From NCBI GenBank assembly GCA_045863335.1, contig BTVY01000037.1, positions 1 through 64,000 of the forward strand: DNA of 64,000 nt, written 5' to 3'. The notes below the pieces were generated by a model. That model was not told where the DNA came from and made no database searches. It saw nothing but the letters and a program-made list of their open reading frames with translations. The translations under genes and the position numbers were made by a program. The number at the start of each line of letters is the position of its first letter. The stretch's first letter is position 1. The stretch comes from Candidatus Hydrogenedentota bacterium. Lineage in GTDB: Bacteria; Hydrogenedentota; Hydrogenedentia; Hydrogenedentales; SLHB01. This document shows positions 1 through 64,000 of the stretch, in pieces.

Positions 1-52
1 CACACTTCTTGAGAGTAGCACCACCCGGCGGGGAAGCCACCTAGATGATTAT

Positions 53-119
53 CAGCCACCTTTTCGCTTCTCCGGTGTTGGTGTTTTTTCTCCACGACTC
101 AGAAGCGAAAAGGTGGCTG
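53..119. repeat. Palindromic repeat (CAGCCACC...GGTGGCTG family)
   Basis: Perfect 19-bp inverted arms CAGCCACCTTTTCGCTTCT (53-71) and AGAAGCGAAAAGGTGGCTG (101-119). A related element lies at 40082-40165. Confidence 0.75.
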
Positions 120-183
120 TCCCATTTTTCTTGTAAGAAACCGCCCCCGCAGGGTACCAATACTTCTTGAACGAGGTGCTCCA

Positions 184-702
184 TTGATTGACCACGATCA
201 AAAGACGCTGTTCCTCAACTGGCTGGACACGCACGGCGCGTCGGTCATGAAGGTGGCGCGCGCCTACACCCTCACCCACGAGGATTGCCAGGATCTCGCG
301 CAGGAAATCCTGCTCCAGGCGTGGCGCTCGTTGCCCAAGTTCGAGCACCGCGCCAGCGCCGCCACGTGGTTCTACCGCGTCGCCCTGCAGACCGCCATGA
401 ACTGGAAACGAAATGACATCCCCCGCCGGTTGATACAACAACCATTACTGGACTTCCAAGTCATCCCGGCGGACGAGGCCGGCAGCGCCGAACAGGCGCA
501 GCAGCGCGAAATCGTGGAGCAACTCTACAGCGCCATCCAGAAGCTGCCAAAAGGCGATGCGGCCTTGGTGCTGCTTTATCTCGACGAATTGAGTTACCGG
601 GAGATGGCTGAGGTCCTCGGCATCTCGGAGAGCAATGTCGGCGTGAAACTGAATCGCGCGAAGAAAGCGTTGACCGCGCTCATGAACGGGGAAGCATCAT
701 GA
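184..702 (+). CDS. ECF-type RNA polymerase sigma-70 factor
   Basis: 172 aa. Region 2 (DLAQEILLQAWRSLPKF...TWFYRVA) and region 4 (LSYREMAEVLGISESNVGVKLNRAK). GAGG RBS before TTG start. Confidence 0.93.
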   Translation: MIDHDQKTLFLNWLDTHGASVMKVARAYTLTHEDCQDLAQEILLQAWRSLPKFEHRASAATWFYRVALQTAMNWKRNDIPRRLIQQPLLDFQVIPADEAGSAEQAQQREIVEQLYSAIQKLPKGDAALVLLYLDELSYREMAEVLGISESNVGVKLNRAKKALTALMNGEAS

Positions 703-2843
703 ACCCTGACAACTTTCAAGAAGCCTGGAAGGCGCAATCGGCCCAGACCCGCGTGACGGTGAATGCCGACCTGCTGCTGCAAGAAGTGCAACGCTCGCAA
801 GAGAGTTTTCGCGGCATGATCTTCTGGCGCGACTTCCGGGAAGTCGCCGTCGGGATCGCCATGTTGCCCTTGTGGTTTGTCATGGGGTACTTCATGTCGC
901 TGCCGTGGACCTGGTATCTCACCGTGCCCGCGCTGTTTTGGTTGATGGGGTTCATCTTCGTCGATCGCTTGCGCCACCCGCAGAAGGCCCCCGGTCCGGG
1001 CGATTCGCTGCTGACCAGCGCAAAGGAATCCCTGACCCAGGTGGAGCATCAAATCTGGCTGCTCCGGAATGTCGCGTGGTGGTACCTGTTGCCGTTCACC
1101 ATTGCGATCCTCGCTTTCTTTACGCAAACCTCCTGGCAAATCGCGAATAACTGGGGAGGGTTTCTCTCATTAGCAATTCCGTCGTACGTATTCCTGTTCG
1201 TCCTCTACGGGTTCGTCTACTGGCTGAACCAATATGCCGTCCGCAAACAGCTCGAGCCCCGGCGACACGAACTGCTCACCCTCATCGCCACCCTTCGCGA
1301 TGAACCGGCGCGTGAAGTCAGCGGCGACTATCCAATTCTAACGGGCGCGAAGAAGTCGACCTGTTCGGGCCGGCGAATTATCGTTGCCACTATTCTCTTC
1401 TTCGCGATCTTGTTCATCGGCGTACCGGCCATACTCTATACCGCGTATTATTTTGAAAACCGTTTCAGCAGTGAGTATCCGAAGCTGTCCCCCTTCGCCG
1501 CGGTGCGCTGGCAGGAATCCCAACCGGAGGTCATGGTCGATGACGTGTGGTACACGCTCGTCTCGCTGAACGGCGTCCCCGCTTCGGACATCGTCGCATT
1601 CAGCCAGGAGACCTTCGGCGACAAGTGGCAAAAGCGATTCGAAGAGGACCTCGTCGAACTGCTCACCCGCATGGGACACGAGCCGGACGACACCGTCACG
1701 CTGGTGGTCCAAACGCTGGACACGGCAGAGACGCGAACCCTCGAAGACGTGCCCATGACCTATGCCAATCGCAAGGTCATCCGCGATGCTGCGCAAGCCC
1801 GAGAGCCGGCCGTTCCACTCTCCGAGTTAGTCCCCAGCCTGCGCGCGGAGCATGGCCTCGTCGGACTCGCCGCCATGGTCATGGTCGATGGCGAGGTCGT
1901 CGCGTCCGCGGTCGACGGCGAACGCAAGTCCGGCAGCGGCGTCCCGCCAACCATCGACGACCAATGGCATCTCGGGTCCATCACCAAATCCATCACCGCC
2001 ACGATGATTGGGCGGCTCGTCGAGGCGGGAAAGATGGACTGGTCGGACACGATCGGCGAGGCATTTCCCGACGCATCCATCCACGAGGATTGGAAACCGG
2101 TCACGCTCCGCCAGTTACTCACCCACACCTCCGGCGCGCCGCCGAACTTCTCCACCTTCGTGGCGCTCAAGAAACCCGCACTCGGTCTCGATTGTTTCAG
2201 GGAGCGCGAAGAAGCTGTGCTGAACGTGCTCGCTAAGAAACCGGCAACCCCGCCGGGCGAACGCCACGTCTATTCAAATGTAGGCTTCACCATCGCGGGA
2301 GCCATGGCGGAAAAGGCGGAGGCGGTGCCCTGGAGCGAACTCGTCACCCGGGAAGTTTTCGAACCCCTCGGACTCACCAGCGCGGGCTTCGGCCCACCCA
2401 CGAGTCCGGACGATACACTCGACCAACCGCGGGGTCACACGGGCGCCTTCGGCTGGAAGATCGCCGTCGACGACGATGCGGACAACACCTTCATCATCGG
2501 ACCCGCGGGCATCGTTCGCATGACGCTGACCGATCTGTGCACCTACGCAACCGAACATCTGCGCGGCCACCGTGGCGAAGGAACGCTACTTTCCGCCGAA
2601 ACCTACCAGCAACTGCACACACCCGAACTCGACAACTACGCCTGCGGCTGGGTGAAGAAAGACCCCGACGCGGCCGTCCCCCACACCCATTTCTGGCACA
2701 ACGGCTCCAACACCATGTGGTACGCCCTCGTGGTCTTCATCCCGGATATCGGCATGGTCGTAGCCGTCACCTCCAACGACGGCGACATCCCGAACGCCGA
2801 ATCCGCCGCCTGGCAAATCGTCCGGAACGCCGCAAGGCCCTGA
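699..2843 (+). CDS. Multi-pass membrane protein (putative anti-sigma) fused to a C-terminal beta-lactamase class C-like serine hydrolase
   Basis: ATGA overlap with the ECF gene. About 5 TM helices in the N-terminal 250 aa. C-terminal domain has SxxK (GSITKS), LLTHTSG, YxN (YSN) and HNG motifs. Confidence 0.85.
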   Translation: MNPDNFQEAWKAQSAQTRVTVNADLLLQEVQRSQESFRGMIFWRDFREVAVGIAMLPLWFVMGYFMSLPWTWYLTVPALFWLMGFIFVDRLRHPQKAPGPGDSLLTSAKESLTQVEHQIWLLRNVAWWYLLPFTIAILAFFTQTSWQIANNWGGFLSLAIPSYVFLFVLYGFVYWLNQYAVRKQLEPRRHELLTLIATLRDEPAREVSGDYPILTGAKKSTCSGRRIIVATILFFAILFIGVPAILYTAYYFENRFSSEYPKLSPFAAVRWQESQPEVMVDDVWYTLVSLNGVPASDIVAFSQETFGDKWQKRFEEDLVELLTRMGHEPDDTVTLVVQTLDTAETRTLEDVPMTYANRKVIRDAAQAREPAVPLSELVPSLRAEHGLVGLAAMVMVDGEVVASAVDGERKSGSGVPPTIDDQWHLGSITKSITATMIGRLVEAGKMDWSDTIGEAFPDASIHEDWKPVTLRQLLTHTSGAPPNFSTFVALKKPALGLDCFREREEAVLNVLAKKPATPPGERHVYSNVGFTIAGAMAEKAEAVPWSELVTREVFEPLGLTSAGFGPPTSPDDTLDQPRGHTGAFGWKIAVDDDADNTFIIGPAGIVRMTLTDLCTYATEHLRGHRGEGTLLSAETYQQLHTPELDNYACGWVKKDPDAAVPHTHFWHNGSNTMWYALVVFIPDIGMVVAVTSNDGDIPNAESAAWQIVRNAARP

Positions 2844-2845
2844 GG

Positions 2846-3030
2846 CGCCTTGGGCATCCTGCCCAAAATTTCGAGGTGATTCGAGGTGCCTTGGGCATCC
2901 TTGCCCAAGTTTCGAGGTGCCACGGCCTTCCAGGCCGTGATCTGCAATCTGTGGCCTCCCAGGCCACAGGACTCATGGGCAGGATGCCCATGGCACCTCG
3001 AATCACGGGCTGCAAGCCCGTGCCACCTCA
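2846..3030. repeat. Cluster of short REP-like palindromes (BIME-like)
   Basis: Units TGGGCATCCTGCCCA, CACGGCCTTCCAGGCCGTG, CATGGGCAGGATGCCCATG and CACGGGCTGCAAGCCCGTGCCACCTC. The same units recur at 13485-13603. Confidence 0.8.
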
Positions 3031-3097
3031 CACCAGCACAAGCTACTCTCTCCCGTAGACATAGGCACCCCCCCACGGCCACGCTATCGGCATAGCA

Positions 3098-3126
3098 TTG
3101 ACAAACTAAACTTTATACTATAAAGT
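3098..3126 (+). promoter_or_regulatory. Sigma70 promoter with overlapping palindromic operator
   Basis: TTGACA (3098-3103), 17-bp spacer, TAAAGT (3121-3126). Perfect palindrome ACTTTATA-C-TATAAAGT (3110-3126) covers the -10. Confidence 0.7.
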
Positions 3127-3172
3127 ACTTTTTGCAGACTCAGAATCGACCCGCCAGGAAGGAGGCCATCCC

Positions 3173-4714
3173 ATGCGCGTGCTTCTCATCAACGTCCCGC
3201 ACCCCGCCATCGGAAGTCGTATCCCGGACGATCATCTCCCTCCCCTCGGGCTCCTCTACATCGGCGGCGCGTTGATCGACGCCGGGCACGAGACGCGCCT
3301 CCTCGACGGCGAACTCGCCCCTTTGTCCACAAAACAGATCGTGGACACAACGCAGGCCTTCGCCCCTGACGCGGTCCTCTTCGGCCACTCGGGCTCGACC
3401 TCGGCCCACCCCATTGTCGCGGAGGTCAGCCGGGCGATTCGCGCCGCGTGCCCCGACCCATGGATCGTCTACGGAGGCGTCTTCCCTACGTACCATTGGC
3501 ACGACATCCTCCGGGACGAACCGCAGATCGACGTCATCGTCCGCGGCGAAGGCGAGCGAACGGCGCCACGCCTCATCGCGGCGCTCGAAACCGGCGCGCC
3601 GCTCCACGACATCCCCGGCATTGTGTACCGCGAGAATGACGAGCCCGTCGCCACGCCGGACGCGCCGCTCATCCAGAATCTCGACGACTATCGCGTCGGC
3701 TGGGAGCTGATCAATTTCGCGGACTACAGCTACTGGGGCGGACGCCGCGCCGTCGTGGTCCAGTTTTCGCGAGGCTGCCCTTATCAATGCAACTACTGCG
3801 GACAACAACTCTTCTGGCGGCGGTGGCGGCATCGCGATCCCAGGAAGTTCGCCGCGGAACTTGCCTGGCTGCACCGCGTCCACGGCGTCGACGTCATCAA
3901 CTTCGCCGACGAACACCCCGCCGCGTCCAAGCCCGCCTGGCGCGCCTTTCTCGAAGCCCTCATTGCGGAGAACGTCCCCTTGACCCTCGTCGGCTCGGTC
4001 CGGGCGGACAGCATCGTGCGAGATAAAGACTTCCTGCACCTGTACAAGAAGGCCGGCTTCGTCCGCTTTCTGCTCGGCATCGAGAACTACGACGAGGCGA
4101 CGTTGCGCCGAATCCGCAAGGCATCCACGGTGAGCGAAGACCGCGAAGCCATCCAGTTGCTCCGCCAACACGACATCATCTCCATGGCGACCTACGTGGT
4201 CGGCTTCGAAGAGGAACGCGACCGCGACTACTGGCGCTCTCTCCAGCACCTGCTCTCCTACGATCCCGACCAGATTCAATTGTTATACGTCACGCCCCAC
4301 CGTTGGACCGCCTACTACGAGGTCGCGGCAGCCCGGCGCGTCGTGCAAACCGACCGCCGGCGCTGGGACTACAAACACCAGGTGCTCGCCACGCGCCACC
4401 TGTCCCCCTGGCGCGTGCTCCTGTGGGTCAAGTTCATCGAGGCGGTCATGCAACTCCGCCCGCGCGCCCTCCGGCGGCTCTTCTTCCACCGCGACCCCGA
4501 ATTTCGCTACGCCATGCGCTGGTACTCCAACATCGGACGCCGCGTCTGGCCCTACGAAATCTGGAACTTCCTCTTCCGCGACCGCTACCAGAACAACGGC
4601 CCCACCCTCGCCCAATTCTGGGGTCCGCCCCAGGACGGCGAAGTATCGGCAAGGGAGCGCCCGATCCGAGCGCTTCTCCCGGTCGCAACGGACTCGTCAC
4701 CAGTGGTACGATGA
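3173..4714 (+). CDS. Cobalamin-binding radical SAM protein, BchE-like
   Basis: N-terminal B12-binding domain (PPLGLLYIG...YGGVFPT). CxxxCxxC motif in SRGCPYQCNYC. FADE and LLGIE motifs. AGGAGG RBS. Confidence 0.9.
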   Translation: MRVLLINVPHPAIGSRIPDDHLPPLGLLYIGGALIDAGHETRLLDGELAPLSTKQIVDTTQAFAPDAVLFGHSGSTSAHPIVAEVSRAIRAACPDPWIVYGGVFPTYHWHDILRDEPQIDVIVRGEGERTAPRLIAALETGAPLHDIPGIVYRENDEPVATPDAPLIQNLDDYRVGWELINFADYSYWGGRRAVVVQFSRGCPYQCNYCGQQLFWRRWRHRDPRKFAAELAWLHRVHGVDVINFADEHPAASKPAWRAFLEALIAENVPLTLVGSVRADSIVRDKDFLHLYKKAGFVRFLLGIENYDEATLRRIRKASTVSEDREAIQLLRQHDIISMATYVVGFEEERDRDYWRSLQHLLSYDPDQIQLLYVTPHRWTAYYEVAAARRVVQTDRRRWDYKHQVLATRHLSPWRVLLWVKFIEAVMQLRPRALRRLFFHRDPEFRYAMRWYSNIGRRVWPYEIWNFLFRDRYQNNGPTLAQFWGPPQDGEVSARERPIRALLPVATDSSPVVR

Positions 4715-4718
4715 GCGG

Positions 4719-5792
4719 ATGTTCACCGCAATCGGACGTTGGTATCGGAAGCGAGCGTATAGACCCGGGAGCGTGGTGTCGCGATTCGTTGCGCGCGATG
4801 TGAAGCGGGAGATCAGAGTCGTTTCCGCCGATGATCTCGATAAGGGATACATCGTTGGCCAGGTGCGAACGAATAATGTTTTGTATGTGGCCAGGGGCTT
4901 GGTTGCGGAACAGCAGTTCAGCGACCCTACGATTCTGCGCATAGATGAACTGTGGGATTGGTCCGGTAAGCCGTGGGGCGGCTTGCCCGATGGGACGTCT
5001 ATCGTGGATCGCGTAGACACGCGGCATAACGAGAATATACGCGTCGCCGATGGGGGCGATGCCGGCTTCCGCGACAGACTTCTTGAACATCAGAAGCCAA
5101 CACGGGAGTTGGTTCTATCACCGGGCGATCAGGGCTGCAAGCCGATCACCAAGATTTCGGGCGAGCCGTGGTGGCCGGCCAGGCTCCCAAGACCCACCTG
5201 CGGCCTCGGTCACACTATGTCATTTATGGCGCAGTTCCGCATCTCGGATGTTCCCGGATTCGAATCTGAGACCGATTCCCTGGTCTCGTTTCACTACTGC
5301 CAGTCGTGCTCCTACGAAGGCAATATGTCTTTCGGATGGGACTGCGAGCGGAACAAGTCCGGCTATGACGTATCCATTCTCACGAACATCACGACAAGAG
5401 AACCAGATGGACTCGAGACAGTTGCTGAGGTGGTCATCAAACCGCATGCCGTGACCTGTCGCGATGTCATGGAAGTCCCGGGATATGAAGACACGATCGA
5501 TCTGGTTCTTGACCAGCCGGATGATTACCCCGGGGGCAAAGACGACCTCGACGAGGAAATCTACCCCGGCGTGGTACACGTCGCGCACAGCAAACTGGGC
5601 GGTTGGCCCACATGGGTCCAACGGCCGGTCCCGCCCCCGGTCGGTGATTCGGAACGACTCGCGTTCGTCGCCCAACTCGACTGGTCATTGTGCGACCGCT
5701 CACCATGGTGCTCCGGGGGCTACGCATACCTATTCCTGATACACAACGGCACCAACATGCTTCGAGGAGAATTGGCAATACAGACAACGTGA
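4719..5792 (+). CDS. Hypothetical protein with YwqG/DUF1963-like C-terminal domain
   Basis: 357 aa. KISGEPWWP...MSFMAQF...FHYC and SKLGGWPTWVQ...FVAQLD...GGYAYLF...QTT patterns typical of DUF1963/YwqG. Confidence 0.65.
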   Translation: MFTAIGRWYRKRAYRPGSVVSRFVARDVKREIRVVSADDLDKGYIVGQVRTNNVLYVARGLVAEQQFSDPTILRIDELWDWSGKPWGGLPDGTSIVDRVDTRHNENIRVADGGDAGFRDRLLEHQKPTRELVLSPGDQGCKPITKISGEPWWPARLPRPTCGLGHTMSFMAQFRISDVPGFESETDSLVSFHYCQSCSYEGNMSFGWDCERNKSGYDVSILTNITTREPDGLETVAEVVIKPHAVTCRDVMEVPGYEDTIDLVLDQPDDYPGGKDDLDEEIYPGVVHVAHSKLGGWPTWVQRPVPPPVGDSERLAFVAQLDWSLCDRSPWCSGGYAYLFLIHNGTNMLRGELAIQTT

Positions 5793-6018
5793 GCGGAAAT
5801 GCTTGCGGCGGTCTCCGGATGGGGCGGCTCGAAAGTAGTCACGCCGTGGCTCCCTACACCTTCTCACATCAAGCCCTGGACGGGGCGAAAGAATCGGCTG
5901 GGCGGGCAAAGCCCCTCAGGCCCGAAGGCCCAAAAGGTTCGCGTATCAGGCCGTTCATGGGTATCATTGGGGCGGTACATGAAGGTGACCGTGACAAAGG
6001 TGAAATGGATGCTACGCA

Positions 6019-6153
6019 ATGAAACACCTCAAGCTCAAAACCAAGAAACTACCCATTCGAGCAGACGGAACTGGTCCGAAGATCCCGGACCCCTGTGAGG
6101 GGCTCAGCGGCAAAGCACTGAAGAAGTGCCGGAAGGAGAACCCGGATCTGTAG
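6019..6153 (+). CDS. Small 44-aa protein (not in the ORF track): MKHLKLKTKKLPIRADGTGPKIPDPCEGLSGKALKKCRKENPDL
   Basis: Translated by hand from ATG 6019 to TAG 6153. AAAGGTG upstream. N-terminus resembles the small ORF at 22408-22599. Confidence 0.55.
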   Translation: MKHLKLKTKKLPIRADGTGPKIPDPCEGLSGKALKKCRKENPDL

Positions 6154-6232
6154 TGCCGGAGATCACCCGGGGCGAAGGCCATAGCCCTATCGCACGGATC
6201 GCTCGTGGACGCGCTTGCATTCACGAAACCGA

Positions 6233-6322
6233 GATCGAAATCGCTATCGGGATCGGGATCGGGATCGGGATCAAAAAGAGAAACGCCCGGAGTTTCGATA
6301 CCGATCCCGATTTGGATCGGGA
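6233..6322. repeat. ATCGGG hexamer repeat with inverted partner
   Basis: GAAATCGCT(ATCGGG)4ATC followed by GATACCGATCCCGATTT, able to fold back. Confidence 0.7.
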
Positions 6323-6469
6323 CGTACCGCCGCTACGGATCCCAAACGACATGCGGGCGTGGGGGTGTCCGCTGTTTCTTGCGCGCCGTCCGCGACGTGA
6401 TGGGGGTGCGCCAATAACGCGCACCCGTCCCCAACACCCCGCACCGCCACGAAAACCCCGAACGCCAAA

Positions 6470-6528
6470 TTGTGTTGCAGGCTCCCAGCCTGCGAACGAA
6501 CGCGGCAGGCTGGAAGCCTGCACCACAA
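6470..6528. repeat. REP-like inverted doublet
   Basis: TTGTGTTGCAGGCTCCCAGCCTGC (6470-6493) and GCAGGCTGGAAGCCTGCACCACAA (6505-6528) form inverted arms. Confidence 0.8.
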
Positions 6529-6570
6529 TGCAAAACACTGTGCAAGATTTGTTGTCCGCATTCGCTCCCA

Positions 6571-7250
6571 TCTGACCCAACGGGCCTGCATACCTGCAAG
6601 CCCAGGCTTGGCCCAACCGGCGACACGCCGCGCCGAACCAATGCGCGCATCACGCAGCCCCGGACAGGGCGACTCGACTGTAGTCACGCCGCCGGCGTGA
6701 TGAAGCGAGGAACGAGCGAAACCCTAGGTTCTAACGCCCCTCAGGGCAAGCCCCGGATGGGGCGTAAGAAGTTAGAAGCGGCGGGGACGCCCGATCATCG
6801 CAGTCGCGTACGAGTCGACGTTTGCCGGCATGTTCTGCCGCCCCCGTTCGGGGGCTATGCGATAGGGACCGGTTCAGGTACCCAACGTTCCGCTCCGCTC
6901 CACGTTGGGCTACATTCTTCCGCCTCGTCCGAGGCTGGAAACTGTACGTCACCTTTCGGAACAATCGGGTTGCATCCAGCAAACGACTTGACCGCCGATC
7001 CCAATCCGGCCCAACAGGCCGTCTTCGGTCCAATCTGGCCCAACGGGCCTACATACTTACAGCCCAGGCTTGGCCCGGACGGCCGCACGGCGCGCCCGTG
7101 AAACGCACGCCACACGAATCCGGCCCAATGGGTCTCCGAATCGGTCAAATCTGGCCCAACGGGCCTACATACTTGCAGCCCAGGCTTGGCCCGGACGGCG
7201 GCGCCGAGCGCCCGCGCGACGCGCCAACGGCCGGGCCTAGCCTGGGTATC
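6571..7250. repeat. Nested non-autonomous palindromic elements (MITE/REPIN-like)
   Basis: Three copies of TCTG(G/A)CCCAACGGGCCT(A/G)CATAC...AGCCCAGGCTTGGCCC at about 6571, 7034 and 7150; the last two lie in a ~115-bp tandem duplication. An AGCCCCGGA.GGGGCG...CGCCCCCGTTCGGGGGCT element lies at about 6655-6935. Confidence 0.75.
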
Positions 7251-7688
7251 CGCAACCCCCATTCATCCCTACGCTGAAAGCGTTGCACAACGAACGCAGG
7301 AGTATGTACCCCTTGTATATTGTCCGCGAGGGAAATTTGGCGATACGCCAGTCGTCGCCGTATCCGTTTTTTGGTTTTTTTTCTTTTGTGAACGACTGTG
7401 GGGTTGTGGATAAGCGGTGCGTTCGGCTCATGGGATTCCTCTCGCAAGGCCATGTGGGAGGTTAGGACGGGCGGCGGAGCTGGGTAACCCCTTGGGCTGT
7501 CGCGAAGCCTGTCCTGAAGTTGATGGTCCGCAATTAGCCCAGCTATACTCGCACTATTACATATCTTTCGGACAATGAGTTCTTGAATTGACCTGTCGTA
7601 CAATTAAAGAAGCTCCGCCAAAGGTTTTTGAAAGAAATCAGCCTGCAAGCTATTTGGGAATTGGCTGGAAACGGGGTGCGATACAAAC

Positions 7689-9512
7689 ATGCACTTAAGC
7701 GAAATTCAACTTACTAATTTTCGTTCATTTTCGGAAGAACAGATATCGTTCCAGCGCCGCCTGACGGTGCTGGTTGGAGAGAACAATGGCGGCAAGAGCA
7801 ATATTATCGATGCCATCCGCCTTGTCTCAACACCCTTGAGCGGTCGCCGCGAACTATATTGTGAGCATACGGACATACGATTTGGAACGACCTCTCCCAC
7901 TTTCAGCATCCAAGCCGCATTTGATGAATTGTCGCCGCCCCAACAGGGCAGGCTCCTTTCCGCAACAACCGATGACACATTGAGCAGGGCCACCTTTGGT
8001 GTCACGTACGATGCTTCCGGAAGACGACCGCATGTGCGCCCGAACCTTTGGGCGGGCCGCTTCAAGGCACCGCCGGAACCTGGTGCGCATGAGATGATTC
8101 GCCACGTCTACCTGCCACCGCTACGCGATGCCAAACGCGCACTCGCGTCGGGCAATCCAACGCGGATTTATGCTCTCCTACATCACTTTCTCGGGAACCG
8201 AGATCCCGATGATATTGCTAGAGATCTTGCCCGTGAGAGCGAACATCAAATTCTCAAGGATGTAAACTTGGCTGTGGCTGGAGGTCTGGATGAACTGACC
8301 ACCGGCGTCAGGCAGCAAAACACGAGGTTAGGCTTCAATACCGATGAGAAACTCATCGATATCGCACGCGACTTGCGGTTCAAACTCGCCGATCATGGGA
8401 TCACGCCGGAAGACCTCCGTTATTCCGGTCATGGATTCGCCAATCTGCTCTACATCGCGACGATCGCTGTTGAATTGGAGAAAACGGACAACGCGGAACT
8501 TACCATGTTTCTCGTCGAGGAGCCGGAGGCTCACCTCCATCCGCAGCTTCAATCAGCGGTACTGAGTTTCCTTGAAGAGCGCGCTGGGCAATCTCCCAAG
8601 CAAAATGAAGATCAGAACGCCCCAGCGGGACATTTGCAGGTCATTGTTGCCACGCATTCACCGAACCTGTCCGCTTGGGTTCCGTGCGAAAACCTGGTAG
8701 TTGTCCGTTCCGTTGAGCCGAACGCTCGTTCAAGCAACGATCTGGGTGCAACGGAAGAGGAACAGTCCGATGGTTCGGATACGCGGCAGGCCTTGACGAG
8801 GCCGCGTCCAGAGTCTCGCTGTATACCTCTTTCTAAGCTTGGTTTGAGTGCCCTGGAACGCCGAAAGATTGACCGCTATCTCGATGTGACCAAATCAGCC
8901 GTGCTATTCGGCGGACGCGTTCTTTTAGTCGAAGGAATTGCCGAGGCGTTGTTACTTCCCATAATGGCAAAGTGTCATGTACTCAAGGAAGACCCGCAGG
9001 CCTTGCGCAAATTTCGCTCCACGGCCTTCGTCTACATCGATGGCGTGGACTTCGACCCGTACGTGAGGGCGTTGTTATCAACGGTCGGTGGCGTCCGCAT
9101 CGCCGACCGCCTAGTAATCATTACAGACGGGGACAAACATACTGTCAACGATGGACAACCTCTCCCCGGATTCAGTCGGAAGACAAAGCTGAAGAAGATC
9201 GCCGCCGACGCGGGCGCCCAGGATGTCCTCGATGTCTTGGTGAATACGTACTCACTCGAAACAGAGCTCATCGAAGCCGGCAACGAAGCTTGCCTCAGGG
9301 AAGTCTATCTCGCACTGCATGAGAAATCTGAGGAGAAGTGGGACATCGCTGTAGCAAAAACTGGTCGCGAACGCGCAATAGCTATACAAGGCTTGTTCCA
9401 CAACACGGCCAAAGGCGACTTCGCCCAACTCATCGCAGATAAGATAGCGGACAGCTCGACGTTTTTCGTACCCGAGTACATTCAGAAAGGCATCGAGGCG
9501 CTTGTGAAATGA
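7689..9512 (+). CDS. gajA: OLD-family ATP-dependent nuclease (ABC ATPase + TOPRIM), Gabija GajA-like
   Basis: Walker A GENNGGKS, Walker B/D-loop LVEEPEAHLHP, H-loop ATHS, TOPRIM motifs LVEGIAE and ITDGD, SLETEL. Directly coupled to a UvrD-like gene. Confidence 0.88.
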   Translation: MHLSEIQLTNFRSFSEEQISFQRRLTVLVGENNGGKSNIIDAIRLVSTPLSGRRELYCEHTDIRFGTTSPTFSIQAAFDELSPPQQGRLLSATTDDTLSRATFGVTYDASGRRPHVRPNLWAGRFKAPPEPGAHEMIRHVYLPPLRDAKRALASGNPTRIYALLHHFLGNRDPDDIARDLARESEHQILKDVNLAVAGGLDELTTGVRQQNTRLGFNTDEKLIDIARDLRFKLADHGITPEDLRYSGHGFANLLYIATIAVELEKTDNAELTMFLVEEPEAHLHPQLQSAVLSFLEERAGQSPKQNEDQNAPAGHLQVIVATHSPNLSAWVPCENLVVVRSVEPNARSSNDLGATEEEQSDGSDTRQALTRPRPESRCIPLSKLGLSALERRKIDRYLDVTKSAVLFGGRVLLVEGIAEALLLPIMAKCHVLKEDPQALRKFRSTAFVYIDGVDFDPYVRALLSTVGGVRIADRLVIITDGDKHTVNDGQPLPGFSRKTKLKKIAADAGAQDVLDVLVNTYSLETELIEAGNEACLREVYLALHEKSEEKWDIAVAKTGRERAIAIQGLFHNTAKGDFAQLIADKIADSSTFFVPEYIQKGIEALVK

Positions 9513-11254
9513 GTCCGCACGCGTTTCCTACACCGGAACAGCAAACCGTCATCGAACATGATGGCTCCGCTTTTGTAATGGCGTGTCCCGGTGCTGGCAA
9601 GACGCGGGTTATGGTCGAACGTGCGCGTCGCCTGTTCTCCGATTTACCAGCGGGTTGTGGGGTTGCGTTCTTGTCGTTCACACGTGCGGCGATTTCTGAG
9701 CTTGAGACGCGCCTTCGCAAGGAGCGGATCTTACCGTCGCCCGTCTTTCCAAGCTTTGTCGGAACATTCGATAGTTTCGTCTGGCAATTCCTTGTGGCGC
9801 CGTTTGGCGTCAAGGGCTCTGATGCCCGTCCGCGGTTGATTGCCGATGTGGCGGACCTTGCGGTAACGCCGCCTGGCTATACACACTCCTTGTCGCTTTC
9901 TTGTTTTTGTCGCATGACAGGAATAATCCTCGACAAAGCGGCGAAAGCCCGAGGGTTTGATGTTTCACAAAAACCCATCTACCAGGTTCAGGCTTATGTA
10001 ACAGCAGCTGCGGCACTCCGCGCAGGTTTGCGGGCGCGAGGCTACTTGGGCTTTGATGAAGCGCGTGGCGCGGCACTCGAACGGCTGAAAGATGCAGAAC
10101 AGGGGACCCGTATCGCCGCGGCCCTGGCCGGTCGATTTCGTGAAGTCATTGTTGATGAGGCGCAGGACTGCAATCCGGATGATCTTGAAGTCATTTCATC
10201 GTTTCGAAATTCGGGTCTCTCTGTGAAGGTTATATGCGATCCGCATCAATCTATTTATGGATTCAGAGGGGGGCTCACGGATCAACTTTTCGCGTACGCG
10301 GAAACCTTTCGCGAAGATGAACGTAAGGTGTTGACCGGAAATTTTCGGTCTTCGCCCAGTATCTGCAAAGCTACAGCACAGCTACGCCCTCTCGCGGTGC
10401 GCATCTTGCCTGACGAACCCCTCGGCCGTCACAAGGACGACACAACACCCGTTCGAATCTTCTCATATGGTGGCAATAAGGTACCGGATAAGATCGGCAC
10501 AGTATTCTTCTCATATGTGAAAAGCATGGGTCTCAATCCTGCATCGTGTCCAATCGTTGCCGCCACGAAAGCAAGCGGAGCGGCGGCGGCCGGGCAGCCG
10601 CGCCCAATCGACAGCAGCGTTCGAGCCGTTCGCCTCGCCGAAGCGGTGACAGGATTTCAATTCGCTGCCGGTTTCAATGACATGAAGAGATCGATCGAGC
10701 AGGCCCACATAGTTCTGCTTGAACTGGAGGACCGCCTTGGCAATTTTTCCTACCACCAGTATCTCGCGGAGAATGAGATCGAGCAGGCAAGCTGGCGCCC
10801 TCAGGTCCTTTTCCTGTTGCGTGAACTGCGTTTCGACCCATCAAGACATTCAAATGCCAAGGCCTGGCACACAGCAGCCAAAGACCTGCTAGCGGAACAT
10901 CTCACGCTGAAGAACGAACCTGGACTCTCTCAACGGTTCAAATGGAACAAGAATATCGCAGACGCACTGGTTCCGGTGCCATCTGCGACTGCAATGCCAC
11001 GCACCATACACTCGGTAAAGGGAATGGAGTTTCCGGCAGTTTGTGTCGTTACCACAGCGCGTACTCTCGGACGTATTCTTGACTACCTGGAAACAGGGGA
11101 ACCCGCTGATATGGCGGAGGACACTCGCAAGCTCTACGTAGCGGCTTCGCGGGCGGAAAGATTGCTGGTGATTGCAGCTCCGCGGAGTCAGGCGAACCGG
11201 CTAGCTGCACACTTGCGCGGCCACGGGGCCAAAGTGGAAATTGAGGACATTTAG
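9509..11254 (+). CDS. gajB: UvrD-like SF1 helicase, Gabija GajB-like
   Basis: Motifs ACPGAGKT, IVDEAQD, DPHQSIYGF, NFRS, TIHSVKGMEF, LYVAASRA. Compact (581 aa). ATGA overlap with gajA. Confidence 0.87.
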   Translation: MSPHAFPTPEQQTVIEHDGSAFVMACPGAGKTRVMVERARRLFSDLPAGCGVAFLSFTRAAISELETRLRKERILPSPVFPSFVGTFDSFVWQFLVAPFGVKGSDARPRLIADVADLAVTPPGYTHSLSLSCFCRMTGIILDKAAKARGFDVSQKPIYQVQAYVTAAAALRAGLRARGYLGFDEARGAALERLKDAEQGTRIAAALAGRFREVIVDEAQDCNPDDLEVISSFRNSGLSVKVICDPHQSIYGFRGGLTDQLFAYAETFREDERKVLTGNFRSSPSICKATAQLRPLAVRILPDEPLGRHKDDTTPVRIFSYGGNKVPDKIGTVFFSYVKSMGLNPASCPIVAATKASGAAAAGQPRPIDSSVRAVRLAEAVTGFQFAAGFNDMKRSIEQAHIVLLELEDRLGNFSYHQYLAENEIEQASWRPQVLFLLRELRFDPSRHSNAKAWHTAAKDLLAEHLTLKNEPGLSQRFKWNKNIADALVPVPSATAMPRTIHSVKGMEFPAVCVVTTARTLGRILDYLETGEPADMAEDTRKLYVAASRAERLLVIAAPRSQANRLAAHLRGHGAKVEIEDI

Positions 11255-11292
11255 CCGCTCCCCTCAGCGGCACTAAAGCCAACTCCCCCTAG

Positions 11293-13440
11293 TCACCCCA
11301 CGCGTTCCACCCGCACCGCCTTCAGGTCGATCGCCATCTCCCCCGCAATCTTCGTCGCCCGCACCGTCAGCGTGGCGCGGCCCGGTGCGAGTTCGAGTTG
11401 GCCCATGGGCAACTCGGCCCAGTGCATTTCGTAGACCTCGTTGCGTTCGACGCGGTCTGGGGAGGGGATGGGGGGACGGGGGAAATGAGGAGTGATGAAT
11501 GATGAATGATGAGGCGCGGTCAGGACCTTGGTGAGGCGTTTGGTGACGATTGGTGTCCGGAGACTGGAGTCTGGAGGAAGAGGTGCGGATGGCGTTGGGG
11601 TTGCGTGATCGCGTTGGTAGTCGATTTCGAGGGCGACTTCGGTTCCGAGGGCGGATTCGGGGCTGGTAAACAGGAGGGCGAACGTGTAGGTCCCCGCGCG
11701 GACGATGTCGATATCCCAGGTGACGTGGTCTTCGGGGCTGGTCCAGTTGGTGATCCAGTCGTTGGCCCAACCTTTGTCGCCCGCGAACGTGACGCCGCCG
11801 TGGAGTTGGGCGTCGGGCGCGGGGAGGGTCACGACGGGCATTTGTTCGTAGCCGATGGGAATCGGAATGGGGCCGCCGGCTTCGCGCATCATCTCGTCGT
11901 ACCACCGGTCGTAGGCGGCGCGGAGCTTGGCGGCGACGTCGGGGTGCGACTCGGTGATGTCGGTGGTTTGGCCGGGGTCGGCGTGCATGTCGAAGAGGGT
12001 GTGGCGATCGCGTTCGATGACGAGCCGGTATTGCTGCGTGCGGACGGCGCCGCGGCCTTTCCAGTGGGAGAAGAGCATGCGGTCCGGCCAATCGACGGGT
12101 TCGCCGGTCAGCAGCGGCGCGAGGCTGAGACCATCGAGCGGCCGCGCGGAAGAGGCAGTAGTCTCTGGGACAGCAGGGACACCAGAGACAGCAGAGACGA
12201 GACCTCGTATGTTATCCGGAGAATTCGTGTCAACTCCCGAAGCACCATGCGCCTCGAAGCCGGGAGTACTTGAGTACGTTGTCACTGGTGTCCCTGATGT
12301 CTCTGTTGTCCCTTCACTTTTGCCGGCTTCGAAAGGGGATTGAGGATTGGCCGATCGTTGGGTCGTGGTGGCGTCGACGTTTGCATCATTACTCAAGGCG
12401 CCTCGTTCACGGGCGGGGACGCCCGTGCTCCTTACCGGCACGTCCGCAAGTTCGGCGAGGGTGGGCAGGAGATCGATCGCGGCGGCGATGGGTTTGACCT
12501 CGGTGCCGGGCGGGATGTGGCCGGGCCAGCGCATGAACAGCGCGTTGCGGACGCCGCCTTCGTGAACGGATCCTTTCCGGCCGAGCATGCCGCCGTTGTA
12601 GCGTTCGCTGTTGGGGCCGTTGTCGCCGAAGAACACGACGATGGTGTCGTCCGCGAGGCCGTGGGATTCGAGGCGGTCGAGCAGACGGCCCACGTTGTCG
12701 TCGATGCTTTTGACCATGCCGTACACGCAGGCAAGCGTGTCGTCGAGCCCCTGTTCCTTGAAGGGATCGAAGTAGCGGTCCGGCACCTGGAAGGGCGAAT
12801 GGGGCGTGTTGTAGGGCACGTAACAGAAGAAGGGCGCGTCCGCGTGGGCGTCGATGAAATCGAGGGCCGCGTCGGTCACCACGTCGTTGATGTAGCCCTT
12901 GGTCTCGACGGGATTGCCGTTGCGTTCGAGGGTGGTGTCGAAATAGTTGTTCCAGTGGCCCGCGCAGAATCCGAAGAACTCGTCAAACCCCTGGCCGTTG
13001 GGATGATTGGGATACTGCGCCCCGTTGTGCCATTTGCCGAAACAGCCGGTCGCGTAGCCCGCGTCTTTGAGGACCTCCGCGAGGGTGCGTTCTTCGCTGC
13101 GCATGACTTCTTCGCGGTGGGTGACGCCGTCGACGCCGGTGCGGAGGTAGTAGCGTCCCGTGAGGAACGCGGCGCGGGTCGGCGCGCACACGGGGCTCAC
13201 GTAGAACCGGTCAAACCGCGCGCCTTCCGACGCAAGGCGATCGAGCACCGGCGTGACGATAGTGTCGTTGCCGTGGGAATGGATGTCGCCCCAGCCCTGG
13301 TCGTCCGTGAGGATGACGAGGATGTTCGGACGCCGCGCGGATTCGGCGGCGCGGGCGATCGGCGCTCCGCACAAGGCAGCCGTGCCCAGCGCCACGCGTC
13401 CAAGAAACGCGCGGCGGTTGAGAAGGTCTACACTAGTCAA
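11293..13440 (-). CDS. Tat-exported Cys-type arylsulfatase (S1 family) with in-frame low-complexity insertions
   Basis: Tat motif NRRAFL. PNILVILTDDQG, CAPTRAAFLTG, GKWHNG, GDNG, EGGVR motifs. ~90-aa insert before RPLDGLSL. Confidence 0.92.
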   Translation of the reverse strand: MTSVDLLNRRAFLGRVALGTAALCGAPIARAAESARRPNILVILTDDQGWGDIHSHGNDTIVTPVLDRLASEGARFDRFYVSPVCAPTRAAFLTGRYYLRTGVDGVTHREEVMRSEERTLAEVLKDAGYATGCFGKWHNGAQYPNHPNGQGFDEFFGFCAGHWNNYFDTTLERNGNPVETKGYINDVVTDAALDFIDAHADAPFFCYVPYNTPHSPFQVPDRYFDPFKEQGLDDTLACVYGMVKSIDDNVGRLLDRLESHGLADDTIVVFFGDNGPNSERYNGGMLGRKGSVHEGGVRNALFMRWPGHIPPGTEVKPIAAAIDLLPTLAELADVPVRSTGVPARERGALSNDANVDATTTQRSANPQSPFEAGKSEGTTETSGTPVTTYSSTPGFEAHGASGVDTNSPDNIRGLVSAVSGVPAVPETTASSARPLDGLSLAPLLTGEPVDWPDRMLFSHWKGRGAVRTQQYRLVIERDRHTLFDMHADPGQTTDITESHPDVAAKLRAAYDRWYDEMMREAGGPIPIPIGYEQMPVVTLPAPDAQLHGGVTFAGDKGWANDWITNWTSPEDHVTWDIDIVRAGTYTFALLFTSPESALGTEVALEIDYQRDHATPTPSAPLPPDSSLRTPIVTKRLTKVLTAPHHSSFITPHFPRPPIPSPDRVERNEVYEMHWAELPMGQLELAPGRATLTVRATKIAGEMAIDLKAVRVERVG

Positions 13441-13484
13441 CGTCGTTGGTTCCCTTTCACGTCTTCAATGCCGCAGGGCTTTCT

Positions 13485-13603
13485 GAGGTGGCATGGCCTT
13501 CCAGGCCATGATTCGAGGTGTCATCGCCTTCCAGGCGATGACTTAAGAGTCTCATGGGCAGGATGCCCATGAGACCACGGGCTGGAAGCCCGTGCCACCT
13601 CGA
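13485..13603. repeat. REP-like palindrome cluster, same family as 2846-3030
   Basis: GAGGTGGCATGGCCTTCCAGGCCATG, CATGGGCAGGATGCCCATG, CACGGGCTGGAAGCCCGTGCCACCTC. Confidence 0.8.
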
Positions 13604-13688
13604 AGAGCGCGCCCACAGCTATTCGAATTCATCCACGAGCGCCGCTCGCTTCTACAAGTTCCCACTCCCAATTCCCATTCATCATTCA

Positions 13689-15077
<1,389 letters not shown>

Positions 15078-15181
15078 ATCGATGGCTCCTCGCCCCAACG
15101 CCCTCAGAAGTTTCAGTATAACGGACCGATGCTTGAAGACAAGCAGTTTCAGTCAAACGTGCCTCAGTCGAACGGTTCTCA

Positions 15182-15407
15182 TCTGGCCCAACGGGCCTGC
15201 ATACTCTTAGCCCCAGGTTGCTCCGACCGACGGGAGGAGCTACCTGGGGATCTGAGCACCCGTAAAACCAAACTTACCCTGAAGGGGTTAAACATGCACT
15301 ATGTATCTCTTTCAGAGAATCACGAGAACACATTGCTGAGTACCCCGGCTAGGCCTTGCTTCGCGGCGGCCAAACCGGGGCTGAGCGTATCTAGGCCCGT
15401 TGGGCCA
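15182..15407. repeat. Apparently complete ~225-bp element with terminal inverted repeats
   Basis: TGGCCCAACGGGCCT at the left end and AGGCCCGTTGGGCCA at the right end. The left end matches the copies at 6571, 7034 and 7150. Confidence 0.75.
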
Positions 15408-15557
15408 CTGCGGCGCCTCGGCGGCGCCGTTCACTGCCGATCCCGATCAGCCGTCGGTAGAACCAGTCCGACAAGTCGTTGATCCCGCCCGGGCGAGGCT
15501 CTACAATCGGAGTCCTGCTGCGAGGGTTGTGTTGAACTGCTGGAGCGATGATTCCTC

Positions 15558-16010
15558 ATGGGCCAATTGGAAGATCAGGTGAAGCGCCTTTCGGTGTTGC
15601 TGGAATTGGCGGACCCCTTGCGGGAACGGGTTGCGGCGACGCTGCTGCGGATCTCGACGTTCTCGAACATGGAACCGGGCGACGTGCTGTACACGGAAGG
15701 CGACGCGCGTGCCGGCGACGGGTTCGTGCTGCTGCAAGGCGAAGTGACCGTGCGCAAGTCGGACGGATTCGAGGCCCGCGTGCAGGCGCCCGCGCTGCTG
15801 GGCGAGATGCAGCAGTTTCACCTCGAAGACGAGGAGAAACGGTTCGCCAGCGTCATCGCGGGCCAGAACGTCGCCGTCCTCCACTTCGACTGGCAGGAAT
15901 TCTACCAAGCGCTCGAAGCAGACATCTCCCCCGACGACCAGACCCACGTCCGCGACGCCCTCCGCAACCAGGCCTGGATGCACTACCTCGAAATCGACGA
16001 CGAGATCTGA
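15558..16010 (+). CDS. Stand-alone cyclic nucleotide-binding domain protein
   Basis: PGDVLYTEGD...FVLLQGEVTV...LLGEM...RFASVIA matches the cNMP-binding fold. No HTH. Confidence 0.8.
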   Translation: MGQLEDQVKRLSVLLELADPLRERVAATLLRISTFSNMEPGDVLYTEGDARAGDGFVLLQGEVTVRKSDGFEARVQAPALLGEMQQFHLEDEEKRFASVIAGQNVAVLHFDWQEFYQALEADISPDDQTHVRDALRNQAWMHYLEIDDEI

Positions 16011-16030
16011 GGCGCGCTTTTCACTTCCAT

Positions 16031-17953
16031 CTACTCCACATCCTTCACGCAGCGGAATCCGCTGTTGTAATTCCCGGTCGTGTTTGGCGGGAGATAGTAG
16101 CGGTGGGTGGTGCGCATCATGGCGAGGTCGTTGAAGTTTGAACCGCCGCGCATGACCTTGTTCTTCTCGCCGTACTCGTCGCAGGAAACCGGATTGCCTT
16201 CGTAGGGTTGATACCAGCTTGAGGTCCATTCGTAGGCGCTGCCGGCCATGTCGTAGCAGCCGTAGGGGCTCGTTGGATTCGCGATGGTTTCGCCGCGGCC
16301 GATGGACCGGTCGTACGCGATGAAGGTCGGATCATAGGTGTCGCCCCAGGGATAAAGGCGGCCGTCGATGCCGCGCGCGGCTTTCTCCCATTCGGCTTCG
16401 GTGGGGAGGCGTTTGCCCATAGCCGCGGCGTAGGCGTCCGCCTGCTCCCAAGTGACCACAGCGGGGAAGTTTTCCTTGCCCTCGGGATACGAGTAGTTCG
16501 GGTCGAACTTCTTGAAGTCGGCGTGGCTCACCTCGTACGCGTCGATGAAGAAAGCGCCGGTCGTGGCGACGTGTTGCGGCGACTCGTCGGGGTCGCCGAA
16601 GTCGCTTCCCATAATGAAGGGTCCGGCGGGCACGTAAACCATGCCTTCCGGCGCGGCGGGATCGTTGGACGGCTCGGGGTTGGCTTCTTTCCACGCGTAG
16701 GTGCCGACTTGGGGCTCCGGTGCCGCTTCCGGGCCATCGACAAAGCCGTAGTGGCGCGCGAACCAGTAGTTCCTGATTACATCCACGTTAATCTCTTCCT
16801 CCAGAGATTCCATGGTCTTTGAACCATCCGGCGTCGGAACGGTAAAGGTCTTCATCTCACGCCGGCCGGGCCACATGCCGTCAATCTCTCCGCGGACTTT
16901 CTCGTCGATGACCACATCGCCGGTCAACACTTCGTAAAGCATGAAGTAGTACGGCACCGCGCCGTACTCGAATCCCAACCGCTTCCACGAAAACAGATGG
17001 CGATTCAACGCCATGCGATACTTGGTCAGCAAAGTCGGATCGGTCTCGTACCGCAGCAACATCCAATACGACTTGGCCGCAAGGTTGTCGTCCCATGGCA
17101 CCGCCCACTCGTCGGGCCACAAGACCTTGGCCATGATGGCTTGATCGTCGTAGTGATGCGTCTTGATCAGCTTGTTGTAGGCGGCACGGTAGCGTTCTTT
17201 GCCCGTCATGCGGTGCGCGGTCTTCAATCCCGCGAGCATCTCGAGGGCGTTCAGGTTCTCGTGTGGCAGGTCGGGACAGAAGTTGCCCCACAACGTCATC
17301 TTGCCATCGAGATCCACGAGTTTGAAGTTGTTGTCCACACAACGGCCAATGAAGCGGTCGAGAAAGTCCGCCGCGATTTGCCGGTGCTTCTCGTCCGCGC
17401 AGATCTCCCAATAGGTGCCGACGCCGTAGAAGAGATCGACAAACTTGTCACTGCTGAGATCGCCTACCCAGCGATAGCCCGGCATGGACGACGAATCGTG
17501 CCATTCATTGGAAAAGAAGTAGGCCTGTTCGTGCCACAAGGGCTCGTCGGTCTTGTAAAAACCGCGCGCAACCAACCCCGGCACGCCGGTTACCCGCTCG
17601 AGGGTGAGAATGCCTTCCATGAGTTCGTCGGCCAGCTTGCGATGCCGGGGGTCCTGCGTAACCGCGTACCGGTGCGAATACCCCGCGAGGAGCACGGCGG
17701 TGCGGCCGCAAACATCTTCGTGGTTCCCTGTTATAGGCCGCTTCTCTCCGGCGGGTGGGAAGATCACCTGCGTCTGAATGACGCCTTCGTTCCAATGACG
17801 CTCGCGGAGAATCTCATCGAACCGCTCGATACGATCGCCGAGAGGAGCTTCGCGGGACGGGAACCCGCCGTCCTCTTCTGCGATAGCGTTCGACACGCCT
17901 GAAGCAAGCAACGCGATGAACAGGACGCGCTTGAACATGTGATGGTACGGCAT
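16031..17953 (-). CDS. Secreted protein: helical-barrel glycosidase-like N-terminal domain + C-terminal FGE-sulfatase (SUMF1-like) domain
   Basis: Signal peptide. C-terminus GMVYVPAGPFIMGS, RLPTEAEWEKAARG, SPYGCYDMAG, GFRCV. The N-terminal domain call is tentative. Confidence 0.75.
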   Translation of the reverse strand: MPYHHMFKRVLFIALLASGVSNAIAEEDGGFPSREAPLGDRIERFDEILRERHWNEGVIQTQVIFPPAGEKRPITGNHEDVCGRTAVLLAGYSHRYAVTQDPRHRKLADELMEGILTLERVTGVPGLVARGFYKTDEPLWHEQAYFFSNEWHDSSSMPGYRWVGDLSSDKFVDLFYGVGTYWEICADEKHRQIAADFLDRFIGRCVDNNFKLVDLDGKMTLWGNFCPDLPHENLNALEMLAGLKTAHRMTGKERYRAAYNKLIKTHHYDDQAIMAKVLWPDEWAVPWDDNLAAKSYWMLLRYETDPTLLTKYRMALNRHLFSWKRLGFEYGAVPYYFMLYEVLTGDVVIDEKVRGEIDGMWPGRREMKTFTVPTPDGSKTMESLEEEINVDVIRNYWFARHYGFVDGPEAAPEPQVGTYAWKEANPEPSNDPAAPEGMVYVPAGPFIMGSDFGDPDESPQHVATTGAFFIDAYEVSHADFKKFDPNYSYPEGKENFPAVVTWEQADAYAAAMGKRLPTEAEWEKAARGIDGRLYPWGDTYDPTFIAYDRSIGRGETIANPTSPYGCYDMAGSAYEWTSSWYQPYEGNPVSCDEYGEKNKVMRGGSNFNDLAMMRTTHRYYLPPNTTGNYNSGFRCVKDVE

Positions 17954-18084
17954 TGGTCAATACTCCTCGAACCCCGCGAGCGCGGGTACACAACCCAGAG
18001 ATGCAGTATAGGCCGTGCCGTTGGCGGCCTGCAATGGGGCGGGTGAAATTGAGAACGAACACGGACAACCGCCGACGTAAAAGA

Positions 18085-18257
18085 GCGGACTAGTAGTCCT
18101 TCTTGTAACGGATGCCGACGCCGCTGCCGCCTTCGGCGCCGGCGCGGCCTTCGACGGAGAGTTCGGGCGTGATCTGATATTCGACGCGGCCCTGACTGCT
18201 TTCGTCTTTGAGGCCGCGCTCGATCTCGACGTAGACATCGTCGCTGAGGTATTTGCC
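18085..18257 (-). repeat. 173-bp direct repeat: orphan copy of the tamB 3' end (left island boundary)
   Basis: Matches 25081-25253 with one mismatch seen (synonymous CGT/CGC). Encodes GKYLSDDVYVEIERG...GIRYKKDY* with no start of its own. Confidence 0.93.
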
Positions 18258-18269
18258 TCTATGCCGACG

Positions 18270-19334
18270 CTAACTTGCAAACACGCGGATGTGGCGCGGG
18301 CGAACGTAAACGATGCTGCCCGTATTAAGAAGCATAGTGGCAAAACGCTCTTGGGAGACTTCCGCAGCGAGGTGCTGTCCATCGTCGGTGAGAAGTTCGA
18401 CGCGAACGAGCGGTCCGGCGGACTGGATGCGTGACACTTCGGCCTGCAACGACGGCATGCCCTTGGGTTGTGTGTCGATTGTCAGATCGTGAGGACGCAC
18501 GAAGACGCGCGCGTCGCCAAGTATCTGCTGGCGGTCTTCGGGATAAGGCAGTTGGAGCGACCCAAACTGAACCGTTCCCTCGTCCACCCGGCCGTGGAAG
18601 TCGTTGGTTTCCCCGAGAAACCGCATGACGAATTCGGTCGCCGGATGGTGAAATACCTCGTCCGGCGTGCCCACTTGCTCGATACGTCCCGCGTTCATCA
18701 CGACGATGCGGTCGGCGACTTCGAGCGCCTCATCCTGATCGTGAGTAACGAAGACGCTGGTAACATGAATCTCATCGTGAAGCCGGCGCAGCCACGCGCG
18801 GAGTTCCTTGCGCACCTTAGCGTCCAGCGCGCCAAAGGGTTCATCGAGAAGCAGAACCCTCGGCTCGACCGCCAGCGCGCGGGCGAGGGCGACCCGCTGG
18901 CGCTGTCCTCCGGACAACTGATGCGGGTAGCGCTTCGCAAGGCCTTCGAGCTGCACGAGGCGCAACAGGGTTTGGACGCGCTCGCGGATCTCGTCCCTGC
19001 GGGGACGGTTCCGTCGCGGCAAGACGCGAAGGCCGAAGGCGACATTCTCAAAAACGCTCATGTGCCGGAACAGAGCGTAGTGCTGAAAGACGAAACCCAC
19101 ACGGCGTCTTCCGACGGTCACCCGCGCGACGTCCTCCTCGTGGAACCGGATTTGGGTTCCGGGATCGGCGTCGGGGATTTCGAGTCCCGCGATGATGCGC
19201 AGCAGCGTGGTCTTGCCGGATCCCGACGGTCCAAGCAACGCGACCAACTCGCCTGCGCCCACCGTGAGCGATACGTTGTCAAGCGCCTTGAAGGCGCCAA
19301 AACTCTTCGATACATTCGTAACTTCGATACTCAT
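18270..19334 (-). CDS. cysA: Sulfate/thiosulfate ABC transporter ATP-binding protein
   Basis: [54 protein letters not shown]-terminal TOBE. Start MSIEV after GGAGGAG. Confidence 0.95.
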
Positions 19335-19362
19335 TCCATGTCTCCTCCCCGCGTGGGGTCGT

Positions 19363-20235
19363 TCATGCGGCGCTGGCTGCGTGGGCGCGCTTCTCGACAA
19401 TAGCTTTCAGGACCAGTGTCACCAGCGCCAATAGGGTGAGCAGCGAGGCCACGGCAAAGGCGGCCACGAAGTTGTATTCGTTGTAGAGAATCTCGACGTG
19501 CAGCGGCAGCGTGTTGGTCTTGCCACGGATATGTCCGGATACGACCGATACGGCGCCGAACTCGCCCATGGCGCGTGCGTTGCAAAGAATGACGCCGTAC
19601 AAGAGCGCCCATTTGACGTTTGGCAATGTAACCCGCCAGAAGGTCTGCCAACCCGACGCCCCCAAGGTGAGCGCCGCCTGCTCATCTTCCGTTCCTTGTT
19701 CCTGCATTAGCGGAATCAGTTCGCGCGCGACAAAGGGGAATGTGACGAAGATCGTCGCTAGTACGATACCCGGTACCGCGAAGATGATCTGGATGTCGCG
19801 GTCGGATAGCCACGGGCCGAGCCATCCTTGCAGTCCGAATAGCAGCACGTAAACGAGCCCGGAGATGACCGGCGACACCGCGAAGGGCAGATCGATAAGG
19901 GTGATGAGCACGCTCCGGCCGCGGAATTGAAATTTGGCCAGCGCCCAACTCGCGGCGAGCCCGAAGATCAGATTCAGCGGCACGGATATCCCCGCAACCA
20001 AGAGCGTTAGTTTGATCGCGGAGAACGCGGCGGGTTCCCGGAAGCTCTCGAAATACGCCTGGATACCTTTGCGAAGCGCCTCGGTAAACACGGCGAGCAG
20101 CGGCACCATGAGAAACGACGCGAGAAACAGGATAGCCAAGCCCGTAAGCGCCAGGCGCACCCACCAAGGCTCGCTGGTTGCGGCCTTAATGCGAGGCGCC
20201 GCGACGCCCATTGACGATGTAATCTGACCGGCCAC
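19363..20235 (-). CDS. cysW: Sulfate ABC transporter permease CysW
   Basis: [43 protein letters not shown] start overlaps the cysT stop. Confidence 0.95.
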
Positions 20236-21077
20236 TATGCGACCCCTCCCTGGTACCGGCGCACGCTCCACCACTGCAACAGGTTGATGAGAAGCAGTAG
20301 CGCGAACGAAGCCACCAGCATCACCGCTGCGATGGCCGTTGCCCCGGCGTAGTCATACTGTTCGAGCTTCGTGATGATCAGAAGGCTCGTAATCTCCGTG
20401 CGCATTGGCATGTTCCCGGAAATGAACACGACCGATCCGTACTCGCCGATGGCGCGCGCAAAAGCGAGCGCAAATCCCGTTAGTATCGGTGGCACTAGAG
20501 GCGGAAGCAGGACTCGCAAGAAGGTCTTCCACCGCGTGGCGCCCAAACTGGCTGCCGCTTCCTCGAGTTCCTTGTCGAGATCGGCGAGCGCGGGTTGTAG
20601 TGTCCGCACGACAAATGGCAGTCCGATGAACGTGAGGGCGATACAAATGCCAAGCGGACTGAATGCCGTCTTGATGCCCAGGGGTTCGAGATACTGGCCG
20701 ATCCAGCCGTTTTGCGAGTAGATGGTCGTGAGGGCAATGCCCGAAACCGCGGTTGGCAACGCGAAAGGGAGGTCCACCATCCCATCGATCACGCGCTTGC
20801 CCGGAAAGCGATAGCGCACGAGAACCCACGCGGTGATGAATCCAAATACGATGTTGACCGCCGCGGCCACGAAGGATGCGCCAAAGGTCAACTTGTAGGA
20901 GGCCACAACCCGCGGCGCGGTCACCGCCTGCCAAAACTCCGCCCACCCCATGGTCGCTGACTTTGCGAATAACGCCGCCAGCGGGATGAGCACGATGAGA
21001 CTCAGGTACACCACCGTGTATCCAAGGGTCAGACCGAAGCCCGGGAGTACGCTATGGGCCTTCCATCTTCCTGACAT
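20235..21077 (-). CDS. cysT: Sulfate ABC transporter permease CysT/CysU
   Basis: [56 protein letters not shown]. Confidence 0.95.
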
Positions 21078-21112
21078 TGTTGTGAAGACTCCTTTGTCCA
21101 AAGACTGTGAAT

Positions 21113-21190
21113 GCTGCCCCTCCTAGCTCCCCCCCCGTACACAGGGGGAGAATCTCGCCCCCTGGACGGGGAGGGTCAGGGTGGGGTCCA
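21113..21190. repeat. GC-rich palindromic intergenic repeat
   Basis: CCCCTCCTAGCTCCCCCCCCGTACACAGGGGGAG...CCCCCTGGACGGGGAGGGTCAGGGTGGGG nested hairpins between sbp and cysT. Confidence 0.55.
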
Positions 21191-21278
21191 CTATTTCATC
21201 GTCCTCAACTTGCTGACATTTGAAATACTCGAGCACGAACGCGAGTACGAATTTGATGGCTTGTGGAACTCAATCGGG

Positions 21279-22370
21279 TTAGCCGGCTGGGGCATAGATT
21301 TCGTCGAACACGCCGCCATCGTTGAAGTGCGTCTCCTGTGCGTTCTTCCACCCGCCGAAAACGTTATCGATGGTCACGAGTTCGACTTCGGGAAACCGGG
21401 CGAGATCCGCCGGATCTGCGCTTTCAGGATTCACCGGCCGGTAGAAGTGTTTTGCAGCCAGGCGCTGACCTTCGGGGGAGTACAGGTACTCGAGGTAGGC
21501 CTGGGCCACCTCAAGGGTGCCGTGCTTCTTGGCGTTTCGGTCAACTACGGTCACCGGCGGTTCGGCCAGAATGCTGAGGCTGGGCAGGATGATTTCAAAC
21601 TTGTCCGGCCCGAGTTCGTTCACGGCCAAGAACGCCTCGTTCTCCCAGGATAGGAACACGTCGCCAATCCCGCGCTGCACAAACGTTGTCGTGCTTCCTC
21701 GTGCGCCGGAATCCAACACGGGAACGTTCTTGAGCAACGCGGCGACAAAATCGCGGGCTTTCGCCTCTGCCTTCTTCACGTCCTCGCTGAATTGCGGGTC
21801 GTGGAGTTTCTCCAAGTCGCCCAGTTCCTGTTCTAAGACGTAGGCCCAAGCGGCCAGATAGTTCCACCGCGCCCCGCCCGAGGTCTTCGGGTTAGGCGTG
21901 ATCACTTCGATCCCCGGCTTAACCAGGTCGCTCCAATCCCTAATCCCTTTTGGATTGCCCTTTCGGACGAGAAACACGATCGTGCTGGTGTACGGGGCGC
22001 TGTTGTGCGGCAGCCGCGACTGCCAATCCTCGGGCAGCAACTTGGCTTTCTCCGCGATGGCGGATATGTCGTAGGCCAGCGCCAAGGTCACCACGTCTGC
22101 TTCCAAACCGTCGATTACCGCGCGCGCCTGCTTGCCCGCGCCCCCGTGAGACTGTTCGATGGTGACGTTCTGGCCCGTCTTCTCTTTCCAATACGAGGCG
22201 AAAGCCTTGTTGAAATCCACATAGAGTTCACGTGTGGGATCGTACGATACGTTTAAGAGTTGGATATCGGCCCCGTATGCGAACACTGTCGCCGCCACAA
22301 TGACAAGCACTGTCCCTCTCACTAATTCGCGCAGCCGGCCATGAATGGTTGGTAGAAATCGATTTGTCAT
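21279..22370 (-). CDS. sbp: Sulfate-binding periplasmic protein
   Basis: [59 protein letters not shown]. Confidence 0.96.
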
Positions 22371-22407
22371 TAATTCTCTCCTGAGTCTTCGGTAATGGTT
22401 CGCGCGC

Positions 22408-22599
22408 TTACCCTTGTTTGTTTTCCTGAATGGCTTCCCAGGTGTTCAGGATGATGTTGTTGAACGTATTGAATGCCGTGCCGAAAGCGCCAAGTGCTGA
22501 TCCAAAAGCGCCGAGGATCACTCCCAATTGCTGTAGCTCGAGCAGTGAGACAGCAAACGCGGGACGGGTGGTCTTTGTGATCGGATTGATGTGCGACAT
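22408..22599 (-). CDS. Small 63-aa protein: basic N-terminal leader + Gly/Ala/Phe amphipathic helix
   Basis: GAAAGGA RBS. Fills the porin-sbp gap on the operon strand. N-terminus [16 protein letters not shown] resembles the ORF at 6019. Confidence 0.7.
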
Positions 22600-22638
22600 G
22601 ATTGATACTTCCTTTCATCCGTTGTGTTGATTGAGACG

Positions 22639-24084
22639 TCAGAATTCGAACTGAAACCGTGTTTGAAATAGATCGAAGTTGCCGTCGTACCGGACGTGGT
22701 CGACTTGGTTGTGGATGTAATTCCACGTGATGCGGACGTTGGGATTGAGGTACCAGTTCAGGCCGAGCGTAATGGAGTCTTGTTCGCCACCCCAGATGGG
22801 ACGATCCGACAGGTCCACGCTGGAATAGCGCGCCGTAACTTCCCACGCGCCCCAGCCGTCCCGCATCTTCCAGTTGAAATTACGCTCGGGAATCACGCGA
22901 TCGAACGATCCCCGGTCGTTGCGGTACGGGCGGTTCTCCCCGGTGAGAAAGTAACTCGCTTGAACGTAATACCCGTCAAACGCGAGATCGCCGCCGAATG
23001 TGGTCTCAACATCGGAGCGAATGTATTCGCCTTGTAGCGAGAACGGTCCGAGTACCGTTGCTGCTTCCAGGCCCAGCAGGTCTACGTCATCCGCGCGGGC
23101 GTCCCGAAGCCGGAATGACTGAGGCAGGTTGTCGGGGTCGATGTAGCGAAACTGGGCCAGCCGCGATTCGGGACGAACTCCGTAGTTCACGCGCGCGCCG
23201 TCCGGATTCCGGAGACTGTACGCCACGCCCAGGTGCAGCAACTTTCTGCCATCATCCGAATACCATGGAAGCCCTGTGACTCGGCCGGTAATCTGATAGC
23301 CCTGGTCCTCGTCGGAGTCGTTTCCACTCGGCCAATCGTCTGTATCCTTGAATGCGCCTACGGCCCATGTCAGCCGCTCTTTCTTCGGCTCCCCCAAAAG
23401 AGCGTCACTGAGTTGAAGGCCCGCATTTCGCGATGGCACGAAGACATTCGCCAGCGAACGCTCGACAAAGGTCCGGTAGGGAATGGGCGTCAACTCCTCC
23501 AGACTGAACGGCTCTCGGTAATGGCCAGCGCGGAAGCTCATCTCGCGGCCTCCTCCGTATGGGATCGCCGTGTATTCCAGGTAGACGTCGCGAAACTTCG
23601 GCGTGTCCTCGCCGCTTTCCCCGGCAAAGTCGTATTCAGTCAGAAAATTGAAATCGTCGTACAGTTTTCCCTGCAGCCGAATCCGGGCAAATCGGAAGCC
23701 GGTGCCGTCTTGCTCATCACCGACAGCACGTACAAGTTCATCATCCTGATCGAACCACGCGATGTCGTAGCCCGCGCGGGCGCGGACCCGGAGTTGGAAC
23801 GCGCCGTCAGCCGAACCGATGGCAAGACCATCGGAATCGACCTTGATCTTGGGAAGCTGCTTCGCCTTTTCTGCCTCCGTCTTCTTATCCTCCTCCAATT
23901 GGACTTCAAGCTGCCTCAACTGTTTGTTCAATTCGTAAACCTGCTGTCGCAGCGACTCGACCTGCGCCGCCGAAGCGGGCACGTCTAGCGCCCCGGTATC
24001 GTTCTGAGTCTCTTGGCCCCGGACCGGGCCAGTTGCAAGCACTCCTATAGCCCCTGCGATCCAGATATGCTTCCAGGTCTCCAT
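22639..24084 (-). CDS. OprO/OprP-family anion-selective porin (probable sulfate porin)
   Basis: Signal peptide, coiled coil, FRFARIRLQG, EPFSLEEL, GAWEVTARYS, TLGLNWYLNPN, C-terminal Phe. Confidence 0.9.
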   Translation of the reverse strand: METWKHIWIAGAIGVLATGPVRGQETQNDTGALDVPASAAQVESLRQQVYELNKQLRQLEVQLEEDKKTEAEKAKQLPKIKVDSDGLAIGSADGAFQLRVRARAGYDIAWFDQDDELVRAVGDEQDGTGFRFARIRLQGKLYDDFNFLTEYDFAGESGEDTPKFRDVYLEYTAIPYGGGREMSFRAGHYREPFSLEELTPIPYRTFVERSLANVFVPSRNAGLQLSDALLGEPKKERLTWAVGAFKDTDDWPSGNDSDEDQGYQITGRVTGLPWYSDDGRKLLHLGVAYSLRNPDGARVNYGVRPESRLAQFRYIDPDNLPQSFRLRDARADDVDLLGLEAATVLGPFSLQGEYIRSDVETTFGGDLAFDGYYVQASYFLTGENRPYRNDRGSFDRVIPERNFNWKMRDGWGAWEVTARYSSVDLSDRPIWGGEQDSITLGLNWYLNPNVRITWNYIHNQVDHVRYDGNFDLFQTRFQFEF

Positions 24085-24199
24085 CAGCTAAACTCCAAAT
24101 TTGCGAGGGAGACCTCCGGAAGTCCGGTCGAGAATCCAACTCACGGTTCTACTTTCATTGAAATGTCTCCGGGCCGTCCGGTAGACACGCCAGGCATTC

Positions 24200-24400
24200 T
24201 CATTTCCGCTGTGTGGCCTCTAGGCGAATCCGCTCCTTTCGATCGATTTGCACTACACGCCCGTCGTGAATCGTCACTTCCACGCTTCCATATCTAAGCG
24301 AGGCAATGGCCTCCAGGATCCGTCGTCTAACCTCCGGCTCCGGGTACGGATTCGCGGGCGGTTCGTTCCCAATGGCATCGTGAGGGTGTGTATTATTCAT
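24200..24400 (-). CDS. YezD/DUF2292 (OscA-like) small sulfur-starvation protein
   Basis: ILEAIASLRYGSVEVTIHDGRVVQIDRKERIRL signature. Usual position upstream of sulfate transport genes. Confidence 0.88.
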   Translation of the reverse strand: MNNTHPHDAIGNEPPANPYPEPEVRRRILEAIASLRYGSVEVTIHDGRVVQIDRKERIRLEATQRK

Positions 24401-24401
24401 A

Positions 24402-24424
24402 AATCCTATAGACTTAATAGGGTT
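24402..24424. promoter_or_regulatory. Putative Rrf2 operator, box 1
   Basis: CCTAT-N7-ATAGG (24405-24421) with AT-rich flanks, directly upstream of the yezD-like start. Confidence 0.6.
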
Positions 24425-24452
24425 TTGGCTCCAAAAAAAACGCCCCTAACTT

Positions 24453-24914
24453 CTAAATATTGTACATCGGGATATACTGAGACATCCCACGCCCCGGGGA
24501 ACCAACAACAAGATCTTTCACGGTCCGCCTTTCCAACACCTCTGCCATCGCGTCGCGTACTTCCCGCATGATGGGGCGAATCATGCACAACTCCATATTG
24601 TCACAGCCCTCGCATCGGACCGGATTCCTGGTGCGCGAACACGTCGTCGGCGCAAAAGGACCATCCAGCGTTCGAATCACCTCAGCCAGACTGATTTCCT
24701 CTGGCGGTCTGGCCAGTACGAACCCGCCAGCGGGTCCCCGGCGGCTAATCAGCAGCCCTCGCTTTCGCAATTGCGTTAACGTCGCTTCGAGAAACTTTAT
24801 GGGAATGTCTTCAGCCTCGGCGATTTCTTCGACCGAGATGAGAGTCCCCTCGGCAAATCGCCGGGCTAAAACAGACATTGCTTTTAGGCCATACCTGGCT
24901 TTCGAAGTTAGCAC
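24453..24914 (-). CDS. Rrf2-family transcriptional regulator (CymR/IscR-like)
   Basis: MLTSKARYGLKAM, IAEAEDIPIKFLE, SRRGPAGGFVLARPPEEISLAEVIRTLDG. Cys cluster C-x8-C-x2-C-x5-C. Confidence 0.93.
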   Translation of the reverse strand: MLTSKARYGLKAMSVLARRFAEGTLISVEEIAEAEDIPIKFLEATLTQLRKRGLLISRRGPAGGFVLARPPEEISLAEVIRTLDGPFAPTTCSRTRNPVRCEGCDNMELCMIRPIMREVRDAMAEVLERRTVKDLVVGSPGRGMSQYIPMYNI

Positions 24915-24929
24915 CGGCGCGTACCACCT

Positions 24930-25037
24930 ATTCCTATTGGCTTAGTTGGCATTATGATACCAGTGCGGAACTCGAATTAAAAAATTATATTTCCTATCGA
25001 ATAAGTAGATAATACCACGCGATTACCCGTTTGTCAA
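24930..25037 (-). promoter_or_regulatory. Island promoter with two further putative Rrf2 boxes
   Basis: Minus strand: TTGACA (25037-25032), 17 bp, extended -10 TGG-TATTAT (25014-25009). CCTAT-N7-GTTGG (24933-24949) and CCTAT-N7-GTAGA (24993-25009). Confidence 0.65.
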
Positions 25038-25085
25038 CCTCAAAGAAATCCCTACCAACAACGCCGCAATATCCGACTGTGCGGA

Positions 25086-28000
25086 CTAGTAGTCCTTCTT
25101 GTAGCGGATGCCGACGCCGCTGCCGCCTTCGGCGCCGGCGCGGCCTTCGACGGAGAGTTCGGGCGTGATCTGATATTCGACGCGGCCCTGACTGCTTTCG
25201 TCTTTGAGGCCGCGCTCGATCTCGACGTAGACATCGTCGCTGAGGTATTTGCCGATGGAGAGCGTACTCTCACCAAATCCTTCGCCGCGATGCACCTGGA
25301 CGCGAAAGCCTGCGAGCGTCCGCGAAGATCTGGCGAGCGCGCTGAGCCCGTCGTTCCCGCGCATGGATTCGAGCATGGCCGTAAGTTGCACGGCCTGGAA
25401 AGCGGTGATGTCGCTGAGGTCCCGGTCGAAAAGCAGGCGCGCGAGGATCTCGTCTTCGGGTAGCGCGGGGTCCGATTGCAGTTCCAGTTTCACGTCGGGA
25501 TACACGCCGTAGAGATGAAGCTGCGCGGTCAGATCCGCCGTTCGTGTCGATGCATTCAGATCGAGATACGGCGAAGGCGGTGAACTGCCGTCCAACGTGA
25601 TCGTGCTTTCCTGCAGTTCGAAAGTCCGATCGAGGAAATATATCTGCCCGCGCACCGGGGACAACGTCCCCGTGATTTCGGGTGCATCCGCCGTTCCCGC
25701 AACTTGGAGATTCCCTTTCCATTCCGTATCGAGCGACTGATTGCGCACGTAGACCTTTCCCGGAATCGCGCAATCCACATTCAACGCGATCTCGATGGGC
25801 GTCTTCTTCTCGTCCTCCGCATCCGGCGCAGCCGTGGCGACCTCGCCATCCGGATCGCCCACTTCGGTGACCTCCAGTTCGGGATATTCAACGCGGCCCT
25901 TGTTGGGAAGTACCACGGTCGCAGGGCCTATCGCCAGAGAGCCGTCGATTTCAGCCCGTTCCATGTCACCCGCGACGGACAACGTCCCATCCACTTGCCC
26001 AGTCAAGTCGTCGCGGCTCGCGACGCGGAGATTGCCCAAGCGCGCGTCTAATGAGAATGGAAAACTCTCGCGCGGAAGAACGTCCACCTTTCCTTCCGCG
26101 TTCAGCGTGCCGCCCACGCCGTCGGTCGCCGCGAATTCCGTAACCGTGAGTTCCCGATTGCGCCCTTCGATCACAACCCGGAGGTCTTCCAGGATCGTCC
26201 CGGTCTTGAGATTCTCATAGCGGGCGTCCACGATGGTCGCCTCCCCGGTCACCTCCGGTTCCGAGACGTTCCGGGCGATCGCAAGTTCCGCGTTCAACTG
26301 TCCGCGCACCACGTGATCTTGAAGATCGAATAACAGAGGAAACACGGACAGGTCCGCATTCGCCGTGCATTGGCCCCGGATGGGCCGTTGCCGGTTGACG
26401 GCCACCTCGACGGGTTGCAGCGAGAATTGCACGGGAATTCGCAGCGTCGCGTCCGCTTCGATTTGGTCGTTCATGGCAATCTGCACACGCGTCTCGGTGA
26501 CTCCTTGGGAGAGTTCCGTATCCAGCCGGATTTCAACCGGCGGGTATGCCGCGCCCGGTTCCCGCACATTGCGAAACACGAGGTTGCCGTTGCCCACGGG
26601 TTGCGAGGAAGGTCCACGGAGTTGGACCGTTCCACCGACAGTACCTTCCAAGTCAGTGCCACCAAAGGCGGCGATCAGGGAGAGCGGGAGATCGTCGAGT
26701 TCCGCCGTTACGCGCACGTCGCCTTCAGCGCGGTTGCCCCGAAACGAAACTGTTCCGTCATCGACCGCGAGCCGGCTAATCGATGCGCTGAGCACTTCGC
26801 CTTCTTGATTGATACGGGCGTCGCTTTGCAATGCAATGGCATGTTCGCCGACTGTGGCGTCCAGCGCGGCGACTTCGATCCATGCGTCGTTGATACTTCC
26901 TACGAGACGCGCATCCAGCGCGATCTTCGATTCCTGAATCGTGCCTTCGACCACGGCGAGCGTGAGTGTTGCTTGCTCCTTGTCTCCATCCAGTTGCACG
27001 GAGAACGAAGCGAGGTTCGCCTCGCCCGTCCGCAAACCGGCCCCGTTTGCTTCGCCATCAATCCGCATTTCACCGAACGGGTCCGTGGCATCTGCGGTCA
27101 AGTGGAGCGTCTGAAGTTGTGTGTCCTGATATTGGAGGTTCGAACCGTTGATATCGGCGTGCATCCGCTGCGCATCGCCCGATCCGTCAAGCGACGCGCT
27201 CAATTGCATTTCGCCTGCGACATCGATCCCCAGCAACTCACCAACCGTGGAAAGATTGTCGAAGTTCCCCGTGATAGAACCGCTGCCCTGTTTTACACTC
27301 GTGTCGAATGTCCCGCTGCCTTGCAGACGATTCTCACCCGCGCGCATCTGAATGTTCGAGACGTCGATGAGCGAATCGGTCATCGCGAAGGTTGCATCCG
27401 TGGTCAATTCCTCCGTGTCGCTCTCCAACGTCAACTGCGCGTTACCCGCTGGCGACTTCGGCAGCCCATCCAGTTCCGCCCGCAAAGTCGCCTCGCGCAC
27501 GGTTGCGTCGCCTGCCGTCAGACGTTCCCCCTCGACGTCGACTTCGGCCTGGAATGCGTCAAAAGGTCCGTTAACCGAAAACTCACCGGCGATCTCTCCC
27601 GCGGTTGGACGATCGAGCACCGCGGACAGCACCTCCGCGTCCGGAATACGGAAGGACCCCCCCAAGTCGAGGTTCTTTGATTCCGTGTCCACCGTGCCGG
27701 ACGCAGTTGCGCTCATCGCGGTACTCTTCAGATCCAAGGACTCGATGGACAGACTTCCCTCGTCGAACGTGATTTCGGTCTCGCCGTTGACCCGTTCCGC
27801 AGCCAGCGCGAGCGCCGCCTCAGGAAGTCCCGCGAGGTCGGTTATGTGAAACGTGGCGTTGGCCGCGAGGAGTGTCTCCGCGGAGGTTGTTATGTTTGCT
27901 GTCGCACCCGCGGTCCACTCGACCTCGCCTACCTCATCCGCTTGGCTGAGGAGGCTGGACTGCACCCGCGGGATTTCAACCACAAATTCGCCACCTTTTG

Positions 28001-29843
28001 ACTCTATATTATAGTCGCCACGCGCACGAACCTGCGCCGATTCCGACTCCAGGTCGGCCCGCGTAATCCTTAGCGTCTCTGCGTCAGGGGTCTCGATTTC
28101 GAATTCGAAGCGTACCTGCTCCTGCGCGACCGTGCCAGCAGACAACGCGCTTGCGTCAGCGTGGCCGGTGACGCTCACGTTCTGCAGATTGGCGGGAGTC
28201 CATGTATCCCCCGAGCCGTCGAGGTTCAACGAAAGCGACGTGGACTCGAAGGTCGCGACATGGACATCTGACCCGGTACCGGACACGGTCGCGGACCAAC
28301 CCGATTCCCCACCTTCGATCTGGCCGGAAAGCGATACGGTCCCGCGCGCATTCTCGGGCAGCAATCCGGCGAGATTCGCCAGGTCGAGTTCCGCAATGTT
28401 CACCTCGGCGTTCAGTTCCTCTGCTGCGCGGTCGTACTCACCGGAGACCCGAGCATCGGCGCCGACGGCCCGAAGGTGCGCCTGGTCGATTCGGAGTACT
28501 CCGTCCTGCGATCGAAATCCTTCGATCTGCGCCACGATCCCCTCGCGCACCGCATTCGCCGCCTGTTCCGCGAGGAGTGGTTCGCGAGGCCAAGCCGAGG
28601 CCTCCAGATCGAAGCCATACCCTTCCGACAAGTCGAGCGCTCCCGTCACGGCAAGCAACTTCTCGCCTTCGAGTTCGGCATCCAGATCGACGGACGGCGT
28701 TTCGAGTGGGCCATCAAGACTTAGGTGTCCTTTCAACGCACCCTGCAACCGCGGATTGTCCGGATCGCCGGCAAGCCGGGCCAGCGATGCCGTATCGAGA
28801 TTGCTTTTGATCGTGATCTGATCGGAGTTCGGATCGTAGGTGAGCGAACCGGTCAGCGAGTTCCCGTCGCCGCTGACACTGAACGACGGCACTTCAATCG
28901 TGCGGTCGTCGTGACGCGCAAGGGCCGCTTTGATTTCAACCGTGTTTCCGAGTCGTTCCTCCAGCGCGCGCGTGGGCGGCAAGACGTTTGCGTACAACGT
29001 CCCGTCGATGCGGCACTCAACCGTGTCGTTCATGCTGACGTCGAGTCCGGCATCCCAGAACGGCTCCTCGCCCAAGGTGCCGCGAATCGTTCCGTCCCAC
29101 GACTCGGAAGCGCCGTCGCCTTCGAGTGTAAGCCGAAAGGTCTGATTCGAATCGAGATCGAGGGCGGCCGGTATGAAGGCGGAGTCTTCAATGCGCGCGT
29201 CGAGACCCAACGTAGACGCACCGCCGCCCAAATCGAGTTGCAGTGTAGCCGAGGTTGTCGGTTCATCGATCCGCTTCAATTCGAGATCCGCAACAAGGGT
29301 CTCAATCGTGCGCCCCGTGAGTTGCCCGTGCAGTTCGAAAACGGCATCTCTTCCGACGATAGCCTCCGCCACTTCGATGCGGTCGATGGCCAGCCGGTCG
29401 ATCCGCGCGCTACGCAGCGCGTTGGGAATGGCGCGGAGCACGTCCAGCGGACGTGCGTCAGGATTGAGGGGAGGGCGTTTGAGGACTTCCACCCGTTCCA
29501 CCAAGGCGTCATAGATGTGGTATGGCTTGCGCGCAATGGATCGCACGGACCAGCGCGCGGCAATATCATGCGCGATGAGCACCTCGCCGTCGTCATCGCT
29601 GATCGTGAAGGTCTCGATGTGAATCGAACCGGGCAGTGTGCCCGATACGCCAGACACGTCGAAATCCAGACGCGGGTGTTTGGATAGCGTATCGGAGAGG
29701 AATCGCGCGAGGCGCTGCTTTCCCGGACCGGAATTGACTGCGGCAAACACGATGACGGCAAGGCACACGACGGCCAGTGCCGCCCAGAGCATCCACCGAA
29801 CGACACGCGGAACGCGACGGGCTTTGTTAGAAGGCTTGTCCAA
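25086..29843 (-). CDS. tamB: Translocation/assembly module TamB
   Basis: 1585 aa. N-terminal TM anchor, repetitive beta-rich body, DUF490-like C-terminus (SDPALPEDEILARLLF...GKYLSDDVYVE). Downstream of tamA. Confidence 0.92.
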   Translation of the reverse strand: MDKPSNKARRVPRVVRWMLWAALAVVCLAVIVFAAVNSGPGKQRLARFLSDTLSKHPRLDFDVSGVSGTLPGSIHIETFTISDDDGEVLIAHDIAARWSVRSIARKPYHIYDALVERVEVLKRPPLNPDARPLDVLRAIPNALRSARIDRLAIDRIEVAEAIVGRDAVFELHGQLTGRTIETLVADLELKRIDEPTTSATLQLDLGGGASTLGLDARIEDSAFIPAALDLDSNQTFRLTLEGDGASESWDGTIRGTLGEEPFWDAGLDVSMNDTVECRIDGTLYANVLPPTRALEERLGNTVEIKAALARHDDRTIEVPSFSVSGDGNSLTGSLTYDPNSDQITIKSNLDTASLARLAGDPDNPRLQGALKGHLSLDGPLETPSVDLDAELEGEKLLAVTGALDLSEGYGFDLEASAWPREPLLAEQAANAVREGIVAQIEGFRSQDGVLRIDQAHLRAVGADARVSGEYDRAAEELNAEVNIAELDLANLAGLLPENARGTVSLSGQIEGGESGWSATVSGTGSDVHVATFESTSLSLNLDGSGDTWTPANLQNVSVTGHADASALSAGTVAQEQVRFEFEIETPDAETLRITRADLESESAQVRARGDYNIESKGGEFVVEIPRVQSSLLSQADEVGEVEWTAGATANITTSAETLLAANATFHITDLAGLPEAALALAAERVNGETEITFDEGSLSIESLDLKSTAMSATASGTVDTESKNLDLGGSFRIPDAEVLSAVLDRPTAGEIAGEFSVNGPFDAFQAEVDVEGERLTAGDATVREATLRAELDGLPKSPAGNAQLTLESDTEELTTDATFAMTDSLIDVSNIQMRAGENRLQGSGTFDTSVKQGSGSITGNFDNLSTVGELLGIDVAGEMQLSASLDGSGDAQRMHADINGSNLQYQDTQLQTLHLTADATDPFGEMRIDGEANGAGLRTGEANLASFSVQLDGDKEQATLTLAVVEGTIQESKIALDARLVGSINDAWIEVAALDATVGEHAIALQSDARINQEGEVLSASISRLAVDDGTVSFRGNRAEGDVRVTAELDDLPLSLIAAFGGTDLEGTVGGTVQLRGPSSQPVGNGNLVFRNVREPGAAYPPVEIRLDTELSQGVTETRVQIAMNDQIEADATLRIPVQFSLQPVEVAVNRQRPIRGQCTANADLSVFPLLFDLQDHVVRGQLNAELAIARNVSEPEVTGEATIVDARYENLKTGTILEDLRVVIEGRNRELTVTEFAATDGVGGTLNAEGKVDVLPRESFPFSLDARLGNLRVASRDDLTGQVDGTLSVAGDMERAEIDGSLAIGPATVVLPNKGRVEYPELEVTEVGDPDGEVATAAPDAEDEKKTPIEIALNVDCAIPGKVYVRNQSLDTEWKGNLQVAGTADAPEITGTLSPVRGQIYFLDRTFELQESTITLDGSSPPSPYLDLNASTRTADLTAQLHLYGVYPDVKLELQSDPALPEDEILARLLFDRDLSDITAFQAVQLTAMLESMRGNDGLSALARSSRTLAGFRVQVHRGEGFGESTLSIGKYLSDDVYVEIERGLKDESSQGRVEYQITPELSVEGRAGAEGGSGVGIRYKKDY

Positions 29844-31698
29844 AACTGACGTAGACTCCGAAGCTGTCGTCCAATTCCGATCGCGCGTTCACGGGGACCG
29901 CTACGTCGACCCTCAAGGGACCCAGGGGCGTGAAGTACCGTATGCCCGCGCCCACGCCCCACCGCAACTCTTCTGCAAAATCCGGAAATGCCGACGAATA
30001 GGCGTTGCCGCCATCGACAAACACCGCCACGCCGATCTGCTCGGTGATCCGCCGCCGCAGTTCGACACTCACTTCGACGAGAGAAGCGCCTCCGGTGGGA
30101 TCGCCGCCTTTCAATGGGCTGACCGTCTTATACGCAAATCCGCGGATCGAGCCGCCGCCGCCGGCATAAAACCGCTCATCTGGAGGAATGTTATCGACAT
30201 CCGTGCCGAGCATGGCGCCAAGCTTGACCCGTGCCGCGATAACCCAGTACCCCTCCTCGTCCAACGCATGATAGCCCCGCCATTCCACGGTCCCCCGCAA
30301 AAACGAGAGCGCTGGATCGGTGACTTCGATAAACGGTTCGGCCCTCAGGTCCAACCGCTTCCCTTCAGTGGGATTCATGGAATCGTCGCGGTCGTCCATG
30401 ACGCCGTAGACGGGAAAGGAGAGAAGATGATAGGTCTCGTCGAGTCGCCGTTGCTCTTGCATACTGTACTTGAACGCAACGCCCGCCCCGGCCGTCCAGC
30501 GCGGTCCCAGCTTTCGTTCCACGGTGACACCGGTCTCGAAACGGGTGCTGTCATAAGCCTCGACGGATTCCTGCCCCAGCTTCAGCTCCCAGCGCAAGTT
30601 CTGATCCTCCCGTTTCCATCCGGGTACCAGATAGCGTGCGCTGAACTCCTGCCGATCGCGTGAGAGATCCCCTTTCAAGGTCAATTGGTGCCCCAACTGC
30701 CGGATGTTGCGGTGCTCCCAACTCGCGCGCGCGTTCGGGCCTGCATCGGTGTCAAAGCCCGCACCCAGGGTGATGGTCCGGTGCTTGGACTCCGCCACCT
30801 TGATGTGCATGGGGATGAGGCCTTCGTCAGTGACACCGTCCGCCGTCGTGATGCGGACAAGGGAGAAAAGGTTCTGATCGTAGAGCCGCTCCTGCGTTTC
30901 ATTCACAACGCGGGCGTCGTAGGGTTGGCCTTCGCGCCATTCGATGGCGCGCCGCACCGTCTCTTCTTTTACGGCGTCCAATCCCTCGATTTGCGTCGTG
31001 CCAAATACGGCGGACGGGCCGGGCTCCACGATGTACGTCACGTCGAGCGTGCGATTGCCGTGGTCGACGATGATTTTCCGGTCTGCGATCCTGGGAAAGG
31101 GGTAACCGTTGTTACGCGCGCGCGCAAGGATGGGCCCCTCCGCATCGACGATCGTACGGGAGACGGCCGGTTCGCCGCCGGTCACTTGAAGCGATTCCGG
31201 TTTCGGCCAGACGAAGACCACGTCTCGCGTGGATTCGATGGAAATCGACCCAAAGGTGTAGCGAGGACCGGGATCGATCGTAAACACGACAGCCGGCGGG
31301 GTCTCAGATTCCACGACGCCCAACTGGACCGTTGCCGCGTAGTATCCCTCCGCCTTCAAGATTTGCTGGAACCGTTCCAGGTCCCGGTTGGCGCGCCGTT
31401 CGAGATGACTGATGCTGGCGGGAGGACGATCCTGGTTTGATACCGTGTCCGATTCCCGGCGAAGTACTTCCCGGAGGGACTCGTCAACGGCACCCTCGAA
31501 CCGTACCGAGTACGCGCCAGTCCCAGTCGGGTTCTGAGCAAGGGCGGCCTCAGGCACGAAAAAAACCACGCCGGAGAGTGCCACGGCAAGCCATACCGCC
31601 ACCAGCCGGTTGCGAGGATTATGTAAACCGGTGTAGCGCAAAACAACACCTGTGGAATTCGCTGAAACGCTCTTGTCGCCGGGTTCAGCGTAGCGCAA
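29827..31698 (-). CDS. tamA: Omp85-family autotransporter assembly protein TamA
   Basis: POTRA domains (EGYYAA, NGYPFP), RFYAGGGGSIRGF, GIRYFTPLGPLRVDVAVP, C-terminal GQAF. Exact start uncertain. Confidence 0.92.
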   Translation of the reverse strand: MRYAEPGDKSVSANSTGVVLRYTGLHNPRNRLVAVWLAVALSGVVFFVPEAALAQNPTGTGAYSVRFEGAVDESLREVLRRESDTVSNQDRPPASISHLERRANRDLERFQQILKAEGYYAATVQLGVVESETPPAVVFTIDPGPRYTFGSISIESTRDVVFVWPKPESLQVTGGEPAVSRTIVDAEGPILARARNNGYPFPRIADRKIIVDHGNRTLDVTYIVEPGPSAVFGTTQIEGLDAVKEETVRRAIEWREGQPYDARVVNETQERLYDQNLFSLVRITTADGVTDEGLIPMHIKVAESKHRTITLGAGFDTDAGPNARASWEHRNIRQLGHQLTLKGDLSRDRQEFSARYLVPGWKREDQNLRWELKLGQESVEAYDSTRFETGVTVERKLGPRWTAGAGVAFKYSMQEQRRLDETYHLLSFPVYGVMDDRDDSMNPTEGKRLDLRAEPFIEVTDPALSFLRGTVEWRGYHALDEEGYWVIAARVKLGAMLGTDVDNIPPDERFYAGGGGSIRGFAYKTVSPLKGGDPTGGASLVEVSVELRRRITEQIGVAVFVDGGNAYSSAFPDFAEELRWGVGAGIRYFTPLGPLRVDVAVPVNARSELDDSFGVYVSFGQAF

Positions 31699-31749
31699 CT
31701 GCGGTGAAAAAAGCCAACCGGGCGCGGTCTCGCTCGGGCGTCCTTCGCC

Positions 31750-32115
31750 TTAGGGTCCGAGCACGTCGCCCTGCGCAACCCCCAGCCGTTGCATGATCTC
31801 CACAACAGCAAGTTCGGGAACTTGCGCTTCTTCGAGCGCCTCGCGAAAATAGACGGTGAACGACGCCAAATGGGCCTCGTTGAGCCCCTGCTCCACCGCT
31901 CGGGAATGGGCCGCGGTCAGTTCGATGCTCGTGCGCGACTGGGGACCGCCGGAAACGGTGTGTAGAAAGGCGCGGAACTTCCGCCGCTGCAGCTTCATGT
32001 CCACCCCTGAGAAGAATGCCGCCAAATCGGGGTCGTTGAGGATTCGAGCATACAGGGACTCGACCAACGCCTCGATACCGTGGTCTCCACCCAGCAATAC
32101 GTATAGGGATCCCAC
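31750..32115 (-). CDS. Group I truncated hemoglobin
   Basis: SLYVLLGG...VESLYARILNDPDLAAFF...GGP...AAH...HL pattern of trHbN. 121 aa. Confidence 0.88.
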   Translation of the reverse strand: MGSLYVLLGGDHGIEALVESLYARILNDPDLAAFFSGVDMKLQRRKFRAFLHTVSGGPQSRTSIELTAAHSRAVEQGLNEAHLASFTVYFREALEEAQVPELAVVEIMQRLGVAQGDVLGP

Positions 32116-32319
32116 TCCCCTTCCCTCCCGCCAGTATGCGCACCGATTGAAAGGAGATTATAGACCGAATGACCTCGCAGCTGCCAGTATTTGCTTGCAC
32201 CGAAGCTTGGTATACTATGCGGTGTCGCTTTCTCTTCGTTGAAAGCGATCCGGAAAGAACGCGCCGCGAGACACCAGGATATTGAGCGGTCCCCGGCGTA
32301 TCCACAAGGAAGATCGGCA

Positions 32320-33048
32320 GTGCGAAAATTTGACTACAACACCAGAGTTCTATTTAAGATGAATGGCGAAACCCACCGGGGCCGCGTGACCGGTCTCGAA
32401 CACGCGTCCCGGCGTGTCGTAACGGATTCCGGCAAACGGCTGCTCGTGTCCGTACGCAATCTGCGATCGTCTCAGGAGCGCTCGCTTATTCTCGAGACGC
32501 GGCTGGACCGAAGTTTGCGCTCGAACCGGACCTACGGCCCCATGATGCAGCAAATGCTCTACGCCTTCGACGTCGAAGCCCTCTACGAACGGGTTCACAC
32601 CGTGGACTCCATGCGCCGGTTCCTGCGTCATGAGGGGAAGAATCCGGCGACGCGGTTCATCCACGTGATGAGTCACGGCACCGTGGGTCCCAAGCCAGGC
32701 AGCGCTATGCTCCACCTGACCTTTGACGATCTGGACTTGGTCAAGCAGGCGGACGTGTTCAAAGGGCTGCGCGACAAGATACTGCTTTTTTCTTGCTGCC
32801 AGATCGGTCAGGACCGAGACGTCCTTCATTTGATTAAGGAGGTCAGCCAGGCGGCGGCCGTGATTTCGTACCGCGTCGACGTCAATGATTGGTACACGAA
32901 CATCGCGGAAGCCCTGCTGTACGAGCGGCTCATCAAGACGACCATGTCGCCAAAACGCGCAGTCGCACTGGTGGGCGAAGTCCTCCACACGCTGGGCGTC
33001 AAGGTGGATGGCGTGGTTACGCGTAAACCCGTGCTCGTCTGCGTATGA
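32320..33048 (+). CDS. Hypothetical protein: small beta N-terminal domain + caspase/CHAT-like His-Cys fold
   Basis: FIHVMSHG...ILLFSCCQIG...AVISYR resembles the caspase-hemoglobinase dyad pattern. GTG 32320 chosen after AAGGA. Confidence 0.55.
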   Translation: MRKFDYNTRVLFKMNGETHRGRVTGLEHASRRVVTDSGKRLLVSVRNLRSSQERSLILETRLDRSLRSNRTYGPMMQQMLYAFDVEALYERVHTVDSMRRFLRHEGKNPATRFIHVMSHGTVGPKPGSAMLHLTFDDLDLVKQADVFKGLRDKILLFSCCQIGQDRDVLHLIKEVSQAAAVISYRVDVNDWYTNIAEALLYERLIKTTMSPKRAVALVGEVLHTLGVKVDGVVTRKPVLVCV

Positions 33049-34668
33049 TCAGCCGCTCGACCGCGATCCGCTTTCCATTCCGGCGCGGACCCGATTGAAC
33101 ACGTGCAGGGCATCGCGCGCGGTAATTCCCAACACTTTGAGAACCTCTTCCCCTTCCTGGATTGCGTGTGCCGGCTCCGCCTCTTCGGCAATGTATGCGT
33201 CGGCGAGGATCGCAGCGAATCCCGTTGCCGATGCGAGCGGTCCCGCCAACGCGGCCGCATGCAGATCGCGATGGAGTCGAATCGCGTCCGCGATGGACTT
33301 GGGAATACCCCATTCGTCGGCCAGGATCCCCCCCGCTTCGGGATAACCGATACCGAACAACCGGGTCTCGTCGCTGATCCGTTCAAACGCCGTCACCTCG
33401 TCGCTCAGCGCGGCCGCGCGATCGGGGAAGGCACTCGCCAATGCAAGGGATCCGATTCCATGGAGCAAGCCTCCTATATAGGCTTGATAGCGAAGCGACG
33501 GATCGGCGAGCGCCGCCAGTGCAAACGCTGCCGACGCGCCGAACTGCGCCCTCCGCATGAATCGGTCAAAATCCACCGGAGGCTCGTCATACTGATTCGC
33601 GGCAATGACCGATAGCATCGCGATTTCGCATACGCCGTCCGTGCCGAGCAACACCGCAGCCAGGTTGGCATCGCTGACATCGCCCGGCATTCCGTAGGGG
33701 GCGGCATTCGCTGTACTCAGGAGCTTGGCAACGATGGGCGGATCCACCGCAATGATATCGATGATATCTCTTGCTGTGGCGCTGCCCCGCTCGAGCCGTT
33801 CCTTCACCCGGCTGACCGTGTCGGTGAACGTGGGGAGCGCATCGATCCGCGCAAAGCGCTCCAATAGCTCCGAACGCAGCGGCACAACCGGCGCGGGCAC
33901 GGCGGATACTGGCGGAGCGCTCGACTCCGCCGCGGAAGATGCCGAACGCGCCGCAGGCCCTTCCTGCTCCAGGTCCAGATCGATTTCGCCACGCTCAGGC
34001 GGCGGCTGCGCCGGGGCCGCCTTCGCAGGCGCCGGAGTTTCCACGGGGTAGTACCGCTCGATGGTCGCGAGGATATCGTCCAGCTTGCACAACATGGGTT
34101 TGACGGTAAGACCAGTGATTTGCTCGAGCCGGTAAACGGTGTCGGTATCGAGCGGACACGCCATGCCAACCGTCAATAGGCGCCCCAGCTTATCGATTGG
34201 AAGAACCAGGCATTCCTGTGCGATCTCCTTCGGAACGAGGGAAATGAGCTCTTTGGGAATGTAATAACTCTTGAGGTCGATACTCGCGATGCCCGGTTTG
34301 CGGGAAAGGTAGTCGTGAAGGGACAGCTTATCCAGGTAACCCAACTGGAGCACGATGGGAAGAATCTGTCCCCCCTCACGCTCCTGCACGGCAATGGCTT
34401 CCCGAACCTGATCCGCAGTGAGCATGCCGTCATCCAGGAGAATCTCCCCGATATGCCTTGCTGCCTGCTTGACAGTCGATTCGGTTGTCTTGTCTCCCGA
34501 AGCGGGACCGGCGCCCTGCGGTTCGGGGGCGCCCGGCGGCGACAGGGGGCTGGTATTCCTCTTGGTGACAGCGACTTGCTCGCCACAGCGGACGCATTTG
34601 ACGGTCTTGCCCAATAGGCTGGGCGGACCTTTCATTCGTTGGCCGCAATCACATGAAATGACCAGCAT
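33049..34668 (-). CDS. Zn-ribbon + MshEN/T2SSE_N + HDOD domain protein
   Basis: CxCG...CxxCG N-terminus. HIGEILLDDGMLTADQVREAIAVQ and LTVGMACPLD. HDOD motifs LPTF, DPPIVAKLLSTAN, GLLHGIG, WGIPKSI. Confidence 0.85.
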   Translation of the reverse strand: MLVISCDCGQRMKGPPSLLGKTVKCVRCGEQVAVTKRNTSPLSPPGAPEPQGAGPASGDKTTESTVKQAARHIGEILLDDGMLTADQVREAIAVQEREGGQILPIVLQLGYLDKLSLHDYLSRKPGIASIDLKSYYIPKELISLVPKEIAQECLVLPIDKLGRLLTVGMACPLDTDTVYRLEQITGLTVKPMLCKLDDILATIERYYPVETPAPAKAAPAQPPPERGEIDLDLEQEGPAARSASSAAESSAPPVSAVPAPVVPLRSELLERFARIDALPTFTDTVSRVKERLERGSATARDIIDIIAVDPPIVAKLLSTANAAPYGMPGDVSDANLAAVLLGTDGVCEIAMLSVIAANQYDEPPVDFDRFMRRAQFGASAAFALAALADPSLRYQAYIGGLLHGIGSLALASAFPDRAAALSDEVTAFERISDETRLFGIGYPEAGGILADEWGIPKSIADAIRLHRDLHAAALAGPLASATGFAAILADAYIAEEAEPAHAIQEGEEVLKVLGITARDALHVFNRVRAGMESGSRSSG

Positions 34669-34963
34669 TCGAATCCTATCACCTGAAGTTGCGGCCCCAT
34701 TATCGGCAACCCTACGTAGATTCTACCGGAAACTCACCATATTCGCGGGGAAAACCGGTCCACCACACGATGCGGGTTCCGCCGGCCGACTCGTTCTAAG
34801 TGTAGGAGCGAACAGCTTTAGAGTCAAGAGTTGAGCCGTTCTAAGAATAATGCGCACAAGAGGATTGCCCCATTCAGCCAATCCCCGTAATATGGTACAA
34901 GTTTGAGCAGGAAAAGGGAGTCACGGCGCGGGTTTGCGGACCCCTGCGAGGGTTGGGTGGTGG

Positions 34964-37900
34964 ATGTCACTTTCCAGTATCAATGAAAAGTTTGAACAGG
35001 CAATAAAACTCCAGGCGGCGGACGCCCATGTCTGGGCGCTGGACGTCATTACCCAATTGGACCAGACGCTTCCAAACAGCCCTCGCCTCATGGCCATGCG
35101 CGTGCGCAGCCTCGCCACCATGGGCCTACTCGATGATGCGGACAAGGTCGGCCGATTACTGCAAATGCGCATTCGAGATGCGCAAGCGGACTTCGACGCC
35201 ATGCGGGAACTGCTCGACGAGAATCAGCTTTCCGCGCTCTCCCAACTCCTCGAAGAGCACGAACAAGCTGCGGCGGACACGGAAGCGCTGGTCAGCCGCA
35301 AGCGAACCGAAGCTTCCGAACAGGTCAACCTCCGCGAACGGATCGCAACGCTGGAAGAACAGTTGGATACCGTTCGGTCCAAAGCGAGTCAAGCCACGCA
35401 AGCCGAGCTGGACCTCGCGACCGAGCTGGAGCAGTTGCGAGCCCTCCAACAGGAGCGTGACGTTGAACTCGATGGCGCGCGCTCTGAAATGGAATCCCTC
35501 CGGGGCGCTTTGGTCGAGCGCGAAGCCGCCATCCGCGACGCCGAACAACGCAGTGAGGAAAGTCGTAAGGCGGCCGACTCCCTGCGCAAGGAACTCCAGG
35601 CCCTACAGGCCCGCGCTGAATTGGCCTCCTCGGCCCAGCAAGCCCTCTCCGCAGAACTGGAGCGGCTACGCGCAAACGAATCCACGAAAGCGCAAGCCCT
35701 CGACTCAGCCCGCAAGGAACTCGATTCATTGCGAGGCGCGCTGAGCGACCGCGAAGCCGCGATCAAAGCCGCGGAACAGCGCAGCGCCGAAAGCGAGAAG
35801 ACTGCCGCCGAACTTCGCAAACAACTCGCGAACATCCGCGTACAGGCGGAGAAGGCGTCGACCTCCGAGGCGGCCCTTGCGGGCGAACTCGAGCGCGTCC
35901 GCGCGAACGAAACAGAGAAGGCCGAGGCGCTGGAAGTCGCACGTGCGGAATTGGAATCGCTGCGCAACGATCTCGCCGACCGCGAAGCGGCCATCCTCGC
36001 CGCGGAAAAGCGGAACCAGGAAAGCGAAGCGGCGGCCGCCCGTCTGCGCGAGCAACTGGACGAAATCCGGACGCAGGCGCAGCAGGCATCCTCGTCAGAA
36101 GCCGCACTGGCTTCCGAGCTTGAACGGTTGCGCGCCAATGAATCCGACAAGGCAAAAGCCCTGGAATCCGCGCGGGCGGAACTGGAAAGCCTGCGGGGCA
36201 CGCTTCAAGAACGTGAGACAGCCATTGCCGATGCGGAAGCGCGCAGTGCCGAAAGCGAACGCGCAGCCGCTCAGCTCCGTGAAGAATTAAACGCCATCCG
36301 CAATCAGGCGGCGCAGGCGTCTACGTCAGAGCAACAGCTAGCCGTCGAGTTGGATCAGTTGCGCAATCGCGAATCCACGAAAGCCCGGGAACTGGACCGC
36401 GCCCGCGCGGAAATGGAGTCGTTGAAACAGGCTCTCGCGACGCGGGAACGCGATGTTGCAGAAGCCAAGAAGGACAAAACCCAGAGCGCCGACGCCATCG
36501 CGCTGCTTCAGAAAGAACTGGAAACCATTCGCGAGCAGGCGGATCATGCATCGTCGTCGGAACAATCGCTCGCCGCGGAAGTCGCGCAATTGCGCGCCAA
36601 CGAGTCGGAGAAGGCAAGCGCGCTCGATAACGCGCGGGCCGAGTTGGAGGCCTTACGGAAATCGTTGGAGGATCGTGAATCGGCGGTCGCCCGGGCGGAG
36701 CAGGTCAGCGCGGACAGCGGGCGCGCCGTGGCCGAGTTGCAGTCGGAACTCGCTGCCTTGCGGGAGCGAGCGGAGGCCGCCTCCTCGCGGGAAGCGGCCA
36801 GCGCGCGGGAGATGGCCGGACTCCAACAGGCAGTGGAAGAGAAGTCGCAGGCGCTGGAAGACGCCCGTTCCGAATTGACGAGTCTGAAGAATACGCTGCT
36901 TGAACAGGAAGAAGCCGTCGAGACTGCGGCGCGCGACCGCGAACAGCAACAGAAAGAGATCGCCACGTTGCGGGGCGCGCTGGAGAAACTCGTATCGCAG
37001 ACGGAGGAGGTAACTTCGTCCGAGCGCGGTCTCGCCAAAGAAGTGGAACAACTCCGGGCCGTGGAGAGTGAAAAGTCGGCGGCGCTGGATCAGGCCCGCG
37101 CAGAACTGGAGTCGTTGCGGGGGACCTTGTCGGCTCGTGAACGCGAGGCCGAGGCGGCTGCGGAACACCGTGCAAGACACGAACAAACGATCGATGCGTT
37201 GCAGTCGGAGCTGAAGGCGCTTCGGGTTCAAGCCGCTGATACGACATCAGCGGAGGCCGGCTTGGCGAAGGAACTCGACGTGTTGCGCGCCGCACAGCAG
37301 GAGAAGGCCGCCGCCCTGGACGATGCCCAACGCGAAGTGCAGGCGCTCAAGGAAGCCCTGGCGGAGCGCGACGCCGCACCGCGCGTGCCACCCATTGTTG
37401 TCGTCAAAGAGGGCGCCCATCGCAAGGTAGGCTTCGCGGCCGTCGTAGGAACAATTGCTGTGCTGGCCGCCGCGGGCATCGCCGCGTACATCTTCGTGCC
37501 TCGATTGTGGAGCGCCTACCAATCTCAGCGTTCGATCGCACGCCAGGATATATCGCAGAACCGCCTGCGCTTCCCGTCCGACAAGGCCGTGGGTGCCGTC
37601 TTCAGCAGAGACGCGACGGATCCCGAGGCGGCGTGGGTGGAACTCGGGCCCGCCCGGGGCGCGTTGGAGACTCCGGAGAACGCCGCGATCCGAATCGCAT
37701 TTACCATAGACGGCGTGAACGCCGCTACGCTTCCGTCGATACTGGAATCGGATGCGGTCCAGTCGGTACAGATTCCCGGTGCCGCACTCACGCCTGAAGT
37801 GGCCAGCGTCCTCGCTTCGACCGGCCACCTGCAGGAGATCCTCATCGATGGAGCTGCGGCCGATGAGACCGTGGTCGCCACATTGCGCGGGGTCGCGCCA

Positions 37901-38638
37901 CAGATTTCCATTTCGACGGTCGAAGCCGCGCCGACGCCCCCCCCGGTAGTCGCCGATGAAGAGCCGGATGTCGCGCCACCGGCACGTACGCTTCGCTTCG
38001 CCGGAAACGCGTCCATTGGACGGCTCCAGACGCGTCCCTGGAACTCTTCCGATTCGAACGCGTGGCGCAACTCGGGCAATGCCCACGGCGCGGTCTCCGT
38101 GCCAGAAGGACGCGTCGTCAAACTTATCGTCGACTTTGAAGCCGCCCGCGACCTTTCCGCACTCGAAGGACTCGACTCCGATGCGTTGTTCTCTATCGTG
38201 CTCTACGGAAAGAACGTGTCCAACGAGAGCCTTCGCCAGTTGCGGCATCTTACCGGCCTTCGGGAACTGGATGTGACTGCGCCCAACGTCACCGATGCGG
38301 GCTTCGACCACCTTCGCCAACACACGCGGATGCGCTTGCTCGCGGTTGCGGAAGCGGCGCTGACCGACGTGGGCATGATGCATTTTCACAACATGCACGA
38401 CCTTCGCGAATTGCGGCTGTACGACGTTCAGGTCGGGGACCAGGGAATGGTCGTTCTGGACAGTTTTCCAAAGCTCGCGACGCTATCGGTGGTGAATGCA
38501 GGGATAAGCAACACGTGCCTGCCCACGATTCGAAAGCTCGAGAATCTCCGCTATCTGCGTATCGAGGGCACAAAGGTCTCCCGCGAAGGCATCACCCTGT
38601 TGAAATACGACCTGCCCAATTGCGAGATCGTCTCGTGA
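34964..38638 (+). CDS. Large coiled-coil protein with 77-aa tandem repeats, one TM helix and a C-terminal LRR domain
   Basis: About 8.5 copies of ELERLRANES.KA.AL..AR.ELESLR..L.ERE... with period 77 aa. TM VGFAAVVGTIAVLAAAGIAAYIFV. LRRs (LTGLRELDV, LRELRLYD, LRYLRIEGTKVS). Confidence 0.85.
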   Translation: MSLSSINEKFEQAIKLQAADAHVWALDVITQLDQTLPNSPRLMAMRVRSLATMGLLDDADKVGRLLQMRIRDAQADFDAMRELLDENQLSALSQLLEEHEQAAADTEALVSRKRTEASEQVNLRERIATLEEQLDTVRSKASQATQAELDLATELEQLRALQQERDVELDGARSEMESLRGALVEREAAIRDAEQRSEESRKAADSLRKELQALQARAELASSAQQALSAELERLRANESTKAQALDSARKELDSLRGALSDREAAIKAAEQRSAESEKTAAELRKQLANIRVQAEKASTSEAALAGELERVRANETEKAEALEVARAELESLRNDLADREAAILAAEKRNQESEAAAARLREQLDEIRTQAQQASSSEAALASELERLRANESDKAKALESARAELESLRGTLQERETAIADAEARSAESERAAAQLREELNAIRNQAAQASTSEQQLAVELDQLRNRESTKARELDRARAEMESLKQALATRERDVAEAKKDKTQSADAIALLQKELETIREQADHASSSEQSLAAEVAQLRANESEKASALDNARAELEALRKSLEDRESAVARAEQVSADSGRAVAELQSELAALRERAEAASSREAASAREMAGLQQAVEEKSQALEDARSELTSLKNTLLEQEEAVETAARDREQQQKEIATLRGALEKLVSQTEEVTSSERGLAKEVEQLRAVESEKSAALDQARAELESLRGTLSAREREAEAAAEHRARHEQTIDALQSELKALRVQAADTTSAEAGLAKELDVLRAAQQEKAAALDDAQREVQALKEALAERDAAPRVPPIVVVKEGAHRKVGFAAVVGTIAVLAAAGIAAYIFVPRLWSAYQSQRSIARQDISQNRLRFPSDKAVGAVFSRDATDPEAAWVELGPARGALETPENAAIRIAFTIDGVNAATLPSILESDAVQSVQIPGAALTPEVASVLASTGHLQEILIDGAAADETVVATLRGVAPQISISTVEAAPTPPPVVADEEPDVAPPARTLRFAGNASIGRLQTRPWNSSDSNAWRNSGNAHGAVSVPEGRVVKLIVDFEAARDLSALEGLDSDALFSIVLYGKNVSNESLRQLRHLTGLRELDVTAPNVTDAGFDHLRQHTRMRLLAVAEAALTDVGMMHFHNMHDLRELRLYDVQVGDQGMVVLDSFPKLATLSVVNAGISNTCLPTIRKLENLRYLRIEGTKVSREGITLLKYDLPNCEIVS

Positions 38639-38813
38639 CTGGCGGGCCGGCAGCTATCTCAACGCAAGAGGTTTCGCCAGAAACGCTTTCGTGTATAATT
38701 AGGTCGGGACAAGCGGGACCGTACGCGTGGTTGATGGGTCATCGTCCCGAACGGGGAAGACTGACGGGAACCCCCTCTTGCAGGGGCTGGGGACGAACGA
38801 GCCAGGAGCGATC

Positions 38814-40076
38814 ATGAACGATCAATTTCTCGACGAGTTCTGTGCCAAACTCCAAGCCGCCCTCACGGAGAACGAATCCCTATCCACCGCCGCCGATCAG
38901 GAGATCGGCTCCCATCTCTCGCGCCTGACGCGACGGATGGAACTCCTCGCAGAAACGGTTAAGAAACGAAAGCAAGCGGAAAAGTCCCTCCGCGAAACCG
39001 TGCTCGGCGAGCTAACTGGCTTCCGCTCAGCCCTCGCCGATGAATTGTCCAGCGGAACCGGCAAACAGGAACGAATTGAGCAGCTTGAACGCGATCTAGC
39101 AGCACAGGCGGACGCAGTGCAGGCCGGCCGCAGACGCGTGGATGAACTCCTGCAAACCGTCGAAGCGCGTGACGGAGAGTTGATGCAACTCCGCAACAAG
39201 GTCGTCGAACTGGAATCGCAGTTGACCGGCACCCGTGCGGAATTCGAAGCCCTATCGGCAGAGCGGGACCGCGCGGCCGATTCCGAAACGGCCCTCAGCG
39301 AAGCCACGGCGGAGTTGGAGCAAGCCCGGGATGAGTTGGACCAGCTCCGCGCCTCCGCGGAGAAGGTAGGCGCGGCGGAGCGGCTGCTTGAAGCCGAGCG
39401 GCAGCGGGCCAACGAACTGGAGGAACGGCTGCGCGCGGAAACCGCACACGGAACGAAAGCGATTATCGCACAGCAACTGGCGGACGCATTGCGCGACGGG
39501 GAAGCGGCGCGCGAGGAAGCCGCATCGCTACGGGTGGAGTTGCAGAACCTGCGCCGGGAGGCGGAGGAAAGAGCCGCCGAAATGGAGCGGGTCACGACGC
39601 CGAAACGCCCAAAGCTGGGCCGCGACGTGCAGAAGCGCCAGCTTGGCGAAATGCTCATGGAAGCCGGGGTCATTTCGCAGGACCAATTGGACTCCGCATT
39701 GGCGGCGCAAGCGGATTCGCCGGACCGTTCGCTCGCGGAAATTCTCGTCGATCAGGGGGCCGTGGGAGAGGAAGTGGTGGCCCAGGCGGCGGCCGCCCAG
39801 CATCGCGTGCTCTATGTGAACCTGAACGACAATAGCGTGGACCCGGCGGCCGCGGCTCTGATCAGCTTCAAGATTGCGCAGCAACATCACTGCGTTCCTG
39901 TGCGCGCGACGGAGGACTCCCTCGTCCTCGCCATGGCCGATCCGCTCAACGTCATCGCCATCGAAGACGTCGAACGCGCAAGCAGCCGGTCCGTGCGTCC
40001 CGTGATGGCCACCCAAAGCGCCATTGCCGCCGCAATCGAGCGAGTCTACCAGTCTCAGGAAGAACAGCTTCAGTAG
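38814..40076 (+). CDS. Coiled-coil protein with C-terminal MshEN/T2SSE_N domain, no ATPase
   Basis: RQLGEMLMEAGVISQDQLDSALAAQ...LAEILVDQG and LVLAMADPLN. AGGAG RBS before ATG 38814. Confidence 0.85.
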   Translation: MNDQFLDEFCAKLQAALTENESLSTAADQEIGSHLSRLTRRMELLAETVKKRKQAEKSLRETVLGELTGFRSALADELSSGTGKQERIEQLERDLAAQADAVQAGRRRVDELLQTVEARDGELMQLRNKVVELESQLTGTRAEFEALSAERDRAADSETALSEATAELEQARDELDQLRASAEKVGAAERLLEAERQRANELEERLRAETAHGTKAIIAQQLADALRDGEAAREEAASLRVELQNLRREAEERAAEMERVTTPKRPKLGRDVQKRQLGEMLMEAGVISQDQLDSALAAQADSPDRSLAEILVDQGAVGEEVVAQAAAAQHRVLYVNLNDNSVDPAAAALISFKIAQQHHCVPVRATEDSLVLAMADPLNVIAIEDVERASSRSVRPVMATQSAIAAAIERVYQSQEEQLQ

Positions 40077-40081
40077 GAAAC

Positions 40082-40165
40082 AAATAGGGACAGCCACCGT
40101 TTTCTTTCTGAGGTGCTCCGTCGTTTTTCCGCGAATCAGAAAGAAAATGGTGGATGTCCCTATTT
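40082..40165. repeat. Palindromic repeat between convergent genes (possible bidirectional terminator)
   Basis: 30-bp arms AAATAGGGACAGCCACCGTTTTCTTTCTGA / TCAGAAAGAAAATGGTGGATGTCCCTATTT with 2 mismatches. Same family as 53-119. Confidence 0.75.
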
Positions 40166-43100
40166 ATTTCGCCTCACCGGCCTCATCATTCCTCGCAACT
40201 TGATCCGCCAGCTTCAACTGAATCGGATCGCAAAGAAACACCGGCTTCAGCGGTGATTGTGTTTCGATCTGCGCCTGCACGTAGATGGTGCGGTCAACGT
40301 CTTTCACCCACGGCTCCGCGTAAATCTCCACCGTCCGCTCCAACTCGCCTTCACGCACGAGGATTCCGTTCAACCCCGTATTCATGACGTACACGCCGAA
40401 CGGAAGGTTTAAGACGTCGATGGGGACGCGGCTGTTGAAACCGTTGTGCCGGTCGAGCTTGACGGACAGCGTCGCCACGTTGCCGGGGACCAGCGCCACC
40501 TGTTGACGGTCCGTGTTGACCTTCAGATCGGGCTGCATCGCGCTGACCGTGATCGCGCCGATGGCACTCTCCCGCAGGATGGGCTCGCCGTTCACCGTCG
40601 ACTCGGCCGTTAGTCTGAATTGAGCGTCCGTTGGCGTGGACTGCGCGTTCGGCCCGGCCAACAACGAAAGCCGAATGAGATCGTCGCCGGGTTTGATGAT
40701 GGCCGGTTCGATGGTAATCCCCTCGGGCAAATCGTGAAACTCCACCTTGACCTCGCCGTCGAAACCGTCCTTCCTCACCACGCGCACGTCAATCGGAACG
40801 CGGCTGCCTTGCGCGACGTTCACGCGATACGGACCCGTGGATACGTCGAAGTCCGGCTCCAGAGGTCGCGCCGTCAGGCGGTAGGCGAACTGCTCTCCCT
40901 CATTCCCAGCCGCATCCGTCACGCGGACAAAATAGTCACCGTCTTCAGGGGCCATGAAGTCGAGGCGCGAATCTCCCTTCGTGTCGCCATTCGCGGTGAA
41001 ACCGTCGTCGTTGCGCCAATACAACGGGAAAACCGGCATGCCGTTCGGCGCGAAAGATGTCCCCGGCGGGTGAACTTCCACTTTGTAGATCTTCGTGTAG
41101 ACGGCGTGGTGCTCCGGCGTGGTGCCGAAGTATGGGATTCGTTGGCCGTTCGGGTACGCGCTGAACACCACGTCTTCATCTGCGTAATCGGGAATCTTGG
41201 AGACGCGCAGGATTTCGCCTCCCAGCATGACATAGTCGTTGAGCCGAAGATCGCGCCACACATCGAGTCGCAACCCCGCGGACCGCGAATCCCGCGGGGA
41301 AAGCGTGAGGAAGGTCTCCGCTACGCAGCGCACGACGCCTTGCTCGATCAGATTGCCCGAGGCGTCCAACACTTCAATCACGGAATCCAGCGGCGAACCG
41401 AGCGTGGCCGCGGCGGTTTCCAGAACGATCATCTGTCCCTTCTGCGCAGAGAATCGGTAGACGTCGGCATCCTGACCTTCACCATCGACGCGCCCGTTTA
41501 CGGTCATGGGAAAAGCCAGCGGATTTGCATTCTCAACCCGGTCGTTGGGTTCCGATTCCAGCGACTCCTCGTACGCAGCCACAGCCAGAACCGGCGCACT
41601 CACGGGGCTCCCTTCGACTGCCGTAAGCGGGACGCGCGTTGTCGCATCCTGGCGAACGGCATCCGGAGGATCGACCTCAATGGTGTCGCCCGCCAGGTTG
41701 AACCCCGCGACCTGCACGCTTTGCGGATCGCCCGCGCGTAGGCCGAGCGGCCACATCCCGGTCACCATCGGATACGCGCCGACATGCAACCGGTAGCCGA
41801 GGCCGCCTCGTAAGTCGACGTCGCTGACCTCTACAACGATGGCGCCGTCTGTTTCCGCGCGATAGCCGAGCGTGTCATTCGACGACGCGCCGAGAGCGCG
41901 AGCGGTCGCAAGCTCCTTGCCTTCGGAGTCCACGAACCGCATGCCGGCATTCAGCGCGGTATCCGTCAGGGCACAGACAATCTCCTGCCCCGCGGTCACA
42001 TCGATTCGATACCGGTCCACGTCGCCGGGCTGCGCGATCTGACCGATCACCACATTGGGCCATTCGATGGCATGCGCTTCGTCCTCTCCATCGTTAGGTT
42101 CGGCTTCACCCACGTCCGCTTTCGGCAAAACGGTAAAGCCCGTGGTATTTGTCATGCCGATGGGCGTCCGGAACATGAGTTGATGAGTCCCGACCGGGGC
42201 ATCTTCGGCAATGGCGAATTTCAGCTTGAGCCGGTAGGGCTGGGCGTTATCCAGAATGTCCGCGCCGGTACCCCGGGGGCCTTCGCCCAGCTTGAGTTCC
42301 GGCATGGGCAGCGCCTCGCGTTCCACCACCTCGACCGCGATCTTCCCATTCGTCACAATCGGCTCGGCCTGGTCGAGGTTCTTGCCGTTCACCGTGAGTT
42401 CCACTTCGGCACCCCGATGCCACCGCACCGGCGAGATGGACGAAATCGATGGCGGCACCGTCGCTTCGATAATCACCGCTTCCACGCTCAGGCTGGAGAC
42501 CTTCTTGCGCGCAGCGGGCGTTGCTTCTACGGTCGTGTCCGTTTGGGCTACGTCCTTGGATTCCGCGGCGGGCTCCTCCCCCACACGCTGCCCCGTTTCC
42601 GCGACGTACACATCGCTGGACGCGTCGTACCGGCCCGCGGCCAGGTACGCGCCGTCGGGGCTCACCGACAACGCCGTCACCCAGTCCGATTGCCCTTCGA
42701 TGGCCAGCTTCTCTTCCAGCGTCTCCGCGTTCCACGCCTTGATCCGCAGATCTTCGGACGTTGAATACAGTGTCGCACCGTCGGGTGAGTACGCGATGCG
42801 CAGCACCGACCCTTCGTGGGCGAACGTGGATCGCAGCAGCGTGCCGGAAGTCGTCGCCGACTGTTGCACAGGACCGTCGGACTCTTTCATGTCCCAGATG
42901 CGGATCATCTTGTCCGCCCCCGCGCCGGCCAGTTGCGTACCGTCCGGTGAGAAGGCCAACGTCAGCACGTTATCCAAGGAATCGGAAATCGTCGCGCGCA
43001 AGGTGCCGGTCTCTGCATCCCAGATCTTGACCGTCCGGTCGCCCGCGCCAGAGGCGATGGTCTTGCCATCCGGACTCCATGCGACGGCATAGACAGCGTC

Positions 43101-43955
43101 AACGTGGTTGCTGAGAGTCTGCAAGATCTCACCCGTCTGCGTGTTCCACACAACGATCGTCTTGTCGTAGCTGCACGTCGCCAAGCGGGTGCCGTCCGGG
43201 CTGAACGCCACGTCCAGAATATTGTCCTTGTGCCCTTCGAGGGTCTGCACCAGCCGGTGCTCCCCGACGTTCCAAATCTTCACTTCCCCGTTGCGGCCCG
43301 GCTTGCCGCCTGCTGCCGCGAGGAGTGCGCCATCCGGCGAAAACGCGAGCGCGCGCACCATCTCCGAATGTCCGCCTAACGTGAACTTGGGCGTTGGCGC
43401 GCCTGTGGCGGCATCGACTCCGAGCACGTCCACCCGTCCCAGAGTACCGCGCGCGAGCAGCACTTCCGGACCCGCAGGCGAATAGGCAAGCGACGATACC
43501 GGCGCCGACTCCACGACGGCCGCGGGCACAGTTACTGGGGTCGTAGCTTCGGGAGCGGGTGCCGCCGCCGGCGTGACGACGGCCCCTTCGTTGATCCATT
43601 GCCGGACGATGGCGACTGATTCCGGAGTCAACCGTTCGCCCTTGCCTTCGGGCGGCATGTGGGGCTCTTCCGCAAACTCGATCAGCCGTACGAGCAGACT
43701 CTCGTCAGCCTTGCCCGCGACAATGGCTGGACCGCTCGAACCGCCGGCGATCAAGGTCTCCGGCGTCGATACGTCCAATTTCGCCTTGAGCGAATCGGCC
43801 TCGGGGAAGTGACACCCGGAACAACTCTTCTGAAAGATGGGCTTCACGTCGCGATTGAAATCGACCGCGTCGGCCAAAGCCGGAATCGATGCGACAAGAC
43901 ACCCTGCCAGTCCGGCGGTCAGCGTCTGCCGGAAACGGTGACGTACACGAGCCAT
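40164..43955 (-). CDS. Planctomycete-type cytochrome c + WD40 propeller + PPC-like domain protein
   Basis: Signal peptide. VDFNRDVKPIFQKSCSGCH...MPP...WINEGA. Several GH...AFSPDG...IW repeats. E.EPND motifs. Confidence 0.88.
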   Translation of the reverse strand: MARVRHRFRQTLTAGLAGCLVASIPALADAVDFNRDVKPIFQKSCSGCHFPEADSLKAKLDVSTPETLIAGGSSGPAIVAGKADESLLVRLIEFAEEPHMPPEGKGERLTPESVAIVRQWINEGAVVTPAAAPAPEATTPVTVPAAVVESAPVSSLAYSPAGPEVLLARGTLGRVDVLGVDAATGAPTPKFTLGGHSEMVRALAFSPDGALLAAAGGKPGRNGEVKIWNVGEHRLVQTLEGHKDNILDVAFSPDGTRLATCSYDKTIVVWNTQTGEILQTLSNHVDAVYAVAWSPDGKTIASGAGDRTVKIWDAETGTLRATISDSLDNVLTLAFSPDGTQLAGAGADKMIRIWDMKESDGPVQQSATTSGTLLRSTFAHEGSVLRIAYSPDGATLYSTSEDLRIKAWNAETLEEKLAIEGQSDWVTALSVSPDGAYLAAGRYDASSDVYVAETGQRVGEEPAAESKDVAQTDTTVEATPAARKKVSSLSVEAVIIEATVPPSISSISPVRWHRGAEVELTVNGKNLDQAEPIVTNGKIAVEVVEREALPMPELKLGEGPRGTGADILDNAQPYRLKLKFAIAEDAPVGTHQLMFRTPIGMTNTTGFTVLPKADVGEAEPNDGEDEAHAIEWPNVVIGQIAQPGDVDRYRIDVTAGQEIVCALTDTALNAGMRFVDSEGKELATARALGASSNDTLGYRAETDGAIVVEVSDVDLRGGLGYRLHVGAYPMVTGMWPLGLRAGDPQSVQVAGFNLAGDTIEVDPPDAVRQDATTRVPLTAVEGSPVSAPVLAVAAYEESLESEPNDRVENANPLAFPMTVNGRVDGEGQDADVYRFSAQKGQMIVLETAAATLGSPLDSVIEVLDASGNLIEQGVVRCVAETFLTLSPRDSRSAGLRLDVWRDLRLNDYVMLGGEILRVSKIPDYADEDVVFSAYPNGQRIPYFGTTPEHHAVYTKIYKVEVHPPGTSFAPNGMPVFPLYWRNDDGFTANGDTKGDSRLDFMAPEDGDYFVRVTDAAGNEGEQFAYRLTARPLEPDFDVSTGPYRVNVAQGSRVPIDVRVVRKDGFDGEVKVEFHDLPEGITIEPAIIKPGDDLIRLSLLAGPNAQSTPTDAQFRLTAESTVNGEPILRESAIGAITVSAMQPDLKVNTDRQQVALVPGNVATLSVKLDRHNGFNSRVPIDVLNLPFGVYVMNTGLNGILVREGELERTVEIYAEPWVKDVDRTIYVQAQIETQSPLKPVFLCDPIQLKLADQVARNDEAGEAK

Positions 43956-43975
43956 TCCGTTCTTCCTTTTCTTCG

Positions 43976-46417
43976 TCAGTGGGTAAACAGAAATTCCTTG
44001 CCGGAGAGAACCGCCCAGGTGAGGTCCTCCAACGCGGCGCGCCGTTCCGCCTCGCACTCGGGTCCGTCCTTGCGCACCGCGGCGAGAATCGTCAATGCCG
44101 GTTCCCGCTCTTCCGGGCGGGGCATGCGCGCCAGGGCGCGAAGATAAATCGTGTTGAGCGCCTCTTCATCGCTGACCTGTTCGTTCATCAACGTCGCAAC
44201 GATAGAGCGGTCGTCCCGTAGCTTGCCATTGAGCGTTTCGCCATTAGCCACGTGAAGCGTCTGCGCGACGCTGGAGTCCTCCGTGCGCTCGCAGGAACAG
44301 GCCTGCTTCCGCTCCGGCCTCCCGAAGGCTTCGAGGAAGTACGAGCCAACCTGCGAATCCGGCAACTGCAACGCGCGGAACCCTTCAGGATAGCCGTCAA
44401 ACTTCGTCGGCACGCCCGTCACCTGCGAATACGCATCGAGAATCACCTCGGCGCTCAGACGGCGCACGATGTACTGCGAGTAATGCTTGTCGTCCGGCTG
44501 GGCCGGGTCCGAAGGCTGGGACGAGCGGCGATACGCCGCGGACTGCATGATGGTCCGCATGAGATGTCTGACATCGTATTCGTGCTCCACGAGGTCTCGC
44601 GCCAACGCGTCCAACAAATCCGGGTTCGACGGCGGATTGGTCAAGCGCAGATCGTCTTCCGGCTCCACGAGACCGCGTCCCATGAAGTTCTTCCAAACGC
44701 GATTCACAATGGACTTCGTAAAATACGGATTGTCCGGCGAGGTGATCCATTCCGCAAGGTAGTCGCGTCGATCCACATCGGCGTTCAGCTCGATCGGCTC
44801 GCCGTCCAGGGGTTGAGGATTTACCGGCGCTCCAACGCGCGGATGAATCACATCGCCAAACGCCGCGCTGATCACTTCCGTGTCATTTCCCCGGCGGCCG
44901 TTCTTGAACTTCACGCGCGAGAAGAGATTCGCCATGCCGTAGTAATCGTCTTGCGTCCACTTTTCCAGCGGATGGTTATGACATCGCGCACAAGTGATGG
45001 AGAACCCAAGAAAGGTCTGCGACGTGGTCTCGGTCAGGTCGACCGTTTCCTTGTGCATGGTGAAATAGTTGGCCGCGCCGTTCTCCAGCGTGCTGCCTTG
45101 CGCGGTGAGAATATCGCGAACGAATACATCCCAAGGCGTGTTCGCCTCGACGTTGCTGCGAATGTAGCGGTAGAAGGCGTTGAGTTCCTCGCGCCGCGGC
45201 AGGTTCTTCGACGACAGCAGCAGCACGTCGGACCACTTGTAGGACCAGTAGTCCACGAACTCGGGCCGGTCGAGCAGCCGATCCACCAGCCGGTCCCGCT
45301 TCGCCGGATCGGGGTCCATCACAAAGGCGGATACTTCTTCCGGTGTCGGCAGCATGCCGATCGTGTCAAGCGTAGCGCGGCGGATGAACTCCGAATCTCC
45401 CGCTTCGGCGGCGGGCGCAATCTTCAAGCGTTCGAGTTGCTGCAGAACCAGTTCATCGATGTAGTTCCGCCGTTCGGCGTTCGCGAAGAGCGATGCGTCC
45501 ACCGGAGTCTCGCGCGGAACGATGATGCGCGCCGAAGAAACCTTGCTCGCGTAATAGACTGTGATGGACGCGGCGCCCGAGCCGGTGATCGCCACCTTTC
45601 CCAAATCGTCAACGGTCGCCACGGAATCATCGGTCGTGCCGAAACTAACCCAGCGCGTGACGTCTTCGTAGGTACCGTCGCTGTAATGCGCCCGCACCAG
45701 GATCTGCTGGTTCGCGCCGTTGTCGAGCGTGACGGATTCCGGCATCACCTCGAGTCGTTCCACCACGGGATCGTCCTTGGACGCCGCGGGTGCGCCCGCC
45801 TCGATCCATTCCAGCAGAATGCGGTAAGCCTCGGAATCCTTCGTGAACCGTTCGCCGCCCGCGTGCGGAACATCCATCACGGGTTTCAACAGCACTAAAC
45901 TCTGTTCGGGATCGCCGGGCGACAGTCGGCGGCCGTTGGCCTGGCGGGTAAGGGACTTGTGGTCCCAGTCATGATCGAAGCCGCGAAGCGAGAGCCGGAA
46001 GCCGTTCTTCCCCGCAGCGGCGCCATGGCAGGCGCCCGTGTTGCAGCCCATCTTGAACAGGACGGGTTGCACGTGGTTGCGAAAACTCTGCACGTACGGC
46101 GCATCCGTTCCCGATACGGTCACGGGCGTCGTCACCGTCTGGCCACCGATCGTCGCGGTGATGGTCGCGTCCCCATTGCCGACGGCGGTCACCACACCTT
46201 TTTCGTCAACGGTTGCGACCGCGGGATCGGAGGATTGAAACGTAGCTTGTTCAGTCACGTCGCCACGCCAGTCGTTCCCGGCCTTCTGCTCGACTACGAG
46301 GGAATGAATCGCGCCCGCATTGTACAACGCGATCTCGCCGGGGATGGTCGCAAGTTCATCGGCTCGGCTTGACAACACGCAGACCGCGCCCATGAAAAGA
46401 ATCGTCAGTAAACGCAT
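43976..46417 (-). CDS. Ig-like (Big_2) + DUF1549 + DUF1553 protein
   Basis: GCNTGACHG, EFIRRATLD, CARCHNHPLEKW, NRVWKNFMGRGLVEP, WAVLSGKEFLFTH. Start MRLLTILF at 46417; the longer ORF-track start overlaps the upstream gene. Confidence 0.9.
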   Translation of the reverse strand: MRLLTILFMGAVCVLSSRADELATIPGEIALYNAGAIHSLVVEQKAGNDWRGDVTEQATFQSSDPAVATVDEKGVVTAVGNGDATITATIGGQTVTTPVTVSGTDAPYVQSFRNHVQPVLFKMGCNTGACHGAAAGKNGFRLSLRGFDHDWDHKSLTRQANGRRLSPGDPEQSLVLLKPVMDVPHAGGERFTKDSEAYRILLEWIEAGAPAASKDDPVVERLEVMPESVTLDNGANQQILVRAHYSDGTYEDVTRWVSFGTTDDSVATVDDLGKVAITGSGAASITVYYASKVSSARIIVPRETPVDASLFANAERRNYIDELVLQQLERLKIAPAAEAGDSEFIRRATLDTIGMLPTPEEVSAFVMDPDPAKRDRLVDRLLDRPEFVDYWSYKWSDVLLLSSKNLPRREELNAFYRYIRSNVEANTPWDVFVRDILTAQGSTLENGAANYFTMHKETVDLTETTSQTFLGFSITCARCHNHPLEKWTQDDYYGMANLFSRVKFKNGRRGNDTEVISAAFGDVIHPRVGAPVNPQPLDGEPIELNADVDRRDYLAEWITSPDNPYFTKSIVNRVWKNFMGRGLVEPEDDLRLTNPPSNPDLLDALARDLVEHEYDVRHLMRTIMQSAAYRRSSQPSDPAQPDDKHYSQYIVRRLSAEVILDAYSQVTGVPTKFDGYPEGFRALQLPDSQVGSYFLEAFGRPERKQACSCERTEDSSVAQTLHVANGETLNGKLRDDRSIVATLMNEQVSDEEALNTIYLRALARMPRPEEREPALTILAAVRKDGPECEAERRAALEDLTWAVLSGKEFLFTH

Positions 46418-46419
46418 CG

Positions 46420-47793
46420 TCACACCAGTTCCATAATCGGTTTCGTTCCGTAATCCACAACGGGAATGGGCCGCTTGCCGGGCCCGGGGAGTTCGGTTTC
46501 GATATCGATGCCGAGGCAATGATAAACCGTCGCCACAACTTCCGCGGGCGTCGTCGGGCGCTCCACCGGAAACGCGCCGATGTCGTCCGTCTTGCCGACG
46601 ATGCGTCCGCCCTGAATCCCGCCCCCTGCCATGAGAATGGACCAGACCTGCGGCCAGTGATCGCGGCCGCCTGCCGGGTTGATCTTCGGGGTGCGGCCGA
46701 ATTCGCCCATGGCGACGATCAGTGTGTTCTCCAGCATGCCGCGCTGCTTGAGGTCTTCGAGAAGTGAACTCAGGCCGTAGTCGAGCATGGGACCGACCAG
46801 GTCGCTGTAACACTCGATAGGGCTGAACGGCGCGGACCCGTGAATGTCCCAGGTGATCTCATTGAACACCGTTTCAAACATGTTGATCGTGCAGAAGCGA
46901 ACGCCCCGTTCGATCAGTCGCCGCGCGAGCAGGCAACTTTGTCCAAACTTGTTGTTGCCGTACGCCTCCCGCAACACCTCGGGTTCCTGGCTCAGATCGA
47001 AAGCCTCGCGCGCGGCCTCCGACGACATCAGGGTATAGGCCTGCTGGAAGTTCTCGTCCAGCAACCGCGCGTCGGGATTCGCTTCGAGCTGCGCGACGGA
47101 TTGGTCCACGATGTCGCGGAGTTTCCGACGCCGGTCAATGCGCATCGACGAAATGTAATCGGGTGGCAACAGGTCTGGCACTTCAAAGTCGGGCGCGTCG
47201 GGTTCCGCGTTGAGCACGAAAGGATCGTGCGACTTTCCGAGGAACCCCGCCGTCTGGCCGTGGGGCATGTTGCCGCCCGTCGGCCCGATGGGCCGCGGCA
47301 TGAGTACATGAGCCGGCAGGTCGTTCTTGCCGCCGCGCAAGTAGCCGAGCACGCAGCCCGCATGGGGATGCTCCATGCCGTTCTGAAACAACCGCCCCGT
47401 CTGCATCATCTGATGGCCCGTGTCGTGCACGCCGGCCGCCTTGTGATGGAGCGTCCGCACGATGGAAAACTTGTCCGCATGATTCGCGAGCTTCGGAAAG
47501 ATCTCGGAGATCTGAATGTCGGGGTTGTTCGTGCGGATCGCTTTGTAAGGACCCCGGATCTCAGCGGGTGCGTCGGGCTTCATGTCGAAGGTATCGAGCT
47601 GGCTCGGTCCGCCCACGAGAAATAGAAAAATGCAGTTCATGTCCTTGTCCGGAGAGACCGCGCCGGCGGCTTTCAGGCCCATGAACCCGGGCAGCGTAAG
47701 GCCCAGCGTGGCCAGCGCGCCGGCGTGAAGGAAATCGCGGCGGCTCATGCCGTCACAGAAATGAACCCGCTTGTTGGCATCAATCCGGTACAT
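46420..47793 (-). CDS. DUF1501 family protein
   Basis: CDGMSRRDFL, GGPSQLDTFDMKP, LLARRLIERGVRF, WDIH, GEFGRTPKIN, GRDHWP. Confidence 0.93.
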   Translation of the reverse strand: MYRIDANKRVHFCDGMSRRDFLHAGALATLGLTLPGFMGLKAAGAVSPDKDMNCIFLFLVGGPSQLDTFDMKPDAPAEIRGPYKAIRTNNPDIQISEIFPKLANHADKFSIVRTLHHKAAGVHDTGHQMMQTGRLFQNGMEHPHAGCVLGYLRGGKNDLPAHVLMPRPIGPTGGNMPHGQTAGFLGKSHDPFVLNAEPDAPDFEVPDLLPPDYISSMRIDRRRKLRDIVDQSVAQLEANPDARLLDENFQQAYTLMSSEAAREAFDLSQEPEVLREAYGNNKFGQSCLLARRLIERGVRFCTINMFETVFNEITWDIHGSAPFSPIECYSDLVGPMLDYGLSSLLEDLKQRGMLENTLIVAMGEFGRTPKINPAGGRDHWPQVWSILMAGGGIQGGRIVGKTDDIGAFPVERPTTPAEVVATVYHCLGIDIETELPGPGKRPIPVVDYGTKPIMELV

Positions 47794-48152
47794 GGCAAAG
47801 CATCTCCTGAAACGTGACCTTGGCGCCCGGCGAACATGCCGGTGCCGCATTTCATAATCCGGAATGGGACGGGCCAGACGGGACGTAGTGCACGCGTGTA
47901 ATCACCCGTTGCGCCCGGCTCCCCAATCAAATACCTTGCAGCGTTGTAACCAGTATACGGCATCCGCCTGAAATCGGCAACCCCTTGTAAAACGGCTGGT
48001 TACACTGATTGTCGTCGTTGGACCGCACGGGGTTGCACGAATTTCTACCGCAGAACGGCGCAGGTTGAGGTATTATCTATGCAGGATTACTCGGCACAAC
48101 GCCGGGTTCTCAGGGCTGCGGCGCCACGGATGCCGCAGAGTTTGGGGGAACG

Positions 48153-49076
48153 TTGAACACGCCGCGCGACGCCTTTCAACCGACCGATCGCGTCTTCGAA
48201 ACCCTCATGGATCACCTTCAGGAAGGGGTCTATTTCGTCGACCGGTTCCGCACCATCCAATATTGGAACCGCGGCGCCGAGGAACTGACCGGTTACACCC
48301 GCCTGGATGTCACAGGCCGGTGTTGCGCATCGAATATCCTGAGTCACGTAAGCGGGGAGGGGGAGAAGATGTGTACCGGATCCTGTCCCCTGTTGCGTTC
48401 GATGGCGGACGGGCAATCCCGGCAAACGGCAGCCTACCTCCTGCACAAAGACGGTCACCGTCTCCCCGTGATGATCCGGACGTCCCCAATTCGCGACGAC
48501 TCCGGCACGATCGTCGGCGCCCTGGAAAGCTTTACGGACAACACCCAGCAGATTTCCGCCATCGAGCGGATCGCCGCGCTGGAACAACAGGCGCTGATCT
48601 GCCCGTTAACGCTGGTGGGCAACCGGCGGTGTTCTGAGATGGTGCTGGAAGAAAAGTTCGCGGAACTGAAGCGATACCGGCGAACATTCGGCGTGGCGTT
48701 CATTGACTTGGATCATTTCAAGGCGATCAACGACCGGTACGGTCACACCGTCGGGGACGTGTGCCTGAAGATCGTCGCCGGGACAATCCGGAATGACCTT
48801 CGCTCCTTCGATTTCGTGGGACGCTGGGGCGGCGAGGAATTCATCGTCGTCGTCGATACGGCGGACACTCACGTGCTGGAAGGCATGGCAAACCGGCTGT
48901 GCACGCTCGTGTCCCACTCCTCGGAGCGGGCCAGCGGCCACAAAATTGAACTCACCATCTCGGTGGGCGCAACCCTGGCCACGCTGGGCGACTCGCCAGC
49001 GACCCTCGTGGAACGGGCCGACGAGGCCATGTACGAAAGCAAACGAGGCGGCCGCAATCGCGTCACGATGGTCTGA
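48153..49076 (+). CDS. PAS-GGDEF diguanylate cyclase
   Basis: PAS (YWNRGAEELTGY, HKDG). DLDHFKAINDRYGH, RxxD I-site (RSFD), RWGGEEF, ADEAMYESK. Confidence 0.93.
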   Translation: MNTPRDAFQPTDRVFETLMDHLQEGVYFVDRFRTIQYWNRGAEELTGYTRLDVTGRCCASNILSHVSGEGEKMCTGSCPLLRSMADGQSRQTAAYLLHKDGHRLPVMIRTSPIRDDSGTIVGALESFTDNTQQISAIERIAALEQQALICPLTLVGNRRCSEMVLEEKFAELKRYRRTFGVAFIDLDHFKAINDRYGHTVGDVCLKIVAGTIRNDLRSFDFVGRWGGEEFIVVVDTADTHVLEGMANRLCTLVSHSSERASGHKIELTISVGATLATLGDSPATLVERADEAMYESKRGGRNRVTMV

Positions 49077-49086
49077 GCGCCGCGAC

Positions 49087-50097
49087 CTACCCCCGCGTCT
49101 TCGACAGTGACGTCAGAAAGGCCTGCGACCTGCCCGCCAATTCGTCCACCCACGGCATGGCGTCCACAGGCGCATGAACGTTCGCTTCGTCCATCCACGA
49201 CACCGTGCGCCGCACGCCTTCCTCCCAGGACACGAGATCGGTGAACTCGGGGACATCCGTCTGAAGCGCGGCGTTTGAGTACGCGCCATGATACTGAAAG
49301 ATCTCGCGCAGCATGGCCGACCTATCGGTTGGAGCTCCCGCGAGCAACTGCTCGGTCGTAAGACAAACGATGTTGGGTTCGCAACCGATCGCCTGTGCCA
49401 TACGCTCGTGAAACGCCCGCCAGTCCATGATCTCGTCGCCGACGATGTTGTAGGCCCGGCCTAGGGTACGCTCGTTACCAAGCGCGCCGGCAAAGCCCTT
49501 CGCCACGTCGTCGATGTACCCCGGCTGCCACAGTCCGTGCCCGTCGCCGGGTACGAGGATCGGCAATCCCGCACGGATACGCGCCACGAGTGAGGGGTTG
49601 TATCCCCAGATATCCAACAGCGGCGCGCCGGGACCATAACAATGGGCGGGCCGGAAAATGGTCACGGGAAAACTGGACTGTTGCCATGCCGTCAGAAAGA
49701 CGTGTTCCGCGTCACGCTTGCCGCGCCCATAGTCGCTCACGGGCCGCAACGGCTCGTGTTCATCGGCCGGTATCGACGCTAAGGGACCGCCGTAGACGCA
49801 AACCGTGCTGCAGAACACGTAATGCTGCACGCGATCCTGAAATACCTCCACGGCGTGAGCGGCCGTGCGCGGATCGAAGGTAATCATGTCGATGACTGCG
49901 TCGAACTCGGTCCCGGCGATGGCGCGCTGGAAAACCTCGAAATCTTGACGGTCCCCCGCGATGCATTCCACGTCTCCGTCCAGCCGTGATGGCGTCTTGC
50001 CGCGGTTGAACAAGACCGGCTCATGTCCCGTCGCAAGAAGCCGTCGAACGATAGGCGTACTGATTAATCCGGTGCCACCAAGCACGAGAACTCGCAA
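49087..50097 (-). CDS. NAD-dependent epimerase/dehydratase (atypical SDR)
   Basis: VLVLGGTGLIS, FNRG, STVCVY, YGRGK, FRPAHCYGP. TTG start after GGAGG. Confidence 0.88.
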   Translation of the reverse strand: MRVLVLGGTGLISTPIVRRLLATGHEPVLFNRGKTPSRLDGDVECIAGDRQDFEVFQRAIAGTEFDAVIDMITFDPRTAAHAVEVFQDRVQHYVFCSTVCVYGGPLASIPADEHEPLRPVSDYGRGKRDAEHVFLTAWQQSSFPVTIFRPAHCYGPGAPLLDIWGYNPSLVARIRAGLPILVPGDGHGLWQPGYIDDVAKGFAGALGNERTLGRAYNIVGDEIMDWRAFHERMAQAIGCEPNIVCLTTEQLLAGAPTDRSAMLREIFQYHGAYSNAALQTDVPEFTDLVSWEEGVRRTVSWMDEANVHAPVDAMPWVDELAGRSQAFLTSLSKTRG

Positions 50098-50139
50098 AGA
50101 AACCCTCCAATCTATCACGCATGAAATCGGGCGGCTGGT

Positions 50140-51438
50140 TCAGAAAATGTAGCGGATTGCGACGTACACGCTTGCAATGAGCAGCGTGACGAAGGTGTAC
50201 GGCACCCCGTACCGCATAAACCGGGCAAATGATATCTCCAGTCCGTTCCGCCGTGCAATGTCGATGACGACGATATTGGCCGCGCCGCCGAGGATGGTCC
50301 CATTACTTCCGAGGCAGACCCCAAGGGCCAGCGACCACCATAAGGCGTACGACACCGTTTGAATGCTCGCATCTGCGCCGGCGGCGACTCCGGGGATCAT
50401 GCTTTGTACCATGGGTATCAGGGTCGCGGTTATGGGCACCGCGCCAACAAACATGGCGGCAAATGCCGAAAGCCAAAGCAGCACCATGGAGGTGATAAAG
50501 AGGTCGCCGCCCGTCATGCGCAACGCAAGATCGGCCAGTTGTTGTATCACACCAGCCTCGACGAGTCCGGCGACGAGCATAAACAGCCCAACGAAGAAGA
50601 ATAAGGTGGACCACTCAACCACCTTGAAAGCTTCATCCGGTTCCGTTCGGGCGAGGACCATGATGAGCGCCGCGCCGCTCAGTGCGATCGAGGCAGGCGG
50701 GACATGGAAGACGCCGTGCAGCAGGAACCCGCACAACACCGCCAGAAGGACCGACCCGCTCTTGATCAGAAGCGGCATGCTGCGGATAGCGCGTCGCGGG
50801 TGCATCTCGCGTACCCGCACGCGCACATCCATGGGCACAAACCGGTCGTGACGCACAAGCACGATTGCGACCACGATCAGGACGAGATGACACACCGCCA
50901 CTATCGGCGCAAGGTGCATCAAGAACTCGTTGAATGACAAGCCCGCCTTGGAACCGATGAGGATATTGGGCGGATCACCAATGAGCGTGGCGGTACCGCC
51001 TTCATTGCACGCGAGGATCTGCACGATGAGATACGGCCCCGGCTTAAGTTCTAGCTGCTGGCATACCAGGAACGTCACCGGCGCGACGAGGAGCACCGTC
51101 GTCACGTTGTCCACCAGCGCCGAGAGCACCGCCGTGAGGGTCGACATAAGAATGATCAGCGGGATGGGCCGGCCCTGCGATACTTGGACCATGTGGATCG
51201 CCACGAACTCGAAGAAGCCGCTTTCGGCAAGATAGTGCGTCAGAATCATCATTCCGGTGAGCAGCAGGATGACGCTGAGGTCGATGGACGCAAAGGCAGT
51301 TTCCTCGCTGACCACCCCCAGGATCACCATGGCCACGCCACCGGCGAGGGCGGCCACGGTTTTGTGGACCTTTTCGGTCAGGATCGCCACGTATGCGGCG
51401 CCGAAGATCACGCAGGCTATGATGGCCGTGGTCGTCAT
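50140..51438 (-). CDS. ArsB/NhaD (ion transporter superfamily, P-protein-like) permease
   Basis: About 11-12 TM helices. SALVDNVTTVL, GGTATLIGDPPNILI, LGSNGTILGGAANIVV. Confidence 0.9.
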   Translation of the reverse strand: MTTTAIIACVIFGAAYVAILTEKVHKTVAALAGGVAMVILGVVSEETAFASIDLSVILLLTGMMILTHYLAESGFFEFVAIHMVQVSQGRPIPLIILMSTLTAVLSALVDNVTTVLLVAPVTFLVCQQLELKPGPYLIVQILACNEGGTATLIGDPPNILIGSKAGLSFNEFLMHLAPIVAVCHLVLIVVAIVLVRHDRFVPMDVRVRVREMHPRRAIRSMPLLIKSGSVLLAVLCGFLLHGVFHVPPASIALSGAALIMVLARTEPDEAFKVVEWSTLFFFVGLFMLVAGLVEAGVIQQLADLALRMTGGDLFITSMVLLWLSAFAAMFVGAVPITATLIPMVQSMIPGVAAGADASIQTVSYALWWSLALGVCLGSNGTILGGAANIVVIDIARRNGLEISFARFMRYGVPYTFVTLLIASVYVAIRYIF

Positions 51439-51439
51439 G

Positions 51440-52345
51440 TCAGGGCCGCAGGATGCGCTCGCAGATGTCGTCTCGATCGACGACGCCTACACACCGTTCA
51501 TCGTCCACCACGAACGCGAACCGTTCGCCTTGTTTGTGCATGCGGAAGACAACCTGAATGAGCGGATCACCAGCCTGCACGATGAGCGGCCGCCGATTCA
51601 TGATGGCCGCAACCCGAGTGGTAGCCTCCCGCTGGAAGAATTCGAGAAACGATTCCGAGTCGTTCAGAAACGAGATGTCCCGGAGGCCCGACATGTATTC
51701 AGGAAAACCGGCGTCCACAATCTCGCGGGACGTAACCGAGCCAACGAGTCTTCCTCGTTCGTCGCATACCGGCGCGTAATGCACGCCCGCCGCGGAGCAC
51801 CGATCGAGGAGTTCGCCAAGCAGCATTCCTTCAGACGCGACCATCTTCGCAGGTCGCATGATATCGTGGGCGTACAAACCCGTCTTGATCGCGATCCCGC
51901 TTTTATCGATGGCGTGCCAGACTTCGTCGCGACTGCGCGCCTCTCGTATTCGGGCCAGCAAGGCTTCGTCGTGGGATAGGACGCCGACTGCGGCCAGGGT
52001 CTGCAGCATGAGCGTGTTCTTCTGATCGTTGCAGACGGTAAGAAACAGAAGGTCAACAGGCTGTCCGGCAGCATCGCAATCGTCCAACGGCGTCGCCGTG
52101 CGCCCGAGCACGACGTAGAAATCGCGCAGTTCGGAAATCCGCGCGTGCGGCACAGCGATGCCCTTCGATGTTACGGTCGGCGCCATGTCCTCCCGCTTGA
52201 GCAGGGCGTCCAGTATCGGTGGAACCGGCAACCGAAGGTGGTGGCTTGCGACGCGCTCGAGGAGTTCCGGGAGCGCGTCTCGCAACGTCCGCGCGCTCAA
52301 ATCGAGAACGATGTGATTGGGTACAAGTACGCTGGACAGCTTCAT
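51440..52345 (-). CDS. PTS EIIA(Fru/Ntr)-like domain fused to a CBS pair
   Basis: KRE...GIAVPHAR with the phospho-His retained. CBS motifs (AHDIM, APVCDERGRLVG, VVDDERCVGVV). Confidence 0.85.
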   Translation of the reverse strand: MKLSSVLVPNHIVLDLSARTLRDALPELLERVASHHLRLPVPPILDALLKREDMAPTVTSKGIAVPHARISELRDFYVVLGRTATPLDDCDAAGQPVDLLFLTVCNDQKNTLMLQTLAAVGVLSHDEALLARIREARSRDEVWHAIDKSGIAIKTGLYAHDIMRPAKMVASEGMLLGELLDRCSAAGVHYAPVCDERGRLVGSVTSREIVDAGFPEYMSGLRDISFLNDSESFLEFFQREATTRVAAIMNRRPLIVQAGDPLIQVVFRMHKQGERFAFVVDDERCVGVVDRDDICERILRP

Positions 52346-52408
52346 AACACCCCCGCGGGGCCGCCACCCATCGCCCCGGCCGCACCCGGCGCGCAGCCCC
52401 TGATACTA

Positions 52409-52867
52409 TTATACCGCAGGCGTATTCAGAAGGCTCACGACTTCGTCCGGCGTGGCGCACGCGCCGAGCTTTTCCCGAAAACCCGGCGCCTTCATGGTCG
52501 TCATCACCTGAGCCAGGAGTCCGAGATACTCCTTTTGGGATCCCGAGGGCATCGCGAACAGCACGATAATGTGCACCGGCTTGTTGTCGAGCGTGTTGAA
52601 ATCGATCCCGTCACGCGATATCCCCACCCCCACGGACGCAGAATTGATCGCGTCGATGCGAACGTGCGGGATCGCCACCCCGGATCCGATCCCCGTGCTC
52701 ATGACCGACTCGCGTTCGCGCACCGCCCGCCGGAATGCTTCAGCGTCGTCCACTGTACCGGTCACGGCAATGGCGTCCACAAGACGATCCAAGGCCTCGT
52801 GCTTCGATACGGGTCGCTCGAAAATGCAAACGGATCGCGCATCTATCGTAAGTCCAAATAGACTCAT
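52409..52867 (-). CDS. PTS EIIA(Fru/Ntr)-family protein
   Basis: ERESVMSTGIGSGVAIPHVR and GIDFNTLDNKPVHII. Confidence 0.92.
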   Translation of the reverse strand: MSLFGLTIDARSVCIFERPVSKHEALDRLVDAIAVTGTVDDAEAFRRAVRERESVMSTGIGSGVAIPHVRIDAINSASVGVGISRDGIDFNTLDNKPVHIIVLFAMPSGSQKEYLGLLAQVMTTMKAPGFREKLGACATPDEVVSLLNTPAV

Positions 52868-53435
52868 GTCCACCTCAGTTTCTTGACATCCCTATGGGCT
52901 CCGCTGCGCCCACCGGTCTGGCAAGATTATCCCACATAGGCGAGAAAACGATTCGGACCGCATACGCTATCACGCGTGGAACGATGCAAACGCGCTTCCC
53001 ATCCGCCGGCTGCGCGTTCGTACTTGGCGCGCCGCCTACCCCTGATGCCACTATACCCAAAGTTCAACCGTTGCCGAAAAAACCCAATCCTCGGGAAGTT
53101 GCCGGCCCGGCGTGATTCCTCCAAGTGTACTCCGCTTCCTCGCCGTAATCAATGAAACGATCCGTCGACACCGCAAACAGTGCGTAACTTCTGTCCTCTG
53201 TCGGACTTGCCCGTTCCATGCGAATCTCGCGCGCCGACGTTAACGAATTTGCTTGCAAATCGGTGTCAAATCCCGCAGTATCAAGCTTGGATTTCTCACC
53301 AGTTGGCCCGCATGTTTTCTCGGGAGCATTTCGCAGCGTCTCCCGGGACATCGAGATTTCGACGAGACCCATTCGGGCGGTGAGCAATGCGGACGAGACG
53401 CTACCGCGAGAACGCAAGGATTAGGGGATTCGCTT

Positions 53436-55643
53436 ATGAGCATCGAGCAACACGCCGAACGACGCAACTGGGCTTTTGAAGCCTTGGACTCACTTCAACA
53501 CTTCACGGACGATCCCGACTTCGAGGGAATGGTCGACCACGAGCTTGCCGGAATCGAGGGGAAACGCACCGAACTGCGCGACGGTAAATACCGCGTCGTG
53601 TTCTTGGGCGCGTTTAACGTGGGCAAGTCCACCATGATCAACGCGTTGCTTGGCGATGAGTACCTGCCCACGGTACTCGAAGAATGCACGACCAAGATTA
53701 CGCACGTCATGCGCGGCGAACGCATGCGCGCCGCGCTCCGCCTTCACACGCCATGCAGCGACGAGGAAGTGGCGGGCCTGCGCGATCTGCTCGCAGCCTT
53801 CGGCATCGGCGCGGAAGTTGCCTGTAGCGACGGGCATGACGAGTTGGCGCTCGAGTACGAAGAGTGTAACCCCCGCGCCCTGCTGAACACGCTCCGCGCC
53901 CTTGTCACCATGAACGCAACCGACGACTTCCCCCAGCTCGATTCGTTACGGCACAAGTTCGACGAATTGATCGTGCAGTTGCCCAACGACAACATCGCGG
54001 AAGATATCGCCCTCGTCGATTCGCCGGGCGCCCATACCATTTCCGATACCAGCACGCGGATCACCCAGGACATCATTCCCAATTGCCATCTCGTGATCTG
54101 CCTCCTCGACAGCCAGAACGCGGGGAACGAGCAAAACCGCGAGTTCATCGAAGGGGTCGTGAAGCACAAGCACCGCAAAGTGTTTTTCGTGCTGAACAAG
54201 TCCGATCAACTCAGCCCGCACGAAATCGATCCCATGGGACGGCGCGGTCCGGCGAAGGATTTGATCCGAAGCCTTCAGGGCATCGTGCAGAATCCCGAGA
54301 TTTTCTTTATCTCCAGCCTCTACGCGCTGGTCGCCACGCACCTCGAGGCGGAACACGTCGGACTCGAGGAAGTGGACAAGAACGCGAAGATTCGGATTCC
54401 CTACCAGGTGCGGCGCGCCATCGATGACTCCGAGAATCCGTCGCAGGACGCCGCGCAGTACTTGATGGAGCGGAGCAATTTCAATGCGTTGCAGGACCGC
54501 CTGCTCGACTATCTGTACACGGAGAACCGGGAAGGCGCGATCGTGGAATCGATCTGCAGCTTTATCGACGCCACGGCCTACCGCTACGCGCGGCCGCTGG
54601 AAACAAAGCTGGAACTGACCCGCAACGTTCCGCGGCTTGACGACCTGCGCCGTCATCGCGAGCAGTTGTCGCTCACCTTGCAGCGCTACAAGGCGCAGGG
54701 ACAGCGCGTGCTCGACGAGTTCGATACCATGTCGAACGGCGGCAACCTCGGCGGCACGGACTTCCCCGGGTACAAGACGATCGTCGAGAACCACATGACC
54801 AAGGACGCCATCGAAGGCGCCATCTTGAAGCCCTTGCGCGATTGGTTGAACGCCGGCGAGAACATGAAGAACGCCAAGAAGGAAGACTTCCAACCGCTCA
54901 CGAAGGAGCTGGAATCAAGAATCGACGCCTACATCACTTCGCTGCAGCAAAAGGTGAACGCGGAAGTGGAGGAGGTCGAAGGACGCGCGCGCGCGCGGGC
55001 GGCGCAGATCGTACCGGACGCGGCGAATGTCACCGGTCGCGGCTCCATCGATGCGACACGCGCCAGCATCGTCGCGGTTGATGCCGGCATGGGAAGCTCC
55101 TACGCGCTGTTCGGCTTCATCGGACTCGTGCTCGGCGCAGGCGCGGGCGCGGGGCTCGGCTACGCCGCGCTGCAGAGTCCGCCTATCGTCGACATGGTGA
55201 CGACCTCCCTTCCCGAAGTGCCGGTCACGTTGCAAACGTTCCTAGCGGCGGGTGTCGTCGCGGGCGCGGTACTCGGGTTGATTCTTGGTCTCATTGCCCG
55301 CACCTTCGGCAGCAACGAAGCGCGCAAGGCAAAATTGAACCAGCGTATCGGCGAACGCGTCGAAGCGGTATTGCAGAAAGCCACGAAAGAACAATTGACC
55401 CAGGCGCTGGACAATCGCCGCGGTACCTTCCGCCTCGCGCTTCAAGGCGCCTTCGACAAGGCAACCGCGGGTCTTAACGAGCAAATCAGCAAGATCCTCG
55501 CGGAAGAGGAAGCGATCAAGAAAGAACAGGAAGCGATCATCGCGCGGCTGGAGCCGAAGATTAATTCGCTTCATGAACTCGGTGACAAGGCACGGGAGAT
55601 TGTCTCGGTTGGGCTTTCCAAAAAAGACGCCGAGGTCGCATAG
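53436..55643 (+). CDS. Bacterial dynamin-like GTPase
   Basis: G1 GAFNVGKST, G2 ECTT, G3 DSPG, G4 NKSD. Helical stalk and a two-helix hydrophobic Gly-rich membrane hairpin near the C-terminus. Confidence 0.88.
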   Translation: MSIEQHAERRNWAFEALDSLQHFTDDPDFEGMVDHELAGIEGKRTELRDGKYRVVFLGAFNVGKSTMINALLGDEYLPTVLEECTTKITHVMRGERMRAALRLHTPCSDEEVAGLRDLLAAFGIGAEVACSDGHDELALEYEECNPRALLNTLRALVTMNATDDFPQLDSLRHKFDELIVQLPNDNIAEDIALVDSPGAHTISDTSTRITQDIIPNCHLVICLLDSQNAGNEQNREFIEGVVKHKHRKVFFVLNKSDQLSPHEIDPMGRRGPAKDLIRSLQGIVQNPEIFFISSLYALVATHLEAEHVGLEEVDKNAKIRIPYQVRRAIDDSENPSQDAAQYLMERSNFNALQDRLLDYLYTENREGAIVESICSFIDATAYRYARPLETKLELTRNVPRLDDLRRHREQLSLTLQRYKAQGQRVLDEFDTMSNGGNLGGTDFPGYKTIVENHMTKDAIEGAILKPLRDWLNAGENMKNAKKEDFQPLTKELESRIDAYITSLQQKVNAEVEEVEGRARARAAQIVPDAANVTGRGSIDATRASIVAVDAGMGSSYALFGFIGLVLGAGAGAGLGYAALQSPPIVDMVTTSLPEVPVTLQTFLAAGVVAGAVLGLILGLIARTFGSNEARKAKLNQRIGERVEAVLQKATKEQLTQALDNRRGTFRLALQGAFDKATAGLNEQISKILAEEEAIKKEQEAIIARLEPKINSLHELGDKAREIVSVGLSKKDAEVA

Positions 55644-55688
55644 CGATTGCACAACGATTGACTTGCGAAAGCAGGTGAATGAATACTA

Positions 55689-55721
55689 GATGCCGAGGGT
55701 GCGCAAATCACCCTCGGCATC
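55689..55721. terminator. Stem-loop downstream of the dynamin gene
   Basis: Perfect 13-bp stem GATGCCGAGGGTG/CACCCTCGGCATC with a 7-nt loop. No strong U-tract. Confidence 0.45.
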
Positions 55722-55987
55722 GCATGTATTGGTGCAACGACCCCCAAGTCACGATACGAATCAACTCTGGGAGACTCGAGTGTTAAGTGTCCTTGCCTTG
55801 TATCTCGCCAAAGCGCAGCCGCGGGCTCGTCGTACTTGCGGTCTTGGTTATTGAAATCTGAGATTTCAAATTTGATATTTTTGTGCTTCTGAACTCGGAA
55901 TTACACGCCGCCGCATTGACCGTGGATTGCACACAACAGCGGCGTTCTTTCCCATAATTCAGCCCATGAATCGGAGTAATTCTAACT

Positions 55988-56971
55988 GTGCCAAAACGAA
56001 TTCAAGTCATCGGTGCCGGAAGCTGGGGATTGGCGTTGACGCGTCTGCTCGCGCTGAACGGACACCAGGTGCGCCTCTGGTGCCGTGAGGAAGACAAACC
56101 GGACGAGTTACGCTCCACGCGCAAGAGTCCGTTCTTCCTCCGCGATATGCGCTTACCCGACGAGGTGGAAGTCTCCATGGAGATCGATAGCGGCGCGGAG
56201 ATCGCTGTCCTCGCCGTCCCTTCCCACGCCATGCGCCCGGTGCTGCGCGAGTTCTCCTTATCCAAAGACACCATTCGAGTCAGCGTCGCGAAAGGAATCG
56301 AGAACGAAACGCTGCGGTGCATGCACGAAGTGATCGCGGAAGAATCCGGACCCGGCCCCGTCCTCGCCCTGTCCGGGCCGAGCCACGCGGAAGAAGTCTC
56401 GCGCGACCTGCCCGCGTCCGTCGTCGTCGCAGGTATGGACGCAGCGGCATGTGAAGCCGCGCAGGCCGCGTTCATCTCCGACATGTTCCGAGTCTACACA
56501 AGTAACGATATCGTCGGCGTGGAACTCGGCGGCGCGCTCAAAAACGTTATCGCCATCGCCGCGGGCGCCTGCGACGGCTTCGGACTCGGCGACAATGCGA
56601 AAGCTGCCCTCATCACCCGCGGTCTCGCCGAAATGGCCCGTCTCGGCGTCGCCATGGGCGCCGATCCCCTCACCTTCGCCGGCCTCAGCGGCATGGGCGA
56701 CCTCATCGTCACCTGCGAAAGCCAACACTCCCGCAACCGCAACGTCGGCGAAAAGATCGCCCAAGGCATGACCCTCAACGACATCCTCGCCTCCTCCCCC
56801 ATGGTCGCCGAAGGCGTCCGCACCGCCAAATCCGCCGTCGCCCTCGCGCAAAAACACGGCGTCGAACTTCCCATCACCCGTGAGGTCTACCGCGTCCTCT
56901 ACGAAAACGCCAACCCCCGCGAAGTCGTCGCCAACCTCATGCAACGCGAGGCCAAACCCGAACGGGTGTGA
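55988..56971 (+). CDS. gpsA: NAD(P)H-dependent glycerol-3-phosphate dehydrogenase
   Basis: IGAGSWG, AKGIE, LSGPSHAEEV, GGALKNVIAIAAG, GMGDLIVTC, SRN, VAEGV. Confidence 0.97.
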   Translation: MPKRIQVIGAGSWGLALTRLLALNGHQVRLWCREEDKPDELRSTRKSPFFLRDMRLPDEVEVSMEIDSGAEIAVLAVPSHAMRPVLREFSLSKDTIRVSVAKGIENETLRCMHEVIAEESGPGPVLALSGPSHAEEVSRDLPASVVVAGMDAAACEAAQAAFISDMFRVYTSNDIVGVELGGALKNVIAIAAGACDGFGLGDNAKAALITRGLAEMARLGVAMGADPLTFAGLSGMGDLIVTCESQHSRNRNVGEKIAQGMTLNDILASSPMVAEGVRTAKSAVALAQKHGVELPITREVYRVLYENANPREVVANLMQREAKPERV

Positions 56972-57017
56972 CGTCGCACGCCAGAAATGTCGGGAGGTGC
57001 GGATCCGACTCCCGGCC

Positions 57018-60000
57018 TCAGGTGTCGCGTTTCTTCGGACGTGGTTTGGCAGGCTTCTTCTTCGCCACGGTTTTCGATTTAGGTTTGGATTGGGCCTTGG
57101 CCTTTGCCTTTGCCGCGGTACGGGCCTTTGGTTCCGGAATCCGTGAGGTCGCCGGCTGTCCTTCACTTTCGAGGAGCGCGTCGACACGGTAACCTGCATT
57201 CTCCGCGTCGTGTTGCAGCGTGAGCGCGCGCTGAAGTCCCGATTGCACGGCCGCCGCGCGATCGGCAGGACCCTGCCGCGTGTCGCCCAACTGCGCGATG
57301 GCCCGAATCAAAGTCAGTCGACCGACCAACGTCTCGAACTGCTCCCGATTGAAGTATTCAACGCCCTCGTACTCGTTCACCTGGAGAAACTCGCGCACGA
57401 CTCCCGATGCGAAGAGCTTGCGCAGCGACAGGTCTTGGGTGCCGGCGGTGTGGCCCAGTTGCATCGCGAGAGCGATATTCAACAGCCGCAAATCCTGCCA
57501 CGCGGCCCAGCCGTCGCCATCCATTTCATGAAAGACCGCTTCCAGTTCGAGATTGAACAACCAACGGTCGAGCCAGTCGGGATATCCTTCGGAATCCATG
57601 ACCTCCCCGACAGGCGCCAGGAGCGCGTAGGCCATCGGAAGCCGCCAGAACCGCGCCGCCTCCTCCTCGTTCACTCCGATCCGGCCCAGCAGGTAGGTGT
57701 CTGCTTCCGGAGAAACGGGCGCGTCGTTCAACCGGCTTTCGAATAACTGCACGTTATGGACCGCGCCGCGTATGGCATCTTCGATCGCGGTGCGATCGAA
57801 GGCTACGCCGGCGCGATTGCCGAGGTCGTCCAAGAACCGGACTAACTCCTCATGCCAATCCGCGCGCACGCGTTTGGCGCCGGTTTCGAGCGCGGCATCC
57901 AACTGCAGCGCTTCCACACTTGCGAACCGGCGGAACGCGTCCAGCAAGGTCGCCAGTTCCAACCGCCGTTGTTCGATGAAGATGTTCGGTACACCGCCGC
58001 CGTCCATCCGTCGCGCGACTTCCGCCCAGGTGCCGTCCTCATCGACGACCTCCTGGAAATCGAGAAACACGTGGTATTGATAGGCGTGCAACCGGACGTA
58101 GATGCCATCGTCGCAAAGTTGGCGACCCGAACGGATGTACTGAAGGTTGTCCCGGTGGTCCCGGAAGACATAGAAAACGTTGTCGTCGCCGCGCAGCGCC
58201 AGTGAATCCGCGAGGGACTTCCGGACCTGCGTGCCTTCGTCGCCACGTCCGGTGTTCAGCGGGGTGGATTCGCGAATCCAACCTTCGGTCGTGTTGTAGG
58301 CATTGTTGTAGAGCACAATGCCGCGCTCGCCGCCGGAACGGTTCGAGTAGGCGAACACATTTTCATCCACGTGACCATGGGGCGTATGGAAATCGTAGAA
58401 GGCAAAGTTCTCCACGCCACTGAAGAGATAGCGGCGGCGCATGAGGGGAAAGATCTCCCGCTCGTGGCGGCGCACCATGTCCGTGTCTACATGTTCGTCC
58501 CAATACGCGCGGCGGTATTCCATGCCGTACTTTTCGGTAAAGCCTTCGATTTGGCCGTGACCGAACATGGGCAGGCCCGGCATGGTCACCATCAGCAGCG
58601 CGACGCCGTAGTACTTGTCGCCCTTGCCGAACTGCTCCACGGCGGTTCGTTCGTCCGGGTTGTTCATGAAGTTCACGAACCGCTTCAAGATTTCGGGGCT
58701 GAATTCGAGGACGTTCCGGACGGTCGACCGGTAGTCCGCGTTGTCCTCCATCTTGAGCATATTCATGAAGGCACTGTTGTAGACGCGGTGCATGCCGAGC
58801 GTGCGGACGAAATACCCCTCCATCAACCAGAATGCCTCCGCCAGCAGCAGCGTGTCAGGCACTTCCTGCGCCACTCGATCCACCACTTCCCGCCAGAATT
58901 CCTCGGGCACCAGCCGATCGAAATCCTCCCGCGACATACCGTGCTCCGCGCGTGACGGGATGGCGCCCGCGTCTCCGGGTTTGGGAAACCAGAGGCGCTG
59001 GAAGTGTTTCTTGGCGAGCGTCATGGCCGCGTCGAAACGGATGATCGAGAACTTGCGGGCCACGTGAAGAATCGTCTGAATGACCGCTTCCCGCACCTCC
59101 GGCATGAGATAGTTCAACTGGGCCGTATCGTTCCACGGCATGCTGGTGCCGTCGTTGCCGTGATAAATGTACTTCGTGTCGCCGGACCAGTGGTCGACGC
59201 GCTTGAACACCACCGCGGCGTCGCTGTGGTTCCAGTAGCCGTCCTCGATGTAGATGCCGACCCGGTCGTCGTAGGATAAGTTCTTCCCCGAGTAGTTGTA
59301 CGCGGGGTATGGAGGATAGTCCAGAGAGAGAAACCAGTTCGGGTGTTCGATCACCCACCGCGAATAGATGCCCATGTGATTCGGCACCATGTCGCTGGCT
59401 AGACGGATTCCCCGTTGCCGCGCGCGGTCGCGCAGGTTCTGGTACGCCTCTTCCCCGCCCAGGTCCGCGGCGATGTCGTAGTCGTAAAGGGAATAGGCGG
59501 ACGATACCGCCTCCGGATTCCCCATGATCCGCTTGATGTCGGCCGAGGCCTGCGACCGTTCCCATAATCCGATTAGCCAGAGGCCGTTGAAACCCCAACG
59601 CGCGAGCCGGTCCAATTCCTCGTCGGGGATGTGGTCGAGGCGGTAGATGTCGCGCTGATACTTTTTCGACAACTGGTCCAGCCAGACGTAGACCGTTTTC
59701 GCGATGAGCACAACATTGGACATCCAGTCCGCGTCCTGCGAAAACCGCTCCGGTTCAGGGTAGGCATCATGAAGTCCGGCGTACCGCTCGAACCGAAGGA
59801 CCTCGGACGTGCCCTGGACGAAACCCCGCTGCATCGTCTCTTCGCGCACGATGCCTTGGACCAACAGCAGCCGGTTAAGAAGCGACTTCGGGAGCAAATG
59901 CGCCCATCGTGTCCGTACAAAATTCAGTTGGTCATCCAACGAATCGGGCGCTTCGCGTAGCGGAGCCCGCAGGCATTCGAGCAAGGTGTCATCCAACCCG

Positions 60001-60620
60001 TCAACGGCCGGTTGCGACGCGAAATACGCATCCAACCCTTCCATCAGTTGCTTGTGCGGAACCTCGCGCGAAAACTCGGTATCGCGGAACAGCGGGCGAA
60101 ACGGCCGAAGCGCGCGGTTGCTTCCCGAAAGCCAAAGCAGGATTTCCTCCCGGATCGCGGCGGAGCGTCTGTCGCGACCTTTCTTTTCCGATGCGAGATA
60201 CTCGGACTCGGTGGTTTCCGTGACAGCCACGGCGGTAGGCGGGAAATGGTGGACAAAAGTCAACGGCGGCGCCTCGACAACGCGATCACCTTTTGACGCG
60301 CGGACCGCGGCCAACCCGTCCGGGAGAATGCCCGGAATCTGCTCCCACCAGTACCGGTCGATGATGTAGCGGAAGATCTCGTTGAGCAGACCCAAGGTCA
60401 GGATCTGACCGGCGGTGATGGAGCGCGTGTCCGGGGAGGCGTCATCGCGTTCCAGATTGACGCGGTGAACAAACTTCCGGATGGCGCGCAGGTCTTCGGT
60501 GTTGGTGTGACCGGGTGGGACGATGTCATGCACCGCGTACCGGTCCCAGGTTTCGCGCGATAGGTGGAACCCGAAGGGGAAATAGTCGCTCGGTTCGTAG
60601 TCGGCATTCAGAATAGGCAT
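57018..60620 (-). CDS. Large GH13 alpha-amylase family protein
   Basis: LASDMVPNH, IRFDAAM (nucleophile Asp), LAEAFW (acid/base Glu), NNPDE, TMPGLPMFGHGQ. Start MPILNAD at 60620. Confidence 0.9.
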   Translation of the reverse strand: MPILNADYEPSDYFPFGFHLSRETWDRYAVHDIVPPGHTNTEDLRAIRKFVHRVNLERDDASPDTRSITAGQILTLGLLNEIFRYIIDRYWWEQIPGILPDGLAAVRASKGDRVVEAPPLTFVHHFPPTAVAVTETTESEYLASEKKGRDRRSAAIREEILLWLSGSNRALRPFRPLFRDTEFSREVPHKQLMEGLDAYFASQPAVDGLDDTLLECLRAPLREAPDSLDDQLNFVRTRWAHLLPKSLLNRLLLVQGIVREETMQRGFVQGTSEVLRFERYAGLHDAYPEPERFSQDADWMSNVVLIAKTVYVWLDQLSKKYQRDIYRLDHIPDEELDRLARWGFNGLWLIGLWERSQASADIKRIMGNPEAVSSAYSLYDYDIAADLGGEEAYQNLRDRARQRGIRLASDMVPNHMGIYSRWVIEHPNWFLSLDYPPYPAYNYSGKNLSYDDRVGIYIEDGYWNHSDAAVVFKRVDHWSGDTKYIYHGNDGTSMPWNDTAQLNYLMPEVREAVIQTILHVARKFSIIRFDAAMTLAKKHFQRLWFPKPGDAGAIPSRAEHGMSREDFDRLVPEEFWREVVDRVAQEVPDTLLLAEAFWLMEGYFVRTLGMHRVYNSAFMNMLKMEDNADYRSTVRNVLEFSPEILKRFVNFMNNPDERTAVEQFGKGDKYYGVALLMVTMPGLPMFGHGQIEGFTEKYGMEYRRAYWDEHVDTDMVRRHEREIFPLMRRRYLFSGVENFAFYDFHTPHGHVDENVFAYSNRSGGERGIVLYNNAYNTTEGWIRESTPLNTGRGDEGTQVRKSLADSLALRGDDNVFYVFRDHRDNLQYIRSGRQLCDDGIYVRLHAYQYHVFLDFQEVVDEDGTWAEVARRMDGGGVPNIFIEQRRLELATLLDAFRRFASVEALQLDAALETGAKRVRADWHEELVRFLDDLGNRAGVAFDRTAIEDAIRGAVHNVQLFESRLNDAPVSPEADTYLLGRIGVNEEEAARFWRLPMAYALLAPVGEVMDSEGYPDWLDRWLFNLELEAVFHEMDGDGWAAWQDLRLLNIALAMQLGHTAGTQDLSLRKLFASGVVREFLQVNEYEGVEYFNREQFETLVGRLTLIRAIAQLGDTRQGPADRAAAVQSGLQRALTLQHDAENAGYRVDALLESEGQPATSRIPEPKARTAAKAKAKAQSKPKSKTVAKKKPAKPRPKKRDT

Positions 60621-60871
60621 GGCAATTCCTGACGTCTTCGTGCGTCTCGATTGTCTTGTACAAAACGCCCTGTCACATGATGATACGGCTGTGAAAGGTG
60701 CTCGGCAGGGCCGCGGCCTGTCCACGAAACCGCGTCGTAGTACGCTTTTGCGTGATCTCTAGCATATACTATTCACCCTTGGCGGTACCAACGGGGCCAT
60801 TTCGGTATCTAAACCTGCCACGGCCAAGACGATATGAATGAGAATAGGCAACCGGTTCAAAACAGGAACAT

Positions 60872-62065
60872 ATGAACGCAGAAATCGTGATGATCGGTAC
60901 CGAGCTGCTCTTGGGACAGATTGTGGATACCAACGCTGCCCACATCGGCCGCACGCTCGGCGAGAACGGCATCAGCCTCTACCAGAAAACGACGGTCGGT
61001 GATAATCGGCAACGGATCGTTCGCGTGCTGGAGTCTGCGCTGGAGCGGGCCGACGTGATTATTACTTCCGGGGGCTTGGGGCCCACCGAAGATGACCTTA
61101 CGCGCGAGGCGGTGGCGGACGTGTTCGGGCGGAAGCTGGAGTATAGGCAGGAGTTGTTCGATGAACTCGTCGCCCGGTTCGCCTCCGTAAAACGTCCCAT
61201 TACCGAGAATAATAAGAAGCAAGCCACGGCGCTGGAGGGGGCGGAGATTATCCCCAACCCCAACGGCACCGCGCCCGGTATCATCTGCGGCGACAGCCGG
61301 GGCGAGGTGATTTGCCTGCCCGGCGTGCCCCTCGAGTTGTACGCCATGCTTGAGGAATCGGTCCTCCCCTACCTTCGGCGGCGCTACGGCCTCAAGGCCG
61401 GCCTCTACCACCGCGTGTTGAAAGTCTGCGGCGTCGGCGAATCCTGGGTGGACTCCCGCATGGGGGATCTGATGGCAAGCCTCGAAAACCCGACGATCGG
61501 CGTCCTCGCCTCTCCGGAATGGGTGCGCATCCGCATTACGGCCCGCGCGGAGTCCGAGGAGGAAGCGCGGGAACTACTGGAACCCGTCGAGCAGGCCGTT
61601 CGTGAACGGCTGCCGGGCCTCGTCATGGGCACGGGCGACGACACGCTGGAGGGTGTTGTGGACGGGCTCCTGCAACAGCGAGGTTGGACCCTCGCCGTGG
61701 CCGAGACCTTCACGGGCGGCATGATCGCTCAGCGATTGACCGCCGCCGGAGCCCGCGCGTTCGCCGGCAGCACCGTATTCGCCTGCTCCGGCGCCACGGG
61801 CCGGGGCATGGACGAGCGTGCACGGGATCAGGCCGAGGCTGTTCGCGTTCAGTTTCACGCCACCTGCGGCCTGGGGATCGCGGCCGACCCGGAGTCTCGC
61901 GCCCTCGCCGGCGAGTTCGTCACGCCCGACGGCCGCCACACGTGGACATCCCACTACCGCGACCTCGATCCCTTGAACCAACTTCGCGCCGCGACCATCT
62001 TCATGGAACGCGTACGCCGCGTCCTGGCGGACGTCGACACCGAACACCAGGACGCGAAGGTCTAG
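60872..62065 (+). CDS. cinA: Competence/damage-inducible protein CinA
   Basis: IGTELLLGQIVDTN, VGDN, SGGLGPTEDDLTRE, GTAPG, LPGVP. Degenerate C-terminal PncC domain. Confidence 0.92.
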   Translation: MNAEIVMIGTELLLGQIVDTNAAHIGRTLGENGISLYQKTTVGDNRQRIVRVLESALERADVIITSGGLGPTEDDLTREAVADVFGRKLEYRQELFDELVARFASVKRPITENNKKQATALEGAEIIPNPNGTAPGIICGDSRGEVICLPGVPLELYAMLEESVLPYLRRRYGLKAGLYHRVLKVCGVGESWVDSRMGDLMASLENPTIGVLASPEWVRIRITARAESEEEARELLEPVEQAVRERLPGLVMGTGDDTLEGVVDGLLQQRGWTLAVAETFTGGMIAQRLTAAGARAFAGSTVFACSGATGRGMDERARDQAEAVRVQFHATCGLGIAADPESRALAGEFVTPDGRHTWTSHYRDLDPLNQLRAATIFMERVRRVLADVDTEHQDAKV

Positions 62066-62120
62066 CGGGACCCCGCCCGGCTCACCATCCGGGTCCCGGC
62101 TCCCCTCCCCCGTCCCCGGG

Positions 62121-62149
62121 TTGATTCGGAGCTGGAGATTCGGTATTCT
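62121..62149 (+). promoter_or_regulatory. Putative sigma70 promoter of rlpA
   Basis: TTGATT, 17-bp spacer, TATTCT. Confidence 0.45.
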
Positions 62150-62234
62150 TCCCCGGATGGCGCGGAAGGGTGCAACGATTACCTCCCCCCGAGAGCTTCC
62201 CGCCTCCCGTCCTTGAGAGAAGGAGAACATAACG

Positions 62235-62606
62235 ATGTTCGAAGTACTCGCGCTGATGCTTCTCTCGCATCAGCCGCTGCAACCCGTGGTGCAGGGCGAA
62301 GCCTCGTACTACACCGTGGCTAGCAGCAGTCAAACTACCGCATCCGGTGAAATCCTTGATGACAATGGGTTTACGTGCGCGATGACCGATGGTGAATTTG
62401 GCAATTACTACCTGGTTGTCGCCGACAATGGCCGATCCGTCATCTGCAAGTTGAACGACCGGGGCCCCTACGTGGGCGACCGGGTGATCGACCTGTCGAA
62501 AGCCGCCATGCGGGCCATAAGTCCAAATGCAGGAACGGTTAACGTATCCGTGTACGGACTTGGGCAGAGCATTCCGCCACAACTCATCCGACGTCCCGAA
62601 AGTTAG
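62235..62606 (+). CDS. rlpA: RlpA-like double-psi beta-barrel lytic transglycosylase
   Basis: GEASYY, TASGE, NGRSVICKLNDRGPYVGDRVIDLSKAA. AAGGAG RBS. No SPOR domain. Confidence 0.88.
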   Translation: MFEVLALMLLSHQPLQPVVQGEASYYTVASSSQTTASGEILDDNGFTCAMTDGEFGNYYLVVADNGRSVICKLNDRGPYVGDRVIDLSKAAMRAISPNAGTVNVSVYGLGQSIPPQLIRRPES

Positions 62607-62625
62607 CGCAATTCAGGAATGCCGC

Positions 62626-62657
62626 AATCGGGGCTTCCCACTGGGGAAGCCCCGATT
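62626..62657. terminator. Intrinsic terminator between convergent genes
   Basis: 14-bp stem AATCGGGGCTTCCC/GGGAAGCCCCGATT followed by a T-run. Confidence 0.75.
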
Positions 62658-62679
62658 TTCCTGTGTTGCCCGTCGAGCC

Positions 62680-64000
62680 TTACGCGGCGGGCGGCAGGAC
62701 CGCTTTCACAAAGTCCAGGGCCGCAAGCGTTTCCAATAACTCGACCGGAATCGCGACATATAGCGTGTTCTCTGAGTGCATCTCGGCGACCACCTTGCCT
62801 CCCGCGTCGCGGATCGCTCTGGCCGTTTCCAGGTCTATTTTTTCGACCTTCACAAATACCCGGACTATACCGTTTCGCACCTTCACGACGCCCTCGGTGT
62901 AGTTCCCGTTCCTGACTTTTGCGGCCAAACCACGGAGTTCCGGCGATAGCTTGGAGAGGACGCGCGTTTCAGACTCGGGCAAAACCTCTTGACCAACGGC
63001 CTCGTCCGCCGCGACTTCACCTTCGGACGGCGCCATTGGAGCGCTGGACTCCAACCGTATACCCTTTGACGCGGCCATTGGAGCGGACTGTGGTACCGCA
63101 CCGGCGGCACGACCCATGAGCATCGCGCCGTCGTCCCGGTCGCCAAAGACGCCTTCGTAGCTCACGCCGTCCGGCATCTCAACCGGAACCTGGACCGTCC
63201 GCGGCCGGCCGTTTTCATTCACGACCCGCTCCTCGACGGCCACGAAGCTCGTGTATTGCGTGACGAGCGAGAAGTCGAGGCCAAGGTCGATGATGTCCTG
63301 CTTGATCCCCGGTTTGGGTTGACCGGCCTGCATGCCGAGCCAATCCGCCGCCATCAGCCACTCGATCCGCTGCCGCGCCCACAACGAGGCCAGTACGTCA
63401 TTCGCCGGTTCGTCGCCGGGGAGCGTCACGGGAATCGCACGCTCAAAGGGTCCCTGCGCCGTGTTGCCGCGGATGGTGACGGTGCCTTTGCCCCGGCCGG
63501 TGTAGCGGCCGGTCAGCACGATGGGCTGCGACGCGAACAGGTCGGGAATCGCATTCGGCGCGGGATACAAGTCCGTCACGGGAAGGCCGTCAAATTCGAC
63601 CGAGATATCCGTCAACACCGGACTCTGGATCCGTTCGTGGAACCGCTGGGCGGCTTCGTCGCCGTCCGATTCCAGCGTGATGACTTCAGACGCTCCACGG
63701 CCTTCGCGCCCCATCCCCTCGATGAGGAATCGGTTGACGGAACTGCCAATCCCGAAAGCAAACACCCGCGCCTGGTTCACGTTCCTGCGGATAGCATCGA
63801 GGATCGCCATGTCATTTCCGATGAACCCATCCGTCATGAAACAGACAACCCTCAGCCGTTCGGGGTCGTTCTGGTTGCCCAACGCCGCATGGATGGCCTG
63901 CATCATTTCCGTGCCACCGCCGCCTTCCAGGTTCGCGAGGTACTCGAGCGCCTTAGCGCGGTTCTGGTTCGTATTCGGCACCGCTCGGTCGAAGCAGTAC
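62680..64000 (-). CDS. vWA domain protein (VIT/vWA type), 5' end outside the window
   Basis: GGGGTEM, FMTDG, FAFGIGSSVNRFL, SPVLTDI, LWARQRI, LVTQYTSFVAVEE. Confidence 0.88.
   Translation of the reverse strand, partial: YCFDRAVPNTNQNRAKALEYLANLEGGGGTEMMQAIHAALGNQNDPERLRVVCFMTDGFIGNDMAILDAIRRNVNQARVFAFGIGSSVNRFLIEGMGREGRGASEVITLESDGDEAAQRFHERIQSPVLTDISVEFDGLPVTDLYPAPNAIPDLFASQPIVLTGRYTGRGKGTVTIRGNTAQGPFERAIPVTLPGDEPANDVLASLWARQRIEWLMAADWLGMQAGQPKPGIKQDIIDLGLDFSLVTQYTSFVAVEERVVNENGRPRTVQVPVEMPDGVSYEGVFGDRDDGAMLMGRAAGAVPQSAPMAASKGIRLESSAPMAPSEGEVAADEAVGQEVLPESETRVLSKLSPELRGLAAKVRNGNYTEGVVKVRNGIVRVFVKVEKIDLETARAIRDAGGKVVAEMHSENTLYVAIPVELLETLAALDFVKAVLPPAA

Follow-up and report, generated by a model that had tools for sequence, protein, structure and literature searches.

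The 44-aa open reading frame (ORF) at 6019..6153 on the forward strand of the window (the whole 64,000-nucleotide stretch of Hydrogenedentota DNA analyzed here) is, to judge from its sequence conservation, a real hidden gene and part of a previously undescribed small-peptide family. The family itself appears to be specific to the phylum Hydrogenedentota and to consist of small genes of precursor type. We lean toward reading its members as RiPP-like precursors, present in ∼20 dispersed copies in the window's genus, whose N-terminal tag is read by a protein of ∼640 aa encoded in a conserved gene cluster on another contig. An earlier note on this DNA had proposed a dispersed leader-peptide family, and that reading is supported here; the cluster and its degenerate CteB-GNAT protein are new to this work.

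A Leader Motif Shared by Dispersed Small ORFs

The 44-aa ORF, which starts with ATG and reads MKHLKLKTKKLPIRADGTGPKIPDPCEGLSGKALKKCRKENPDL, was found as the earlier note had described it, together with a second ORF of 63 aa (Table 1) for which the note had not given the (minus) strand. Both begin, as had been noticed, with M-x-H, followed by [ST]K at residues 8–9 and by P-x-x-A; past the Ala the two sequences show no relationship. The assembly that contains the window (as contig C37) totals 6.75 Mb in 105 contigs at 60% G+C, and across this genome the regular expression originally proposed for the motif gave 16 matches among 233,681 small-ORF starts, vs. 3, 8, 7, and 0 in four Markov-2 simulated genomes. 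Most of the real matches resemble each other far beyond what the expression demands. With a tighter motif, 18 small ORFs of the real genome were recovered in its N-terminal 9-residue form and 20 in the form with P..A. The corresponding counts were 0 and 0 in the reversed genome; in ten Markov-3 genomes they were 0–3 (mean 1.1) for the shorter form and 0 in each genome for the form with P..A, which bears out the expectation that the motif exceeds chance.

The leader consensus, M-[K/S]-H-[VIL]-x-x-[VLI]-[ST]-[KR]-x(1-5)-P-[small or aliphatic]-x-A, describes a basic, non-hydrophobic segment of 13–18 residues. Among the 22 paralogues, M1, H3, P12, and A15 are invariant; in 66 non-identical sequences drawn from many genera, M1 and H3 remain so, K2 is present in 62/66, Pro in 63/66 (at −4 from the boundary), and Ala in 62/66, and position −3 is small or aliphatic in 59/66. 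Conservation ends exactly at the Ala, with nothing conserved beyond it in the 66 sequences, and the codons used for the conserved leader residues vary synonymously. For several members, public protein collections contain orthologs that keep the core and vary in the leader spacer. Being basic and non-hydrophobic (GRAVY −1.36 to +0.37), the leader does not qualify as a Sec, Tat, lipoprotein, or double-Gly signal, as had been argued from the two window ORFs, and the alignment agrees: it contains no RR pair, and the boundary lacks a Cys, hence no Tat and no lipobox match.

Beyond the leader, the cores are subfamily-specific and unrelated between subfamilies; they include Gly-zipper helices, Trp-rich peptides, Lys/Pro-rich cationic peptides, and C-x10-C loops, the last in 5/22 paralogues. 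Small size, a conserved leader, and a variable core, by which RiPP precursors are generically recognized, are thus all found here, and the precursor-like architecture suggested by the first two ORFs holds for the family, in which conservation stops at the Ala and the cores fall into unrelated subfamilies. Most of the 21 other members carry AGGAG or GGAGG 5–10 nt upstream. In a k-mer enrichment analysis upstream of 22 genes, p-values reached at best ∼1e-4 to 1e-5, uncorrected for the thousands of k-mers examined, and we claim no shared promoter.

The 44-aa Gene and Its Subfamily

A 98% identical ortholog of the 44-aa ORF (Table 1) occurs in G005, a genome of the same genus. Five codons differ between the two copies, four synonymously and one non-synonymously, and the flanks share 89% identity over 682 nt. 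At the position matching the weak ribosome-binding site of the 44-aa ORF (GGATG), the G005 ortholog has GGAGG. Other relatives are one paralogue on contig C14 and ten more, and throughout the 12-member subfamily P25, C26, G28, L29, G31, and C37 are invariant. The C-x10-C pair already seen in this core (Cys26/Cys37) is therefore a conserved feature, present in 12/12 subfamily members, and could form a disulfide loop. The dN/dS values of the 44-aa gene are 0.14, 0.08, and 0.31 against three relatives (paralogues); for the 63-aa gene, orthologs of which were also found, the value is 0.07 against G002. Homologues with coding-type conservation, on which the case for a family had been made to depend, thus exist, as seen both in synonymous codons and in dN/dS values spanning 0.07–0.31.

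TABLE 1. Features of the window discussed in the text, with the evidence for each.
Feature	Position	Strand	Evidence
Precursor-type small gene, 44 aa (predicted)	6019..6153	+	Leader-model match (E 2.9e-9), ortholog, dN/dS, subfamily
Proposed leader, residues 1–15, MKHLKLKTKKLPIRA	nt 6019-6063	+	Part of 44-aa ORF
Proposed core, residues 16–44	nt 6064-6150	+	Part of 44-aa ORF
Cys26	6094-6096	+	Proposed core of 44-aa ORF
Cys37	6127-6129	+	Proposed core of 44-aa ORF
Stop codon of 44-aa ORF	6151-6153	+	
Weak ribosome-binding site GGATG, 7 nt 5′ of the ATG of 44-aa ORF	6007..6011	+	Upstream-sequence comparison
Second family member, 63 aa	22408..22599	−	Leader-model match (E 1.3e-6)
Proposed leader of 63-aa peptide, residues 1–16	nt 22599-22552	−	Part of 63-aa ORF
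Core of 63-aa peptide, hydrophobic Gly-rich helix	nt 22551-22411	−	Core hydropathy
Phosphate-selective-type porin (Porin_O_P), directly upstream of 63-aa gene	22639..24084	−	Pfam PF07396, E 3e-55
Sulfate-type ABC uptake genes, directly downstream of 63-aa gene	18273..22370	−	Pfam
Sulfate-type binding protein	21279-22370	−	Pfam SBP_bac_11
Two permeases	20238-21101 and 19366-20274	−	Pfam BPD_transp_1, twice
CysA-like ATPase	18273-19400	−	Pfam ABC_tran and CysA_C_terminal

The 44-aa ORF sits in a 1.9-kb stretch that has no long ORFs and is rich in dispersed repeats. Contigs from one RNA-seq library span 5936-6168 and extend with similar depth over 4000-7339, non-coding repeats included; they depart from the window sequence at 13 places in 179 nt. 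Because the flanks are covered alike, these contigs show neither transcription of the ORF nor its absence. A scan for terminators and promoters around the ORF gave signals not above those of shuffled sequence, and a protein atlas gave no usable look-alikes for either the 44-aa or the 63-aa window peptide. The B12-radical SAM gene beside the ORF (3173-4714) was considered as a maturase and dropped: its product is a BchE-type cyclase scoring above the equivalog cut-off, and the gene recurs beside only one other compared locus (L130).

Distribution of the Family

In the window's genome, ∼21 members are spread over 14 loci. When every stop-to-stop frame was searched with a leader HMM, the members fell in frames of 36–107 codons, none of them at the start of a long protein, and tandem arrays of leader peptides are common. 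The family model matches 33/41 relatives, including 24/24 in the same taxonomic family, with 7–24 matches per genome in the window's genus. At the scale of the phylum, a 20-position leader model detected the tag in 69/135 Hydrogenedentota genomes at E ≤ 0.001 and in none of five outgroup genomes at E ≤ 0.1, as would befit the dispersed, lineage-specific family that had been proposed. The count of 69 is an underestimate, because genomes missed by the model carry tagged peptides at the cluster described below, and tagged peptides occur down to the deepest branch sampled (G041). The earlier note had also pointed to similar small ORFs in Hydrogenedentota, and aptly so: the relatives of its GyrA identify the genome as that of a Candidatus Hydrogenedentota (Hydrogenedentales) bacterium, and the family is spread through this phylum.

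Among 1.84 billion representative proteins, only 19 reach E ≤ 0.001, all of them 30–69 aa long. Where databases name such peptides, the name is "hypothetical protein," and the four names that include an organism refer to Candidatus Hydrogenedentes or Hydrogenedentota. No Pfam or NCBIfam family matches any member, and the titles and opening lines of abstracts returned by a literature search on Hydrogenedentota contained no description of the family.

Recurring Gene Contexts and the 63-aa Member

We compared 34 loci (12 from the window's genome, 20 from relatives, and two window pieces) by all-against-all BLAST of the neighboring ORFs. Most neighbors are unrelated to one another or belong to abundant families such as sulfatases and GFO/IDH oxidoreductases. 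In one recurring context (A), found at nine loci, an ECF sigma gene and a gene for an anti-sigma-like protein of ∼520–590 aa are followed by two or three leader peptides, which are rich in Trp or carry an acidic D-P-x-D motif at their end. Context B is the cluster on contig C15 and its counterparts, treated in the next section.

In context C, the 63-aa gene lies between the Porin_O_P porin and the sulfate-binding protein. Orthologs of the 63-aa peptide, searched in 54 genomes, were found in six, and the order porin, peptide, binding protein (of a CysTWA-type transporter) is kept in 6/6 of these peptide-bearing genomes, which represent four genera. Residue 2 varies among the orthologs (K, S, T, or N) and His3 is constant. 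At a locus of another genus (L142), a different leader peptide sits between a porin and a phosphate-type binding protein. This variety of contexts, from ECF sigma modules to anion uptake, argues that the tag marks more than antibiotic-like peptides; the contexts of the dispersed members fit a general targeting tag as well as a RiPP leader. It also keeps in play two rival readings discussed below, a secretion-only leader and an uncleaved functional N-terminus.

A Conserved Cluster Adjoining Leader Peptides

The cluster on contig C15 and its counterparts consist, in order, of one to six leader peptides, two GNATs (Acetyltransf_3; one or two at the first loci compared), a CPBP (Rce1-like) protease, a DrrA-like ABC ATPase, an ABC-2 permease, and the ∼640-aa protein, whose own fused GNAT domain brings the number of such domains per cluster to three. 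This order was first seen at the C15 peptides and in three other genera. At 20 further loci, all six cluster genes are present in order in 18, and in 17 the stretch immediately upstream encodes, on the same strand, peptides with an M[KR]H start; together with the first 4/4, such peptides adjoin the cluster at 21/24 loci. The remaining 3/24 clusters have no adjacent leader peptide, and no M.H small ORF was found there. Among the 20 further loci, 15 of the 18 from genomes missed by the leader model carry tagged peptides at the cluster. The cluster is as a rule single-copy and extends across most of the phylum. SPASM models match at four places in the window's genome, and only the C15 match is near leader peptides.

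A Degenerate CteB-Like Protein Fused to a GNAT Domain

The ∼640-aa protein matches CteB (PDB 5wgg) with an E value of 8.7e-19 over residues 7–431, a span that includes the CteB N-terminal domain. Its nearest NCBIfam models are the radical SAM/SPASM maturases of SCIFF, ranthipeptide, and Nif11-type peptides (E 1e-17 to 1e-22), all far below their cut-offs, and the SPASM model TIGR04085 is the sole NCBIfam model that it passes (36.4 bits vs. a cut-off of 27). The AF2 model (pLDDT 81.9) comprises the N-terminus, a barrel, the SPASM region, and the GNAT domain, with residues 8–73 folded as three strands followed by three helices (pLDDT 84–91). Foldseek searches with this model returned CteB as the top match (E 1e-16, TM 0.69) and SpeG, RimL, and RimJ for the C-terminus. 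On the evidence of the alignment, the model, and the structural match, the protein keeps a predicted N-terminal RiPP-recognition element (RRE); according to a review (PMC8326336), the CteA leader binds the RRE of CteB as a β-strand between helix 3 and strand 3.

The radical-SAM motif CX3CX2C is absent in 26/26 orthologs; the ∼640-aa protein has no Cys where CteB has this motif, and Pfam Radical_SAM was not found in it. The protein may have no peptide-modifying activity. Across the 26 orthologs the only conserved Cys columns are seven invariant ones, none of them at the radical-SAM position: C394, C397, C403, and C426 in the SPASM domain, and C24, C26, and C29 in the N-terminal domain, within an invariant D-P-E-x-C-F-C-x-E-C-D stretch. 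We speculate that these last three, which lie in the recognition β-hairpin, and leader His3 might share a metal site, a suggestion that stems from the invariance of both the His and the three cysteines.

The ∼640-aa protein was found in 123/135 genomes of the phylum (83/86 of those of high quality), with a single match in most. Among the best 120 of its 302 database relatives, the named ones are from Hydrogenedentes, apart from one record labeled otherwise. All 69 genomes with a leader match have the protein, and none of the 12 genomes without the protein has a leader match (0/12; Fisher p 1e-4, a value that ignores relatedness). Because the 12 protein-less genomes fall in three families (9, 2, and 1), this co-occurrence rests on few independent events. 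A literature search found no described GNAT fusion to a CteB-like scaffold, and we know of no counterpart.

Proposed Processing and Alternative Readings

If the members are RiPP-like precursors, as we are inclined to believe, the N-terminal recognition domain of the ∼640-aa protein would bind the leader, the GNAT domains would acetylate the peptide, the CPBP protease would remove the leader at the Ala (Pro at −4, a small residue at −3, Ala at −1), and the ABC-2 transporter would export the product or protect the producer. The ∼20 scattered genes, both window genes among them, would be served in trans by the C15 cluster, which lies on a different contig from the two window peptides (C15 vs. C37); this action in trans on the window peptides we purely infer. 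The earlier note had placed a dedicated peptidase or export system elsewhere in the genome. A candidate for it does exist on C15, in the CPBP, ABC-2, and RRE-bearing proteins, and its proposed role for the window peptides belongs to the same inference.

A broader reading, which we hold to be rather unlikely, makes the M-K-H tag the address label of a phylum-wide and usually single-copy pathway for small-peptide maturation and export, with the ∼640-aa protein as an ex-radical-SAM, leader-binding scaffold fused to an acetyltransferase. Leader recognition might then depend on the metal site suggested above for His3 and the three hairpin cysteines. Such a pathway would be a general leader-dependent route parallel to Sec and Tat, with clients beyond antibiotic-like peptides; those clients would include small subunits of sulfate/phosphate uptake operons and ECF sigma/anti-sigma peptides.

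It is similarly doubtful that the leader serves secretion only, as an export signal of the bacteriocin or pheromone type, functionally comparable to a double-glycine leader, that is read by the CPBP and ABC-2 proteins or by some other system, with no chemistry involved and with the CteB-like protein irrelevant to the dispersed members. A basic, non-hydrophobic leader of 13–18 residues with a sharp conservation boundary at Ala would suit such a signal, as would cores that resemble unmodified class II bacteriocins or antimicrobial peptides, the frequency of tandem arrays, the CPBP and ABC-2 genes of the conserved cluster, and the loss of the radical-SAM cysteines from the CteB-like protein. Secretion alone sits less well, however, with the sole phylum-wide neighbor set, in which a maturase homologue with an RRE and three GNAT domains keep a fixed order. 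Nor was a peptidase-containing ABC exporter found: C39 domains in the genome occur only inside three ORFs of 1618–2243 aa, and a C39 exporter was dropped as processing partner since these domains are confined to such giant ORFs. The ABC genes of the cluster are of the DrrA/ABC-2 type, which in known systems is linked to immunity more often than to precursor secretion.

We consider it unlikely that the conserved start is an uncleaved functional motif borne by otherwise unrelated small proteins, for instance an ATCUN-type Cu/Ni site formed by a free Met-Lys-His amino terminus, or a positively charged anchor on the cytoplasmic side of a membrane helix. The hallmark of ATCUN sites is a His as third residue of an unblocked N-terminus, and His3 is invariant in 66/66 sequences; several cores have one hydrophobic helix after a basic start, and the fixed position of some members in uptake operons (6/6 genomes, and the phosphate version too) would be natural for a structural subunit. 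Yet an ATCUN site needs three residues, whereas conservation here covers [VIL]4, [VLI]7, [ST]8, [KR]9, and P-x-x-A across a variable spacer and finishes in a −3/−1 small-residue site typical of proteases. Many cores, moreover, are soluble, cationic, or Cys-loop peptides without a helix, and an uncleaved motif does not account for the tight linkage to a protease, an exporter, and a protein with a recognition domain.

An atypical Sec signal, cut by signal peptidase I at the P-A-x-A site, is very improbable. The −1/−3 pattern (Ala at −1 in 62/66 and a small or aliphatic −3 in 59/66, with Pro at −4 in 63/66) matches the c-region rule of Sec signal peptides, and the genome has S26 signal-peptidase domains at four loci, but the hydrophobic h-region of a Sec (type I) signal is absent from these 13–18 residues, whose hydropathy stays within the range given above, so that only the c-region-like A-x-A rule applies. 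Ordinary Sec signals also occur in the same genome, as in the neighboring porin. Copy numbers of signal peptidase and CPBP genes do not discriminate between the readings.

Finally, that the ORF at 6019 is a chance open frame is hardly credible: the repeat-filled 1.9-kb stretch without long ORFs, the weak ribosome-binding site, and RNA-library contigs that cover the flanks as much as the ORF are what a non-gene would show, but its leader-model match (E 2.9e-9), the invariant core motif in twelve subfamily members, the 4/5 changed codons that are synonymous relative to an ortholog with 89% identical flanks, and dN/dS of 0.08–0.31 form a conservation pattern that already contradicts it.

Implications for Peptide Systems of the Phylum

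Hydrogenedentota are, to our knowledge, uncultured, and we are aware of almost nothing on their peptide chemistry. The present results give the phylum a defined, searchable precursor family and a probable processing locus; in current annotation the peptides are "hypothetical protein" and the ∼640-aa protein is "SPASM domain-containing protein." The latter offers a natural case of a radical-SAM RiPP maturase whose radical site has gone, whose recognition and SPASM domains have stayed, and to which a GNAT domain has been added; it thus bears on the evolution of RiPP enzymes. For leader-guided peptide engineering, a leader of only 13–18 residues, marked by an invariant His and sharply bounded by Ala, would provide a new and compact tag. 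That tagged peptides also occur in anion-uptake operons and in ECF-sigma modules suggests roles for such processing beyond antibiosis. ORFs under the length limits of gene callers can hold whole families, as this case illustrates (the 44-aa ORF itself fell below the cut-off of the ORF track), and the family should interest specialists in both RiPPs and small proteins.

Comparison With Known Systems

The closest known counterparts are the SCIFF/ranthipeptide systems (CteA or Tte1186a with CteB or Tte1186), in which CteB is nearest to the ∼640-aa protein in both sequence and fold. The protein retains the N-terminal recognition and SPASM domains of these enzymes, its nearest NCBIfam models are those of SCIFF maturases, and the precursors on both sides are small with a short leader of ∼15–18 residues. 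SCIFF precursors may also start with a similar N-terminal motif. For CteA, the review (PMC8326336) gives residues 1–21 as the leader plus three core residues. A PDB profile search for a SCIFF-like leader start returned no match. The differences are several: the ∼640-aa protein has no radical-SAM CX3CX2C, carries a C-terminal GNAT fusion, and scores below the family cut-offs; most Hydrogenedentota peptides have no Cys or two (the 44-aa peptide has two); and the hosts are Hydrogenedentota, not Clostridia. The SCIFF precursor model TIGR03973 (six Cys in 45 residues) and the other NCBIfam models match none of the members at E ≤ 10 (22/22 without a match), and seven peptides gave no NCBIfam match at E ≤ 1. 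The system is not a member of the SCIFF family, and its ∼640-aa protein descends from SCIFF-type maturases.

Prochlorosin and Nif11/NHLP systems have one maturase and many scattered precursors. They resemble the present family in the dispersal of those precursors, the conserved leader before hypervariable cores, the lineage-specific expansion, and the processing genes gathered at one locus. Their leaders, in contrast, are 60–80 residues long, are Nif11 or nitrile hydratase homologues, and end in Gly-Gly, whereas those described here have 13–18 residues and end in P-x-x-A; they also employ LanM or cyclodehydratases and a C39-ABC exporter, and no C39 exporter was found here. Double-glycine bacteriocins and microcins share with the family a short non-hydrophobic leader, small variable cores, and tandem genes, and CPBP and ABC genes of the kind in the cluster adjoin class II bacteriocins. 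The family, however, shows no Gly-Gly or Gly-Ala site, no LSxxELxxIxGG, and no PCAT, and its candidate cleavage site is an Ala with Pro at −4.

The combination of a CPBP/Rce1-like protease with an ABC ATPase, an ABC permease, a SPASM-type protein, and a small precursor recalls the sporulation killing factor (skf) operon and AgrD/MroQ. Among CPBP proteases, SkfC and MroQ have been implicated in removing leaders. The precursors of these systems are unrelated in sequence to the present ones, and here the SPASM protein has no radical-SAM site, carries a GNAT domain, and belongs to a phylum of Gram-negative type. GNATs serve as tailoring enzymes in RiPP clusters (microviridin MdnD, goadsporin GodH) and include the Rim-type N-terminal acetyltransferases. 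Each Hydrogenedentota cluster has three GNAT domains, of which the free ones match Acetyltransf_3; for the fused one, the closest structures are SpeG, RimL, and RimJ.

Leader Peptides in Anion Uptake Loci

In the window and in one of the compared loci (L142), a small gene bearing the leader tag lies between the gene for an anion-selective porin and that for the periplasmic binding protein of an ABC importer, of the sulfate type in the former and the phosphate type in the latter (see table). This placement hints that the products of the leader-bearing genes serve anion uptake as small accessory subunits.

Features of the window, its genome and a compared locus
Feature	Location	Strand	Details
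BchE-type B12/radical SAM cyclase	Window 3173-4714	+	TIGR02026, 536 bits, above cut-off
DUF1963 protein	Window 4719-5792	+	Next after BchE-type cyclase
Gap without long ORFs	Window 5793-7688		1.9 kb; dispersed short repeats
(GATCGG)n hairpin	Window 6241-6322		117 matches across 36 contigs
Hairpin with 25-nt arms	Window 6469-6529		38 matches across 21 contigs
~100-nt unit, three copies	Window 6556-6659, 7019-7121, 7135-7237
Gabija anti-phage system, complete	Window 7689-11251	+	PADLOC matches
Leader-bearing small gene, porin/sulfate binding protein	Window 22408-24084	-
Leader-bearing small gene, porin/phosphate-type binding protein	L142:7821-10511
Three leader peptides in tandem	Contig C1, L001:11523-12025
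Three ORFs (1618-2243 aa), each with a C39-peptidase-like domain	Contigs C4:70379-76942, C61:14936-21664, C88:3534-8387

Surroundings of the 44-aa Gene

The Gabija genes start immediately 3' of the repeat-rich gap that contains the 44-aa gene. GajA (607 aa) matched its PADLOC model over the full length (E 4e-285) and is directly followed by GajB (581 aa, E 5e-231), the two genes overlapping by 4 nt. On the other side of the gap, matched flanks on both sides of the DUF1963 gene are spaced 966 nt apart in the same-genus genome G005 vs. 1171 nt in the window. The host lineage of the BchE-type cyclase is not known to be phototrophic.

Leader Peptides and Other Proteins Elsewhere in the Genome

On contig C22 of the window's own genome (L002:12542-15757) and at eight loci from other genera, a conserved module pairs an ECF sigma factor with an anti-sigma-like protein of 520-590 aa that gives weak matches to TPR models. 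The module also includes two to three leader peptides; among them is a Trp-rich one with an acidic D-P-x-D end resembling a calcium-binding loop. The tandem peptides on contig C1 have cores of just 15-16 residues, composed of Lys/Pro/Val repeats with a charge of +3 to +5, and relatives of these peptides are known from other genera (locus L127) and from public metagenomes.

The CteB-like protein of the C15 cluster (L004:1311-3233) has lost its canonical radical-SAM cysteines; it and 25 orthologs share an invariant C-x-C-x2-C motif in the hairpin formed by strands 2 and 3 of the N-terminal recognition domain. This motif may be a metal site, either relocated or new. The three giant ORFs carry their C39-peptidase-like domains 430-590 residues after the start; none of these ORFs is an ABC exporter.
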